From TPA_inf: Saccharomyces (lineage: Eukaryota), in the NCBI GenBank assembly GCA_000146045.2, contig BK006939.2:160001-224000 (forward strand): a stretch of 64,000 bases of DNA, written 5' to 3'. The notes below the pieces were generated by a model. That model was not told where the DNA came from and did no database searches. It worked only from the letters and a program-made list of their open reading frames with translations. The position numbers and the translations under genes were made by a program. This document shows, one piece after another, positions 1 through 64,000 of the stretch (within the stretch, counting starts at the first letter, position 1; every line of letters begins with the position of its first letter).

Positions 1-275
1 TTAAGCACATTATAATTTTGCGCCCAGGCCCTCTCCTTGGTGAACGGACAAATTCTAAACAAAGCGGATTTGGCGGCAATCTGACTGCTGCTTTGGGCAC
101 TCGCGTGTACCGTTCTAGATTCCAGAGGTTGCTAGGCTATCCAGTTTATGGCGATGAGGTAGGAAAAGTTGGTGTTCATTTGGCGTTGAATACTTCTGGG
201 AAAGACAAGGTTCAGTTTGTCTCCAGCAAGGACATTCTTGACATCTCAGCTTCTCTGGAGAAGATTGCTACCTAA
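1..275 (+). CDS. FMP52: 3' end of upstream gene (C-terminal 85+ aa, ORF open to window start, stop TAA 273-275); position immediately upstream of YND1 corresponds to YER004W/FMP52
   Basis: ORF open to the window edge in frame 3; the identity is inferred from the gene order, not from the protein sequence. Confidence 0.55.
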   Translation, partial: KHIIILRPGPLLGERTNSKQSGFGGNLTAALGTRVYRSRFQRLLGYPVYGDEVGKVGVHLALNTSGKDKVQFVSSKDILDISASLEKIAT

Positions 276-549
276 ATCAACCAACGGCTTCTTCTCGCAG
301 CTACAGTTGTATTTTACTGTGACGTACTTTTGCGCGCGTACGGGTTCAATGAATTACGGATTTTCAACAACTTCACACAATCATAGCTTTTTTTACTTTT
401 TCGCCTCATTATTTTCTTTAAAGAAACGATGATAAACAGAGATTTATCGTCATGTTATTTCGTTCGTATATATCGTATTTGCGTTTTAGCTGTATAAAGT
501 AAAATACTATATCTAACGTGGCTTTTTTTATTTCCCCGTCTGCCCTCTT

Positions 550-2442
550 ATGCTCATAGAAAACACTAATGATCGGTTTGGTATCGTCATAGATGCAGGG
601 TCTTCGGGTTCGAGAATCCATGTGTTTAAGTGGCAGGACACGGAATCGCTTCTTCATGCAACAAACCAGGACTCACAGTCCATATTACAATCAGTACCTC
701 ATATTCATCAAGAAAAAGACTGGACTTTTAAGCTGAATCCAGGCTTGTCGAGTTTTGAAAAAAAACCTCAAGATGCGTACAAATCTCACATCAAGCCGTT
801 ACTAGATTTTGCTAAGAATATTATCCCTGAATCACATTGGTCGAGTTGTCCCGTTTTTATTCAAGCAACCGCGGGCATGCGCCTTTTACCTCAAGACATA
901 CAATCTTCCATTTTGGATGGTTTGTGTCAGGGGCTCAAACACCCTGCAGAATTTTTGGTTGAGGATTGCTCAGCACAAATTCAAGTCATTGATGGTGAAA
1001 CCGAAGGTTTATATGGCTGGCTTGGCTTAAACTATCTATATGGACACTTTAATGACTATAATCCAGAGGTCTCTGACCATTTTACATTTGGGTTTATGGA
1101 CATGGGCGGTGCCTCTACTCAGATTGCGTTTGCACCGCATGATTCAGGAGAAATAGCTAGACATAGAGATGACATCGCCACCATCTTCTTGAGGAGTGTT
1201 AACGGAGATTTGCAGAAATGGGACGTTTTTGTTAGTACGTGGTTAGGGTTTGGTGCCAATCAGGCTAGAAGAAGGTACTTGGCTCAGTTGATCAATACCC
1301 TTCCAGAAAACACAAATGATTACGAAAATGATGACTTCTCTACAAGGAACTTGAATGATCCATGTATGCCGCGAGGAAGCAGCACGGATTTTGAATTTAA
1401 AGATACCATATTTCACATCGCGGGTTCTGGGAATTACGAACAATGTACAAAATCTATTTATCCGTTACTTTTAAAGAACATGCCTTGTGATGACGAGCCG
1501 TGCTTGTTTAATGGTGTTCATGCTCCTCGAATAGACTTTGCCAATGACAAATTTATAGGTACTTCTGAGTACTGGTACACTGCCAACGACGTATTCAAAC
1601 TTGGGGGCGAATACAACTTTGACAAATTTAGCAAAAGCCTAAGGGAGTTTTGCAATTCCAATTGGACGCAAATATTAGCGAACAGTGATAAAGGCGTGTA
1701 TAATTCTATTCCGGAGAATTTTTTGAAAGATGCATGCTTTAAGGGCAATTGGGTCCTTAATATACTTCATGAAGGGTTTGATATGCCTCGAATAGATGTC
1801 GACGCAGAAAATGTCAATGACAGGCCCTTATTTCAAAGTGTGGAAAAAGTCGAAGAACGAGAGTTATCGTGGACACTAGGCAGAATTTTACTTTATGCCT
1901 CAGGTAGCATATTGGCAGGTAATGATGACTTCATGGTGGGTATTGCGCCCAGTGAAAGAAGAACTAAGCTCACTGGTAAGAAATTCATACCTGGCAAGTT
2001 ACTGGAGTCTGATCAACTACGCAAGCAAAGTTCCAGCCTTTCTAATAAAGGATTTTTGATGTGGTTCGCAATTATTTGTTGCATATTTTACTTGATCTTT
2101 CATAGGTCACACATAATCAGAAGACGTTTTTCCGGTCTGTACAACATTACCAAGGACTTTAAGACAGGCATAAGGAGAAGGTTGAAATTTCTAAGGAGAT
2201 CAGATCCATTTTCCAGATTGGAGGAAGGTGAACTTGGAACAGACGTAGATGGCTTCAAAGATGTGTACAGGATGAAGAGTAGCAGTATGTTTGATCTTGG
2301 TAAGAGTTCAGCCACAATGCAAAGGGAGCACGAACCACAAAGGACAGCAAGTCAGTCCGCTAATCTCGCTCCGTCAAACTTACGACCTGCGTTTTCTATG
2401 GCTGATTTTTCCAAATTTAAGGACAGTAGGCTATATGATTGA
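550..2442 (+). CDS. YND1: Golgi apyrase / nucleoside diphosphatase (GDA1/CD39 family), 630 aa, C-terminal TM segment
   Basis: The N-terminal apyrase conserved region IVIDAGSSGSRIHVFKW is present, as is the second motif ATAGMRLL. Length and position match YER005W. Confidence 0.9.
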   Translation: MLIENTNDRFGIVIDAGSSGSRIHVFKWQDTESLLHATNQDSQSILQSVPHIHQEKDWTFKLNPGLSSFEKKPQDAYKSHIKPLLDFAKNIIPESHWSSCPVFIQATAGMRLLPQDIQSSILDGLCQGLKHPAEFLVEDCSAQIQVIDGETEGLYGWLGLNYLYGHFNDYNPEVSDHFTFGFMDMGGASTQIAFAPHDSGEIARHRDDIATIFLRSVNGDLQKWDVFVSTWLGFGANQARRRYLAQLINTLPENTNDYENDDFSTRNLNDPCMPRGSSTDFEFKDTIFHIAGSGNYEQCTKSIYPLLLKNMPCDDEPCLFNGVHAPRIDFANDKFIGTSEYWYTANDVFKLGGEYNFDKFSKSLREFCNSNWTQILANSDKGVYNSIPENFLKDACFKGNWVLNILHEGFDMPRIDVDAENVNDRPLFQSVEKVEERELSWTLGRILLYASGSILAGNDDFMVGIAPSERRTKLTGKKFIPGKLLESDQLRKQSSSLSNKGFLMWFAIICCIFYLIFHRSHIIRRRFSGLYNITKDFKTGIRRRLKFLRRSDPFSRLEEGELGTDVDGFKDVYRMKSSSMFDLGKSSATMQREHEPQRTASQSANLAPSNLRPAFSMADFSKFKDSRLYD

Positions 2443-2600
2443 ATGTGGTGGTGTATGTGCCATAAATAGAAGCGCATATACTTCTCACATAAATATATGT
2501 ATATATCTAGTGAGGTGCCATAGTATTGCATTAACAGTGATTCACGTCACTCTAAACGTCGCTTCTGTTTTTTTTTTGAAATTTTTTTCTCACAGCTGCT

Positions 2601-2625
2601 GAAAATTTTCGAGCGAGGCGATGAG
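2601..2625 (+). promoter_or_regulatory. ribosome-biogenesis promoter motif pair, about 100-120 bp upstream of NUG1: RRPE (GAAAATTTTC, 2601-2610) plus PAC (GCGATGAG, 2618-2625)
   Basis: Exact matches to both consensus motifs in the canonical arrangement. Confidence 0.65.
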
Positions 2626-2722
2626 ATGAGCTAATTATATCAAGAGGGAATTGTACTAGTAATACTTTGGTACACACAAGAACAAGCATATAGGTATACA
2701 GTCACGACTATAATATCATAAA

Positions 2723-4285
2723 ATGAGAGTCAGAAAGCGCCAATCTAGAAGAACATCTACCAAGTTGAAGGAAGGTATTAAGAAGAAGGCTTCTGCCCAT
2801 AGAAAAAAGGAAAAGAAGATGGCTAAGAAGGACGTTACTTGGAGATCAAGGTCTAAGAAAGACCCTGGTATTCCTTCTAACTTTCCTTATAAGGCTAAGA
2901 TCTTAGAAGAAATAGAAGCCAAAAAAATGAAGGACTTAGAGGAAAGAGAGCTTGCCAAACAACAACGATTGGAGGCTAGGAAAGCTGCCAAGGAACAAGG
3001 CGTTGATGCAATGGATGAAGACATGATAGAAGACGATGAAAATGGATTAGCAGCTTTGGTTGAGTCTGCTCAGCAAGCAGCTGCTGAATATGAGGGCACA
3101 CCCTCTAATGATGCAGATGTTCGTGATGATGAATTGGACGTCATTGATTATAACATTGATTTCTACGGTGAAGATGTAGAAGGCGAGTCAGAACTTGAAA
3201 AATCTAGGAAAGCTTATGACAAGATTTTCAAATCCGTTATTGATGCTTCTGATGTCATCCTATATGTTTTGGATGCCAGAGATCCAGAGAGTACAAGATC
3301 AAGAAAGGTGGAAGAAGCCGTCTTACAAAGTCAGGGTAAAAGGCTGATTTTAATACTGAACAAAGTTGATTTAATTCCCCCACATGTATTGGAACAATGG
3401 TTAAATTACTTAAAGTCTAGTTTTCCTACAATCCCATTAAGAGCTTCTTCTGGTGCAGTCAACGGAACTTCTTTCAACAGAAAGCTAAGCCAAACCACTA
3501 CTGCAAGTGCACTGCTAGAGTCGCTGAAAACTTACTCTAATAACAGCAATTTGAAGAGATCTATTGTAGTGGGTGTTATCGGTTATCCAAATGTTGGTAA
3601 ATCATCTGTTATCAACGCTCTTTTGGCGCGCCGTGGAGGTCAATCAAAGGCTTGCCCAGTCGGTAATGAAGCAGGTGTTACTACCTCTCTGAGAGAGATC
3701 AAAATCGACAACAAGTTGAAGATTCTAGATTCTCCTGGTATATGTTTCCCAAGCGAAAATAAGAAAAGATCGAAAGTTGAACATGAAGCTGAATTAGCTC
3801 TTCTAAATGCTCTACCGGCAAAACACATTGTTGATCCGTATCCAGCTGTCTTAATGTTGGTAAAGAGACTAGCTAAATCAGATGAAATGACAGAGAGCTT
3901 TAAAAAGCTGTATGAAATTCCTCCTATTCCTGCTAATGATGCAGATACGTTTACAAAACATTTCTTAATTCACGTCGCTCGTAAAAGAGGTAGATTAGGG
4001 AAAGGCGGTATTCCAAATCTTGCCAGTGCTGGTCTTTCGGTACTTAATGACTGGAGGGATGGTAAAATTCTTGGTTGGGTTTTACCAAATACATCGGCAG
4101 CTGCATCTCAACAAGATAAACAAAATCTAAGTACTATAAACACTGGCACTAAACAAGCTCCAATTGCAGCAAATGAATCCACCATTGTATCCGAGTGGTC
4201 CAAAGAATTTGATTTGGATGGATTATTTAGCTCTCTTGACAAGGCCATAGATGCTAGCAAAGATCAAGATACAATGATGGAATAA
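2723..4285 (+). CDS. NUG1: nucleolar GTPase of the circularly permuted YlqF/YawG family, 60S biogenesis, 520 aa
   Basis: A lysine-rich N-terminus, a circularly permuted G-domain (NKVDL...GYPNVGKSS...DSPG), and PAC/RRPE motifs in the promoter. Confidence 0.9.
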   Translation: MRVRKRQSRRTSTKLKEGIKKKASAHRKKEKKMAKKDVTWRSRSKKDPGIPSNFPYKAKILEEIEAKKMKDLEERELAKQQRLEARKAAKEQGVDAMDEDMIEDDENGLAALVESAQQAAAEYEGTPSNDADVRDDELDVIDYNIDFYGEDVEGESELEKSRKAYDKIFKSVIDASDVILYVLDARDPESTRSRKVEEAVLQSQGKRLILILNKVDLIPPHVLEQWLNYLKSSFPTIPLRASSGAVNGTSFNRKLSQTTTASALLESLKTYSNNSNLKRSIVVGVIGYPNVGKSSVINALLARRGGQSKACPVGNEAGVTTSLREIKIDNKLKILDSPGICFPSENKKRSKVEHEAELALLNALPAKHIVDPYPAVLMLVKRLAKSDEMTESFKKLYEIPPIPANDADTFTKHFLIHVARKRGRLGKGGIPNLASAGLSVLNDWRDGKILGWVLPNTSAAASQQDKQNLSTINTGTKQAPIAANESTIVSEWSKEFDLDGLFSSLDKAIDASKDQDTMME

Positions 4286-4484
4286 ATAAGTCATATGTAA
4301 GGCTATTTTTATGTAAGGGGTGTTTCTTATTTTTTCTTTATCATCAAATAACATTACTGTAAATTATAGGTGTGCTTTTAAACTCATTACTATACATCTT
4401 ATTTTTTTTAGTTTTACTGCCTTTTTGCTCTTTGGACAAAGAAATCATTAAAAAGTTCCAACTTTTATTATGTTTCATATATAA

Positions 4485-6083
<1,599 letters not shown>

Positions 6084-6236
6084 TCACAGTATATAGTTAA
6101 TCTTGGCTAGTTGCATATTTAAAAATCAGGAAACAGCCTTTTAGATTGTAAGCGGATGTTATTCTAATTTTTTCTTAGTTTCTTTATTTTATTATGTAGC
6201 AGATGGATAGTAATATAGTGTTGACGGCTCCGTTTG

Positions 6237-6885
6237 TTACTCAACGCTGAAGTTCCATAAGGGGTCGCCCAAATGGTGAATCAATTCTATGGAATGACCT
6301 TTGTTCACTGATTTAATTTCTTCAGTACCCATCATCAATTCACCAATAGCCAATGCATTCTCTTTATTTTCGGCATTGATGACTACAATCGTACCTTTCT
6401 CGTAACCAGGAGCAGGTGGTAAGTCGGCACCCGCAGAAGTTAGGCCAGGGCACATGATATTAGCACCTGAGAGAACGAATTTAATAGCACCTCTATCAAC
6501 CTGAACAGTGGGATAAGCCTCTGGAAATTTGTGTACTAATTTCAGGCTTGGAATCAGTTCATCGAATTTTTGAAAAAAAAGAACTTCACCATCGACGGAA
6601 TACAATTGGATCTTATCTTCACATTTAATCAACTCGATTTGACTCTTCTTAGGAATTAATTCATCAATAACATCTTCTATTTTGGGGTACTGCTTGACCA
6701 ATTTGGCCTTTAACGTTCTTTGAATTGAAGATTTGACCTTTGAACGTGAATGGACATCTTCTCTTGTGAATCTATCGATGATGATGTTAGTAATTGCTTA
6801 CTGAGTCAAAAGTGTACACTAACCCCTGGTAAAACCAGTGAATTACGCAATATTCATTCTCATGTTAGACATACTTCTTAAACAT
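6237..6885 (-). CDS. TMA20: translation-machinery-associated protein (MCT-1/PUA family), 181 aa. Two exons: exon 1 at 6875-6885 (ATGTTTAAGAA) and exon 2 at 6237-6771, with a 103-nt intron at 6772-6874.
   Basis: The main ORF lacks an N-terminus. Upstream on the minus strand the sequence reads ATG TTT AAG AA|GTATGT...TACTAAC...ATAG|A TTC ACA AGA. The spliced product starts MFKKFTREDVHSRSKVKSS... and is in frame with the ORF. Confidence 0.85.
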
Positions 6886-7426
6886 TTCCTCTCTGCTGTT
6901 TTAGTTTACCGTCTTTGTCTTTTATATGGTTTTACATAAGGTTATAGCAAAATCAAGTTTTTTCACACAATAATTTTTCAGATAATTAAATTTTTCGTCA
7001 TTTTTACACCTACAAATACAAAGCATAAGAGTAAGGTAACTATGAATTTAGTGGAAAATGACCATAATGATAATTATCAATAGATAAAATTATGGTTTTT
7101 GAGGTGAAGTTGAGGTCTCGTTTATAGACGGCACTGTCAGGTAATTGGTCAACTCTCCTATACAAAGTTTACTGTATCGGGTGAAAAGAAAGACACACAA
7201 GAAGGAGAACACTCATGCCTACCATTTTAGTTGCCATTTCTGTATTACTTACAATTCCAGCTTCTATAACGTGAACTCACATTAGAGAATTCGGTGAAAA
7301 AGAAAAGAAAAATATGGTTGGGCCCTCAATTGAATGTTTCAGTCCGGTATCCCTAACCTATTTTTTGATATTACTTCCAAAGAAAAATAAACAGTCCCTT
7401 TGAAAGAATGAATATCGGTAATGAAA

Positions 7427-7586
7427 AAAGGTATTCCAAAAATTCCCTACATAGTCTTGAAGTATTCAAAAGCGAACACCGAATTGACCATGAGGAGACG
7501 GTCTGGTTTATAATTAAATTTCAACCAGCAAAAACACAATCTCGGACGAATCCTCACTGATATGCGTATTTCCCGTGCATAAGGAT
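7427..7586 (-). ncRNA. SNR14: U4 spliceosomal snRNA gene, 160 nt
   Basis: The minus strand reads AUCCUUAUGCACGGGAAAUACGCAUAUCAGUGAGGAUUCGUCCGAGAUUGUGUUUUUGCUGGUUGAAAUUUAAUUAUAAACCAGACCGUCUCCUCAUGGUCAAUUCGGUGUUCGCUUUUGAAUACUUCAAGACUAUGUAGGGAAUUUUUGGAAUACCUUU, which I recognise as yeast U4. Confidence 0.92.
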
Positions 7587-7678
7587 GGAGTATTAAGGAA
7601 GGAAGTGAAAGAAAAGAAAATGCATTAAACGTAAGTAACAATAGTAATTGGACAATGAAGCTAACTAATATTCTGTTC

Positions 7679-7686
7679 CTTTTATA
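7679..7686 (-). promoter_or_regulatory. TATAAAAG TATA box about 95 bp upstream of the U4 +1 site
   Basis: The minus strand reads GAATATAAAAGG; the spacing is typical of yeast pol II snRNA promoters. Confidence 0.4.
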
Positions 7687-7807
7687 TTCAGAAAAAAAAA
7701 TTCGAAAACTAATATATCATTTTACACGATATTTGAAATTGAAATTTATCAAAATATTTACTTAATTAGTCTAAATATGTAATATGAAGCGACAATGCAG
7801 AGGTTAC

Positions 7808-10800
7808 TTAGGCATTCTTGTATTCCTCGAACGCACTTATGATATCGTTCTTCGTGAAGCGTATGTTTGTCCCTCTATAGTGTTTATCAATTACAGTGTA
7901 TAGTTTCAAGTATAGTGAGACGGTTTGACCTTGAATGCACGACCACAACTTATCGCATAGGACGTTGTTTATGGCATTTTCTTGGTGGTAACCGAAGTCA
8001 TTTACCATATGAGTGTGCAGCCTTTTTACTAGAGTTTCAATTTCATGGGAAGTGTATGCTAAAAGAATGTTCTCTAGGTTCTGCCTGCTATATGCGGCCC
8101 ATCTTGAAGGATTGGTCATGTTCACATTGTTGGTATTTTCAATGATGTTGCTCACACCATAAACAAAGGCTGTTAGTTTAGGCATAGTATCGCGGAGTAG
8201 AAAGGAAGCATAAGATTCTTTTTCCACATCGAAAACTTTCTTAACGTTTTGCAATGACGTATCAAATATACCATCCTTATTGAAGTTTAACATGGAAAGC
8301 ATTTCAGTTAGCCAGTTACTGTTCACTAGGAGAGAAATAGTTTCCATATAGTCATTATTTAAAGCAGCAGTATCTGAAAGGTTTGGATTAATGCTTGAAT
8401 TAACTTCTTTGTGAGTTATCGATCGTGTGGCAGCTATGCTTAGCTTCCTGAAGCTCGAATTCATTAATTCGATGGACTCGTAGCCTTCATCGGTATCTTT
8501 AATATCCATAGACCTCTTAGCAAATTGGAACAAATCTTCTGAATTCTTCAAGCCTACTGGTAAATCAAGTATACCTGGAAGAATTTCTCCATTGGTGGTT
8601 GCGTTAGAAATTCTTTCGAAGTGCAAAACCTGCTCTTCTACATTATCAGACCACACTTGTTTTATTTGTGTGTACATTCTAGTCACTGCAGACAATAAAA
8701 ATTCATGGTTGGATGATTCTAAGCTTTTAATTTCATTCTCCAAGTAAAAAGTTAAGGCTGGGGCTACCGTTGGTTCGGCTTTCACTAATTCTACAAAATA
8801 TGAGGACAGCCTAGTGACAATAGGTTGGAATATTCTTGAGACCAACTGGGTTTCAATAACGGCTGCTTCTCTATCAGATTGCATTACTTTCACAGTATCT
8901 AATAATATTGGAGGAGCATCTGGATCATTGAAATGTTTAATGTATTCTTCGAAATTATGCTTTGAAGATATATGAAAGAACACTTCGACAAAATTTTGAT
9001 AAACAATACATTCTTGCCTCATGGTTTGAAGGCACTCGGTAAGAAGAGAAAAACTATTCTTGAAAACCGGGTTGATATCATTTGTTTTTCTCTCTTTTCT
9101 AAATGTGTCCCATTCATTTAGTAACTGGCTTAAGCTCAGCTCATTCATTTTTTCATCATTTGTGTCAATGCCTTGTAATTGTGATATTTTCTTAGTCCAT
9201 AACTCCATGTATACTGGTTGAATACTGACGTTCCAATTTTCCACAATTGCTTGATACGATTTTTGTGAAATTTCTTTACAGAACAGTATTAAAGGAGAAA
9301 ATATCAATAAAGTCGTCAAAATTCTAATCATTTGATCGTGTGAGATATCTTGTCCACGTATATTTGAGAATTTCTTCTGCATTTCCTCCACAATTCTGTT
9401 AAGAAATATCTTGGTAACTTTCTCATAAAACTGTAGCCTCTGCTTTAGTCCGGAAATTTCTCTTAGATTATATTCTACTTCATTTCCATCGCTGCCTATT
9501 GCTTGAAATGCTTTTAATAATAAATTCAATTGGTTTTCCATCCATGGCAAGTTCTTCTCTCTTATTGGACATTCTAATAACTGATTTAGGGAAATTTCAT
9601 CAAGAGATACAGTTTTCAAAAGTTCATCAAGTGTGTTCCATAGAAGTTTCTTGTTAGCACTTTCAACTTGTAATCCGTTATCTTGGCTCTCTACGTTTTC
9701 GATATCATTAGAAAAATTGCTCATTTCCATCAAGAATAAAGAGAGAGTGGGGATTATGCGATGACATTCGTCATTGACCTTGTCTTCGTAGGGGCGGATA
9801 TTAGGCCCAATTTTTTGCAAAGATAATAAATTTTGGTTGAATAAGTATTCCGTTTCCGCCAATCTTAAGTCAATCCTTTCAATCATACTATCAGCATCGT
9901 CTTCAATGGACCAATTGATATCTGTTAATATTTCTAATAAAACCTCATCGTCAATATTTTCCATCGTTTTTATCTCCTCTTTAGATTCAATCAGCGCTTC
10001 AGATTCGTTATTCTCTTCCGGAAGGATTAATTTCTGCGAAACGGCAGGTGCTTCTTCTTGAATAATTGACACTTCATGGTACACGTGAGGAGCTTCACCT
10101 TCAAAATTATTGCTATACCTAACCTCATCTCCCTTCTCGAACGAAAGATCGTTCTTCTCATCTTGGTCCTCTCCTGATAAGTTAGATGTATTCAAACCTG
10201 CTATCTCGTCACTCAAACTGATCGAGTCATTCAAATCGCTTCCACCGAGTGACTCAACTTTGGCAATATTTAGTGGTTTTTTTAATTGGTCATGAGCTCT
10301 AGCTGTACTTCTCTCGGGCACGTAAGTACCATTTTGCATAGTAGGGGTGGTTTCTGTTTCTTCCGCCAAAACTGCGTTTAAGTCCTCCAAAAGGTTATCA
10401 ACCTTACCATTTATTTCTTGAGTATAACTTTCATTGTCTACTTTGTTTCTTTTACTTTTTTCTTCCTCCTCCTTTTTAGCAAGCGCTTCTTGCTCTTCTT
10501 TTTTTAATCTCTCAGCTGTTTCTTGTTCTCTTTGTTTTCTCTGTATTTCCAATAGTTCTCTCTCTTTTTTTAGGCGTTGCTCTTCTTCGAATTGCCGTTG
10601 ACGTTTCAACTCCATTTGCTTTTTAGCCTCCAGTTCCATTTGACGTTTTCGTTCCTCTTCTTCGAGTTGTCGTTGGTGTTCCAATTCCATTTGCCTTTTC
10701 CTCTCCTCCTGCTTTATTCTTCTTTCCTCTTCTAATCTTTTCATCTCATTTTCCTTTTGTAACTGAAGTCTTTTTTGCTCTTCTAATCGTCTCAGTTCAG

Positions 10801-11818
10801 CCTCTTCTTGTTGCTGTTGTTGCTCTAACTCGTATCTTTTATTCACTTCATTCAATGTCGAATTGGAAGAATAGGGGGCCTTATTTAGAGATTTCATTCC
10901 TGCATGATATTCCACGCTTGCAGGCGTTGACACTGGATTAACGCTTTCTGTTTCAGACCTTCTTGTCCTCTCAGTAGGTGCTGAAAAGGGGACAGAGCCC
11001 ACCGATTGGGTAGTGTTTGTCGTGAAATTACTTGTAGGTGACTTTATTGGAGATACGGAACCGGGGCGATTTGTGATGACTGCTCTTTGATAACTCCTCT
11101 CGTCAAGATAAAAAAGGGATAAATCCCAATTGACCAATTCAGGGACATGACCTTCGAATGTTTGAATGTATAGAGTAATTAGAGATTTAATGAAAACAGT
11201 TCTTTCCTTCGCAGAATTCGTTTCCCAGTAGTATTTTTTACTCATGGTAAGAATGAAGCCTTCAGATATCTCCAGGTCCTTCTCTACTCTTACTAGTTCG
11301 GTCAACTGCCAAGTTCTACCAATTTGAAAAGAGCCGTCTGAGTTTTCTCTTGCTTTATGAATTTGTATTAGCTTGGCATTGTTGGGCTTGGCACTCAAAA
11401 TAAGGAGTCTTTTCTTTTTGTTCTCCAATTTTGAATCTGGAGGAGGTCTTGAACTAGGGAATTTTGAATCTTCTATAATCCGGACATGTGTAATATAATT
11501 ATTCGGCGGTTCACCTGTCTTATGGTCGGGTCTGGAAAAGCAGCAATTAATTATGGCTTTCCTATCCCTTTCATATTGTTCGGCTAAAAAATTCGAAGTT
11601 TGAGAGGAATTTGAAGCTCTCGACACGTTTCTCTTATGCGAATAATTTCCACCAGAAACAGGTGGTGCGGAAGAGGGTACTGCACCTTGACTGACGTTTC
11701 TAGAATGGTGAGCACTGCTACCGGATATTGTTCTCTTGTGGAAAAACGATGTGTTTTCATCGTGTGATGTCTCACGACTGTGAGACTTCCTTTTAAAAGG
11801 AGACTTCGAGGACCTCAT
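7808..11818 (-). CDS. SEC3: exocyst subunit Sec3, 1336 aa, N-terminal PH-like domain plus a long charged coiled-coil
   Basis: Length, the SEC3 signature architecture, an E/R/K/Q-rich repeat block, and position all match. Confidence 0.9.
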
Positions 11819-12114
11819 AATATAGAATAAATTGCGTAGCCTTGTTACCTAGCTGGAGATATCTGGCACCGACTCAGTCTTTATGACCGCTTTTTCTTCA
11901 TAAGCTATGATACTGTTATTGCTATAAGTGTTCACCAAGTTAGTATTTGCCCATTAATACCGGGTGACATAGTCCCACAAGCGTGGTTCTCAAAAAGCAA
12001 CGAAAAATTTTCTGACTTGGCAAGGTGAGACTTAGGCTGATAAGTAAGTACTTTTTAGTTTTTAGTGTACAATACCCCCTAAGGAACCCAGGTTTTAATA
12101 CTATTATCTTTATA

Positions 12115-12492
12115 ATGTCTCTCGACTTTAACACTTTGGCCCAAAACTTCACCCAGTTTTACTATAATCAATTTGATACCGATAGAAGCCAATTGGGTAA
12201 CTTGTACAGAAATGAATCTATGCTAACATTCGAGACTAGTCAATTGCAAGGTGCAAAGGACATTGTTGAGAAATTAGTATCTTTGCCATTTCAAAAGGTC
12301 CAACATCGTATCACTACTTTGGATGCGCAACCTGCTTCCCCAAATGGCGATGTCTTAGTCATGATCACTGGTGATCTGTTGATTGACGAAGAACAAAATC
12401 CACAGCGTTTCTCTCAAGTGTTCCATTTGATTCCTGATGGAAACTCTTACTACGTGTTTAACGATATCTTCCGTTTGAATTACTCTGCTTAA
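12115..12492 (+). CDS. NTF2: nuclear transport factor 2, 125 aa
   Basis: The protein [21 protein letters not shown]...FRLNYSA is recognised as NTF2. The ORF-track start at 12025 adds a 30-aa extension that is probably not used. Confidence 0.88.
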
Positions 12493-12633
12493 GGATTTTT
12501 TAAGTCACCACAGAAACATGTATTTTCATTTTCGAATATTGTTTAGCATAATTGAAGATGCTTAGCTAACGATGTATAAGGCGATAGCGATAAAGAAGAT
12601 ATATATATATATATATGTATGAAGATAGCGTTT

Positions 12634-13353
<720 letters not shown>

Positions 13354-13795
13354 CTACTTATACTGTTAATTTTTTTAAAAGTTGGTTTAGTTTATGGAAA
13401 GCCATACAGTTCAAGTTTTTTCGCGCTAAGTAAGGTGATCACTTTTTTTTATCGTTCTTATCACTTCCAGCTGTAATACATCATAGAGATTAATGAATGA
13501 GCAACGTTTGACTCACATACAGACCTAAGTGGCGGAAATTATTATTGGCAAAATAGCTGGGCTTGCAGTTTTCCTGATTATTTGGGTAAGCTGATGGTAT
13601 TCTCCAAACGCGGTGGGCAAGATCTCAGATTATCTGCTCCTTATCGACTGCTTTTTATTTCTATAAATGAGCTTGTATACACATGTATAGTTTGTATTTG
13701 GATTATTTATACTTTTACGGATTATGTTCGTATTGTTTGTATTTCATTCCCTAATTTTCCTTTACAGATATAATTTCATGATTAAATTTCAAGGC

Positions 13796-13806
13796 AAAAT
13801 ATAAAA
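13796..13806 (-). promoter_or_regulatory. 11/11 match to the ARS consensus sequence (WTTTAYRTTTW, T-rich strand is minus) in the 1.9-kb YER010C-TIR1 intergenic region; candidate replication origin
   Basis: The plus strand reads aaaatataaaa; my recollection of a mapped chrV origin near here is from memory and unverified. Confidence 0.25.
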
Positions 13807-15247
13807 TTATTCAGAAATAGCTTCATCACACAGTGTCTAGCGAAAATATTTGTTAAAATGCTTAACCCAAAGTGTCATTCTCGACAGTGAACCTTTCCTA
13901 AAAACTTACAATTGTTATTACAAAGTTCTTCGGGGGATAACAGTCATGGAGTTACAGCAATGATACCTTATGCGGCTAAGTTTTCTTTATTTGCACATAA
14001 AGGGTGCCTTCAACATTACTAGACTGCGTGGTGTTGTTCAATTCAAACTGGAGACATAGACTACGAAAATCTTTTAGTCAAATTTACAAGGGCGAGTAGC
14101 TTTTAATTGTGCCTTCATGTGCCAAGTAAATTGCGTACAAAAAGTGTCAAGAGATTTTCTCATTCCCTACATTTGCCAGTTCTATAGGCACCTTCTTGCG
14201 CATATACATATCTACAAATATCCCGGCTTATTTCCAGTATTACTATGTTTTACTCTTAATTCAAATAAGCACTGCTATTATTACTTTTGATCACGTCAAA
14301 AGATACAAAAGACAATCTACAAGTTTATGGCCTTGCATTGTTTATAATTTATGTGCTATCTGAGCATACCCGCCTTTTCTCTATTGTTATTCGAGAGAAG
14401 ACTAAAAATATCTGCTGCAAGAACAAAAATGGGAACTGCTTGTCTCTTAAAATTATCAATCCACAATGGAAATAGACTTTTTTTACACAGCAACGGTTTT
14501 TGAATGCTATGAAACGGTCATTATCAGCTAACACGCTCAACACTTTACTCCATCTTCTTAAAGGGTGTAAACAGAACGATAAATGATTTCCATAAATAGT
14601 AAGGCCCAGCCGACAGCCTGCAGCGCAAAAGTGAACCGTTTCCATCTAACTTGGATAATCTGCATTGTTCCCAACGAATGACAGAATCCATCGCCAGATC
14701 TAATAAGGTTCAATTTTCTCTATACGACGGCTATAAAAGGAAGTTTTCCGAGCGCGCTTCGAAGCAGAATAGGGAGGACCCCAGACCCGTTTTAGTGCCT
14801 GTCCCTTTTTAGTACGTGTTTCCGTTTCCGTGCCTGGCTAGATCCATCTTTCTTCGCGCGTTTATTTTCAGCACCATGTTTTAGGTTTTTACAGCATCGT
14901 TTAAGGAACCCAACAATACAATAGCGGGAAGAATGCACTTTCTCGTTCCATAAAGGGTCTCTTTCACCTATACGGTTGGTACAGATTTCCAGTGTATGCC
15001 AGTCAGCCACGGCATTACGTCGTTTGCTTCTATTTTCTTCGTTTTGAACTGCGTTTGTATGCAACTGTCCCTTGACAGAGAAAAAAGTGAAGCAAAATGA
15101 CAGACAAAGAAATCTTTTGTATAAAAGGTCGGTTGAATCTTGTTGTTAGCTTGAAATCAGCTTGCTTTTCTCCTCTAAATTACATAAAAAACCAAGAAAA
15201 TATCAGACTTTTTCATTCGCTTTCAACAAGTACTACAATAATTAAAA

Positions 15248-16012
15248 ATGGCTTACACTAAGATCGCTTTATTCGCTGCTATTGCTGCTTTGGCTTCCGC
15301 TCAAACCCAAGATCAAATTAACGAATTGAACGTTATTTTGAACGATGTCAAATCTCACTTGCAAGAGTACATTAGCTTAGCTTCTGATTCTTCCTCTGGA
15401 TTTTCCTTAAGCAGTATGCCAGCTGGTGTTTTGGATATCGGTATGGCTTTAGCTTCCGCCACTGACGACTCCTACACTACTTTGTACTCTGAGGTTGACT
15501 TTGCTGGTGTTAGCAAGATGTTGACCATGGTTCCATGGTACTCCTCTAGATTGGAACCAGCTTTGAAGTCTTTGAATGGTGATGCTTCTTCTTCTGCTGC
15601 CCCAAGCTCTTCTGCTGCTCCAACTTCTTCTGCTGCCCCAAGCTCATCTGCTGCCCCAACTTCTTCTGCTGCCTCAAGCTCTTCTGAAGCTAAGTCTTCT
15701 TCTGCTGCCCCAAGCTCTTCTGAAGCTAAGTCTTCTTCTGCTGCCCCAAGCTCTTCTGAAGCTAAGTCTTCTTCTGCTGCCCCAAGCTCTTCTGAAGCTA
15801 AGTCTTCTTCTGCTGCTCCAAGCTCCACTGAAGCTAAGATAACTTCTGCTGCTCCAAGCTCCACTGGTGCCAAGACCTCTGCCATCTCTCAAATTACCGA
15901 TGGTCAAATCCAAGCTACCAAGGCTGTTTCTGAGCAAACTGAAAACGGTGCTGCTAAGGCCTTTGTTGGTATGGGTGCTGGTGTTGTCGCAGCTGCCGCT
16001 ATGTTGTTATAA
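15248..16012 (+). CDS. TIR1: Ser/Ala-rich cell-wall mannoprotein of the Srp1/Tip1 family, 254 aa, with an N-terminal signal peptide and a C-terminal GPI-type hydrophobic tail
   Basis: The start MAYTKIALFAAIAALASA, the PAU/TIP-family N-domain, and tandem SSSEAKSSSAAP repeats are all present. Confidence 0.88.
   Translation: MAYTKIALFAAIAALASAQTQDQINELNVILNDVKSHLQEYISLASDSSSGFSLSSMPAGVLDIGMALASATDDSYTTLYSEVDFAGVSKMLTMVPWYSSRLEPALKSLNGDASSSAAPSSSAAPTSSAAPSSSAAPTSSAASSSSEAKSSSAAPSSSEAKSSSAAPSSSEAKSSSAAPSSSEAKSSSAAPSSTEAKITSAAPSSTGAKTSAISQITDGQIQATKAVSEQTENGAAKAFVGMGAGVVAAAAMLL
15586..15880 (+). repeat. in-frame tandem minisatellite inside TIR1: about four 18-bp units (SSAAP(S/T)) followed by about 4.5 copies of a 36-bp unit (tcttctgaagctaagtcttcttctgctgccccaagc)
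   Basis: Near-perfect head-to-tail copies are visible directly in the sequence. Confidence 0.9.
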
Positions 16013-16237
16013 GTTATTGGTTTTTAATAATAACTACGTAAAAAATAACCATAGTCATACCCTTTTTTATTAACTACTTTCGGTCCTTTCTTCTGCTTTA
16101 CAATTAATGTAAATATGTTTCGGTTCTTTAATTGCATATATAACAAGATTAATTTTTCTTTTTTTTAATTCATTTTGTCTTCTATAGTTTTTCCTGTGCC
16201 ATATTTTAAATGTTCCAGCGGTGTTGGCACTACTGTC

Positions 16238-16856
16238 TGTTGGATACTTGTATAAGATATCAATTTATTAACTTATTGCAAGAAATTATTTTGTGCAGTG
16301 TGAAGACTTAAAGTGTATTGAAAGACCATTGAGGAAGACCTGAACATTAACCGAATTCAACGAAGGCTGAAATGCTAGGATTGATAACGTAACAGAACTA
16401 ATTAGAATGTGTAGACATGACACATGCTGATTGAAACATCATGTCAAATCATCATCTTCCTTTGATGCTTTTTTAGCAGCTTCGAAAACTTACCTTCAAC
16501 AACAACGATTTTACATAACACTACTGGCGTTAAAGAAATGGGGTGGCAAAGATAGAAAGAAAAATTCTACTGGAGAATGTATGAATTTTGAGGTAATTTT
16601 TGGGATGCCATTGCTGTTAGAGATCATAGTATTAGGTGCACAAAATGAACAAGGAGTTCTCCTTAAGGACATACGAATCCACAAAAGGGTATGGAAATTT
16701 CTACATAGTATTGTGATTATCGTGTAGAAATACCGATTACATTTTGAGGATTCCTATATCCCGGAGGAAAAACTTCTGGTATTCTGTATACATAATATTG
16801 TAGCCTTTACCAACAATGGAATCCGAACAATTATCTCAAAATTCACCCAATTATCA
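16238..16856 (+). mobile_element. degenerate Ty1/Ty2-type LTR (delta) remnant(s); the 3' approx. 120 bp at 16740-16856 is a close delta match
   Basis: 16740-16856 matches the delta 3' end CATTTTGAGGATTCCTATATCC..AACAATGGAATCC.AACAATTATCTCAA.ATTCACCCA; 16365-16395 matches delta AGCTGAAACGCAAGGATTGATAATGTAATAG; a TGTTGGATA start-like motif sits at 16238. The total length exceeds one delta, so this is either rearranged or two partial copies. Confidence 0.6.
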
Positions 16857-16880
16857 CTTCTATCGGCTGGTGTTCGTACT

Positions 16881-17098
16881 ACTACTGTTGGAATGAAACT
16901 TTAAAATATCATTCATTCGGTAATATTCCTCTAAACAATTCTTTTTCTCAACCTAGCAAAGTAACCCACACTTAAACTTATTACGATTGTTCCTCATTGC
17001 TAATTCATATTCCAGCATCTTTGATATATCATATTTTGTCTAAATATCGTCTACCATGATGATATTCATGAAGAATAAGGTTTTTCAACCTACTTTGA
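16881..17098 (+). mobile_element. second LTR 5' fragment starting TGTTGGAATGAAAC (LTR terminal inverted repeat TGTTGGAAT), truncated or diverged, abutting tRNA-Glu
   Basis: An LTR-type 5' terminus is present; the remainder is too diverged for me to assign a Ty family. Confidence 0.4.
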
Positions 17099-17170
17099 TC
17101 CGATATAGTGTAACGGCTATCACATCACGCTTTCACCGTGGAGACCGGGGTTCGACTCCCCGTATCGGAG
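17099..17170 (+). tRNA. tE(UUC): tRNA-Glu (anticodon UUC), 72 nt, intronless; followed by a T6 pol III terminator at 17174-17179
   Basis: The sequence TCCGATATAGTGTAACGGCTATCACATCACGCTTTCACCGTGGAGACCGGGGTTCGACTCCCCGTATCGGAG contains an A box, a B box GGTTCGACTCC, and the anticodon loop CUUUCAC. Confidence 0.93.
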
Positions 17171-17692
17171 TACTTTTTTGATGGCTACAATCATAATTTG
17201 ACATACCTCATATGAATATGATGTGGTAGTAAATTAAATAGGCTGAATCCTGATAGTTTGAGCCTGGGTTCTGACTATCCGAGAAGCGCACAGCAACATA
17301 ACACCACCTTCTTTTAGTCTTTTAGCGAAAAAGTAGGAAGGCTCTGCACTCCATCGTTTTTACCATTCCTACACGTTATAAGGACTCAGACAGGCGGCGT
17401 AGTTAAAATAAATTAACACCGAGTCTTGAACATGTAATTTCTTTAGGTTCATTGAAGAGATAATTATAACTTTCCTGCCCACAAGTCCTCTGATTTACAT
17501 TCGAACGAGGCTCATTAACGTAGTGAAAACTGTTCATAACGCAATCTCTTATGAAAACCATGCGGTGAATTCCTTTTGACAGGTTCTCTATGATACTATC
17601 GACGCCTCTCAAATATCAATGCGTATTACTGCATCAGCAAAGCTCCGTCATCTACATCTAGGCCGGGGCATCTTTCGCAGCGAAATCTTTAC

Positions 17693-17701
17693 GGTGGCAA
17701 A
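17693..17701 (+). promoter_or_regulatory. PACE (Rpn4-binding proteasome-associated control element) GGTGGCAAA, about 135 bp upstream of PRE1
   Basis: Exact 9-mer present. Confidence 0.6.
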
Positions 17702-17834
17702 AAATAAAGAAAAGTGAATATTGAACACCAATTACAAGAAAAGGGAGCACCTGTCAATCGAATAAAAAAGAACAAACTTCGGGCACGTCTTTTAAATAGG
17801 TTCATATACAATACTAAGAAAGATATATTAAGAA

Positions 17835-18431
17835 ATGGATATTATTCTGGGCATCCGTGTACAGGATTCTGTCATTCTAGCGTCTTCTAAGGCAGTCACA
17901 AGAGGTATTTCTGTTTTAAAAGATTCTGATGATAAAACGAGACAATTATCGCCACATACATTGATGAGTTTTGCCGGTGAAGCTGGTGACACCGTTCAAT
18001 TCGCCGAGTACATTCAAGCCAATATCCAATTATACTCCATTAGAGAAGATTATGAGCTCTCTCCACAAGCAGTATCTAGTTTTGTTAGGCAAGAATTAGC
18101 CAAGTCAATTAGGTCGAGAAGACCATACCAAGTCAACGTATTGATTGGAGGCTATGACAAAAAGAAGAACAAACCGGAACTATATCAAATTGACTACTTG
18201 GGTACTAAAGTCGAATTACCCTATGGTGCTCATGGTTACTCGGGGTTTTACACATTCTCTTTACTAGATCATCATTATAGACCTGATATGACTACTGAGG
18301 AGGGTTTAGATTTATTAAAACTATGTGTACAAGAGCTTGAAAAAAGAATGCCAATGGACTTCAAGGGCGTCATTGTTAAAATCGTGGATAAAGATGGCAT
18401 AAGACAAGTAGATGACTTCCAGGCACAGTGA
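17835..18431 (+). CDS. PRE1: 20S proteasome beta4 subunit, 198 aa
   Basis: Ntn-hydrolase beta-subunit fold, correct length, and an upstream PACE. Confidence 0.88.
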   Translation: MDIILGIRVQDSVILASSKAVTRGISVLKDSDDKTRQLSPHTLMSFAGEAGDTVQFAEYIQANIQLYSIREDYELSPQAVSSFVRQELAKSIRSRRPYQVNVLIGGYDKKKNKPELYQIDYLGTKVELPYGAHGYSGFYTFSLLDHHYRPDMTTEEGLDLLKLCVQELEKRMPMDFKGVIVKIVDKDGIRQVDDFQAQ

Positions 18432-18840
18432 AAGATATTCAGTGTAATCACACGGAAAAGGTGATTGCTAATGATATACTAAAGTAATTATCTTCCTCGT
18501 TCATAAAATTAAATAAAGTTATTATAGTTTTTTCATCCGTTATAATAGCAAATGTATCAGAAATAAGACAATTTCTCATTTTTTGTTGGCAGAGTGAGAT
18601 ATCATCTGATCTATTGCAAATGAATCCCAATCAATGCTGATACCGCTTCGTTATAACCAATTCGAAAAGTTGTAATTATGTTACCCGCATGAGAATATTT
18701 TGAAGAAGCAATGTAGGGCTACGATAGTACTTTTGAGATGGTTTATTACTTGTTCAAATGCTGTCATCTCATGTTGTTAATGCGCTATATTTCGCACTAC
18801 GAAGCTAATTTTCAACATAGGTAACACAAAGATATTAGAG

Positions 18841-21800
18841 ATGTCTGATATATCGAAACTCATAGGAGCTATTGTGGGATCTGATGACCCCGTTATCATT
18901 GAATTTGTGCTGAATATCATAAATAAATCCGGCAATTTACAAGAGTTTATACGAAATATTCAAAAATTGGATGCCGGTATATCCTACGAAGACAGTATTA
19001 AGATGTATAATGCATTTTTAGGAAAGCAGGAAGAAGAAAAGGTACGAAATAAAGTTAAAAGTTCACCGTTAAGTCAAAAAATTAATCAGGTACTGAAAGA
19101 TGACGTTAATTTGGACGACCCTGTTGTGACTGAATTCGTCCTGAGCATTTTGAATAAATCTAAATCAATAACTGAGTTCCAGGAACAACTGAACTTGATG
19201 CAAAGCGGACTCGATAATGAAACAATTTTCAAGATATATCAAATTGCATCACCACCAGTAATGAAAGAAGAAGTCTCAGTTCTTCCAAGCACCAAGATAC
19301 CAGCAAAGATAGAAGCAAAGATTGAAGAAGAGGTACAAAAAATAGAAAGTTTAGACCCCAGCCCTGTCCTTCACAAAGTTTATGAAGGTAAAGTGAGAAA
19401 CATAACTACTTTTGGGTGTTTCGTCCAAATTTTTGGGACGCGAATGAAGAATTGTGATGGCTTAGTTCATATTTCAGAAATGTCAGACCAAAGAACATTA
19501 GATCCACATGATGTGGTGAGACAAGGCCAACATATCTTTGTCGAAGTGATAAAAATACAAAATAATGGAAAAATATCGCTCTCCATGAAAAATATTGATC
19601 AACATAGTGGAGAAATCCGGAAAAGAAATACTGAAAGTGTCGAAGATAGAGGTAGGTCCAACGATGCTCATACAAGCAGAAATATGAAAAACAAAATTAA
19701 AAGGCGTGCTTTGACTTCACCAGAAAGATGGGAAATTCGCCAACTAATTGCCAGCGGTGCTGCTTCCATCGATGACTATCCTGAATTGAAGGATGAAATA
19801 CCCATAAATACTTCCTATTTGACCGCGAAAAGAGATGACGGCAGTATCGTTAACGGTAATACAGAGAAAGTGGACTCAAAATTGGAAGAACAACAACGAG
19901 ACGAGACGGATGAAATTGATGTCGAGCTGAATACAGATGATGGGCCCAAATTTTTAAAGGATCAGCAAGTCAAGGGGGCCAAGAAATATGAAATGCCTAA
20001 AATTACAAAAGTCCCGAGAGGATTTATGAATCGTTCAGCAATCAACGGCTCTAATGCAATACGAGATCATAGAGAAGAAAAGTTAAGGAAAAAAAGAGAG
20101 ATTGAACAACAGATTAGGAAACAACAGTCGTTTGATGATCCTACGAAAAACAAAAAAGATTCCAGGAACGAAATTCAAATGTTGAAAAACCAGCTGATTG
20201 TTACTGAATGGGAAAAAAATAGAATGAATGAATCTATCTCGTATGGCAAAAGAACTTCCTTACCAATCAGTGCACAGCGTCAAACTTTGCCTGTATACGC
20301 GATGAGGTCTGAATTGATACAGGCTGTGCGTGACAATCAATTTCTGGTCATTGTTGGTGAGACAGGTTCGGGTAAAACCACTCAAATTACTCAGTATTTA
20401 GATGAAGAAGGGTTTAGTAACTATGGGATGATCGGATGTACCCAACCTCGTAGGGTTGCCGCTGTATCCGTTGCTAAAAGAGTGGCTGAAGAAGTTGGCT
20501 GCAAAGTTGGCCATGACGTTGGCTATACCATTAGATTTGAAGATGTTACTGGCCCAGATACCAGAATAAAATATATGACTGATGGTATGTTACAGAGAGA
20601 GGCGTTGTTAGATCCCGAGATGTCAAAATATTCAGTTATCATGTTAGATGAAGCTCACGAAAGAACTGTGGCAACTGATGTTTTATTTGCGTTGTTAAAG
20701 AAAGCGGCTATTAAAAGGCCAGAATTAAAAGTAATAGTTACATCGGCTACTTTGAACTCTGCTAAATTTTCTGAGTACTTTTTAAATTGTCCGATTATCA
20801 ATATACCTGGTAAAACTTTTCCCGTGGAAGTACTCTACTCACAGACGCCCCAAATGGATTACATAGAGGCAGCTTTGGATTGTGTAATAGACATCCATAT
20901 TAATGAAGGCCCAGGCGATATTTTAGTCTTTTTGACTGGACAGGAAGAAATAGACTCATGCTGTGAAATTTTATATGATAGGGTGAAAACTTTAGGTGAC
21001 AGCATCGGCGAATTACTGATTTTGCCCGTTTATTCTGCTTTGCCAAGTGAAATCCAATCGAAAATTTTTGAACCCACTCCAAAGGGCAGTCGAAAAGTCG
21101 TATTTGCCACAAATATTGCGGAAACTTCAATCACTATTGATGGAATTTATTATGTCGTGGACCCTGGATTTGCAAAAATCAACATTTATAATGCAAGAGC
21201 AGGTATCGAGCAGTTGATAGTGTCTCCAATCTCTCAGGCACAGGCAAATCAAAGAAAAGGTAGAGCTGGAAGAACAGGCCCTGGAAAATGCTATCGACTT
21301 TATACAGAATCCGCATTTTACAATGAAATGTTAGAAAACACGGTTCCAGAAATTCAAAGGCAGAATCTTTCTCATACTATTTTGATGCTAAAGGCCATGG
21401 GAATTAATGATTTATTGAAATTTGACTTCATGGATCCCCCTCCCAAAAATTTAATGCTTAACGCACTGACAGAATTATACCACCTGCAGTCACTAGATGA
21501 CGAGGGAAAACTAACAAATTTAGGTAAAGAGATGTCCTTATTTCCAATGGATCCCACTCTATCACGCTCTTTATTGTCATCTGTTGATAATCAGTGCTCG
21601 GATGAAATTGTTACTATAATCTCAATGTTGTCAGTACAGAACGTTTTTTATCGTCCAAAAGATAGGCAATTGGAAGCAGATAGCAAGAAGGCAAAGTTTC
21701 ATCATCCATACGGTGACCATTTAACATTATTGAACGTTTATACTAGATGGCAGCAGGCAAATTACTCGGAGCAGTATTGCAAAACAAACTTTCTGCATTT

Positions 21801-22278
21801 TAGACATTTGAAAAGAGCAAGAGATGTTAAAAGCCAAATTAGCATGATATTTAAAAAGATAGGCTTAAAGTTAATAAGCTGTCATAGTGATCCTGATTTA
21901 ATTCGTAAAACTTTCGTGTCAGGGTTCTTCATGAACGCTGCTAAGCGAGACTCACAGGTAGGTTATAAAACCATCAATGGTGGTACAGAGGTTGGAATAC
22001 ATCCCTCGAGTTCATTGTACGGAAAAGAGTATGAATACGTAATGTATCATAGTATCGTATTAACTAGCCGGGAATACATGTCGCAGGTAACATCCATTGA
22101 GCCCCAATGGCTTCTCGAAGTAGCGCCTCATTTTTATAAAGCTGGAGATGCTGAAAGCCAGTCTAGGAAGAAAGCGAAAATCATTCCTTTGCATAACAAG
22201 TTTGCCAAGGATCAAAATTCATGGAGACTAAGCTCAATAAGGCAGTCAAGGGAAAGGGCATTAGGTATCAAGAGGTAA
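18841..22278 (+). CDS. PRP22: DEAH-box RNA helicase required for mRNA release from the spliceosome, 1145 aa, with an N-terminal S1 motif
   Basis: Contains [25 protein letters not shown], the HA2/OB C-terminus, and an S1 domain ([15 protein letters not shown]...). Confidence 0.92.
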
Positions 22279-22599
22279 CATTGTTAGCTTTTTATGCATT
22301 ATAATTATCGAGTTTTATAGACCTATATTTAATTTTTTAACAACTTTATCTCTCTTGAGAATTTTTACATGAAAAAAATCACAGAGTAACGCTAACCTTT
22401 CTTTAATTGAAAGCTGCCATTGCTCGTTTAGTTACAAAACGCCTTTGAACTTGCCTTCGACACTTTGTTGCTTCGGAGTCGCGGAGTATTCAAAAAAAGA
22501 AATAGTATAATAGAGAGAACAATAGAGATATTCGCGAAGAACACCAATTCAAACATATCGAGTAAAGTGCAATTGAGAACGCCAAAAAGAGCTTGTATA

Positions 22600-24219
22600 A
22601 TGTTATTACCATTAACAAAGCTAAAACCGAGAGCAAAAGTTGCTGTTGTAGGGGGTGGCGTTTCTGGACTATGTTTTACTTATTTTTTAAGCAAGTTGAG
22701 ACCGGATGTTGAAATCACACTGTTCGAATCGCAGAACAGAACTGGGGGTTGGATATATTCTTGTAACACAAGAGATATGAGTGGGAACCCAATTATGTTG
22801 GAGAAGGGACCCAGAACATTGAGGGGCGTATCAGACGGGACCGTTCTGATTATGGATACCCTTAAAGACTTGGGCAAGGAAGCAGTTATTCAAAGCATTG
22901 ATAAAGGTTGCATTGCAGACAAAAAGTTTCTACTAGACCCCAGTGATAAACTCGTGCAGGTTCCTAATTCGATATCTACAACAGTAAAATTTCTGCTGAA
23001 TCCGTTGGGAAAAGGACTCATCACGGGTATGATGGGAGAATGGTTCAGAAAAAAATCTCCACATCCTGGCCAAGACGAAAGTGTCGAATCCATTTGTGAC
23101 AGAAGGTTTGGGAATAACTACATATCAAACAATATGATCAGTGCCTTACTAAGAGGTATCTATGGGGATGACGTTTCCCTATTAAGTGCCAAGAGAACGT
23201 TTAAGAAAATATACTACAATGAACTAAAGCACGGATCTAACACACAAGCTATGATTGATAATATGCGCGGAAAGTCAAGAAGTAAAAAAACTGAGAACCT
23301 GCACCAATCTTTAACTGGCTGCCTTAACGACTACTCAAATGCGTTTGGAAAAGACAGGTCAAAGTTATTAGACTTATCCAACACGCTAAAGAAATATCCC
23401 ATGTTGGGTCTTGCTGGGGGACTAGAAACGTTTCCCAAGATAGTCAGAAATGCTTTGAACGAATTTAAAAACGTCAAAATAGTTACTGGGAACCCGGTTA
23501 CGCAAATAATGAAACGCCCTGCTAACGAAACGACAATCGGATTGAAAGCGAAATCTGGCGACCAATACGAAACATTTGACCATTTAAGACTTACGATAAC
23601 ACCTCCCAAAATCGCTAAATTGCTACCGAAGGATCAAAATTCATTATCCAAGTTATTAGATGAGATACAATCAAACACAATAATTTTAGTTAATTATTAT
23701 TTGCCAAACAAAGATGTAATAGATGCCGATCTACAAGGCTTTGGATACTTGGTTCCCAAATCCAATAAGAATCCAGGGAAATTGCTTGGTGTAATTTTCG
23801 ATTCTGTTATCGAAAGGAATTTCAAACCACTTTTTGACAAACTCTCCACAAACCCAAACGCCCTCAACAAATATACAAAAGTGACTGCGATGATAGGAGG
23901 TTGTATGCTCAATGAACACGGTGTTCCTGTAGTGCCATCCAGGGAGGTAACCATTAATGCAGTCAAAGATGCGCTGAACAACCACCTCGGCATCAGTAAC
24001 AAGGATCTGGAAGCTGGTCAGTGGGAATTCACTATCGCCGATAGATGTCTGCCAAGATTTCATGTAGGTTATGACGCATGGCAAGAAAGAGCTGAAAGGA
24101 AGTTGCAAGAATCTTACGGCCAAACAGTTTCTGTGGGGGGAATGGGATTTTCTAGAAGTCCCGGTGTCCCTGACGTTATTGTAGACGGCTTTAACGACGC
24201 CTTACAGCTAAGCAAATAA
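22600..24219 (+). CDS. HEM14: protoporphyrinogen oxidase (FAD, mitochondrial), 539 aa
   Basis: The start MLLPLTKLKPRAKVAVVGGGVSGL carries a GxGxxG FAD dinucleotide fold. The ORF-track start at 22465 adds 45 aa that are probably not translated. Confidence 0.85.
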   Translation: MLLPLTKLKPRAKVAVVGGGVSGLCFTYFLSKLRPDVEITLFESQNRTGGWIYSCNTRDMSGNPIMLEKGPRTLRGVSDGTVLIMDTLKDLGKEAVIQSIDKGCIADKKFLLDPSDKLVQVPNSISTTVKFLLNPLGKGLITGMMGEWFRKKSPHPGQDESVESICDRRFGNNYISNNMISALLRGIYGDDVSLLSAKRTFKKIYYNELKHGSNTQAMIDNMRGKSRSKKTENLHQSLTGCLNDYSNAFGKDRSKLLDLSNTLKKYPMLGLAGGLETFPKIVRNALNEFKNVKIVTGNPVTQIMKRPANETTIGLKAKSGDQYETFDHLRLTITPPKIAKLLPKDQNSLSKLLDEIQSNTIILVNYYLPNKDVIDADLQGFGYLVPKSNKNPGKLLGVIFDSVIERNFKPLFDKLSTNPNALNKYTKVTAMIGGCMLNEHGVPVVPSREVTINAVKDALNNHLGISNKDLEAGQWEFTIADRCLPRFHVGYDAWQERAERKLQESYGQTVSVGGMGFSRSPGVPDVIVDGFNDALQLSK

Positions 24220-24540
24220 GTACGTATATATATGGTTAGCTTTACGCAAACTACTTCTTTTGACAATTGAGGCAGTTATCAGCTAATAAGAAAAAGTAGT
24301 TAGTATCAAAAGACACAATTTATTTATATTAACCAAATTTTTCAGAACATCCTCCGGACCGTCAGTCTTTAACGCCGAGCCGCCGATGATGGGTTGGAGT
24401 CAAAACGAGGGAACTCAATATTAATTGCGGAGTTGAGCGATGATGGGTTGGAACTATATAAAGCATCGGAAACGCATGGCTAAGGGAAGTGGAAGAATGC
24501 AGGTTACAAAAAACGGATAAGAACAAACTTGTTTCGAAAT

Positions 24541-26775
24541 ATGGCCGCTCCAGATTATGCACTTACCGATTTAATTGAATCGGATCCTCGTTTCGAAAGT
24601 TTGAAGACAAGATTAGCCGGTTACACCAAAGGCTCTGATGAATATATTGAAGAGCTATACTCTCAATTACCACTGACCAGCTATCCCAGGTACAAAACAT
24701 TTTTAAAGAAACAGGCGGTTGCCATTTCGAATCCGGATAATGAAGCTGGTTTTAGCTCGATTTATAGGAGTTCTCTTTCTTCTGAAAATCTAGTGAGCTG
24801 TGTGGATAAAAACTTAAGAACTGCATACGATCACTTCATGTTTTCTGCAAGGAGATGGCCTCAACGTGACTGTTTAGGTTCAAGGCCAATTGATAAAGCC
24901 ACAGGCACCTGGGAGGAAACATTCCGTTTCGAGTCGTACTCCACGGTATCTAAAAGATGTCATAATATCGGAAGTGGTATATTGTCTTTGGTAAACACGA
25001 AAAGGAAACGTCCTTTGGAAGCCAATGATTTTGTTGTTGCTATCTTATCACACAACAACCCTGAATGGATCCTAACAGATTTGGCCTGTCAGGCCTATTC
25101 TCTAACTAACACGGCTTTGTACGAAACATTAGGTCCAAACACCTCCGAGTACATATTGAATTTAACCGAGGCCCCCATTCTGATTTTTGCAAAATCAAAT
25201 ATGTATCATGTATTGAAGATGGTGCCTGATATGAAATTTGTTAATACTTTGGTTTGTATGGATGAATTAACTCATGACGAGCTCCGTATGCTAAATGAAT
25301 CGTTGCTACCCGTTAAGTGCAACTCTCTCAATGAAAAAATCACATTTTTTTCATTGGAGCAGGTAGAACAAGTTGGTTGCTTTAACAAAATTCCTGCAAT
25401 TCCACCTACCCCAGATTCCTTGTATACTATTTCGTTTACTTCTGGTACTACAGGTTTACCTAAAGGTGTGGAAATGTCTCACAGAAACATTGCGTCTGGG
25501 ATAGCATTTGCTTTTTCTACCTTCAGAATACCGCCAGATAAAAGAAACCAACAGTTATATGATATGTGTTTTTTGCCATTGGCTCATATTTTTGAAAGAA
25601 TGGTTATTGCGTATGATCTAGCCATCGGGTTTGGAATAGGCTTCTTACATAAACCAGACCCAACTGTATTGGTAGAGGATTTGAAGATTTTGAAACCTTA
25701 CGCGGTTGCCCTGGTTCCTAGAATATTAACACGGTTTGAAGCCGGTATAAAAAACGCTTTGGATAAATCGACTGTCCAGAGGAACGTAGCAAATACTATA
25801 TTGGATTCTAAATCGGCCAGATTTACCGCAAGAGGTGGTCCAGATAAATCGATTATGAATTTTCTAGTTTATCATCGCGTATTGATTGATAAAATCAGAG
25901 ACTCTTTAGGTTTGTCCAATAACTCGTTTATAATTACCGGATCAGCTCCCATATCTAAAGATACCTTACTATTTTTAAGAAGTGCCTTGGATATTGGTAT
26001 AAGACAGGGCTACGGCTTAACTGAAACTTTTGCTGGTGTCTGTTTAAGCGAACCGTTTGAAAAAGATGTCGGATCTTGTGGTGCCATAGGTATTTCTGCA
26101 GAATGTAGATTGAAGTCTGTTCCAGAAATGGGTTACCATGCCGACAAGGATTTAAAAGGTGAACTGCAAATTCGTGGCCCACAGGTTTTTGAAAGATATT
26201 TTAAAAATCCGAATGAAACTTCAAAAGCCGTTGACCAAGATGGTTGGTTTTCCACGGGAGATGTTGCATTTATCGATGGAAAAGGTCGCATCAGCGTCAT
26301 TGATCGAGTCAAGAACTTTTTCAAGCTAGCACATGGTGAATATATTGCTCCAGAGAAAATCGAAAATATTTATTTATCATCATGCCCCTATATCACGCAA
26401 ATATTTGTCTTTGGAGATCCTTTAAAGACATTTTTAGTTGGCATCGTTGGTGTTGATGTTGATGCAGCGCAACCGATTTTAGCTGCAAAGCACCCAGAGG
26501 TGAAAACGTGGACTAAGGAAGTGCTAGTAGAAAACTTAAATCGTAATAAAAAGCTAAGGAAGGAATTTTTAAACAAAATTAATAAATGCACCGATGGGCT
26601 ACAAGGATTCGAAAAATTGCATAACATCAAAGTCGGACTTGAGCCTTTAACTCTCGAGGATGATGTTGTGACGCCAACTTTTAAAATAAAGCGTGCCAAA
26701 GCATCAAAATTCTTCAAAGATACATTAGACCAACTATACGCCGAAGGTTCACTAGTCAAGACAGAAAAGCTTTAG
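24541..26775 (+). CDS. FAA2: medium-chain fatty acyl-CoA synthetase (peroxisomal), 744 aa
   Basis: The AMP-binding motif [11 protein letters not shown] is present, and the start [10 protein letters not shown] is recognised. Confidence 0.9.
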
Positions 26776-28276
26776 GTACTTATGACGATTTGGAACACAT
26801 TCAAACTAGAAAAAACTTTGATGTAGGATATCCCTATGCACATCCATACGGTATACATAGTGAACGCTCACTGTGTATAATGGACTAACAGTAGTTATAA
26901 ACCTGCTTTCGTTACTACAGCACACAAGACTATTGTACTTTGTTAAAGAACTATAAGATTAAAGACATACATAATTCCAACTATTTATACCATTAAATAT
27001 TCTTCTTAAGCTTTTTTTCGCGGCTTTCTATAATATATGAGGATCAATTAGTGAAAGCAATGCTCTCTATGTTGGAACCACAGTGTAGATACTGCACTTT
27101 CATAAAGCGCTAGATATAGCTGGTCAATCTAGCGGAGTACATGGGTCACAGTTACCATTCTCGTAACTTGACTTGGTGCACTACGGGTCAAGATGATTGA
27201 AAACGGCTCCCACAACTTCAACTGAGGTCTGTTTCAGATGGAGGTGCAGTGTTTTCCATGTAGTGAGCCCTGATATCGGGGCGTAATCACCTAACTCAGC
27301 AAAGGTAAACCTTTCTCATCTGACGGAGATAAAGTGATAGTAATCGGGGATGCGGCGACAGAGATTGAAGTTAATTTGACCATTGAATAGTTGCTTATAT
27401 ATGATAGACTTAGCTAAAAGAAAATAATGAAGGCGTACCCCATATCGCTGATCAGAGAAATCCATGTAGATAGAATTTCTGTCTCCGCTAAAACTGCATG
27501 AGCGACTGACTGAAGCTCTACTCATTCAAAAATTATCCCTCTTCACTTCCCGTATTCACACTTGTTGCCACTATGGACATGCTCTCTTTGAAAAATGTAG
27601 TCTCACCCACAGAAAAGAAAAGATCATTTGAAAATAAGATATCCTGGGAAACCCGCTTGAATTATTCCAGTGTTTCTACCTAAAGAAAAATCACGCAACC
27701 AGAAACAGATTTCGTCTGGGTTCGTTCAACAACTCTTTGCTTAAGATTTAATTAGCATATGCTAAATCGCCATTAGGAGCAAAACCAGGGCTTCTAACGA
27801 TTTCCAATAAAGAAGATACGGAACTTTTCATGTGTTGACAACAACATTACAGGGATTTTTTCAGACTTTCATGTTACCGGTCAATCTGCTGATGCATACA
27901 TACAGGTATAAAGAACACTTTGCCTAGAACAATAAAGAAAAGTCAAAGACATCTGAGAGGCATCTTCTTACCTGAAAGAGACGCCTTGTATCTTCTATAG
28001 GTCAACTAGAGTAGGTGTTCCGGAAACCTGAATGAACTTGAAGACCATTCCCAACTCCACTATTAATTAAACTTAGTACGCTCGAGTTTACCATGTGAAC
28101 CGAAGGCATGTAAAAATGTAGGCTATTCTTGTGCTTATGTTCTTCCTAACGCGACTACGCGTTTGAAGAAGTTAGTAGCAAAATGGCGAAGAAAACAAAC
28201 ACTTGAAACAAGTCAAAAAAAATTGAAGGCAGACTCAAAAGCAAGGATAATATTCCACCAAATCAGGGACGAAGCA

Positions 28277-29311
28277 ATGAGTGCGGGTATCGGAGAATCA
28301 CGTACAGAGTTGCTTACATGGTTGAATGGCCTCCTTAACTTGAATTACAAAAAAATTGAGGAATGTGGGACGGGAGCAGCATATTGTCAAATAATGGATT
28401 CAATTTATGGAGACTTGCCGATGAACAGGGTAAAATTCAATGCCACGGCCGAATATGAGTTTCAAACCAACTATAAAATTTTACAGAGTTGCTTTAGCAG
28501 ACATGGAATTGAGAAAACAGTGTACGTTGATAAGTTAATCAGATGTAAATTTCAAGATAATTTAGAGTTCTTGCAGTGGTTAAAGAAACATTGGATTCGA
28601 CATAAAGATGAAAGCGTGTATGATCCAGATGCAAGGCGCAAGTATCGTCCCATTATAACGAATAATAGTGCAACCAAACCCCGTACAGTATCCAACCCTA
28701 CCACTGCAAAGAGGTCATCAAGCACAGGCACTGGGAGTGCCATGTCAGGAGGATTAGCAACAAGACATTCTTCGCTGGGAATAAACGGTAGCAGAAAAAC
28801 CAGTGTTACCCAAGGTCAGTTGGTAGCGATACAAGCGGAATTAACTAAATCGCAGGAAACGATCGGTTCATTGAATGAAGAGATAGAACAATACAAAGGA
28901 ACAGTAAGTACTTTAGAGATTGAAAGAGAATTTTACTTCAACAAACTACGCGACATAGAAATCCTGGTCCATACCACTCAAGATTTAATAAATGAAGGTG
29001 TTTATAAATTTAATGATGAGACCATCACCGGCCATGGTAATGGAAATGGGGGAGCATTATTACGGTTCGTCAAGAAGGTGGAAAGTATTTTATATGCTAC
29101 TGCAGAAGGATTTGAAATGAATGATGGTGAGGATGAATTGAATGATAAAAATCTGGGTGAACATGGAACTGTGCCGAATCAGGGCGGCTATGCGAACAGC
29201 AATGGCGAGGTCAATGGTAACGAAGGTAGTAACCATGATGTGATAATGCAGAACGACGAAGGTGAGGTTGGCGTGAGCAACAACTTGATCATCGACGAGG
29301 AAACTTTTTAA
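28277..29311 (+). CDS. BIM1: microtubule plus-end binding protein of the EB1 family, 344 aa
   Basis: A calponin-homology domain is followed by a coiled-coil EB1 domain and an acidic tail ending DEETF. The start MSAGIGESRTELLTWLN is recognised; the ORF-track start at 28163 adds 38 aa. Confidence 0.88.
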   Translation: MSAGIGESRTELLTWLNGLLNLNYKKIEECGTGAAYCQIMDSIYGDLPMNRVKFNATAEYEFQTNYKILQSCFSRHGIEKTVYVDKLIRCKFQDNLEFLQWLKKHWIRHKDESVYDPDARRKYRPIITNNSATKPRTVSNPTTAKRSSSTGTGSAMSGGLATRHSSLGINGSRKTSVTQGQLVAIQAELTKSQETIGSLNEEIEQYKGTVSTLEIEREFYFNKLRDIEILVHTTQDLINEGVYKFNDETITGHGNGNGGALLRFVKKVESILYATAEGFEMNDGEDELNDKNLGEHGTVPNQGGYANSNGEVNGNEGSNHDVIMQNDEGEVGVSNNLIIDEETF

Positions 29312-29502
29312 GTTGAGAACTAAAAAGCAGTATTGTTTTCGAATATGTATTATTTTTTTTTATTTTTTTTATTACTCGTTATCAATATATATATATACAT
29401 GTATATTATTACTAAAAGAATGAGAAAATAAGATAGGATCCTGGAAGGGGGATCAGGTAAAGATATAAAGTGAGATGAAGAAGCCACCGTTTTATTTCCC
29501 CT

Positions 29503-31788
29503 TTAATTTGTTGCTGCAGGTGCCTCAGGCGGTTCGGTATTGCTCTTTGGATCCAAATATTTTTCAAAAGCCTCGTTCCTTTCCTTGAATGGCCTTGGAC
29601 CCAATAATCTAATCATGTCTTCTCTAGTAATTGCTTCCTTACGTAGCAATTCTTTTGCGACAAGATCGACTTTGTCCAAATTTTTGGTTAGCAATTCTGT
29701 ACAAGCTCGGTGTGCATCATCTACTATAGATTTAACTTCTAAATCAATGGTTCTTGCCGTTTTATTACTGAAGGGTTTGTTAACTTTGAAGTTTCCATCA
29801 TTCTGATCAAACGACAGGTAGCCAATCTTGGGTGACATTCCTAGGGATGTAACCATGGCATTTGCCATCTGTGTAACCTTTTTGAAATCATCATGAGCAC
29901 CGCTAGTCACCGATGGAAAATGTAGCTCCTCAGAAACACGGCCACCAAGAGCCATGATCATTCTATGTCTGAATTGCTCCTCAGATATCAAATATTGATC
30001 CGGTGGTAGGTACTGGGCATAGCCTAAAGCACCTTGTCCACGCGGGATGATGCTTACTTTCAGAAGTGGATCCGCATATTTTAGAAACCAACCACAAACG
30101 GCATGTCCTGCCTCATGATAGGCCACTGACCTTTTTTCTTCCTTAGAAAGGACTCTTGTTTTCTTCTCTAGTCCCGCAATGACTCTTTCAATGGCTTGCT
30201 CAAAGTGATGGATAGTGATATATGGGTCATTATGTCTGGCAGCGATTAATGCAGCCTCATTACAAGCATTAGCGATATCTGCACCAGTAAAACCTGGAGT
30301 AAGCGTAGCCAATTTCCCAGAAAGATTATTCATATCATCTGTAAGAAGGGGATCCAGATTCAGTCTTTTCAAGTGAACCAGGTATATTTGCTGCCTACCA
30401 TTGACATCAGGAGAATCAATTTGGATATGTCTATCGAACCTTCCCGGTCTCATCAAAGCATTATCCAACACATCGGGCCTATTTGTACCCGCAAGGACTA
30501 CGACTTGGTCGGAAGTAGTGAATCCGTCCATTTCCACCAATAATTGATTCAGCGTAGCTTCTCTTTCATCGTTAGCGCCACCGAGAGCGCCGCCTTTGCC
30601 TCTTTCTTTACCGATAGCGTCAATTTCATCTATAAAGATAATCGAGGGGGCCATAGACCTTGCTTGAGTAAACAAGTCTCTTACACGTGAAGCACCCACC
30701 CCAACGAACATTTCGACGAACTCAGAACCTGATACTGACAAGAAGGGCACGTTCGCCTCACCTGCGGTGGCCTTGGCCAAGAGAGTCTTACCGGTACCTG
30801 GGGGTCCAGAAAGAATAGCGCCTCGTGGAATCTTGGCACCCAATTTAGTGTACTTACCTGGGTTCTTCAAAAAGTGAACAAATTCCATGATTTCCTGTTT
30901 AGCTTCATCACAACCGGCAACATTTTTAAATGAAATTTTAATGTCTGTTTCCTTATTGAAGAGCTTTGCTCTGGATTTTCCAACATTAAACATGCCGCCG
31001 AGGCCTCCTCCACCACCACCATTGGCATTTGGTGGTGAACTATTTATTTTTCTGGTTATGAAGTAAAGGCCACCAAGCAGAATGATGGTGGGCAGGAAGG
31101 GGAACAAAAATGTGAAGGGAGAAGATCTCTCAATGTATTTGATGGGGATACGATCCCGAGGAGGAATGTTCAAGAGGTCCTGGATCTGGTCCATCTGTTC
31201 CTCAAAAATATCTACTGAACCAATGGTGAACGATACAACTTGCTTTGTATTGACTAATTCGGCCTCTACGAGAAACTTATTAACGACGTAAATCTTGGAC
31301 ACAAGACCCTTCTCCAGGTATTTTGTTTTGAAATCCTGGAAAGTCAAGACGCGGTTAGAGTCGTCTCCTGAGTTGTTACTGGAAGGTGTGAGCAAAGTAA
31401 ATATAATTGTGAATCCGATGGTCAAAAACATCGTATTAGCAAATTCCTTAGATCTGAAGTATTCTGATAATGAACCAAACTCATTTCTTTTGTCTTTGCC
31501 ATCTTCTTTATTGCTATTATTATCTTTATTACCATTGTTCTTGCCCTCACCCTCTTTGTTTGGCCTATTTTCATTTAACCTTGTCCATGAGATATGGAAG
31601 GAACGTATTTGGGTAGAACGGTGTATTGTGTTTCTGGTTGCCAGACCAGATAACGTCTGCAAACGCTGGTGAACTGGCATGCGCGAGCGAAGCACTGGCT
31701 TCACTGTTGATATGCGGCTAGCTTTACCAAATGAGAGTGATGTCAATGAGCGTGGCGCACCCCTTGCATATCGTTGCCACATCATCAT
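29503..31788 (-). CDS. AFG3: mitochondrial inner-membrane m-AAA protease subunit, 761 aa
   Basis: Walker A GPPGTGKT, the AAA domain, and the zinc-protease HEAGH motif are present. Four tandem ATG codons lie at the 5' end. Confidence 0.9.
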
Positions 31789-31958
31789 CACTTAGTATAT
31801 TATAAAATAAGTGGATGATGCCTTTATTTGAAGACTGCGTTAATCTCCTTTAATATAGAATGGGTCCTTGTAAAAGTTATGTATAGACAGTAAGAACCAA
31901 TTTATTCCTCATCTAAATCATAGGCCCAGAATAAACTGAACAGATGCGTATAAAGGCG

Positions 31959-32624
31959 TTATAAAGATGCCAGAAGCATATCGCGGGCCACGACTAAAAA
32001 TGCCGCGAGGTCGCCCTGGACGGTAAGCACGTGCTCAAGTGTTGCCCGACTCTTGGGGTCCAGCGCCGGGTGAGAGTTTCCGATCACGTGGTCTCCGTGC
32101 ATCGCGACTTCGATCCAGCAGCGTGAATCATCGCCGAATACGAAACGTACGTCATGCACATCGCTGGCTCCGGGTAGTACACGAAGCTGCAACAGCCGTT
32201 CGTACAGTGCGACCTCTGCGGCATCGTTACCCGACTGCGCAGCCCAACGTGCGCGTAATTGGACACACTCTTTACCACGCTGTTGCAGCAGCGAGTCCAG
32301 CTCGCGCGATTGGGCTGCTAAGGTCGACTGCCGTCTAGATAACTCAGATTCACGCTCGTGATAGCTTCTCCACTGCTCTCTGGTGGTATTTGTAGCTTGT
32401 TGGGCCGCATGTATTTGTTGCTGCAGAGCGGTGCGCTGGGTGGCAAGCCGTTGCAGTTCATCTATGAGATGTTGGTGTTGGTTATGTAATTGACGCATTT
32501 CCGCTTGGAACTGTTGCAGCTGTTGGCGCGCGTGGTTTTGCTGACGTGCCAGTACCTGGGCCACGTCCTTTTGGAACCCGTCCATCCGGCGCTCAAGGTC
32601 CGAAAATGCGTCTATGCTGGCCAT
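31959..32624 (-). CDS. SPC25: Ndc80-complex kinetochore component, 221 aa, coiled-coil plus RWD domain
   Basis: Protein recognised; the gene is Q/R/A-rich and GC-rich. Confidence 0.85.
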   Translation of the reverse strand: MASIDAFSDLERRMDGFQKDVAQVLARQQNHARQQLQQFQAEMRQLHNQHQHLIDELQRLATQRTALQQQIHAAQQATNTTREQWRSYHERESELSRRQSTLAAQSRELDSLLQQRGKECVQLRARWAAQSGNDAAEVALYERLLQLRVLPGASDVHDVRFVFGDDSRCWIEVAMHGDHVIGNSHPALDPKSRATLEHVLTVQGDLAAFLVVARDMLLASL

Positions 32625-32680
32625 TCTTGTATGTGTGTATGTGTTGTATACGTATGAGCGGTTTTAATTGAATCGGCTTA

Positions 32681-32750
32681 GCCTGTTTTTGTTTTTGTTT
32701 TTGTTTTGTTTTGGTTTGGTTTGATTTATTTTGGTTTGGCTTAAATCTTC
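32681..32750 (+). repeat. (TTTTG/TTTGG)n microsatellite in the SPC25-ISC1 divergent promoter
   Basis: ttttgtttttgtttttgttttgttttggtttggtttgatttattttggtttgg seen directly. Confidence 0.9.
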
Positions 32751-32796
32751 GAGGAAATTTGCGCTTTCCGCGTAAAAAGGGAAAAAAAGCAGATAT

Positions 32797-34230
32797 ATGT
32801 ACAACAGAAAAGACAGAGATGTTCACGAGAGGAAGGAAGATGGTCAATCTGAGTTTGAAGCACTGAACGGGACCAACGCAATTATGTCCGATAATAGTAA
32901 AGCGTATTCCATAAAGTTTCTGACCTTCAATACATGGGGGTTAAAATACGTCTCCAAACACCGTAAAGAAAGACTCAGAGCAATTGCTGATAAATTGGCG
33001 GGCCACTCAATGCTTACGCCAATATCTGACGAGTTGTTGCCCAATGGTGGAGATAGTAATGAAAACGAAGATTACGACGTGATTGCCTTACAAGAAATCT
33101 GGTGTGTGGAAGACTGGAAGTATCTAGCTTCTGCGTGTGCCTCCAAGTATCCGTATCAGCGTTTGTTCCATTCTGGTATTCTGACGGGGCCTGGGTTGGC
33201 CATACTGTCCAAGGTCCCGATAGAGTCGACCTTTCTTTACCGGTTCCCGATAAACGGTAGACCGAGTGCGGTGTTCCGTGGCGACTGGTACGTAGGGAAA
33301 TCTATAGCAATCACCGTATTGAACACAGGAACCCGCCCCATTGCAATAATGAACAGTCACATGCACGCCCCATACGCCAAGCAGGGTGATGCCGCCTACT
33401 TGTGCCACAGATCTTGTCAGGCCTGGGATTTCAGCAGGCTCATTAAGCTTTACAGGCAGGCCGGTTATGCGGTGATTGTGGTGGGTGACTTAAACTCCAG
33501 ACCGGGCTCACTGCCCCACAAATTTCTCACGCAGGAGGCCGGCCTGGTCGACTCCTGGGAGCAATTGCATGGGAAGCAAGACTTGGCGGTGATCGCTCGT
33601 CTGTCTCCATTGCAACAATTGCTTAAGGGCTGTACCACGTGCGATTCGCTGCTCAACACATGGAGGGCCCAAAGACAACCCGATGAGGCATGCAGGTTGG
33701 ATTATGCTCTTATCGACCCTGATTTCTTGCAAACAGTAGACGCAGGTGTCAGGTTCACTGAACGGATCCCTCACCTGGACTGCAGTGTCTCTGACCATTT
33801 TGCATACTCATGCACCCTTAACATCGTCCCACAGGGCACAGAGTCCCGTCCATCCACCTCCGTTAAGCGTGCGAAGACTCATGATAGAGAGCTGATCTTG
33901 CAGAGATACTCCAACTACGAAACCATGATAGAATGCATCCACACGTACTTGAAGACAGCCCAAAGACAGAAATTTTTCCGTGGCCTACATTTCTGGGCCT
34001 CAATACTTCTCCTAATAGCGTCGTTGGTCGTGACAACGTTTACTGCAAACAAGGCAGGCTGGTCCTCCATCTTCTGGGTCCTTTTCGCTATTGCTGTCTC
34101 CATCTCGGGCACCATCGACGGTGCCATCTCCTTCTTGTTTGGCAGGTCTGAAATCAGAGCCCTCATCGAAGTCGAACAAGAGGTTCTGGACGCGGAGCAC
34201 CACCTGCAAACTTTCTTGAGCGAGAAATGA
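32797..34230 (+). CDS. ISC1: inositol phosphosphingolipid phospholipase C (neutral sphingomyelinase homolog), 477 aa, with a C-terminal TM pair
   Basis: Endonuclease/exonuclease/phosphatase fold motifs are present, and the position matches. Confidence 0.85.
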   Translation: MYNRKDRDVHERKEDGQSEFEALNGTNAIMSDNSKAYSIKFLTFNTWGLKYVSKHRKERLRAIADKLAGHSMLTPISDELLPNGGDSNENEDYDVIALQEIWCVEDWKYLASACASKYPYQRLFHSGILTGPGLAILSKVPIESTFLYRFPINGRPSAVFRGDWYVGKSIAITVLNTGTRPIAIMNSHMHAPYAKQGDAAYLCHRSCQAWDFSRLIKLYRQAGYAVIVVGDLNSRPGSLPHKFLTQEAGLVDSWEQLHGKQDLAVIARLSPLQQLLKGCTTCDSLLNTWRAQRQPDEACRLDYALIDPDFLQTVDAGVRFTERIPHLDCSVSDHFAYSCTLNIVPQGTESRPSTSVKRAKTHDRELILQRYSNYETMIECIHTYLKTAQRQKFFRGLHFWASILLLIASLVVTTFTANKAGWSSIFWVLFAIAVSISGTIDGAISFLFGRSEIRALIEVEQEVLDAEHHLQTFLSEK

Positions 34231-34272
34231 TATTATCGATTTTCTTTAGCATATGTAAAAAAATTACTGATA

Positions 34273-34539
34273 TTATATAATGTGTGTAAATTTCGTCAAT
34301 AGATGCAAAGCAATCACGGAGAAGATGAAACCGACAGATAGGAACAATACGACAAGGGAGTCGACTCTGAATCCATTGGCTTCGTCCGTATATAACTTCA
34401 AAATTGAGCTTGAAGACCCACCGTAACCAGCCTGTCTGGTGGAAGTGGGCGTTTGTTTTGCTTGCTTTTCCTTAATGGATTGTGCCTGTCTTCTCTTCTG
34501 CAAGATACGCTGACCTCCTGGTGGAACTGAAGCTGCCAT
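34273..34539 (-). CDS. SBH2: Sec61-beta homolog of the Ssh1 translocon, 88 aa, tail-anchored
   Basis: The protein MAASVPPGGQRILQKRRQ... ends in a C-terminal TM segment. The ORF-track start adds 10 aa. Confidence 0.8.
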   Translation of the reverse strand: MAASVPPGGQRILQKRRQAQSIKEKQAKQTPTSTRQAGYGGSSSSILKLYTDEANGFRVDSLVVLFLSVGFIFSVIALHLLTKFTHII

Positions 34540-35167
34540 TCTTATGATACTGTTGATCGATAATACCACCTGTTTTATGCTTTGCGCCCCTTACCTTTTC
34601 TCACACGCACATATATCTACTCTCTCATACCTCTTATATCTAAAATGTCTCTTTTGGCCAGTTAGTAACTGAATGAAAAAGTGAAAATGGAGGAAAAAAA
34701 AAAAGACGAAATCCAAAAGGCTAAGGAAACGGGTAACCCGTGGTACCCGGGGCAGAATCAAACTTATAATTACTAAAGATATACCATATATTACGATCCC
34801 TGCGCCCGGCGTGCTCCACATTAAGTAAATGTCTGGAGTAAAATGAAGTCCGCCAATTCAGTCACAAAACATGACTACTGCCTCGTTCGCGATTTCTTCT
34901 TCCCTTACTTCATCATGTTCAAGCCCCCTCAGCTGCGCCCAAATGATTCTTCTTATCCTCTTGCATACTGCACCGAAAAAAAAAGTTAATAAGCAGCAGG
35001 ATTTATAGGCGCGTGCGTGCAGCCTTAGACTGAAGGGGTGGAAAAACTTTAGGTAGGTTTGGTTCTCACTACCCAAAGAGCAATCGATAGGTATAAAAGT
35101 GAGCAATTGCTATCACAGCGAGCCTTATTGTTACAGCACAAATCACGCGTATTTTCAAGCAAATATC

Positions 35168-36517
35168 ATGGGTCTCTGCGCATCTTCAGAAAAGAACGGC
35201 AGCACTCCTGACACGCAGACCGCCAGCGCTGGTAGTGACAACGTTGGCAAAGCGAAGGTACCACCAAAGCAGGAGCCACAGAAGACTGTGAGAACAGTCA
35301 ACACAGCAAATCAACAAGAAAAGCAACAACAGAGGCAGCAGCAGCCGTCTCCGCATAATGTTAAGGACCGCAAGGAGCAAAACGGGAGCATTAATAACGC
35401 GATATCTCCCACGGCTACGGCAAATACAAGCGGATCGCAACAGATCAATATCGACTCTGCCCTGAGAGACAGGTCGAGTAACGTTGCAGCACAACCATCA
35501 TTGTCGGACGCTTCAAGTGGCAGCAACGACAAAGAACTGAAAGTGCTACTGCTGGGTGCCGGTGAAAGTGGTAAGTCCACGGTATTGCAGCAGTTGAAGA
35601 TTTTACACCAGAACGGGTTTAGCGAGCAGGAAATTAAAGAGTACATCCCCTTGATCTATCAGAATCTATTGGAAATTGGCAGGAACCTCATCCAGGCGAG
35701 AACAAGGTTTAACGTCAACTTGGAACCGGAGTGTGAACTGACGCAACAAGACCTGTCGAGAACCATGTCCTATGAAATGCCCAATAACTACACGGGCCAA
35801 TTCCCGGAAGATATCGCGGGCGTAATATCTACGTTGTGGGCCTTGCCCTCAACACAAGATTTAGTCAATGGGCCTAACGCATCGAAGTTCTATCTAATGG
35901 ACTCGACTCCTTACTTCATGGAAAATTTCACCAGGATCACTTCGCCCAATTACAGACCCACCCAGCAGGACATATTAAGATCGAGACAGATGACGTCAGG
36001 GATTTTTGACACCGTCATTGATATGGGGTCGGATATCAAGATGCATATTTACGACGTGGGTGGACAGCGTTCCGAAAGAAAAAAATGGATACACTGCTTC
36101 GACAATGTCACTCTGGTCATATTTTGCGTTTCTCTATCGGAGTACGACCAGACGCTGATGGAGGACAAGAACCAGAACAGGTTTCAGGAATCGCTGGTGC
36201 TTTTCGATAATATTGTCAACAGTAGATGGTTCGCGCGCACGTCTGTCGTACTCTTTCTGAATAAAATCGACCTTTTTGCTGAAAAACTAAGCAAAGTGCC
36301 TATGGAAAATTACTTCCCAGACTACACCGGCGGGTCAGACATCAACAAGGCTGCTAAGTACATACTCTGGAGGTTTGTTCAGTTAAACAGGGCGAATCTA
36401 AGCATATATCCTCACGTGACACAGGCCACAGACACGTCGAATATAAGATTAGTATTTGCCGCCATCAAAGAAACAATTTTGGAAAATACATTGAAAGACT
36501 CTGGAGTGTTACAATGA
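35168..36517 (+). CDS. GPA2: heterotrimeric G-protein alpha subunit (glucose/cAMP pathway), 449 aa
   Basis: The start MGLCASS is a myristoylation/palmitoylation signal. GAGESGKST and the DVGGQR G-alpha motifs are present. Confidence 0.9.
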   Translation: MGLCASSEKNGSTPDTQTASAGSDNVGKAKVPPKQEPQKTVRTVNTANQQEKQQQRQQQPSPHNVKDRKEQNGSINNAISPTATANTSGSQQINIDSALRDRSSNVAAQPSLSDASSGSNDKELKVLLLGAGESGKSTVLQQLKILHQNGFSEQEIKEYIPLIYQNLLEIGRNLIQARTRFNVNLEPECELTQQDLSRTMSYEMPNNYTGQFPEDIAGVISTLWALPSTQDLVNGPNASKFYLMDSTPYFMENFTRITSPNYRPTQQDILRSRQMTSGIFDTVIDMGSDIKMHIYDVGGQRSERKKWIHCFDNVTLVIFCVSLSEYDQTLMEDKNQNRFQESLVLFDNIVNSRWFARTSVVLFLNKIDLFAEKLSKVPMENYFPDYTGGSDINKAAKYILWRFVQLNRANLSIYPHVTQATDTSNIRLVFAAIKETILENTLKDSGVLQ

Positions 36518-36852
36518 ATGCACAGCTAAAACAGAGACAAAACTGCATGCCTCTTCTCCCCTTTATTATCACCTTTAAAAAAGATAAAAAAAGAAACTGG
36601 AAAAAAGGTAAAAAAAAAAAAAAAATTAAATAAATACGAATACGTTTTCTCATGACCATTGTACTAGTAATCACAACCATGATACTTGAATAACTTTTCT
36701 GTTTTGTGCTGTATTAAGCACAACCGTTATTTTTTAATTTATAGCGTTATACCACTATATTATTGTAGTCATTATAGTTATTATCCCGGGTAACAAAAAT
36801 TTCATTCCAACGAGGTAATAGTTCCACTTTTCAGGCAGGAGGACGAAAAACA

Positions 36853-36861
36853 TTTGCCACC
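36853..36861 (-). promoter_or_regulatory. PACE element (TTTGCCACC on the plus strand, which is GGTGGCAAA on the minus strand), about 90 bp upstream of RPN3
   Basis: Exact 9-mer present. Confidence 0.55.
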
Positions 36862-36947
36862 CAAGAAAGAGACAAAGCAGTAGGTAAGGCATTCATCACA
36901 CAATTTGAAAGGGGGTATAGTAAAAAAAATTCAATTGAGCAAATAGA

Positions 36948-38519
36948 ATGGCTAGCACTGCAGTAATGATGGACGTGGATTCTTCCGGGGTCAATGACTT
37001 GCACCATTCTGAGAAGAAATATGCGGAAGAAGATCAGGTTCAGGAACTATTGAAAGTTTTGAATGAGATCTCCAAGACCACTTTAACGCTGGACCCAAGA
37101 TATATATGGAGGAGTTTAAAGGACTTGAGCTCTTTAAGGAACCAGGAGCTTTTGAATGCGGAAACTTTATGTTTCACAGTGAATGTGCTGTACCCTGATT
37201 CTTCTTCATTCAAGAAGAATCTGCTGAAGTTCATTACTTCTAACCATAAATCGTCCGTACCGGGGTCAGCTGAGCTTAGAAACTCATATCCAGCCTCTTT
37301 TTATTCCGTAAACACTGAGAAAAAGACCATTGAAGTGACAGCTGAAATTAATTGCTTCATGCATCTACTAGTCCAGTTGTTTTTATGGGACAGTAAAGAA
37401 TTAGAACAATTGGTAGAGTTTAATAGGAAGGTTGTTATCCCAAATTTATTGTGTTATTACAATTTGCGTTCCTTGAATTTAATCAACGCTAAGTTATGGT
37501 TCTACATCTACTTGAGTCATGAAACGTTAGCGCGCAGCTCCGAGGAGATTAACAGCGACAACCAAAATATAATCTTAAGGTCCACGATGATGAAGTTTTT
37601 GAAAATCGCTTCCCTGAAGCACGACAACGAAACCAAAGCCATGCTGATTAACTTGATCTTGAGAGATTTTTTGAATAATGGCGAGGTTGATAGCGCGTCT
37701 GATTTCATTTCTAAACTAGAATATCCTCACACAGACGTTTCCAGTTCATTGGAGGCAAGATATTTCTTCTATTTATCGAAAATTAACGCCATTCAACTGG
37801 ATTATTCCACTGCGAACGAGTACATTATTGCAGCCATAAGAAAAGCCCCACATAATTCCAAGAGTTTAGGGTTCTTACAGCAATCAAACAAACTGCATTG
37901 TTGTATTCAATTACTCATGGGTGATATTCCAGAATTATCATTTTTCCATCAATCAAATATGCAGAAATCTCTCCTTCCTTATTACCATTTGACCAAAGCC
38001 GTTAAATTAGGTGACTTGAAAAAATTCACATCTACAATCACAAAGTATAAGCAGTTGCTATTGAAGGATGACACCTATCAACTCTGTGTTAGATTAAGAT
38101 CTAATGTTATCAAGACAGGTATCAGGATCATCTCCTTAACGTATAAAAAAATTTCATTAAGAGATATTTGTTTGAAACTGAATTTGGATTCGGAGCAAAC
38201 TGTAGAATACATGGTTTCAAGGGCTATTAGAGATGGTGTTATTGAAGCCAAGATTAATCACGAGGATGGCTTTATCGAAACCACAGAATTACTAAACATT
38301 TATGATAGTGAAGATCCTCAGCAAGTATTTGATGAAAGAATCAAATTTGCCAACCAATTACATGATGAATACCTTGTTTCAATGAGGTACCCTGAGGATA
38401 AAAAGACTCAACAAAATGAGAAAAGTGAAAATGGTGAAAATGATGATGATACGCTAGATGGTGATTTGATGGATGACATGTCTGATATCTCGGATCTCGA
38501 CGATTTGGGATTCTTATAA
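36948..38519 (+). CDS. RPN3: 26S proteasome lid subunit (PCI domain), 523 aa
   Basis: PCI architecture and an acidic C-terminus are present; an upstream PACE supports a proteasome gene. Confidence 0.88.
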   Translation: MASTAVMMDVDSSGVNDLHHSEKKYAEEDQVQELLKVLNEISKTTLTLDPRYIWRSLKDLSSLRNQELLNAETLCFTVNVLYPDSSSFKKNLLKFITSNHKSSVPGSAELRNSYPASFYSVNTEKKTIEVTAEINCFMHLLVQLFLWDSKELEQLVEFNRKVVIPNLLCYYNLRSLNLINAKLWFYIYLSHETLARSSEEINSDNQNIILRSTMMKFLKIASLKHDNETKAMLINLILRDFLNNGEVDSASDFISKLEYPHTDVSSSLEARYFFYLSKINAIQLDYSTANEYIIAAIRKAPHNSKSLGFLQQSNKLHCCIQLLMGDIPELSFFHQSNMQKSLLPYYHLTKAVKLGDLKKFTSTITKYKQLLLKDDTYQLCVRLRSNVIKTGIRIISLTYKKISLRDICLKLNLDSEQTVEYMVSRAIRDGVIEAKINHEDGFIETTELLNIYDSEDPQQVFDERIKFANQLHDEYLVSMRYPEDKKTQQNEKSENGENDDDTLDGDLMDDMSDISDLDDLGFL

Positions 38520-38586
38520 GGGCGCATAAAAAATAAATAACTACCATTCATAACAGAAATTCATTCGTATATACATAAAGTTCTCA

Positions 38587-38618
38587 TAAACGTATATATA
38601 TATATATATATATACTTA
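38587..38618 (+). repeat. (TA)n dinucleotide microsatellite, 3' of RPN3
   Basis: tatatatatatatatatatatatac. Confidence 0.9.
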
Positions 38619-38811
38619 TTGATATCAAAGTGTGTTACTTTCTACATTCATAGACGGGGAAGAAAAGTGAGGAAAAGTTGTTTTCTCTTGTGCACTGCAG
38701 CCCTTTGAAAAAGTAGAACTGCAGAAAAAATAACTGAACGTAAAGCATTATTTACTTTTCAAAGGCAAAAGAGATAGAGCCAAAAAAATTGTAAGCAGCT
38801 TAAAAGCCATA

Positions 38812-40875
38812 ATGACAACGGAAGATCCAGATTCAAATCACTTAAGTTCCGAAACTGGCATTAAATTGGCATTGGACCCGAACTTAATTACATTGGCACT
38901 AAGTTCTAATCCAAACTCTAGCCTTCATTCACCAACGTCTGATGAACCCGTACCTGAATCTGCAGGAAAAGCAGATACTAGTATTCGACTAGAAGGTGAT
39001 GAGTTAGAGAATAAAACTAAGAAAGACAATGATAAGAACTTAAAATTTTTGAAGAATAAAGATTCTCTAGTCAGTAATCCACACGAAATTTATGGCTCCA
39101 TGCCGTTGGAGCAATTGATCCCAATCATCTTAAGACAGCGTGGTCCAGGCTTTAAATTCGTTGATTTAAATGAAAAAGAATTGCAAAATGAGATTAAGCA
39201 GCTTGGTAGTGATAGTAGTGACGGTCATAACAGCGAGAAGAAGGACACTGATGGCGCTGATGAGAATGTACAAATTGGAGAAGATTTCATGGAAGTGGAT
39301 TATGAAGATAAAGATAATCCAGTGGATTCACGAAATGAAACAGACCACAAAACGAATGAAAATGGCGAGACCGATGATAATATTGAAACGGTAATGACAC
39401 AGGAACAGTTTGTTAAAAGAAGGAGGGATATGCTAGAGCATATAAATCTGGCCATGAACGAATCGTCTTTGGCTTTGGAATTCGTTTCTTTGCTACTGTC
39501 GAGTGTTAAAGAGTCTACAGGTATGTCATCAATGTCACCATTTCTTAGGAAAGTTGTTAAACCTTCTAGTTTAAACAGTGATAAAATTCCATATGTTGCA
39601 CCTACAAAAAAAGAATATATCGAGTTGGATATATTGAATAAGGGATGGAAGTTACAAAGTTTAAACGAATCTAAAGATCTCCTACGCGCAAGTTTTAATA
39701 AACTGAGTTCCATATTACAGAACGAACATGACTATTGGAATAAGATAATGCAGAGTATTAGCAACAAGGATGTTATTTTTAAGATTAGGGACAGGACTAG
39801 TGGTCAAAAGCTGTTGGCAATTAAGTATGGTTACGAAGACTCTGGATCTACCTATAAGCATGACAGAGGTATTGCTAATATAAGGAATAATATAGAATCA
39901 CAAAATTTGGATTTGATACCCCACAGTAGTTCAGTGTTCAAAGGCACTGATTTCGTACATTCAGTAAAGAAATTCTTAAGGGTTCGTATCTTCACAAAAA
40001 TCGAATCAGAAGATGATTACATATTGAGTGGCGAAAGTGTGATGGATAGGGATAGTGAAAGTGAAGAAGCTGAAACGAAAGATATCAGAAAGCAAATCCA
40101 ACTTTTGAAAAAGATCATTTTTGAAAAAGAACTGATGTACCAAATAAAGAAAGAATGCGCTTTGTTGATTTCCTATGGTGTCAGTATTGAAAACGAAAAC
40201 AAGGTAATAATTGAACTACCTAACGAAAAATTTGAAATCGAGTTGTTGTCCCTTGACGATGACTCCATTGTCAATCATGAACAAGACTTACCAAAAATCA
40301 ACGACAAGAGAGCAAATTTAATGCTTGTTATGTTGAGACTATTATTAGTCGTTATATTCAAGAAAACATTACGATCGAGAATAAGCTCACCCCACGGACT
40401 GATCAATTTGAATGTTGACGATGATATCTTAATAATACGTCCCATTCTTGGTAAAGTTCGGTTTGCTAATTACAAACTGTTACTAAAAAAAATCATAAAG
40501 GATTACGTGCTCGATATAGTTCCTGGCTCAAGTATAACAGAAACGGAAGTTGAGAGAGAACAACCTCAAGAAAATAAAAACATTGATGATGAAAATATAA
40601 CTAAATTAAATAAAGAGATCCGTGCCTTCGATAAACTATTGAATATACCTAGACGTGAACTCAAAATAAATCTACCATTAACTGAGCACAAAAGCCCTAA
40701 TCTAAGTTTAATGCTCGAAAGTCCTAACTATTGTAACGCACTCATTCACATCAAGTTTTCAGCTGGTACGGAAGCCAACGCAGTGTCCTTTGACACAACA
40801 TTTTCTGATTTTAAAGAAGTAGAGGACTTCCTACATTTTATTGTCGCTGAGTACATCCAGCAAAAGAAGGTGTAA
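38812..40875 (+). CDS. SRB4: Mediator head subunit Med17, 687 aa
   Basis: Length, position, and recognised sequence all match. Confidence 0.85.
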   Translation: MTTEDPDSNHLSSETGIKLALDPNLITLALSSNPNSSLHSPTSDEPVPESAGKADTSIRLEGDELENKTKKDNDKNLKFLKNKDSLVSNPHEIYGSMPLEQLIPIILRQRGPGFKFVDLNEKELQNEIKQLGSDSSDGHNSEKKDTDGADENVQIGEDFMEVDYEDKDNPVDSRNETDHKTNENGETDDNIETVMTQEQFVKRRRDMLEHINLAMNESSLALEFVSLLLSSVKESTGMSSMSPFLRKVVKPSSLNSDKIPYVAPTKKEYIELDILNKGWKLQSLNESKDLLRASFNKLSSILQNEHDYWNKIMQSISNKDVIFKIRDRTSGQKLLAIKYGYEDSGSTYKHDRGIANIRNNIESQNLDLIPHSSSVFKGTDFVHSVKKFLRVRIFTKIESEDDYILSGESVMDRDSESEEAETKDIRKQIQLLKKIIFEKELMYQIKKECALLISYGVSIENENKVIIELPNEKFEIELLSLDDDSIVNHEQDLPKINDKRANLMLVMLRLLLVVIFKKTLRSRISSPHGLINLNVDDDILIIRPILGKVRFANYKLLLKKIIKDYVLDIVPGSSITETEVEREQPQENKNIDDENITKLNKEIRAFDKLLNIPRRELKINLPLTEHKSPNLSLMLESPNYCNALIHIKFSAGTEANAVSFDTTFSDFKEVEDFLHFIVAEYIQQKKV

Positions 40876-41075
40876 TATCCTGAGTCACTCCTTAAACCTA
40901 CATACATTGCCATAGAATGCCATTTATTACTATATAAAGTCGCATACGTACAAAAGGACAAGATCTTATCTTCGAAAACAAGAATATGAAGGATTTAATA
41001 ACATTGCCAGGTTAAGAACGGTGTAACAACAATAGAAGTAACACAACACCAATAGCAAACAAACCAACTACAGAT

Positions 41076-41936
41076 ATGACTTACACATTGGCAATTTTAG
41101 GCTGCGGTGTTATGGGCCAAGCACTTCTTTCCGCCATTTATAATGCTCCAAAGGCGGCTGATGAAACTGCTGCTGCATTTTACCCTTCCAAAATTATCAC
41201 ATGTAACCATGATGAACCTAGTGCACAACAAGTTACCGATCTAGTTGAGACATTCGACGAATCTCCTAACGGTATTAAAGTCGAAAGCACTTACGGTCAC
41301 AACGTGAGCGCTGTCGAAGAAGCTTCTGTAGTTCTTCTTGGTACCAAGCCATTTTTGGCCGAAGAAGTGTTGAATGGTGTGAAGAGCGTCATTGGGGGAA
41401 AGCTACTTATTTCCCTGGCTGCTGGCTGGACAATTGACCAATTGAGTCAATACACTAGCACTGTTTGCCGTGTTATGACGAACACACCTGCCAAGTACGG
41501 ATATGGTTGTGCGGTGGTGTCCTACTCAGCTGATGTTTCCAAAGAGCAAAAGCCACTGGTCAACGAATTGATTAGCCAAGTTGGTAAATACGTTGAGCTT
41601 CCAGAAAAGAACATGGATGCTGCTACGGCTTTAGTCGGTTCAGGCCCCGCTTTTGTTCTCTTGATGTTAGAATCCTTGATGGAGAGTGGGTTGAAATTGG
41701 GAATCCCATTACAAGAGAGTAAGGAGTGTGCCATGAAAGTTCTAGAAGGAACAGTGAAGATGGTTGAGAAAAGCGGTGCTCATCCATCCGTTTTAAAGCA
41801 TCAAGTTTGCACACCAGGTGGTACAACTATTGCCGGGTTGTGCGTAATGGAAGAAAAGGGCGTCAAGAGCGGTATTATCAATGGTGTTGAAGAGGCAGCC
41901 CGTGTTGCGTCACAATTAGGCCAAAAGAAGAAATAG
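41076..41936 (+). CDS. PRO3: pyrroline-5-carboxylate reductase, 286 aa
   Basis: An NAD(P) Rossmann start (LGCGVMGQA) and the P5CR C-terminal dimerisation domain are present. Confidence 0.9.
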
Positions 41937-42191
41937 ATTGCTTTGCGTGAAATGTATGTATGTTCGCTTTGTAGCCGTATATTATTTTTTTATTACTGAC
42001 CTTGCATTTTTTCGTCATTTTCCCGTCGGTCCGATAATGAATCATCACGATGAATGACTACCCCATAATAATGACACTAATTGGAGCGTATAAAAGAAAA
42101 AAATTATATAAATGTGTTTGTAATGAGTAAGAGCAATTGATTCATTTGAAATGAAAATCAAAAATCAAAATTAAAATAAAACTAAGCAACC

Positions 42192-44963
42192 ATGTCAAGC
42201 GGCAGTACTATTGTTTCGTCTGACAAGTCGGGGCGAACATTTAAGCATGAGGAAGAACTACCCAAGTTACCATTACCTAAACTCTGTGACACTTTGCAGC
42301 GTCTGAAGGAGAGTTTAGAGCCATTGTATTATGCTGATGGTTACTATCAACATCCTTTAGATCCAGAACAAATTGAGAAGCTGTCATCCATAATAAGAGA
42401 TTTTGAAGAGAATCCCGTAAGTGAGAAGCTGCAATCTAAACTACAGAGCTACCATGACACTAGGGATTGCTACCTTGATGAATTACACTTAGACATCAAT
42501 AACCAGACCTCCACTAGGGAGATTCAGGACGATGTCCTACCCAGGAATCCCTTCTTGGTTCTCGCAGATGACGCTTTGCCAAACATCACTCAAGCTGATA
42601 GGTCAGCCGTCCTAGTGCACTCTGCGGCCAGGTTTATTTCTGCTTTGAAACAAGATTTGTTGCCACCAGATATCAATGCCACCAATGGCAAACCACTGTC
42701 AATGGCTCCATTTCTGAACTTGTTCGGTACTACTCGTAGTCCTGTTTTTCAGCGCGGTGAGGTTGAAAATTTTGATTTGAACAAACCTTACACAGCATCT
42801 GATTTAGAAGACCCTGATTATTCAAGCGATGAGGACGATAACGACGAACCCACCCAAAAAGACTTTGATGACCGTAAAAGAAAACACGAAGAAGACATAT
42901 TCACTGGCAATGGTATAACTATAAAAAGACATCCGGATAGCAAACACATCTTGATCATCTCCAGGGGCCAATACTATACACTGGAAGTACTTGATTCGAC
43001 GAATAAAATTATATACACTGCTGCAGAATTAACCACAATTTTCAACCATATAATAAAAGATTCTTCTGGCATTGAAAAATCAACTGCGTTAGGTAGTTTG
43101 ACCTCTCACTCTTTTAGAAACTGGAAATATGCAAGGAAGAGACTACAGAAAAGGTATCCTAATGAATTACATCGCATAGACTCTGCTCTGTTCGTGTTAG
43201 TGCTGGACGAATCACAAGAAGAAACTACCAATGATGGCGATGATACCGCTGATATCAGTCAAATGTTTAACAGGACTATCACTGAGCGAGACAAGAAATG
43301 TACTTCCGCCAATTGTAAGAGAGTGTTTTACGGTACTTCTATAATAAATAGCAAAGGCCATCAAGTGGGTTCATGTGTTTCTCGTTGGTATGATAAATTA
43401 CAGTTAGTTGTCACTGCAGATGCAAAAGCCACAGTGATTTGGGATTCCTTCACATGTGACGGGTCAGTCGTGCTTCGGTTTACTTCTGAAATTTATACAG
43501 AATCAGTCTTGAGATTAGCTAGAGACGTTAACGCCGGTGACCCACAGTTTTCACTCTGGCCTAACGTGACACAAATGGATCCTGAAACTAAAAAACTGAT
43601 GACGGCGACCATAAGTGCCGACGGCGGAGGCCCTTCTGAAATTGACCCTAAGTTGGTTGTAAATAAAATCGATTGGTCTTTCAGTAACATCCTGAACACA
43701 CATGTCCATTTGTCAGAAACCAAACTAGCTGATCTGATTTCCAAGTATGATATTGTTCGCGCTTCTATTCCATTGGGCAGAAGGTCAGCTCAAAGATTAG
43801 GAGTCAAGCCCGATTCGATGGTTCAAGTAGCTTTACAAATAGCTCACTATGCTTTGTATGGAAGAATGGTGTTTGGATTAGAACCAGTATCCACACGTGG
43901 TTTCAAAAACTCGAGATCATCTTTTATTAACATTCAAAGTCAAGCGCTGTTGGAACTATGTCAATTGTTTATTTCTAGCTCCATTGATGGGACAGATAAA
44001 TTAGACAAATTTATCCAAACCTGCGAAACACATAATAACATGGTTAAACATGCAAAGTCTGGGGTAGGTTATGAAAAACACTTCAATGCATTGAAATATC
44101 TCTTCAAATTTCATGACCATTTTGGTATCCACTTAAGTGGTGATGAATCATCTGCTGCGAAAGATCTTTTCGAAAATCCACTTGTTTTACCTTTCTCACA
44201 GCCTGAGTTGATTGTTGCCAACTGTGGTAATGCTGCTACCACGACATTTGGTATAACTCCTGCTGTACCTCATGGCTTTGGAATAGGGTACATCATTAAA
44301 GATGATCAAGTAGATTTGACCGTGACATCGCAATTTCGACAGGGTGACAGGTTAATGTTTATGTTAAGTTGGGTGTTAGGCGAAATTCGTTCCTACTGGA
44401 GGATGTCACGCGGCACTTCTCATAATAAAACTGGCGTGAAGATCAGTCCAGTGGTCGATAAATTGTATGAAATGGACAATGCAGTCAATAATCCTCCGAA
44501 ACGTAACGGCCATACAGTCAATGGCTCCCGCAAAACATCTTCTTCATCACAGGTAAATTTGAACAGGTATGGCGGGTTTTTCGATTTGGAAGGCCACATT
44601 GACAGTAGGAATATATCTAAAACACCATCGATGAAGAATTTGCAGAAAACCTTCAATGGCTTGACCATGAGCGCAGACAATGATCATTCAAGTTCCGCAG
44701 TTTCCGTTCCCACAGAAAAGGAAAAATTAAATACAGGCCATGAAATTTTACAGATCCAACCGCGGGAAGTGGCAAGTAATGGGTTGGAAGCAGATGATGA
44801 GACAGATATTGAAATAGTTGCTGGCAATGCTGATGGCACATCCTCTTCGGCATCTTCAGCTACATCTCTAAATTCCAAGAAACGTAACGTCATCAACTCA
44901 AGATTCGATATTGATTTTGACCGCAGTCGTGTGGGTAGAAAGGTGGCGACCTTAGATCAATAA
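42192..44963 (+). CDS. YAT2: carnitine acetyltransferase, 923 aa, with a long low-complexity C-terminal extension
   Basis: Choline/carnitine acyltransferase family motifs are present, and the position matches. Confidence 0.85.
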   Translation: MSSGSTIVSSDKSGRTFKHEEELPKLPLPKLCDTLQRLKESLEPLYYADGYYQHPLDPEQIEKLSSIIRDFEENPVSEKLQSKLQSYHDTRDCYLDELHLDINNQTSTREIQDDVLPRNPFLVLADDALPNITQADRSAVLVHSAARFISALKQDLLPPDINATNGKPLSMAPFLNLFGTTRSPVFQRGEVENFDLNKPYTASDLEDPDYSSDEDDNDEPTQKDFDDRKRKHEEDIFTGNGITIKRHPDSKHILIISRGQYYTLEVLDSTNKIIYTAAELTTIFNHIIKDSSGIEKSTALGSLTSHSFRNWKYARKRLQKRYPNELHRIDSALFVLVLDESQEETTNDGDDTADISQMFNRTITERDKKCTSANCKRVFYGTSIINSKGHQVGSCVSRWYDKLQLVVTADAKATVIWDSFTCDGSVVLRFTSEIYTESVLRLARDVNAGDPQFSLWPNVTQMDPETKKLMTATISADGGGPSEIDPKLVVNKIDWSFSNILNTHVHLSETKLADLISKYDIVRASIPLGRRSAQRLGVKPDSMVQVALQIAHYALYGRMVFGLEPVSTRGFKNSRSSFINIQSQALLELCQLFISSSIDGTDKLDKFIQTCETHNNMVKHAKSGVGYEKHFNALKYLFKFHDHFGIHLSGDESSAAKDLFENPLVLPFSQPELIVANCGNAATTTFGITPAVPHGFGIGYIIKDDQVDLTVTSQFRQGDRLMFMLSWVLGEIRSYWRMSRGTSHNKTGVKISPVVDKLYEMDNAVNNPPKRNGHTVNGSRKTSSSSQVNLNRYGGFFDLEGHIDSRNISKTPSMKNLQKTFNGLTMSADNDHSSSAVSVPTEKEKLNTGHEILQIQPREVASNGLEADDETDIEIVAGNADGTSSSASSATSLNSKKRNVINSRFDIDFDRSRVGRKVATLDQ

Positions 44964-45250
44964 GAACGCTCTTTGTTTATCTATTTATTACTAGCATTAT
45001 GCGTAAGCTTGGCGTGATGTGATATATACTTGTTATATGAAGTATATCAATATGCTTTAATTTATGCTTATTATTTGCTCTCATGTCAGTAACCCGGACC
45101 AGATTTGCCATTGAAAAAATTTTCATAGAATAGCCCGATGCTGATCATCAGTACAAAAGACAGAGATTTCATCTCGACCTGTACCAGGAGCTAAGCAAAG
45201 AGGGCGGAAAGAGCGTAATACACCGTTAACATCGCGCATTAGAGGTAGAC

Positions 45251-46834
45251 ATGAGTGACTTACAAGACCAAGAACCTAGCATTATTATCAACGGTAATTT
45301 GGAACCAGTTGGTGAACCAGATATCGTTGAAGAAACGGAAGTTGTAGCTCAAGAAACACAAGAAACACAAGATGCTGATAAGCCAAAGAAGAAAGTCGCC
45401 TTCACTGGCTTGGAAGAAGACGGGGAAACTGAAGAAGAAAAAAGGAAAAGGGAATTTGAAGAAGGTGGTGGTTTGCCCGAACAACCATTAAACCCTGATT
45501 TTTCAAAATTAAACCCACTATCCGCCGAAATTATCAACAGGCAAGCTACAATAAACATCGGTACCATCGGTCATGTCGCCCACGGTAAATCCACAGTAGT
45601 TAGGGCTATTTCAGGTGTCCAAACAGTCCGTTTTAAGGATGAATTAGAACGTAACATTACTATTAAGTTAGGTTACGCTAATGCTAAAATTTATAAATGT
45701 CAAGAGCCTACATGTCCCGAACCTGATTGTTATAGATCATTCAAATCTGATAAAGAAATCAGTCCTAAATGTCAAAGACCAGGTTGTCCGGGGCGTTACA
45801 AATTGGTCCGTCACGTTTCTTTTGTTGACTGTCCCGGTCACGATATCTTAATGAGTACTATGTTATCAGGTGCTGCTGTTATGGATGCTGCGTTACTGTT
45901 GATTGCAGGTAATGAATCTTGTCCACAACCTCAAACCTCAGAGCATTTAGCTGCCATTGAAATCATGAAATTAAAGCACGTCATCATCTTACAGAATAAG
46001 GTCGATTTAATGCGTGAAGAAAGTGCCTTAGAACACCAAAAATCCATCTTGAAGTTCATCAGAGGTACCATTGCTGACGGTGCTCCTATTGTACCAATAT
46101 CCGCTCAGTTGAAGTATAACATCGACGCAGTTAATGAATTTATTGTCAAGACTATTCCCGTACCACCAAGAGATTTTATGATTTCTCCAAGGTTAATTGT
46201 TATTCGTTCATTTGATGTTAATAAGCCAGGTGCTGAAATCGAGGACCTGAAAGGTGGTGTTGCCGGTGGTTCTATTTTGAATGGTGTTTTCAAATTAGGT
46301 GATGAAATTGAGATTAGACCAGGTATTGTCACCAAGGATGATAAGGGTAAAATTCAATGTAAACCAATCTTTTCTAACATTGTCTCCTTATTTGCCGAAC
46401 AAAATGACTTGAAGTTTGCTGTTCCCGGTGGTCTGATTGGTGTTGGTACTAAAGTTGATCCTACCTTGTGTAGAGCTGATCGTCTTGTCGGTCAAGTCGT
46501 CGGTGCTAAGGGTCATTTGCCAAACATTTATACTGATATCGAAATCAACTACTTTTTGCTACGTCGTCTATTAGGTGTCAAAACAGATGGTCAAAAGCAA
46601 GCCAAAGTCAGAAAATTAGAGCCAAATGAAGTTCTTATGGTCAACATTGGTTCTACCGCTACGGGGGCTCGTGTGGTTGCCGTTAAAGCTGATATGGCAA
46701 GATTACAGTTAACGTCGCCCGCTTGTACTGAAATTAACGAGAAGATTGCTTTGTCGAGACGTATCGAAAAGCATTGGCGTTTGATTGGTTGGGCAACCAT
46801 TAAAAAGGGTACTACATTGGAACCCATCGCTTAA
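45251..46834 (+). CDS. GCD11: eIF2 gamma subunit, 527 aa
   Basis: The GTP-binding motif GHVAHGKST, a zinc-ribbon with a C-x2-C...C-x2-C pattern, and an EF-Tu-like domain order are all present. Confidence 0.92.
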
Positions 46835-47356
46835 GGAACCAATAAAACCACTGCAAAGACAAAAATTTCATAATTAATCTGAAAGAAAGTGAAGATAAGA
46901 AACGGGCTAGGAGGAAGGGAAACTGACACTTCTGGTTATTGCAATATGCTCATATACATTGATGCGTAATGACATTGATGATCTTTATTCTCTTTTTATA
47001 ACGTTTTCTTTCTTTTTTTTTCCTTCTTACATAGTATTCAACTGTATATTTAACATGTTTTACGTATTTTTAAGAAAAAATTACTAAACGCGATAATATT
47101 AAGCAAATATTTATCTCATAGTTCTCGAACTCATTTATTTCCCATTGATGCCATGAAAACCTCTCAAACCTTTATCGTCTAGTTACACCAGTAGTCAATA
47201 AACTGCCTTTCTTTTTTTACACCCAACATACTCTACACTAAATCTTATCGGTGGTTTGTACATGGAGACAATTGCACAAAGATAATGAAGCTCCAAAATT
47301 ATTCAGTATCTATTGAGTATATATAACCTTGAAAAGGTTTTATTTTATATAAGTTC

Positions 47357-47428
47357 GCCATCTTAGTATAGTGGTTAGTACACATCGTTGTGGCCGATGA
47401 AACCCTGGTTCGATTCTAGGAGATGGCA
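47357..47428 (+). tRNA. tH(GUG): tRNA-His (anticodon GUG), 72 nt; a T-rich pol III terminator follows
   Basis: The sequence GCCATCTTAGTATAGTGGTTAGTACACATCGTTGTGGCCGATGAAACCCTGGTTCGATTCTAGGAGATGGCA contains a B box GGTTCGATTCT and the anticodon GTG. Confidence 0.93.
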
Positions 47429-47643
47429 TATTTATTTTTTATATTCTTAATATACAAAGAATGTCGTGTGAAGCTGTAGGCACAGGTAATTTTGTAACCA
47501 TAGTCAGATGTGGTGATCATGAGAGCGAATTATAATTTTATACCAGCTGGCAAGAATTGAGTAATATTTAGACCAGCATATAAAAGTAGAATAAAAAGTT
47601 ATATGTACAAATTTTTTTTGACGCCAGGCATGAACAAAAACTA

Positions 47644-48474
47644 CTATGGCTTTGGAATTTTCAAGCTCTTCGAAATCATTCCACACCCATGGATAAAAAA
47701 TACTAGAATAATTGGATGAAATTCCAATATTTGGTCTTCTCTAAAAATGCCGAATGGGATGTTATCAAAAATTAAACCCTTTCTGACACAATATGCCATA
47801 CCCAACACCAAAGCTAGAGTGGTTGGCATAGGCAATCCCTCAAAATATTTAGATTTACCTGTGCTAGAATCTTTGGGTAATTGAGCAACGGTGACATTAA
47901 ACCTTGCTAATCTCGCTAAGCCGCAAAGGACAAAGAAAGATAAAATCATGACATCGAATGTAGTTTGAAATCCAATGGCAAAAGCAATTGCAGCCGGAGC
48001 CACACCAAAGGAAACCAAGTCGGCCAAAGAGTCCAGTTCTTGACCCATTAAGGAAGACCTATTTCTCAGACGTGCTACTCTCCCGTCAAGGAAATCGAAA
48101 CACATACCCAATAAAATAAAGAAATGGGCACGCTGGACGTAATGAGGTTTACCTGTAAGCGTAAATCTCAGACAACTTACAATAGAGTAAAACCCAGAAA
48201 ATCCATTCAGCATAGTAATGTAATCTGCCATATGCAAATTCCTCATCATGCTGAAATGATGTTCGTCACTTGTAAATTTTTGGATATCAGTAGCATTAGG
48301 GGGGGCCAATGGAGTTGTATTTATAGAAAATATACTTGAGGCCCTTCTGCTTAATGTGCCACCAACTTCATCTGAGGCATACCCGTCATTTTCGTCTCTG
48401 TGTTCATTTACGATAACGTCTGTGTCCGTGTGTGGGAATTCTTGAGGTGCGAAATCTTCATCTGATTCAACCAT
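47644..48474 (-). CDS. CHO1: CDP-diacylglycerol-serine O-phosphatidyltransferase (phosphatidylserine synthase), 276 aa
   Basis: The CDP-alcohol phosphotransferase motif DGxxARxxxxxxxxGxxxDxxxD and multiple TM segments are present. Confidence 0.9.
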   Translation of the reverse strand: MVESDEDFAPQEFPHTDTDVIVNEHRDENDGYASDEVGGTLSRRASSIFSINTTPLAPPNATDIQKFTSDEHHFSMMRNLHMADYITMLNGFSGFYSIVSCLRFTLTGKPHYVQRAHFFILLGMCFDFLDGRVARLRNRSSLMGQELDSLADLVSFGVAPAAIAFAIGFQTTFDVMILSFFVLCGLARLARFNVTVAQLPKDSSTGKSKYFEGLPMPTTLALVLGMAYCVRKGLIFDNIPFGIFREDQILEFHPIILVFFIHGCGMISKSLKIPKP

Positions 48475-48627
48475 TTTTTAATATATAGTTTTATTTTTGT
48501 TTTTTGATTGAATCAAATAGACAACTAAAAATGACAATCACCCACAAAATGAAAAAAATAGGTGTATCTCTCTTTCCTTATTTATAATGTTTCCTATAAA
48601 ATACGGATCTTCATCTTTAGATGGGTC

Positions 48628-48637
48628 CATGTGAAAG
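48628..48637 (-). promoter_or_regulatory. inositol/choline-responsive element (UASINO/ICRE, consensus CATGTGAAAT), about 155 bp upstream of CHO1
   Basis: CATGTGAAAG is a 9/10 match including the core CATGTG E-box for Ino2/Ino4. Confidence 0.55.
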
Positions 48638-48807
48638 CTCAAAGGCGTGAGGGTGCCGTGTGAACGTTCAAAGTGATTTTGACCAATTACTGATATATAT
48701 TCAGTGTCTGGCACAGAAGTCTGCACACATTGAGAAGGAGTGGGGATTGATGTTAGGGATATCTTCTATAATGCTACTAATTTATATATACATCCCGTAA
48801 CAATTAT

Positions 48808-48850
48808 GTGCATATACGTACGTACGTACGTATATACGTATATACATTCC
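48808..48850 (+). repeat. (TACG)n/(TATACG)n short tandem repeat between the GAL83 3' end and the CHO1 promoter
   Basis: catatacgtacgtacgtacgtatatacgtatatac. Confidence 0.85.
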
Positions 48851-48978
48851 AACCCATATATACAAATACTTACATGTAGACCTTGATATTTAGTATCATG
48901 GAGAGCTATAATGGAAAAATCGCAGAAACATCTTCGCTTTTATCTAAAAAGATGTAGCTATAAGCTCTATAATCATAT

Positions 48979-50232
48979 CTATTGCAATGGTGTATACAGT
49001 ATTTGGGTCACGTATTTTTGTTTATACCTAACAATGGATGCGACACATAATGTATTATGCTTAATACTGCTTGTCGCCAGATGGTTCAATATAACATGGT
49101 TCGGAATGGGAAGGGCGCCAGACGTATTATCAGTTTGCGCGTTTGAGTAACTATTCAAAATGACGTTTTCTAAATGAGGTGGCAGTTGTGGAGGAGTCAA
49201 CCAGGCCATATTTTGGTGATTATTTTGCTGCTGATCAAGTGTCAAATAATATTGTTCCATTACATTTGGGTCGGTGAACACAGCAGGTATATCTTGAGTG
49301 TACTCTAAATTAGGTTTAGCGGGGGTCTCATCGTGAAAACGAGTGTAACCATCGCCCATGTCATCTGGTTCCTTTTCTATCTCCAATGCGATTCTCGAGC
49401 GAGCGCTCATAGGTCTCTTACTCAATTTGCTATCATCTACATGATTCGCTTTTTTTTCAGCCAGATGCTGCTGAGGTTCATTGCCCCAATCAGGCGGTGC
49501 GCTCACTTCCATATAGTTGACGAAGTTTCCCATTTGGTCGGTTGCGGTAGGTAAATAATCACTGAATCTTAACTCATTGTCAACAATAAATCTGAAACGA
49601 TGAGTACCTGGAGGCAGCTGTAATTTTACATGCATAAGTCCAGGCTGTCCAGGGACTGGTACTAACCCGATCATCTTTCTCCATCCCGTAAAAGACCCAG
49701 TAACGTACACTTTATTACCCCCCTGTTGCCAAGTGATGTCAACTGGAAACATCATAGCTCTTCCTTTCTTGCCTTCCACAGTGCCCTGTTGCTGTTCTTG
49801 TTGCTGTTGAAAGCCTTGATTTTGAAGTGAGTCAGGCTGCTGAGATGGTTGATAATCCATTTTTTGCAAGGTATTTCCTGTCATATCTGCATCGTGGATA
49901 TCGCCTTCGTTGCTGTCGATACTACTCGAGCTGCTAGCATCGATATCATCATCAGAATCAAAGGTCTCCCCAGAACCATTTTCCGCATGGTTTGAATATG
50001 GAGGTATTTCATCGTCATCATCGTCGTTAAAAATTAAACTCGATTTATGTCTTAAAGGATGCTGAGGCTCTAATTCATTAGGATTATCTACGTTCATTTG
50101 AGAAAAAGTGTACGCCAGGGAAGCCTCATTAGTTGAATCGGCGCTATGTTTACCATTAATCGTAGTGTTGCTAGCTGCGTCACTGACATCTAACATGGAA
50201 GCATCCTTGTTTTCAGGGTTGTCGCCAGCCAT
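48979..50232 (-). CDS. GAL83: beta subunit of the Snf1 (AMPK) kinase complex, 417 aa (glycogen-binding and ASC domains)
   Basis: The AMPK-beta CBM and C-terminal domains are present, and the position matches. Confidence 0.88.
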   Translation of the reverse strand: MAGDNPENKDASMLDVSDAASNTTINGKHSADSTNEASLAYTFSQMNVDNPNELEPQHPLRHKSSLIFNDDDDDEIPPYSNHAENGSGETFDSDDDIDASSSSSIDSNEGDIHDADMTGNTLQKMDYQPSQQPDSLQNQGFQQQQEQQQGTVEGKKGRAMMFPVDITWQQGGNKVYVTGSFTGWRKMIGLVPVPGQPGLMHVKLQLPPGTHRFRFIVDNELRFSDYLPTATDQMGNFVNYMEVSAPPDWGNEPQQHLAEKKANHVDDSKLSKRPMSARSRIALEIEKEPDDMGDGYTRFHDETPAKPNLEYTQDIPAVFTDPNVMEQYYLTLDQQQNNHQNMAWLTPPQLPPHLENVILNSYSNAQTDNTSGALPIPNHVILNHLATSSIKHNTLCVASIVRYKQKYVTQILYTPLQ

Positions 50233-50691
50233 ATTTCAGTGTAGATAATTTATTATTGTGCAGGAAACGACCTTATACAAAATATAGTAGCTCTTATCTA
50301 GGATGCTCTCTACTTGCGATTACAACAGTGGCCCAAATCCTACGAGATCGGTATTGTTTTCTTTGCCACGTTTTTTCGTGAGCTTTTCCAAAGGGGAGCA
50401 AATTGGTCGCTTAAGGATGAAAATTAGTGCAACAAAAAAAATAGCGTGGCCTGTGTTTTAACGGTAAAGACAAATTATTGAAGGTAGAGCAGGACTTTGA
50501 ACCGGTCCGGATGAAGACCACTGGACCATGTTTCAGTCTCACATGGGTTTTTTGAAGCACAGCTTTTAAATTTGCAATGATTTTCTCCAAAGGTTTTCTT
50601 TGCGTCTTCATTCCAGGAAAAAGTATATCAAGTTTCAAGAACCCATTGTTATTTTCCTTCTTATATTCTATACGTTTTATTTACTGCTTGT

Positions 50692-51876
50692 TTATTTACT
50701 GAAGTAAGAAGGAGCACTGTTGAAATTATCAATTTGTCGCAAAATGCTCTTTATCGGAGGCAATGATACATTGGGACTTGTGTTGGATGCTCTTGATTCT
50801 TGGCGGTGAACGTTACTGTCCTCATCATCTCCAGATATATGAAATTGTGCCCTTTCATGTTGTCTCCCTCTGCTAACAGCATTAACCTTGTACTTATGAT
50901 TGCTCCTGCAAGCTTTCTGTGTTACAGGTGGCCTATCAAAAAATATTCCCATGCCCATGTCTTTAGCCGCGGTGTCATCATACGTAACAGAAGTGAGTGA
51001 TGATGAACTGCTCGAAACGGATACTGTCCTTGAAATTTCCATGTCTCCTGTGTTTACAGAAGGCATGATTCTTCGCAGAGGACTTAAGTCTGTTGGCGGT
51101 CTTGAAAAGCTCTTTGATGGATGTGAAGTTTGAGAAAGAAGCGAAGCACTGGATTGGTTTTTAGAACTACTCAAAGAATCAGGACCACTCATGGCGGCCA
51201 AATTCCTCCTAGATTTCGAAAATATAGAGGAGTTTGAAGACAATTCACCCAGGGCTAAAGAACTTCCGGACGAATGTACATACGGTGTAGATGCAGGATC
51301 TTCAGGAAACCCGCTTTTCAGGTACTGGAATGGAGAAGTAGAGGGATATACTGATGCAATGGAGGTGATAGAAGTAGTGGAGAGGCTACTTGGAATCGGA
51401 TGAGGGTCATTTGGAATATTTATCACAGGCACTAAAATTGCAGGTGCCTGTGTCTCCACAATGCCATTATTATTTCCAGTATTTCGTATATTCACGTCAT
51501 CGCAATTCTGAGCAACGGAGATAAGAATAGGTGGCACTTTAGATTGACCTATCCCCGTGAGCGAAACACCAGTGTTTTCATTGAAGGTGGTAGGGGCGGC
51601 GGTAGCAGTATTCACAACGGTTTTTCGCGAGCCCTTGGATTTTATTCTGCGCCTTTGGACGCCTTTAGTATGTGTCCTCAAATGTCTTTTTAGTTCATCG
51701 CTTCGGCTGAAGCTTTTCGGACAGCCCTGAACGGTACATTTGTGAGGCTTCTCGCCAGTGTGCGTTCTTCCGTGCCTTTTTTTATGTTCAAGTCTGTGGA
51801 AACCTCGTGAACAAATTTCACATCTAAAGGGTCTTTGGTCATTATCCGGAGGAAATCTATCTCGCAGGTAATTCAT
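50692..51876 (-). CDS. MIG3: C2H2 zinc-finger transcriptional repressor of the Mig1 family, 394 aa
   Basis: Two N-terminal C2H2 fingers are present ([19 protein letters not shown]...[25 protein letters not shown]). Confidence 0.88.
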
Positions 51877-52586
51877 ATATGGAATTTAAGAAAAGGATCG
51901 CCGATGTGCACCTACTAAGAGCAAAAGGAAATACTATGAAGCACACCGACTCATGGCAAGAAAGGGTCTCTGTTTTTAAACTTTATCTACTAGGATTAAG
52001 GAAAAAAAGAAGAAAAATAATGAAGCAACAAAAAAAAACTGGAACTGCTTTGCCTTCCAAGTATTACTGATTGAAGAACAGTATGAGGGAGCTAAATCAT
52101 TTATACACGGAAAAATTAGTGAAGGATTTTTTGGTGGGGTCTCCAAGGAAGTAATTTCTACGGTGTGGTCTATGTATGTTTTTCCGGACGCGTTCCGCCG
52201 TTTTGGTTTCTGCCCCAGAACACCCCCCATAAAAGAGGTTTTTCCGAAGAGTGCCTTTCAGTTTTTCCGAGATCTTTATCTTTTTCATCCGTATTATGTA
52301 AACCTGAATAGCCCCTTGAGCAATTGAGTTGCATAATAGCATGCAATTGCATATTGAACCTCCTAGGACTTAAAGGTTATTCGTCAACTAAGGAAAAATA
52401 TGCTCATAACTTACATATCTCGTACACCCTAAAATCCCACACAGGGATTAAAATTAAAATTATGTTTAGGTAATGAAAAAATAGTAAAAAAATGCTTCCT
52501 TAAGTTAATTATGAATTTCCCTATTAACACACATGCGTACACAAAAAAAGTATACGGAAACTATATTAGACTACACTACATCAACC

Positions 52587-53177
52587 TTATTTTCTTTTAA
52601 AACCTGGTGGGGGCTGAAACTTCCTTGTTTGAGGGGGCGCTTCATTATTAAACCTCGACCTATTTGCGCCGATATTATCGTTGCCACCATTGTATCTGCT
52701 CGACGATGGTTGGGCAATCTCCCTAGAATTGCTACTAGTATGCTTCGCATTGGCCGTGTTAGGTTTAGCGATCTTTCCCGGCTTTTTCTCTTTCTCTTTT
52801 CTTAGTTTCGTCTGCTTTTGCGCTTGTTTCTTTTCCTTTTTATCTCTCACTAGTCTTTCCTTCTTGGATAGTAGCGGCTTATCCTCCACCACTGTGGATA
52901 AGATCTGTTCTCCTCTTAGTATAGTCAGTCCCAACACTCTTTTTTCTACCTTGATGTTCAAAGTGGTTCCATCTTTTGAATCTTTTCTCGGTCTTAATTT
53001 ATCTAGTTGAGTTTTGGGTACCCTCTCTTCTATACACTCATTCAACACTAAATTCATATGTTTATCAAATGCCATCAATTGCCCGATGTAAACGCGGCCA
53101 TCTTGAGTGAGAACCCTCAGCTTATAATCAATAAGGTTGGCTAGTCGGCTGCTATGTGCCACCTGTATTTTGCTCAT
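52587..53177 (-). CDS. SMB1: Sm B/B' core snRNP protein, 196 aa
   Basis: An Sm fold N-terminus is followed by a K/R-rich tail with a PPPGF(K/R) C-terminus. Confidence 0.88.
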   Translation of the reverse strand: MSKIQVAHSSRLANLIDYKLRVLTQDGRVYIGQLMAFDKHMNLVLNECIEERVPKTQLDKLRPRKDSKDGTTLNIKVEKRVLGLTILRGEQILSTVVEDKPLLSKKERLVRDKKEKKQAQKQTKLRKEKEKKPGKIAKPNTANAKHTSSNSREIAQPSSSRYNGGNDNIGANRSRFNNEAPPQTRKFQPPPGFKRK

Positions 53178-53436
53178 TAGTTATTTACTTTACTGGAAAC
53201 CTGTTATACGGATGGTTCTGTTACCCCTTCTACTTTTTTCCCTGTCTTGTTCATTTCTAACTAGCATAGGCTTCTTTAAATTTCATTTTTTATTTTCATA
53301 ATTTTTATTTTGAATTTTTTCCCACATTATCGTGAGAAAAACAAGAACATGGAGAAATAAGGAAGCTCGGTGGGTGGTTAATTGGGGAACACACCTGGTA
53401 AGTAAAATTCAATACATGGAAGGAAAGAGAGAAATA

Positions 53437-53898
53437 ATGTCTGACGAAGCAAAGGAAAAGCGTGAATTAGAAAGCCAAAAGGAATCAAGTCATAATAAAT
53501 CCGAAAAGTCTGTGGAACCTAAGCCAAAGAGAAGAAGAAGAAGAAACTATGACGATTATGACGCTGAAGTAGCAAAAGAGGAGACTAAGGCTAAAAATGG
53601 TTTGACGAAGAGCGAAAATAATGGTACTGTTGAAGATTCTGAATCTGATATGGACGATGCCAAGTTAGACGCATTGATGGGAAATGAGGGAGAAGAAGAA
53701 GAGGACGATTTGGCAGAAATTGATACCTCTAATATCATCACATCCGGAAGAAGAACACGCGGCAAAGTAATTGACTATAAAAAGACTGCAGAAGAATTAG
53801 ACAAGAAGGAACCTAGCACAGGCTCTAAAGATGATGTAGGATATGGTGAAAAAGAAGAAGACGATGAAGACGAAGAAGACGATGATTTTAAAGAGTAG
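53437..53898 (+). CDS. CHZ1: H2A.Z-H2B histone chaperone, 153 aa, highly acidic
   Basis: The protein starts MSDEAKEKRELESQ and carries acidic D/E runs. The ORF-track start at 53332 adds 35 aa. Confidence 0.85.
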   Translation: MSDEAKEKRELESQKESSHNKSEKSVEPKPKRRRRRNYDDYDAEVAKEETKAKNGLTKSENNGTVEDSESDMDDAKLDALMGNEGEEEEDDLAEIDTSNIITSGRRTRGKVIDYKKTAEELDKKEPSTGSKDDVGYGEKEEDDEDEEDDDFKE

Positions 53899-54075
53899 TA
53901 AGCAAAATGTCGTACATACCGGCCTCTACTTGTGTATTCTGTTTACTTCAATTTCCTATATGCGTTCTATATGTATATAAACTATATGTCAGCAGAAAAT
54001 TGTAAAAATATAGCACAGAATTAAAGGGGAGAAGAGTCATTCACATGCAAGTGCGCAACTGCTGCAAAATATCTC

Positions 54076-54747
54076 TTAACAACAGTTATTTCCATTTGCC
54101 TTTTTGTTTTCGTTTGGTGTTGGTGTCAGACTAATCGTTGGTCCATTAGGAGCGGACGCACCATTGGCATTCCCGTTGGCACTGGAGTCACCAAGGTCCA
54201 TTTGATGCTTGCTGACCTTTTGATAGATGGTATTGATTAACTCTTCAAAAGCCTTATCCACGTTTTCACTGTTCAAAGCACTTGTTTCTGTGAATAATAA
54301 CTGATTTTCCTGTGCAAAAGTCTTGGACTCCTCCGTAGGTACAGCACGTAAATGGGCCAAATCAGACTTGTTACCGATAAGCCCCACTGCGACGTTGTCA
54401 TCTGCATTTTCTCTTAATTCTGATAACCAATGATTACAATTTTCATATGAGCTTGATTTACTGATATCGTAAACGATCAAGGCACCTACAGCTCCTCTAT
54501 AATAAGCAGAAGTAATGGCTCTGTAACGTTCCTGGCCCGCAGTATCCCAAATCTGCGCCTTGATCCTCTTGCCATCAATTTCCAAAGTTCTGGTGGCAAA
54601 CTCAACCCCAATTGTAGACTTTGAATCCATATTGAATTCGTTCTTCGTAAATCTTGACAATAGATTGGATTTCCCTACCCCGGAATCACCGATCAGTACA
54701 ATTTTAAATAGTAGGTCGTAATCATACCCGTAGTCCTCGCTGCTCAT
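54076..54747 (-). CDS. YPT31: Rab11-family GTPase, 223 aa, C-terminal CC prenylation motif
   Basis: [16 protein letters not shown] and GNKSD motifs are present, and the protein ends NGNNCC. Confidence 0.92.
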
Positions 54748-54915
54748 TGTTGAAATCCCCAGACGCCGTCAGAATCCCTTTGCTGGCCTAAACAAAGTGC
54801 CTTGTAATAAAGGTCAAATTGTTATTCGTTTCTTTCTTGAAAAGTTTTGAGTTTCCCTCTTTCTCTAATTTAGCACCCGCACACCGCAGCGGCCTGTGAT
54901 ATTCCGCATTGGAAA

Positions 54916-57693
54916 ATGGTAAACAAACAACAAACGAGCCCAAACATAACAACAGTAGAATTGACGCCTAGGAACAACAATACAACATACTTACAGCAAG
55001 ACTACTACCTAATTAGTGCAATTAGATTGCGCTGGGATAGATCTGAAGCTTTTTTTCCGATTATGAGCCTCCCTGTTACACCTGTCAAGAGCAAAGTGTG
55101 CAGTACATTATCGATACAACATGAGATGGACCATGATCAATGCCGTGATGTGTTGTGCCCACGCGAAAACTTACTAGCCATTAATAGAACTAATAATATA
55201 GAGAGTGTTGCTATACCGCGACAGAGATCGAGCAAGAACAAGAAACCCCATGAGCATACACAATCGCAGGTTCGATTTTCCATTCCAGATCCAAATGAAA
55301 TATCACAGGACTCCCCACTGAAAATTGTATTCCCCAAGAGTGGAAATGAAACCGAAAGAAGAATGTCTACTTCATCATTACTTATGAATAGCCATGGTCA
55401 TTTAGTCGACATGCACTCTAAAATACTGGTCGATGTCCCTAAAGAAGTTTGGAAGTTTCATCATAACAGGAGAAAAAAATGTGAAAGCAGGCACCGTAAA
55501 ACTCGTTCTGATGTTAGGTCCAACACAAGTAGTAGTGGAAAAGAACCAAACCATTCTAGATCAAAATCATTACAGTCGATCATTGTGGATACAATGAACA
55601 CATATCGTGCAACCGAGGTTGAGACCAGTATTAATGAGAATACTAGTAATATTAGCCAAGTATCTCCGCTGAATTTATCATTTGACAGGCCTCCTCCCTT
55701 AACTCCCGAAAAGAATTTATATCTCACTCCTGAATCGCCATTGAACAGATATCATTTACCAGTTCCATTAGAAATATCTCTGCCGCCCTACTTATCTCCG
55801 CAAAACAAGGATAAAAAGAGGAGTAGCTTGGTTTACGATGGGGATGGCTATAGCCAGTTTCAAGAAGGTAACACCTCATCGTCAACTGAATCTTCTCTAG
55901 AACAGCCCTCATCGTCGTATTCAGATGAAGATGATTCTATTCCATATGCCCACCATGATGTGTCTTTCGAGTTAAATAATGCAGATGCTGATAAGCTTCT
56001 TGGAATTGATGAGAACGCCAACGTCAATCTGAAGATACAAAGGAGAAATCTCAAAAACCCACAACATATTAAGAGTAAAACAGATAGGGAATGTGAGGAA
56101 AAAAACACTGAAAAAAATGTTTCGTTAAAAATTCTGTCAACACCAAATAAACTGATAGACATCCCCGACTTAGAGCACATGAAATCCCCACCAAGCACAG
56201 GTTTAAATGGGACATTAAAATTTTTCCAGCAGTTTGAACCTAGCGAGGAGCCAACTTCTCCAACTCGCCAAGTTAACCCTGAATCACTGGACAAACTCGA
56301 TATGTCATTCAAATTTCCCTCCAGTACTACTAACAATAATGTGGATAAGGTACATGAAAATAGAAACTCTGGAGACACGAACAATGAAGATTTCCTGAAA
56401 GTTGATACTTCGCCTGTGAATCAATCATTTGAATCCAGAAGACAGATGTTAATAGACTTGCAAAAATCTCCGACGAATAATAATCCGAGGATACATAAAC
56501 ATAGGAGAAGCAGGAGCGTTCATAATATTGATGACATTTCCTTAAATTTCGAGGCAACCTCCACACCACCAGCTCCGACCTCTGCTCCCTCAATTCCTGT
56601 TGAACATTCTAACCCATGTACTTCCATTGAAATACCTAAGAGATCACCCTTACGGTTCACGTCATCTCCAAAAACATCTGATATTCCTCCTGAAGCTCAA
56701 TCACCTAAAAATGGGTCCTTCCTCCAAGAAATCTCGGTACCTTCGATTCAAATTATACCAGATGAAAGTATCTCTCATACAAGAGAACCATCACCATCAC
56801 TTATTGAATGCCCAGAGGATGAAAACGAAGCTTTTTCTACTGAAGTTGCTGACCATTCTATTGCAATAATTAGTGAAACAAAAAGTGTTCCATCGATAGA
56901 GCCATTCAAACCGCTATCTTCATTCAATTCATTTGGTCAAGAAATTCAAAACAAGGAACCAACTCCTTTGAACCAAACTCCTACAGACTTAATTGGTAAA
57001 CAAAGAAACTGTGTGAATCCGCATTCAATTCCATTTAGTGTTTTATCTTCCAATAGCCAATCGTCACAATCGGGTAGTAGTAAATCTTCCTACAATTCTG
57101 AGTTTTCTTCCAATACTGCCATTACGGATACAACATCTCAACCTTCTGTGACCATTAACAGGTCAACTTTAGAACATAACTTTATAGAAGAAAAACGATC
57201 AATTAAAAATTTAGGTCATGGTCCTCCATCCCAGAAGAACAACTATTCGTTCCCCAGGAATAAGAATACTCCTTCAAATAGACACGATTTGGATTTTAAT
57301 ACCATTTACGAAAAAAGAGATGGTAAAATGGTTGAGGTTATTCTTTTAGATGAGGATGAAGATGTAGGCCTCAAAAATAACGATATATCACGAACAAGAG
57401 TCTGCCATGCTCAAAAAGCTAAAAATGAGCAACAGAAGAAACGTCTAAGCCATTGCAACGAAATTTTGGGCATGTGTGATAAAACTGCAGATGATGCAAA
57501 AAGAATTATTTATCAACTGGTAAATGAGAAGCATAAATTCTCAGAAAAAGGACAACAAACAAAGCCAAAAAAATCAAGAGTACTTCCGCCGTTGCCTTTT
57601 CCACTGTATGATGAAAAAGGGAATTCTTTGATCCCGAACAAGTATCAGTCCAGTATTCATAACGACATTCCATCTCATCGCAAACTAAAATAA
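54916..57693 (+). CDS. FIR1: Ser/Asn/Pro-rich low-complexity protein, 925 aa; position corresponds to YER032W (mRNA 3'-end processing / Ref2-interacting factor)
   Basis: Long ORF with coding-like periodicity; identity rests mainly on gene order. Confidence 0.75.
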
Positions 57694-58056
57694 AAAAAAA
57701 AAAAACAACCCTACAAATTGTTCTGGTAAACAGATTTGACCAGCTCATCGCATGAAGATTTATCGGAATGGCAATTTGCTTATTGCCTATTTTATTTTTT
57801 CATCGGACATTACAAAATTTCATATCTCTTACATGTAAGAAAAACTTCTAGTTTTTGTACTTTCTTAAAAAAACTATATTCAGACATGCCAATTCTGTAA
57901 AACAAATTAATAATATGTACTTTTATATCTACCAAAGATCATCCTTGGCACATGCAATTGATTACAAATACGAACATTACGCAAAGGTTTTAAAGCTAGT
58001 CACCTACTAGGGAAGAAATGTGGAGGCTACGGGCATAAAAAACATGCAGTATTTTC

Positions 58057-61000
58057 TCACGCTCTCTTTGGCGAGCTTTGAACAGAAGATGGTGTCTCCT
58101 GAATAGGGCTTAATGAGTAGTCATTTGAGAACTCCGGTGTGGGTTTAGTAAATGAATTAGTTGGTGTGATAGTTGTCGGTAAATTTGGTGAGATTACGTA
58201 GTTATCATTGCATTTTCCATCTAAACCATTCGATATTTGATGTTGTGGCGAAAGAACACTTGAAGGTTCTACGTTTTGACCAACATTATGATTTTGATAT
58301 TTACTATCTCTCATTTGGGATGAAGTTTTTCGGGAGAGTGAATTGCAGTCATAAGTATTCCAATTATTACTGTTAAAGAAGGTGACAGTCTTGTTTGTAA
58401 GTTCAATCTTATTTTTCATCGGAGCTAATTCTTTAGCCCCTTGGTTGATCGTTAATTTCCCATTAAAACTATGCGTACTTCTGAAAGACGATGACACAGA
58501 TGAAAAAGGAGAGACTTCTCTATTCTTGGAGCCGCCCCGTAAAGGAGATTTCAGTGTACGACGATTAAGATCATCTCTTTCAGAATCAGAGAAGTTAAAA
58601 TCCTCTGGAATGCCATTAATTTCATCGATGTCGTAGTGGTCGAAATCAAAAAACTTACTTTTCTGATTGTATTCGTCTTCCTCAGCTTCATCAATGAAAA
58701 AGAGATTACTCATTGGTCTGGGGACTTCTGAATCTAAATCGCAATTTAAGTCATGATATTTTAGTGATTGAGACCTAGCTGGCGGCGGAAGAGGGGGGCT
58801 ATTGAGTACAGCCGTATACTGTGGGCTCGCATAGTGCGGCTGCTGTGAATGAGAGGAATCAATAAGTTGAAACGGAGTTCTTAGTATGCTACTAGTGTCA
58901 TCATCATCATCTTCACCATCATCATCGGTGATTGCAAGGGCTTGTGATTGCGCATCAGAAACGCTTGGAGTTATTACAATCTTAGCCGGTGTTTGAAGAA
59001 TCTGCGAATGAGGATGATTGGGAGGATGGGATTCTGATTTGGTTTCATACAAAGAACTTTGCAGGGAGACCTGCCTTTCTGAATCATTGGATACTAAGCC
59101 GTTAGAATTGTTCCCTCCTGTCCCAGAATCACTTTCAGCGTCACTTGCACTATCATCAACATTAAATATATCTGAAAACGACTTTACTGTAGGCTTGGTA
59201 GAGCCAGTAGTACCTGTAAGGGAAGCCTTTATTGCAGAAGTGTGCTCCGTTTCATCATCCGAATTATTCCTTTTGAGAGAGAAACTATAGTTCGGCTTTC
59301 CATCACGTATGATATTTTTGTTAGATTGACTATAGATCCCCCGTGTTGATTTTGCATTTGCTGGTCCACTTTCTATACTAGGAGCTTCATCGGAAAACAT
59401 ATAAGACTCAGCTTCTGACATCTCTTTGTCGTCGTTATCGTCCTCATCAGACAAATCGAAAAGGTCATTGTATTTTTGAATAGGCTTCTTGACATTATCG
59501 TTTATTAGAAACTGCTCTTTGTTGTCAACCGTTTCTCCAAGAGATGCATCATCATGGTGTCCGCCATGGTTACCATTAAAAGTTTCTTTCCCGTTTTCTA
59601 ATCGTTTTTGATAAAGATTATCACTCTCATTTTCATCTCCATTGTTACTGTTATCTTTACCATCCTCCTCCTCATCATCATCGCTCAAGTTAAAAAGATC
59701 ATTGAACTTTTTGACTTTATTGCTTTTCAAGGATGTTTCTTCGAATCGAGTCGATAAACCGCATATTTCGTTTCCCTCATTACCACTCTCATCATCTTCT
59801 ATACAATTCATATCGTCATCAAAGTTCTCATCCTCATATAGATCGTCTATGTATACATTTGCCGCCGGTTCCGGTTTGGAGTAATACTTTACAGATGATG
59901 TCCTTACGTTTATGCCGGCATATTCAAACGAAAATTCCGACTCATCATCATCATCATCGTCATCATCATCGTCATCATAATCATCATCATGATCATTATC
60001 GCCATCACCGTTTTCAGAAGATTCGTCATTACAATCGTTGGCTTTATGGGTTTCTTTTTCATTGACAGAGTATTCATCGGAATTGTTGTTGAGGGAATAC
60101 ACCTTTTCTTCTTCTTTTCTATTAAGACTAATCCTTACTTTTTTCTTGTTCAAGGTCTCGTTTTGACTATCGTTTTTGTTCACTTTTGAAGGTGATGATT
60201 GTAAGTCGCCGTGTCGTATCTTTGGTGAGAGGGAAAGTGTTTGACTATAAAAACAAGGTGACTTGTTTATTGGTGATGTGGTTTCGGAAGAGGTTAAAGT
60301 GGAAGTAGTGGTCACTCTTTCGATGTCTAATATTTTCTCATCGGTTTGTTCATTAGAAGATTGGTCATTATTAATGGTGGTGGTTGAATTTCCGGAAAAC
60401 GCAGCGGCTAGTAGACTCATATCCATTTGAGAAGCCTTTCCCAAATTTATTATATCATCATGAGAATGAATTCTTGCTTGTCTGTTTCTATTTTTGGCAA
60501 GCGCTAATGCTTTATAAACATGATGTTCCTTCTTAGATGACCCGTCCTCAGCATCGTCGATATTTTCCTGCTGTTTACCCTTGTTCTTGTTCAATATTCT
60601 TATGGCAGGTTCCAGGTTAGATGGTGATGTAGTTGAAGTTAGATTTTCATTGCCAATGATAGGGGTTTTGAATTGTTTAGAAGAAGTCGCTTCAGATGTG
60701 TTTGATGCTGGGGAAGCAGGATCGTTTAATATTATTACGTGCGATTCGACCTTGGAATCTCCCCACGAATGAGTAATTGTGCCCTTAATAGCAGGCAGAG
60801 AGTCTGTGGTTCTATTAAAATCTTTTGCAGGAGAAGTTTTTTTATATGCAGTATATTCACTTTCATTGTCATGACGTGAAAAGGAAGAGGTAGAAGAGGA
60901 AGGAAAGAGCGGCGGTGGTAATGGCGGCGGAGGTCCAGTATTTTTTGTGGGTGGATTTTGGAGAACAAATGAATTTGAAGTAGTCTGATTTGTGCTTGTG

Positions 61001-61287
61001 GTTGGAGTTGAAGCTAAATGCGAGTTTAAGTTTGAGTTTGAAGTTTTCTTGAACAACTTTGAAGTCTTGTTAGCCAAACGATGGAAAGACTCAAATCCAG
61101 GTGAGTGTTTCGCGGGTGGTGGAATGCTATCGTAATTCATTTGTGATGGTGTAGATGGTAGAAAGTCTAAGGAGTCATCACTTGACCTTTGAGAACTATT
61201 ATTAGTATTGCCACTGAAGTTGCTATGTCGCTTGGGGCTTTCATCAAACGACGTGGACTTCTTATGGGCTTTTATGAAAGACCGCAT
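58057..61287 (-). CDS. ZRG8: large S/N/D-rich disordered protein, 1076 aa, zinc-regulated gene; contains a poly-Asp run
   Basis: Length and position match YER033C; the recognition rests on composition. Confidence 0.78.
59941..59995 (+). repeat. (ATC/GTC)n trinucleotide tract encoding [15 protein letters not shown] on the minus strand (in ZRG8)
   Basis: tcatcatcatcatcgtcatcatcatcgtcatcataatcatcatcatgatcat seen directly. Confidence 0.9.
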
Positions 61288-61845
61288 GATGAAATATTCC
61301 AGTTATGCGTGTGCGTCTTGTGATGCAGATCCTTTTGGGCAAAAACAGTTGGTTTGTGCGAAAACGCAAGGTAATAAATAGGCTTAAAGGAACTAAAAAA
61401 AAAAAAAGGAAAATAACCAGCTAAGATTTAAGGTACAAGAAAGCGGTTGCACCTCAAGTAATGATAGTTATTAAACCTTGGATTGGACCAGATGTTTAAA
61501 ATTGTTTTCAATAGTAGATTTGCAGTCGTAAATGCGTTCTCAGCAATATCATATTGTGTTTATGAAGTATTACCAAACGGGTAGAAGAACGGTTTAAGAG
61601 AATATGTCCGGATAAAGCGATCAGGAGAAAAGCTTAAAACCCAAAGTGGTCAATCTGCAGCCCATTTAGGCACTCTGCATTTAACCGATACCCGGATTGA
61701 AGAAAGCTGGCGGGTGTATGGGTGAAGGAGAAGAAAGGAAGTGATTAGGAGAAACCTCATGGAGATGAGCACATGCTACAACTAATAACGTTATTCTACT
61801 TAAAACGAGCAAAACAAAAAAAAAAACAAGACAATTGAAAACGCA

Positions 61846-62403
61846 ATGGATGCATTCAGCTTAAAGAAGGATAATCGAAAAAAATTTCAAGATAAACAGA
61901 AATTGAAAAGAAAACATGCCACACCCAGTGATAGAAAGTACCGGCTATTGAACCGCCAAAAAGAAGAGAAAGCTACCACAGAGGAGAAAGATCAAGACCA
62001 AGAACAGCCCGCCCTGAAGTCAAACGAGGACAGGTACTATGAGGACCCGGTACTCGAGGACCCGCATTCTGCAGTCGCCAATGCAGAGTTGAACAAGGTG
62101 CTAAAAGACGTCCTCAAAAATCGGCTCCAGCAGAACGACGACGCCACAGCCGTCAATAATGTTGCTAATAAAGATACTTTGAAAATCAAAGACCTCAAGC
62201 AGATGAATACGGATGAGCTCAATCGTTGGCTCGGACGGCAGAATACAACATCGGCTATAACAGCGGCTGAGCCCGAATCATTAGTCGTTCCCATTCACGT
62301 ACAAGGTGATCATGATCGTGCGGGCAAGAAGATCAGTGCCCCTTCGACCGATCTACCGGAAGAACTAGAGACCGATCAGGATTTCCTTGATGGACTGCTC
62401 TAA
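61846..62403 (+). CDS. 185-aa charged protein of unknown function (position of YER034W)
   Basis: ORF with yeast-like codon usage, an upstream poly-A tract, and a consistent position. Confidence 0.7.
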   Translation: MDAFSLKKDNRKKFQDKQKLKRKHATPSDRKYRLLNRQKEEKATTEEKDQDQEQPALKSNEDRYYEDPVLEDPHSAVANAELNKVLKDVLKNRLQQNDDATAVNNVANKDTLKIKDLKQMNTDELNRWLGRQNTTSAITAAEPESLVVPIHVQGDHDRAGKKISAPSTDLPEELETDQDFLDGLL

Positions 62404-62638
62404 TCGCGCGGTACGACAGTTACTGCGTGAAAAGATTATCAGCGCCCCTTTTTTTCTTCTTTGTTCTTAACGTTTCTTTTTCTTGCGGCTTATGCCCGTA
62501 CTTATAAAACAACGGCCTCCCGTGCCCTATTACCTTCCTGATAGACCGGACAATAACGTCACTACATACAAAGTTATACACTAACAGAAACTCAAACACA
62601 AACGTTTTTATAATAGTCAAAATTAAATATCTCTCATA

Positions 62639-63076
62639 ATGGGTTCCGAGACAAAACATTCTGCAAAAGTCAAGATTGTCACAAGGGAAAGTCCTCCTTC
62701 CGCCAAGGAGCACATGCGCCCCACTAAAACTCAAATATTAGTTCCACCGACGCAGAGTTTGCCCAATGGCAAGAAACCAAACTTCGGTAAGTCTACAAAA
62801 CAGCGGCGAGAACCTAGGGAACGCACCTCGAAGACGGGACACGAGGACGATAAGGCAACGATGGTCACTGTTAACATAGATGCCTTCCTACATGATAAGG
62901 CCCCTAAAAAAAAATCGTGCAAATACAAGAAGAAGAAAACGAGACAGTACCAGGATAGGGCGGCGGCGTCGATCGATTCGAAACCGCACGTAGCTGGTCA
63001 TACGGCCTTTGCCGGTGCTTCGTTCACAACAGATATCCCACATGAGGCAGCGCTACCCAAACCTAGTTTTGTTTGA
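62639..63076 (+). CDS. EDC2: RNA-binding enhancer of mRNA decapping, 145 aa, basic
   Basis: Small K/R-rich protein at the YER035W position. Confidence 0.75.
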   Translation: MGSETKHSAKVKIVTRESPPSAKEHMRPTKTQILVPPTQSLPNGKKPNFGKSTKQRREPRERTSKTGHEDDKATMVTVNIDAFLHDKAPKKKSCKYKKKKTRQYQDRAAASIDSKPHVAGHTAFAGASFTTDIPHEAALPKPSFV

Positions 63077-63366
63077 GTAGCTGTGATTGTAAATTTTTTT
63101 ATTTCTACTTGAGCGGGCGGGCTCTCATTTTTTTTTTTGGGGTTTTATTTAGGTCGGATTATTCATAAAGATGGCATTTATATACATTTTTACGCAATTA
63201 CCCTCATATTCTTACACATACGGAGAAGTCATTGTTATATCTTCTTGCCTTCACATTGTTATCGGTGATTTTCTTTCTTTATTGATTGATTAGTTATATA
63301 AATTATTGCTATTAAAATACATAAAAGGGGAAGTAAAAACGTGCACGGCGCAGATCAACTTCACAA

Positions 63367-64000
63367 TTACAAAACAACGTTCTTGGCCAATTTGTTCTTA
63401 TATTGCAAAATGGATCCGTCCCATCTGGTAGCGGTCTTGTTTTCCACAACGAAAATATCTTGGGCAATTTTGTCTAATAATCTGAAATCATGCGAAACGA
63501 CGACGACACCACCGTTAAATTCGTTGATGGCGTCGGCCAAGGAGTCGATGGTTGGGATATCCAAACCATTGGTAGGTTCATCTAATAGTAGGACATTTGG
63601 TTGTTCTAAAGCTAATAAAGCAAAGACGACACGAGAACGTTGACCTTCTGACAAGGTAGCCATTTGAACGGTTTGACCTTCCCCGGTTAGCCCGTAGCGA
63701 CCTAGTTGGCCTCTCCAGAATTGGAAATCTTGTGAGATGTTAGAGTACTTGTCACGGACAAATTCTAAAGCAGATTTTGTCAAGTCCAGTTGATCTTGAG
63801 AGTGTTGCGAGTAGACACCCAACTTGACATGGGTATGTCTAGAAACACGGCCAGATTGTGGGGTCAATTCACCGGTCATAATCTTCAACAATGTGGATTT
63901 ACCAACACCATTTGGTCCGACAAGGGCAATACGTGAGTCCATATCGACACCAAAGTTCAAATGTTCGTACAAGTTTTCGGATGGGTTGCTCTCATAATGA
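63367..64000 (-). CDS. ARB1: ABC-F family ATPase (no TM domain), C-terminal approx. 210 aa only; the gene continues beyond the window end
   Basis: The second ABC cassette carries Walker A GPNGVGKST, the signature LSEGQRSRV, Walker B LLLDEPTN, and an H-loop. The ORF is open to the window edge. Confidence 0.85.
   Translation of the reverse strand, partial: HYESNPSENLYEHLNFGVDMDSRIALVGPNGVGKSTLLKIMTGELTPQSGRVSRHTHVKLGVYSQHSQDQLDLTKSALEFVRDKYSNISQDFQFWRGQLGRYGLTGEGQTVQMATLSEGQRSRVVFALLALEQPNVLLLDEPTNGLDIPTIDSLADAINEFNGGVVVVSHDFRLLDKIAQDIFVVENKTATRWDGSILQYKNKLAKNVVL

Follow-up and report, generated by a model that had tools for sequence, protein, structure and literature searches.

Introduction

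The U4 small nuclear RNA (snRNA) of Saccharomyces cerevisiae and its gene, SNR14, the closest described system for the locus considered here, were reportedly first described by Siliciano, Brow, Roiha and Guthrie in Cell in 1987. The U4 coding region is 160 nt long, the gene has a TATA box and a near-optimal initiator, an upstream Rnt1 cut lies at +135 with a Nrd1-Nab3-Sen1 (NNS) terminator downstream of the Rnt1 site, and the Sm consensus given for U4 is A2U5G2 (PMC9670810). The trimethylguanosine cap, the binding of the Sm ring, Snu13, Prp31 and Prp3/4, and the essentiality of U4 for splicing and viability are taken here wholly from the literature (e.g. PMC4408799), where strains deleted for snr14 are maintained with U4 on a plasmid. 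A 2025 genetic study of U4 lists G61/C82 and G62/C81 among the pairs of the intramolecular stem U4-ISL1 (PMC12324492). A broader comparison is provided by the RF00015 consensus U4 (human, plant and other fungal; about 140-150 nt), in which the elements follow the order stem II strand, K-turn 5' stem-loop, stem I strand UUGCUGGUUGAAA, central hairpin and Sm site.

Within the 64-kb stretch of DNA analysed here (the window), the minus strand at 7427-7586 is almost certainly SNR14, the single U4 snRNA gene of S. cerevisiae or of an extremely close relative. The window and S. cerevisiae SNR14 share the 160-nt length, the oligonucleotide-covered nucleotides, the numbering, the U6 pairing and the Sm site, together with the TATA promoter, an Rnt1 hairpin at the published +135 cut and the gene neighbourhood, and the window has the same element order as the RF00015 consensus. 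Family membership, U6 complementarity, covariation of the 5' stem-loop, the Sm site, identity with published sequence over 97 of 160 nt and the flanking elements were each obtained directly from our analysis. SNR14 is an already known textbook gene, and nothing at the locus is new. Its RNA elements in the window are as follows.

7427..7586, minus strand: mature U4 snRNA (SNR14), 160 nt, with nt 1 at 7586 and nt 160 at 7427, placed from Rfam, the published length and oligonucleotides
7570..7586, minus strand: U4 nt 1-17, AUCCUUAUGCACGGGAA, the U4/U6 stem II strand, with 16 of 17 pairs to U6 nt 64-80
7534..7567, minus strand: U4 nt 20-53, the 5' stem-loop with K-turn, present in the minimum free energy (MFE) fold and the co-fold and backed by covariation
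7523..7530, minus strand: U4 nt 57-64, UGCUGGUU, the stem I strand and 5' strand of the intramolecular U4-ISL1, from the co-fold
7503..7508, minus strand: U4 nt 79-84 (AACCAG), the 3' strand of U4-ISL1, lying in the Brr2 loading region, with residues matching PMC12324492
7446..7495, minus strand: U4 nt 92-141, the 3' (central) stem-loop, RNAfold -18.8 kcal/mol, also a stem in the Rfam alignment
7436..7444, minus strand: Sm site AAUUUUUGG, nt 143-151, with a single nt between it and the hairpin of nt 92-141

Identity and extent of the RNA

Scanning the whole window with Rfam 15 at gathering thresholds returned three matches in total, and a single one was to U4. This match, to RF00015 on the minus strand at 7396-7586, scored 89.2 bits (E 1.3e-18), the gathering score being 46, and its alignment spans model positions 1-138 of 138, the full model. 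The Rfam comparison had been put forward as a check in the original prediction, and the score obtained is close to double the threshold. When 6700-7850 was scanned at a permissive E-value, nothing of note besides U4 emerged.

The mature 3' end at 7427 is not readable from the sequence; its basis is the 160-nt length of the coding region (PMC9670810) and the site of probe U4-14B at nt 140-158, and the published length therefore places the end where the original prediction had put it. That prediction of a complete 160-nt U4 on the minus strand at 7427-7586 is borne out by the RF00015 match and the published length. The tail after the Sm site comprises 9 nt, with the final CCUUU at 7427. The Rfam hit runs 31 nt further, to 7396, by way of a 3'-terminal stem that we rejected as forced: it consists of 4 bp between CCUU (7431-7428) and AAGG (7399-7396), closing a loop of about 30 nt, and the stretch folds at -2 kcal/mol (z +1.2), with 183 of 200 shuffles folding as well. 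Because this stem is unstable, the hit end at 7396 is an alignment artefact and not the end of the gene. In this respect the window differs from the RF00015 consensus, being without a stable 3'-terminal hairpin after the Sm site.

Comparison with published reagents ties the sequence closely to yeast U4. Published S. cerevisiae U4 oligonucleotides and probes are identical to the window over 97 of the 160 nt, and over these 97 nt no difference from SNR14 was found. A U4 mimic oligonucleotide equals nt 1-18 and 53-64 exactly (PMC3177201), the 48-nt snR14 Northern probe DL2627 is exactly complementary to nt 76-123 (PMC6314782), and the standard probe U4-14B is exactly complementary to nt 140-158 (PMC4408799). 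A reading with one G fewer (CAAUUCGUG) was rejected, the window's CAATTCGGTG being right according to probe DL2627. Numbering from nt 1 at 7586 fits residues U6, U8, C12, U57, G58, G61, G62, C81 and C82, and the 79-84 and 69-75 strands named in the same study fall on the correct bases of the window (PMC12324492).

Pairing with U6

The sequence of yeast U6 nt 49-88 was taken from PMC3177201 and co-folded with the 160 nt of the window. The co-fold places stem II first, then the 5' stem-loop and then stem I, which is the canonical order. All 8 pairs form in stem I, between U4 57-64 and U6 55-62 (GAUCAGCA), and 16 of 17 form in stem II, where the mismatch falls at C12 exactly as published (PMC12324492). 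Co-folding with U6 had been suggested in the original prediction as a way to confirm stems I and II, and it returned both in their canonical arrangement. At one mismatch, the 64 kb contains a single copy of the complement of U6 nt 64-80, against an expectation of 0 from 100 shuffles. Within U4 itself, nt 79-84 (AACCAG) are complementary to nt 59-64 (CUGGUU), the two strands of ISL1. A duplex prediction between U4 and the U6 fragment was set aside, as it gave a stretched and unrealistic duplex (z -3.0), and explicit register counts and the co-fold were used in its place.

These pairings also bear on the possibility that the locus encodes U4atac, the paralogue of the minor spliceosome. U4atac belongs to the same Rfam clan (CL00007), and the E-value scan suppressed one overlapping clan member of lower score; the best clan match is nevertheless U4, at 89 bits, and the pairing strands fit the U6 of the major spliceosome, not U6atac. 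To our knowledge S. cerevisiae has no minor spliceosome, which also counts against this assignment, and we regard the chance that the RNA is U4atac as negligible.

The 5' stem-loop, central hairpin and Sm site

The 5' stem-loop contains an asymmetric internal loop, with AGUGAGG at nt 29-35 opposite CCGAG at nt 42-46, and is closed by a UUCG loop. Relatives were sought in metagenomes with a pattern of K-turn and stem I motifs (TGAGG...CCGAG...TTGCTGGTTGAAA), which was found in at least 120 contigs, with 93 distinct sequences among the matches listed; 10 of 10 metagenome loci rescanned with Rfam proved to be U4, at 72-130 bits. A covariation alignment was then built from 26 distinct 5' domains, comprising the window and 25 U4 genes from metagenomes. 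Across these 26 sequences 99.3% of cells in the 5' stem-loop are paired, and compensatory (two-sided) changes occur at 8 of the 11 pairs; the helices alone serve as independent evidence, because the search pattern itself required TGAGG, CCGAG and the stem I motif. None of 500 shuffles matched the observed pairing or covariation score, and slid partners were only 25-45% paired. The helix of the window is AU-rich (ACGCAUAU/AUUGUGU) whereas that of the RF00015 consensus is GC-rich, and the window's version is a compensated form of the consensus.

The central hairpin immediately precedes the Sm site, and this arrangement is shared: in 10 of 10 U4 genes compared the hairpin abuts the site, ending one nt before it, with an unrelated sequence in each. 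At about 50 nt the hairpin of the window is longer than those of other taxa (24-38 nt). The Sm site AAUUUUUGG fits the A2U5G2 consensus (PMC9670810), and AAUUU[U/C]UG is conserved at this position in the metagenome relatives. The original prediction had listed a 5' stem-loop, a U6-pairing region and an Sm site near the 3' end, and all three were located, at nt 20-53, at nt 1-17 and 57-64, and at nt 143-151, respectively.

Folding of free U4 is a different matter. The MFE of the 160 nt alone is -38.6 kcal/mol (z -1.29 against shuffles), which is not unusually stable, and in this fold nt 81-85 pair with part of the Sm site. Such weak folding presents no contradiction: U4 acts in duplex with U6 and within proteins, so a weak fold of the RNA alone is to be expected. 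Since U4 functions paired to U6, free folding is uninformative, and the co-fold and the covariation count were used instead. Of the two elements on whose folding the original prediction had been staked, the 5' stem-loop forms in the free fold and the co-fold alike, and the Sm site holds in the consensus and co-fold sense only, part of it being paired in the free fold.

The two closest, budding-yeast-like metagenome loci (L071 and L114) resemble the window in their UUCG-capped K-turn loop GGAUUCGUCC, in the AUGCA within stem II and in the short tail after the Sm site, and their central hairpins are shorter than that of the window. A hairpin following the Sm site is present in the animal-like or plant-like loci L091, L014 and L032 and absent from the window, L071 and L114. 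The U4 gene of the window is single and isolated, in contrast to the tandem U4 arrays or mixed snRNA clusters of other loci: L091, a metagenome contig of another eukaryote, has five U4 hits by Rfam in about 5.5 kb, and the clusters in L009 and L054 hold U2 and U4, with U5 as well in L009, in 1-2.5 kb. In loci L015, L034, L094 and L111 the 5' ends attached to the U4 bodies are unrelated, and these loci are probably pseudogenes.

The overlapping open reading frame

The original prediction had drawn attention to a 64-aa minus-strand ORF lying across the RNA, and the mechanical ORF list does contain it.

7447..7641, minus strand: 64-aa ORF with a TTG start, from the mechanical table-11 ORF list, judged spurious

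The start codon of this frame, at 7641-7639, precedes U4 nt 1 by 55 nt; being upstream of the U4 transcription start, it is not on the U4 RNA. The longest ATG-initiated stretch within the 64-codon frame is 14 codons. Neither the 64-aa product nor that of a 50-codon antisense frame gave a match in a Pfam scan, and a collection of about 15 billion predicted proteins contains neither of them as an exact sequence. In six yeast records the interval from the TMA20-like gene to SEC3 is free of gene calls.

A real small-protein gene at 7447-7641, alone or besides the RNA, would account for the 64 open codons, and sense ORFs of 35-57 codons do overlap U4 in a few other loci. Against this reading, TTG is not a normal eukaryotic start and here lies upstream of the U4 transcription start, the ATG-initiated part is short, and the product is without a Pfam match, absent as an exact sequence from the predicted proteins and uncalled in the six records. 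The sense ORFs over U4 in other yeast-like loci, moreover, vary in frame, position and length, and RNA pairing fully explains the conservation of the region. We consider a small-protein gene extremely unlikely, and the 64-aa ORF is spurious, a by-product of listing ORFs with bacterial start codons.

On the opposite strand an ATG-initiated frame of 50 codons runs antisense to U4 at 7408-7560 (+), most likely by chance. It is very improbable that the locus is bifunctional, with either a rare transcript from an upstream start or this antisense frame (7408-7560, plus strand) being translated into a micropeptide, and nothing observed points toward a micropeptide overlapping U4. The warning in the original prediction, that an annotation based on ORFs alone would miscall U4, is valid for an ORF lister using the bacterial code; in the six records sampled no such call had been made.

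Flanking elements, neighbours and strain variation

Beyond the RNA itself, the surroundings of the locus contain the elements expected of SNR14 and three protein-coding neighbours.

7808-11818, minus strand: SEC3 gene, from Pfam
7679..7686, minus strand: TATAAAAG, probable SNR14 TATA box at -100..-93, read from the sequence
7257..7294, minus strand: Rnt1-type hairpin in the pre-U4 3' extension, folding at -13.4 kcal/mol
7186..7252, minus strand: cluster of GUAA/GUAG (Nrd1) and UCUU/CUUG (Nab3) motifs, a probable NNS terminator by motif and position
6237-6885, minus strand: TMA20-like Pre-PUA/PUA gene split by an intron, from Pfam and splice motifs
4527-6083, plus strand: PAC2-like CAP-Gly/LRR gene, from Pfam

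The initiator context has A at -8 and C(-1)A(+1). Downstream, the Rnt1-type hairpin is capped by an AGUU tetraloop at 7277-7274, which corresponds to +150..+153 past the mature 3' end. Rnt1 measures 14-16 bp from AGNN tetraloops. The published +135 cut (PMC9670810) falls 15 nt 5' of the AGUU loop. Nrd1 and Nab3 motifs follow at +175, +179 and +205 and then from +225 to about +241. Position and motif together suggest that the hairpin is the Rnt1 substrate and that the motif cluster is the NNS terminator.

The PAC2-like protein is present, identical at every residue, on NCBI chromosome records that share this gene order. The locus of the PAC2-like, TMA20-like and SEC3 genes is presumably that of chromosome V of S. 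cerevisiae. The intron of the TMA20-like gene, which the ORF list cannot show, is 103 nt long (6874-6772) and comes after the first exon, ATGTTTAAGAA (6885-6875). It has GTATGT at 6874-6869, TACTAAC at 6792-6786 and, as acceptor, TAG at 6774-6772; the joined exons yield 27 + 154 = 181 aa, and four of the six records call this same length. A canonical substrate of the spliceosome thus lies 0.55 kb downstream of U4, and its promoter region overlaps the terminator region of SNR14. Elsewhere in the window, tRNA-Glu(UUC) at 17099-17170 (+) and tRNA-His(GUG) at 47357-47428 (+) were found by Rfam and ARAGORN.

Variation among strains is nearly confined to sequence outside the RNA. The same 160 nt are unchanged in five of six strain records and the sixth (L123) has one C insertion in the 3' tail (ACCCUUU), so that nt 1-156 are invariant in all six. 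A comparison over 650 bp found differences only in the promoter, in a T-run past the 3' end and in the L123 C insertion. Two other records, L122 and L125, have one T fewer in the T-run past the mature end, together with promoter SNPs; the variation at the 3' end of U4 falls at 7426-7431. In one strain record a promoter SNP turns the TTG start of the ORF at 7641 into GTG.

These flanks and this invariance bear on whether the locus could be a U4 pseudogene or a silent extra copy. Pseudogenes and truncated copies of U4 are common in other eukaryotes, and metagenome loci L015, L034 and L094 carry U4 bodies with scrambled 5' ends. The locus in the window, in contrast, matches the model over its full length with stem I and II strands, K-turn and Sm site intact, is identical to oligonucleotides that detect or manipulate functional yeast U4, has its promoter, Rnt1 hairpin and terminator motifs in place, and does not vary over nt 1-156 across strains; snr14-deletion strains, furthermore, live on plasmid-borne U4 (PMC4408799). 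A pseudogene or silent copy is therefore very unlikely, and we return to SNR14 as the identity of the locus.

The gene neighbourhood is shared in part with the budding-yeast-like loci. Downstream of U4 in L071, at a distance of about 1 kb, is a PAC2-like CAP-Gly/LRR gene (6098-7567, minus strand) whose orientation relative to U4 is that seen in the window, and the upstream neighbour there is a DEAD/Helicase_C protein in place of Sec3, so synteny is partly conserved. In both L071 and L114 the H/ACA snoRNA snR36 lies about 135-320 nt 3' of U4 on the same strand (L071:5250-5414 (+) at 74.6 bits and L114:2181-2365 (+) at 83.9 bits, Rfam), whereas in the window no snoRNA follows U4 in the permissive Rfam scan of 6700-7850. 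The linkage of U4 and snR36 may be ancestral and lost in the lineage of the window, or the two genes may share a transcription unit in L071 and L114.

Discussion

The elements assembled here allow a mechanistic outline of how SNR14 would be expressed and how its RNA would act, in which the bound proteins, the processing steps, the essential role and the precise 3' end are drawn from the literature or inferred. RNA polymerase II would start at 7586, about 100 bp downstream of the TATA box, and read into the 3' extension, where Rnt1 would cut the AGUU-capped hairpin some 135 nt beyond the mature end. The exosome would then trim pre-U4 back to an Sm-protected 3' end, leaving 160 nt, with the Sm ring predicted to bind AAUUUUUGG. 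Pairing of U4 with U6 through stem II (1-17/64-80) and stem I (57-64/55-62) would keep the AGC triad and the internal stem-loop of U6 inactive, stem I masking the AGC-triad region and stem II the 3' half of the future internal stem-loop. The K-turn 5' stem-loop would serve as the platform for Snu13 and then for Prp31 and Prp3/4, and U4/U6 would be held inactive within the U4/U6.U5 tri-snRNP. On activation of the spliceosome, Brr2 would load onto the unpaired stretch that follows stem I on its 3' side and would strip U4 off U6, after which U4 nt 59-64 would pair back with nt 79-84 to form ISL1, hindering re-annealing (PMC12324492).

Yeast researchers have worked on SNR14 since the 1980s, covering the gene, the RNA with its partners, and its processing, and the present analysis makes no open question about them more testable. 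The danger of a miscall lies with naive ORF listing and not with the six annotation records sampled. The locus therefore matters as quality control only: a six-frame ORF track that admits bacterial starts places a "hypothetical protein" on an essential non-coding RNA gene, and a covariance-model scan removes this ORF artefact at once.
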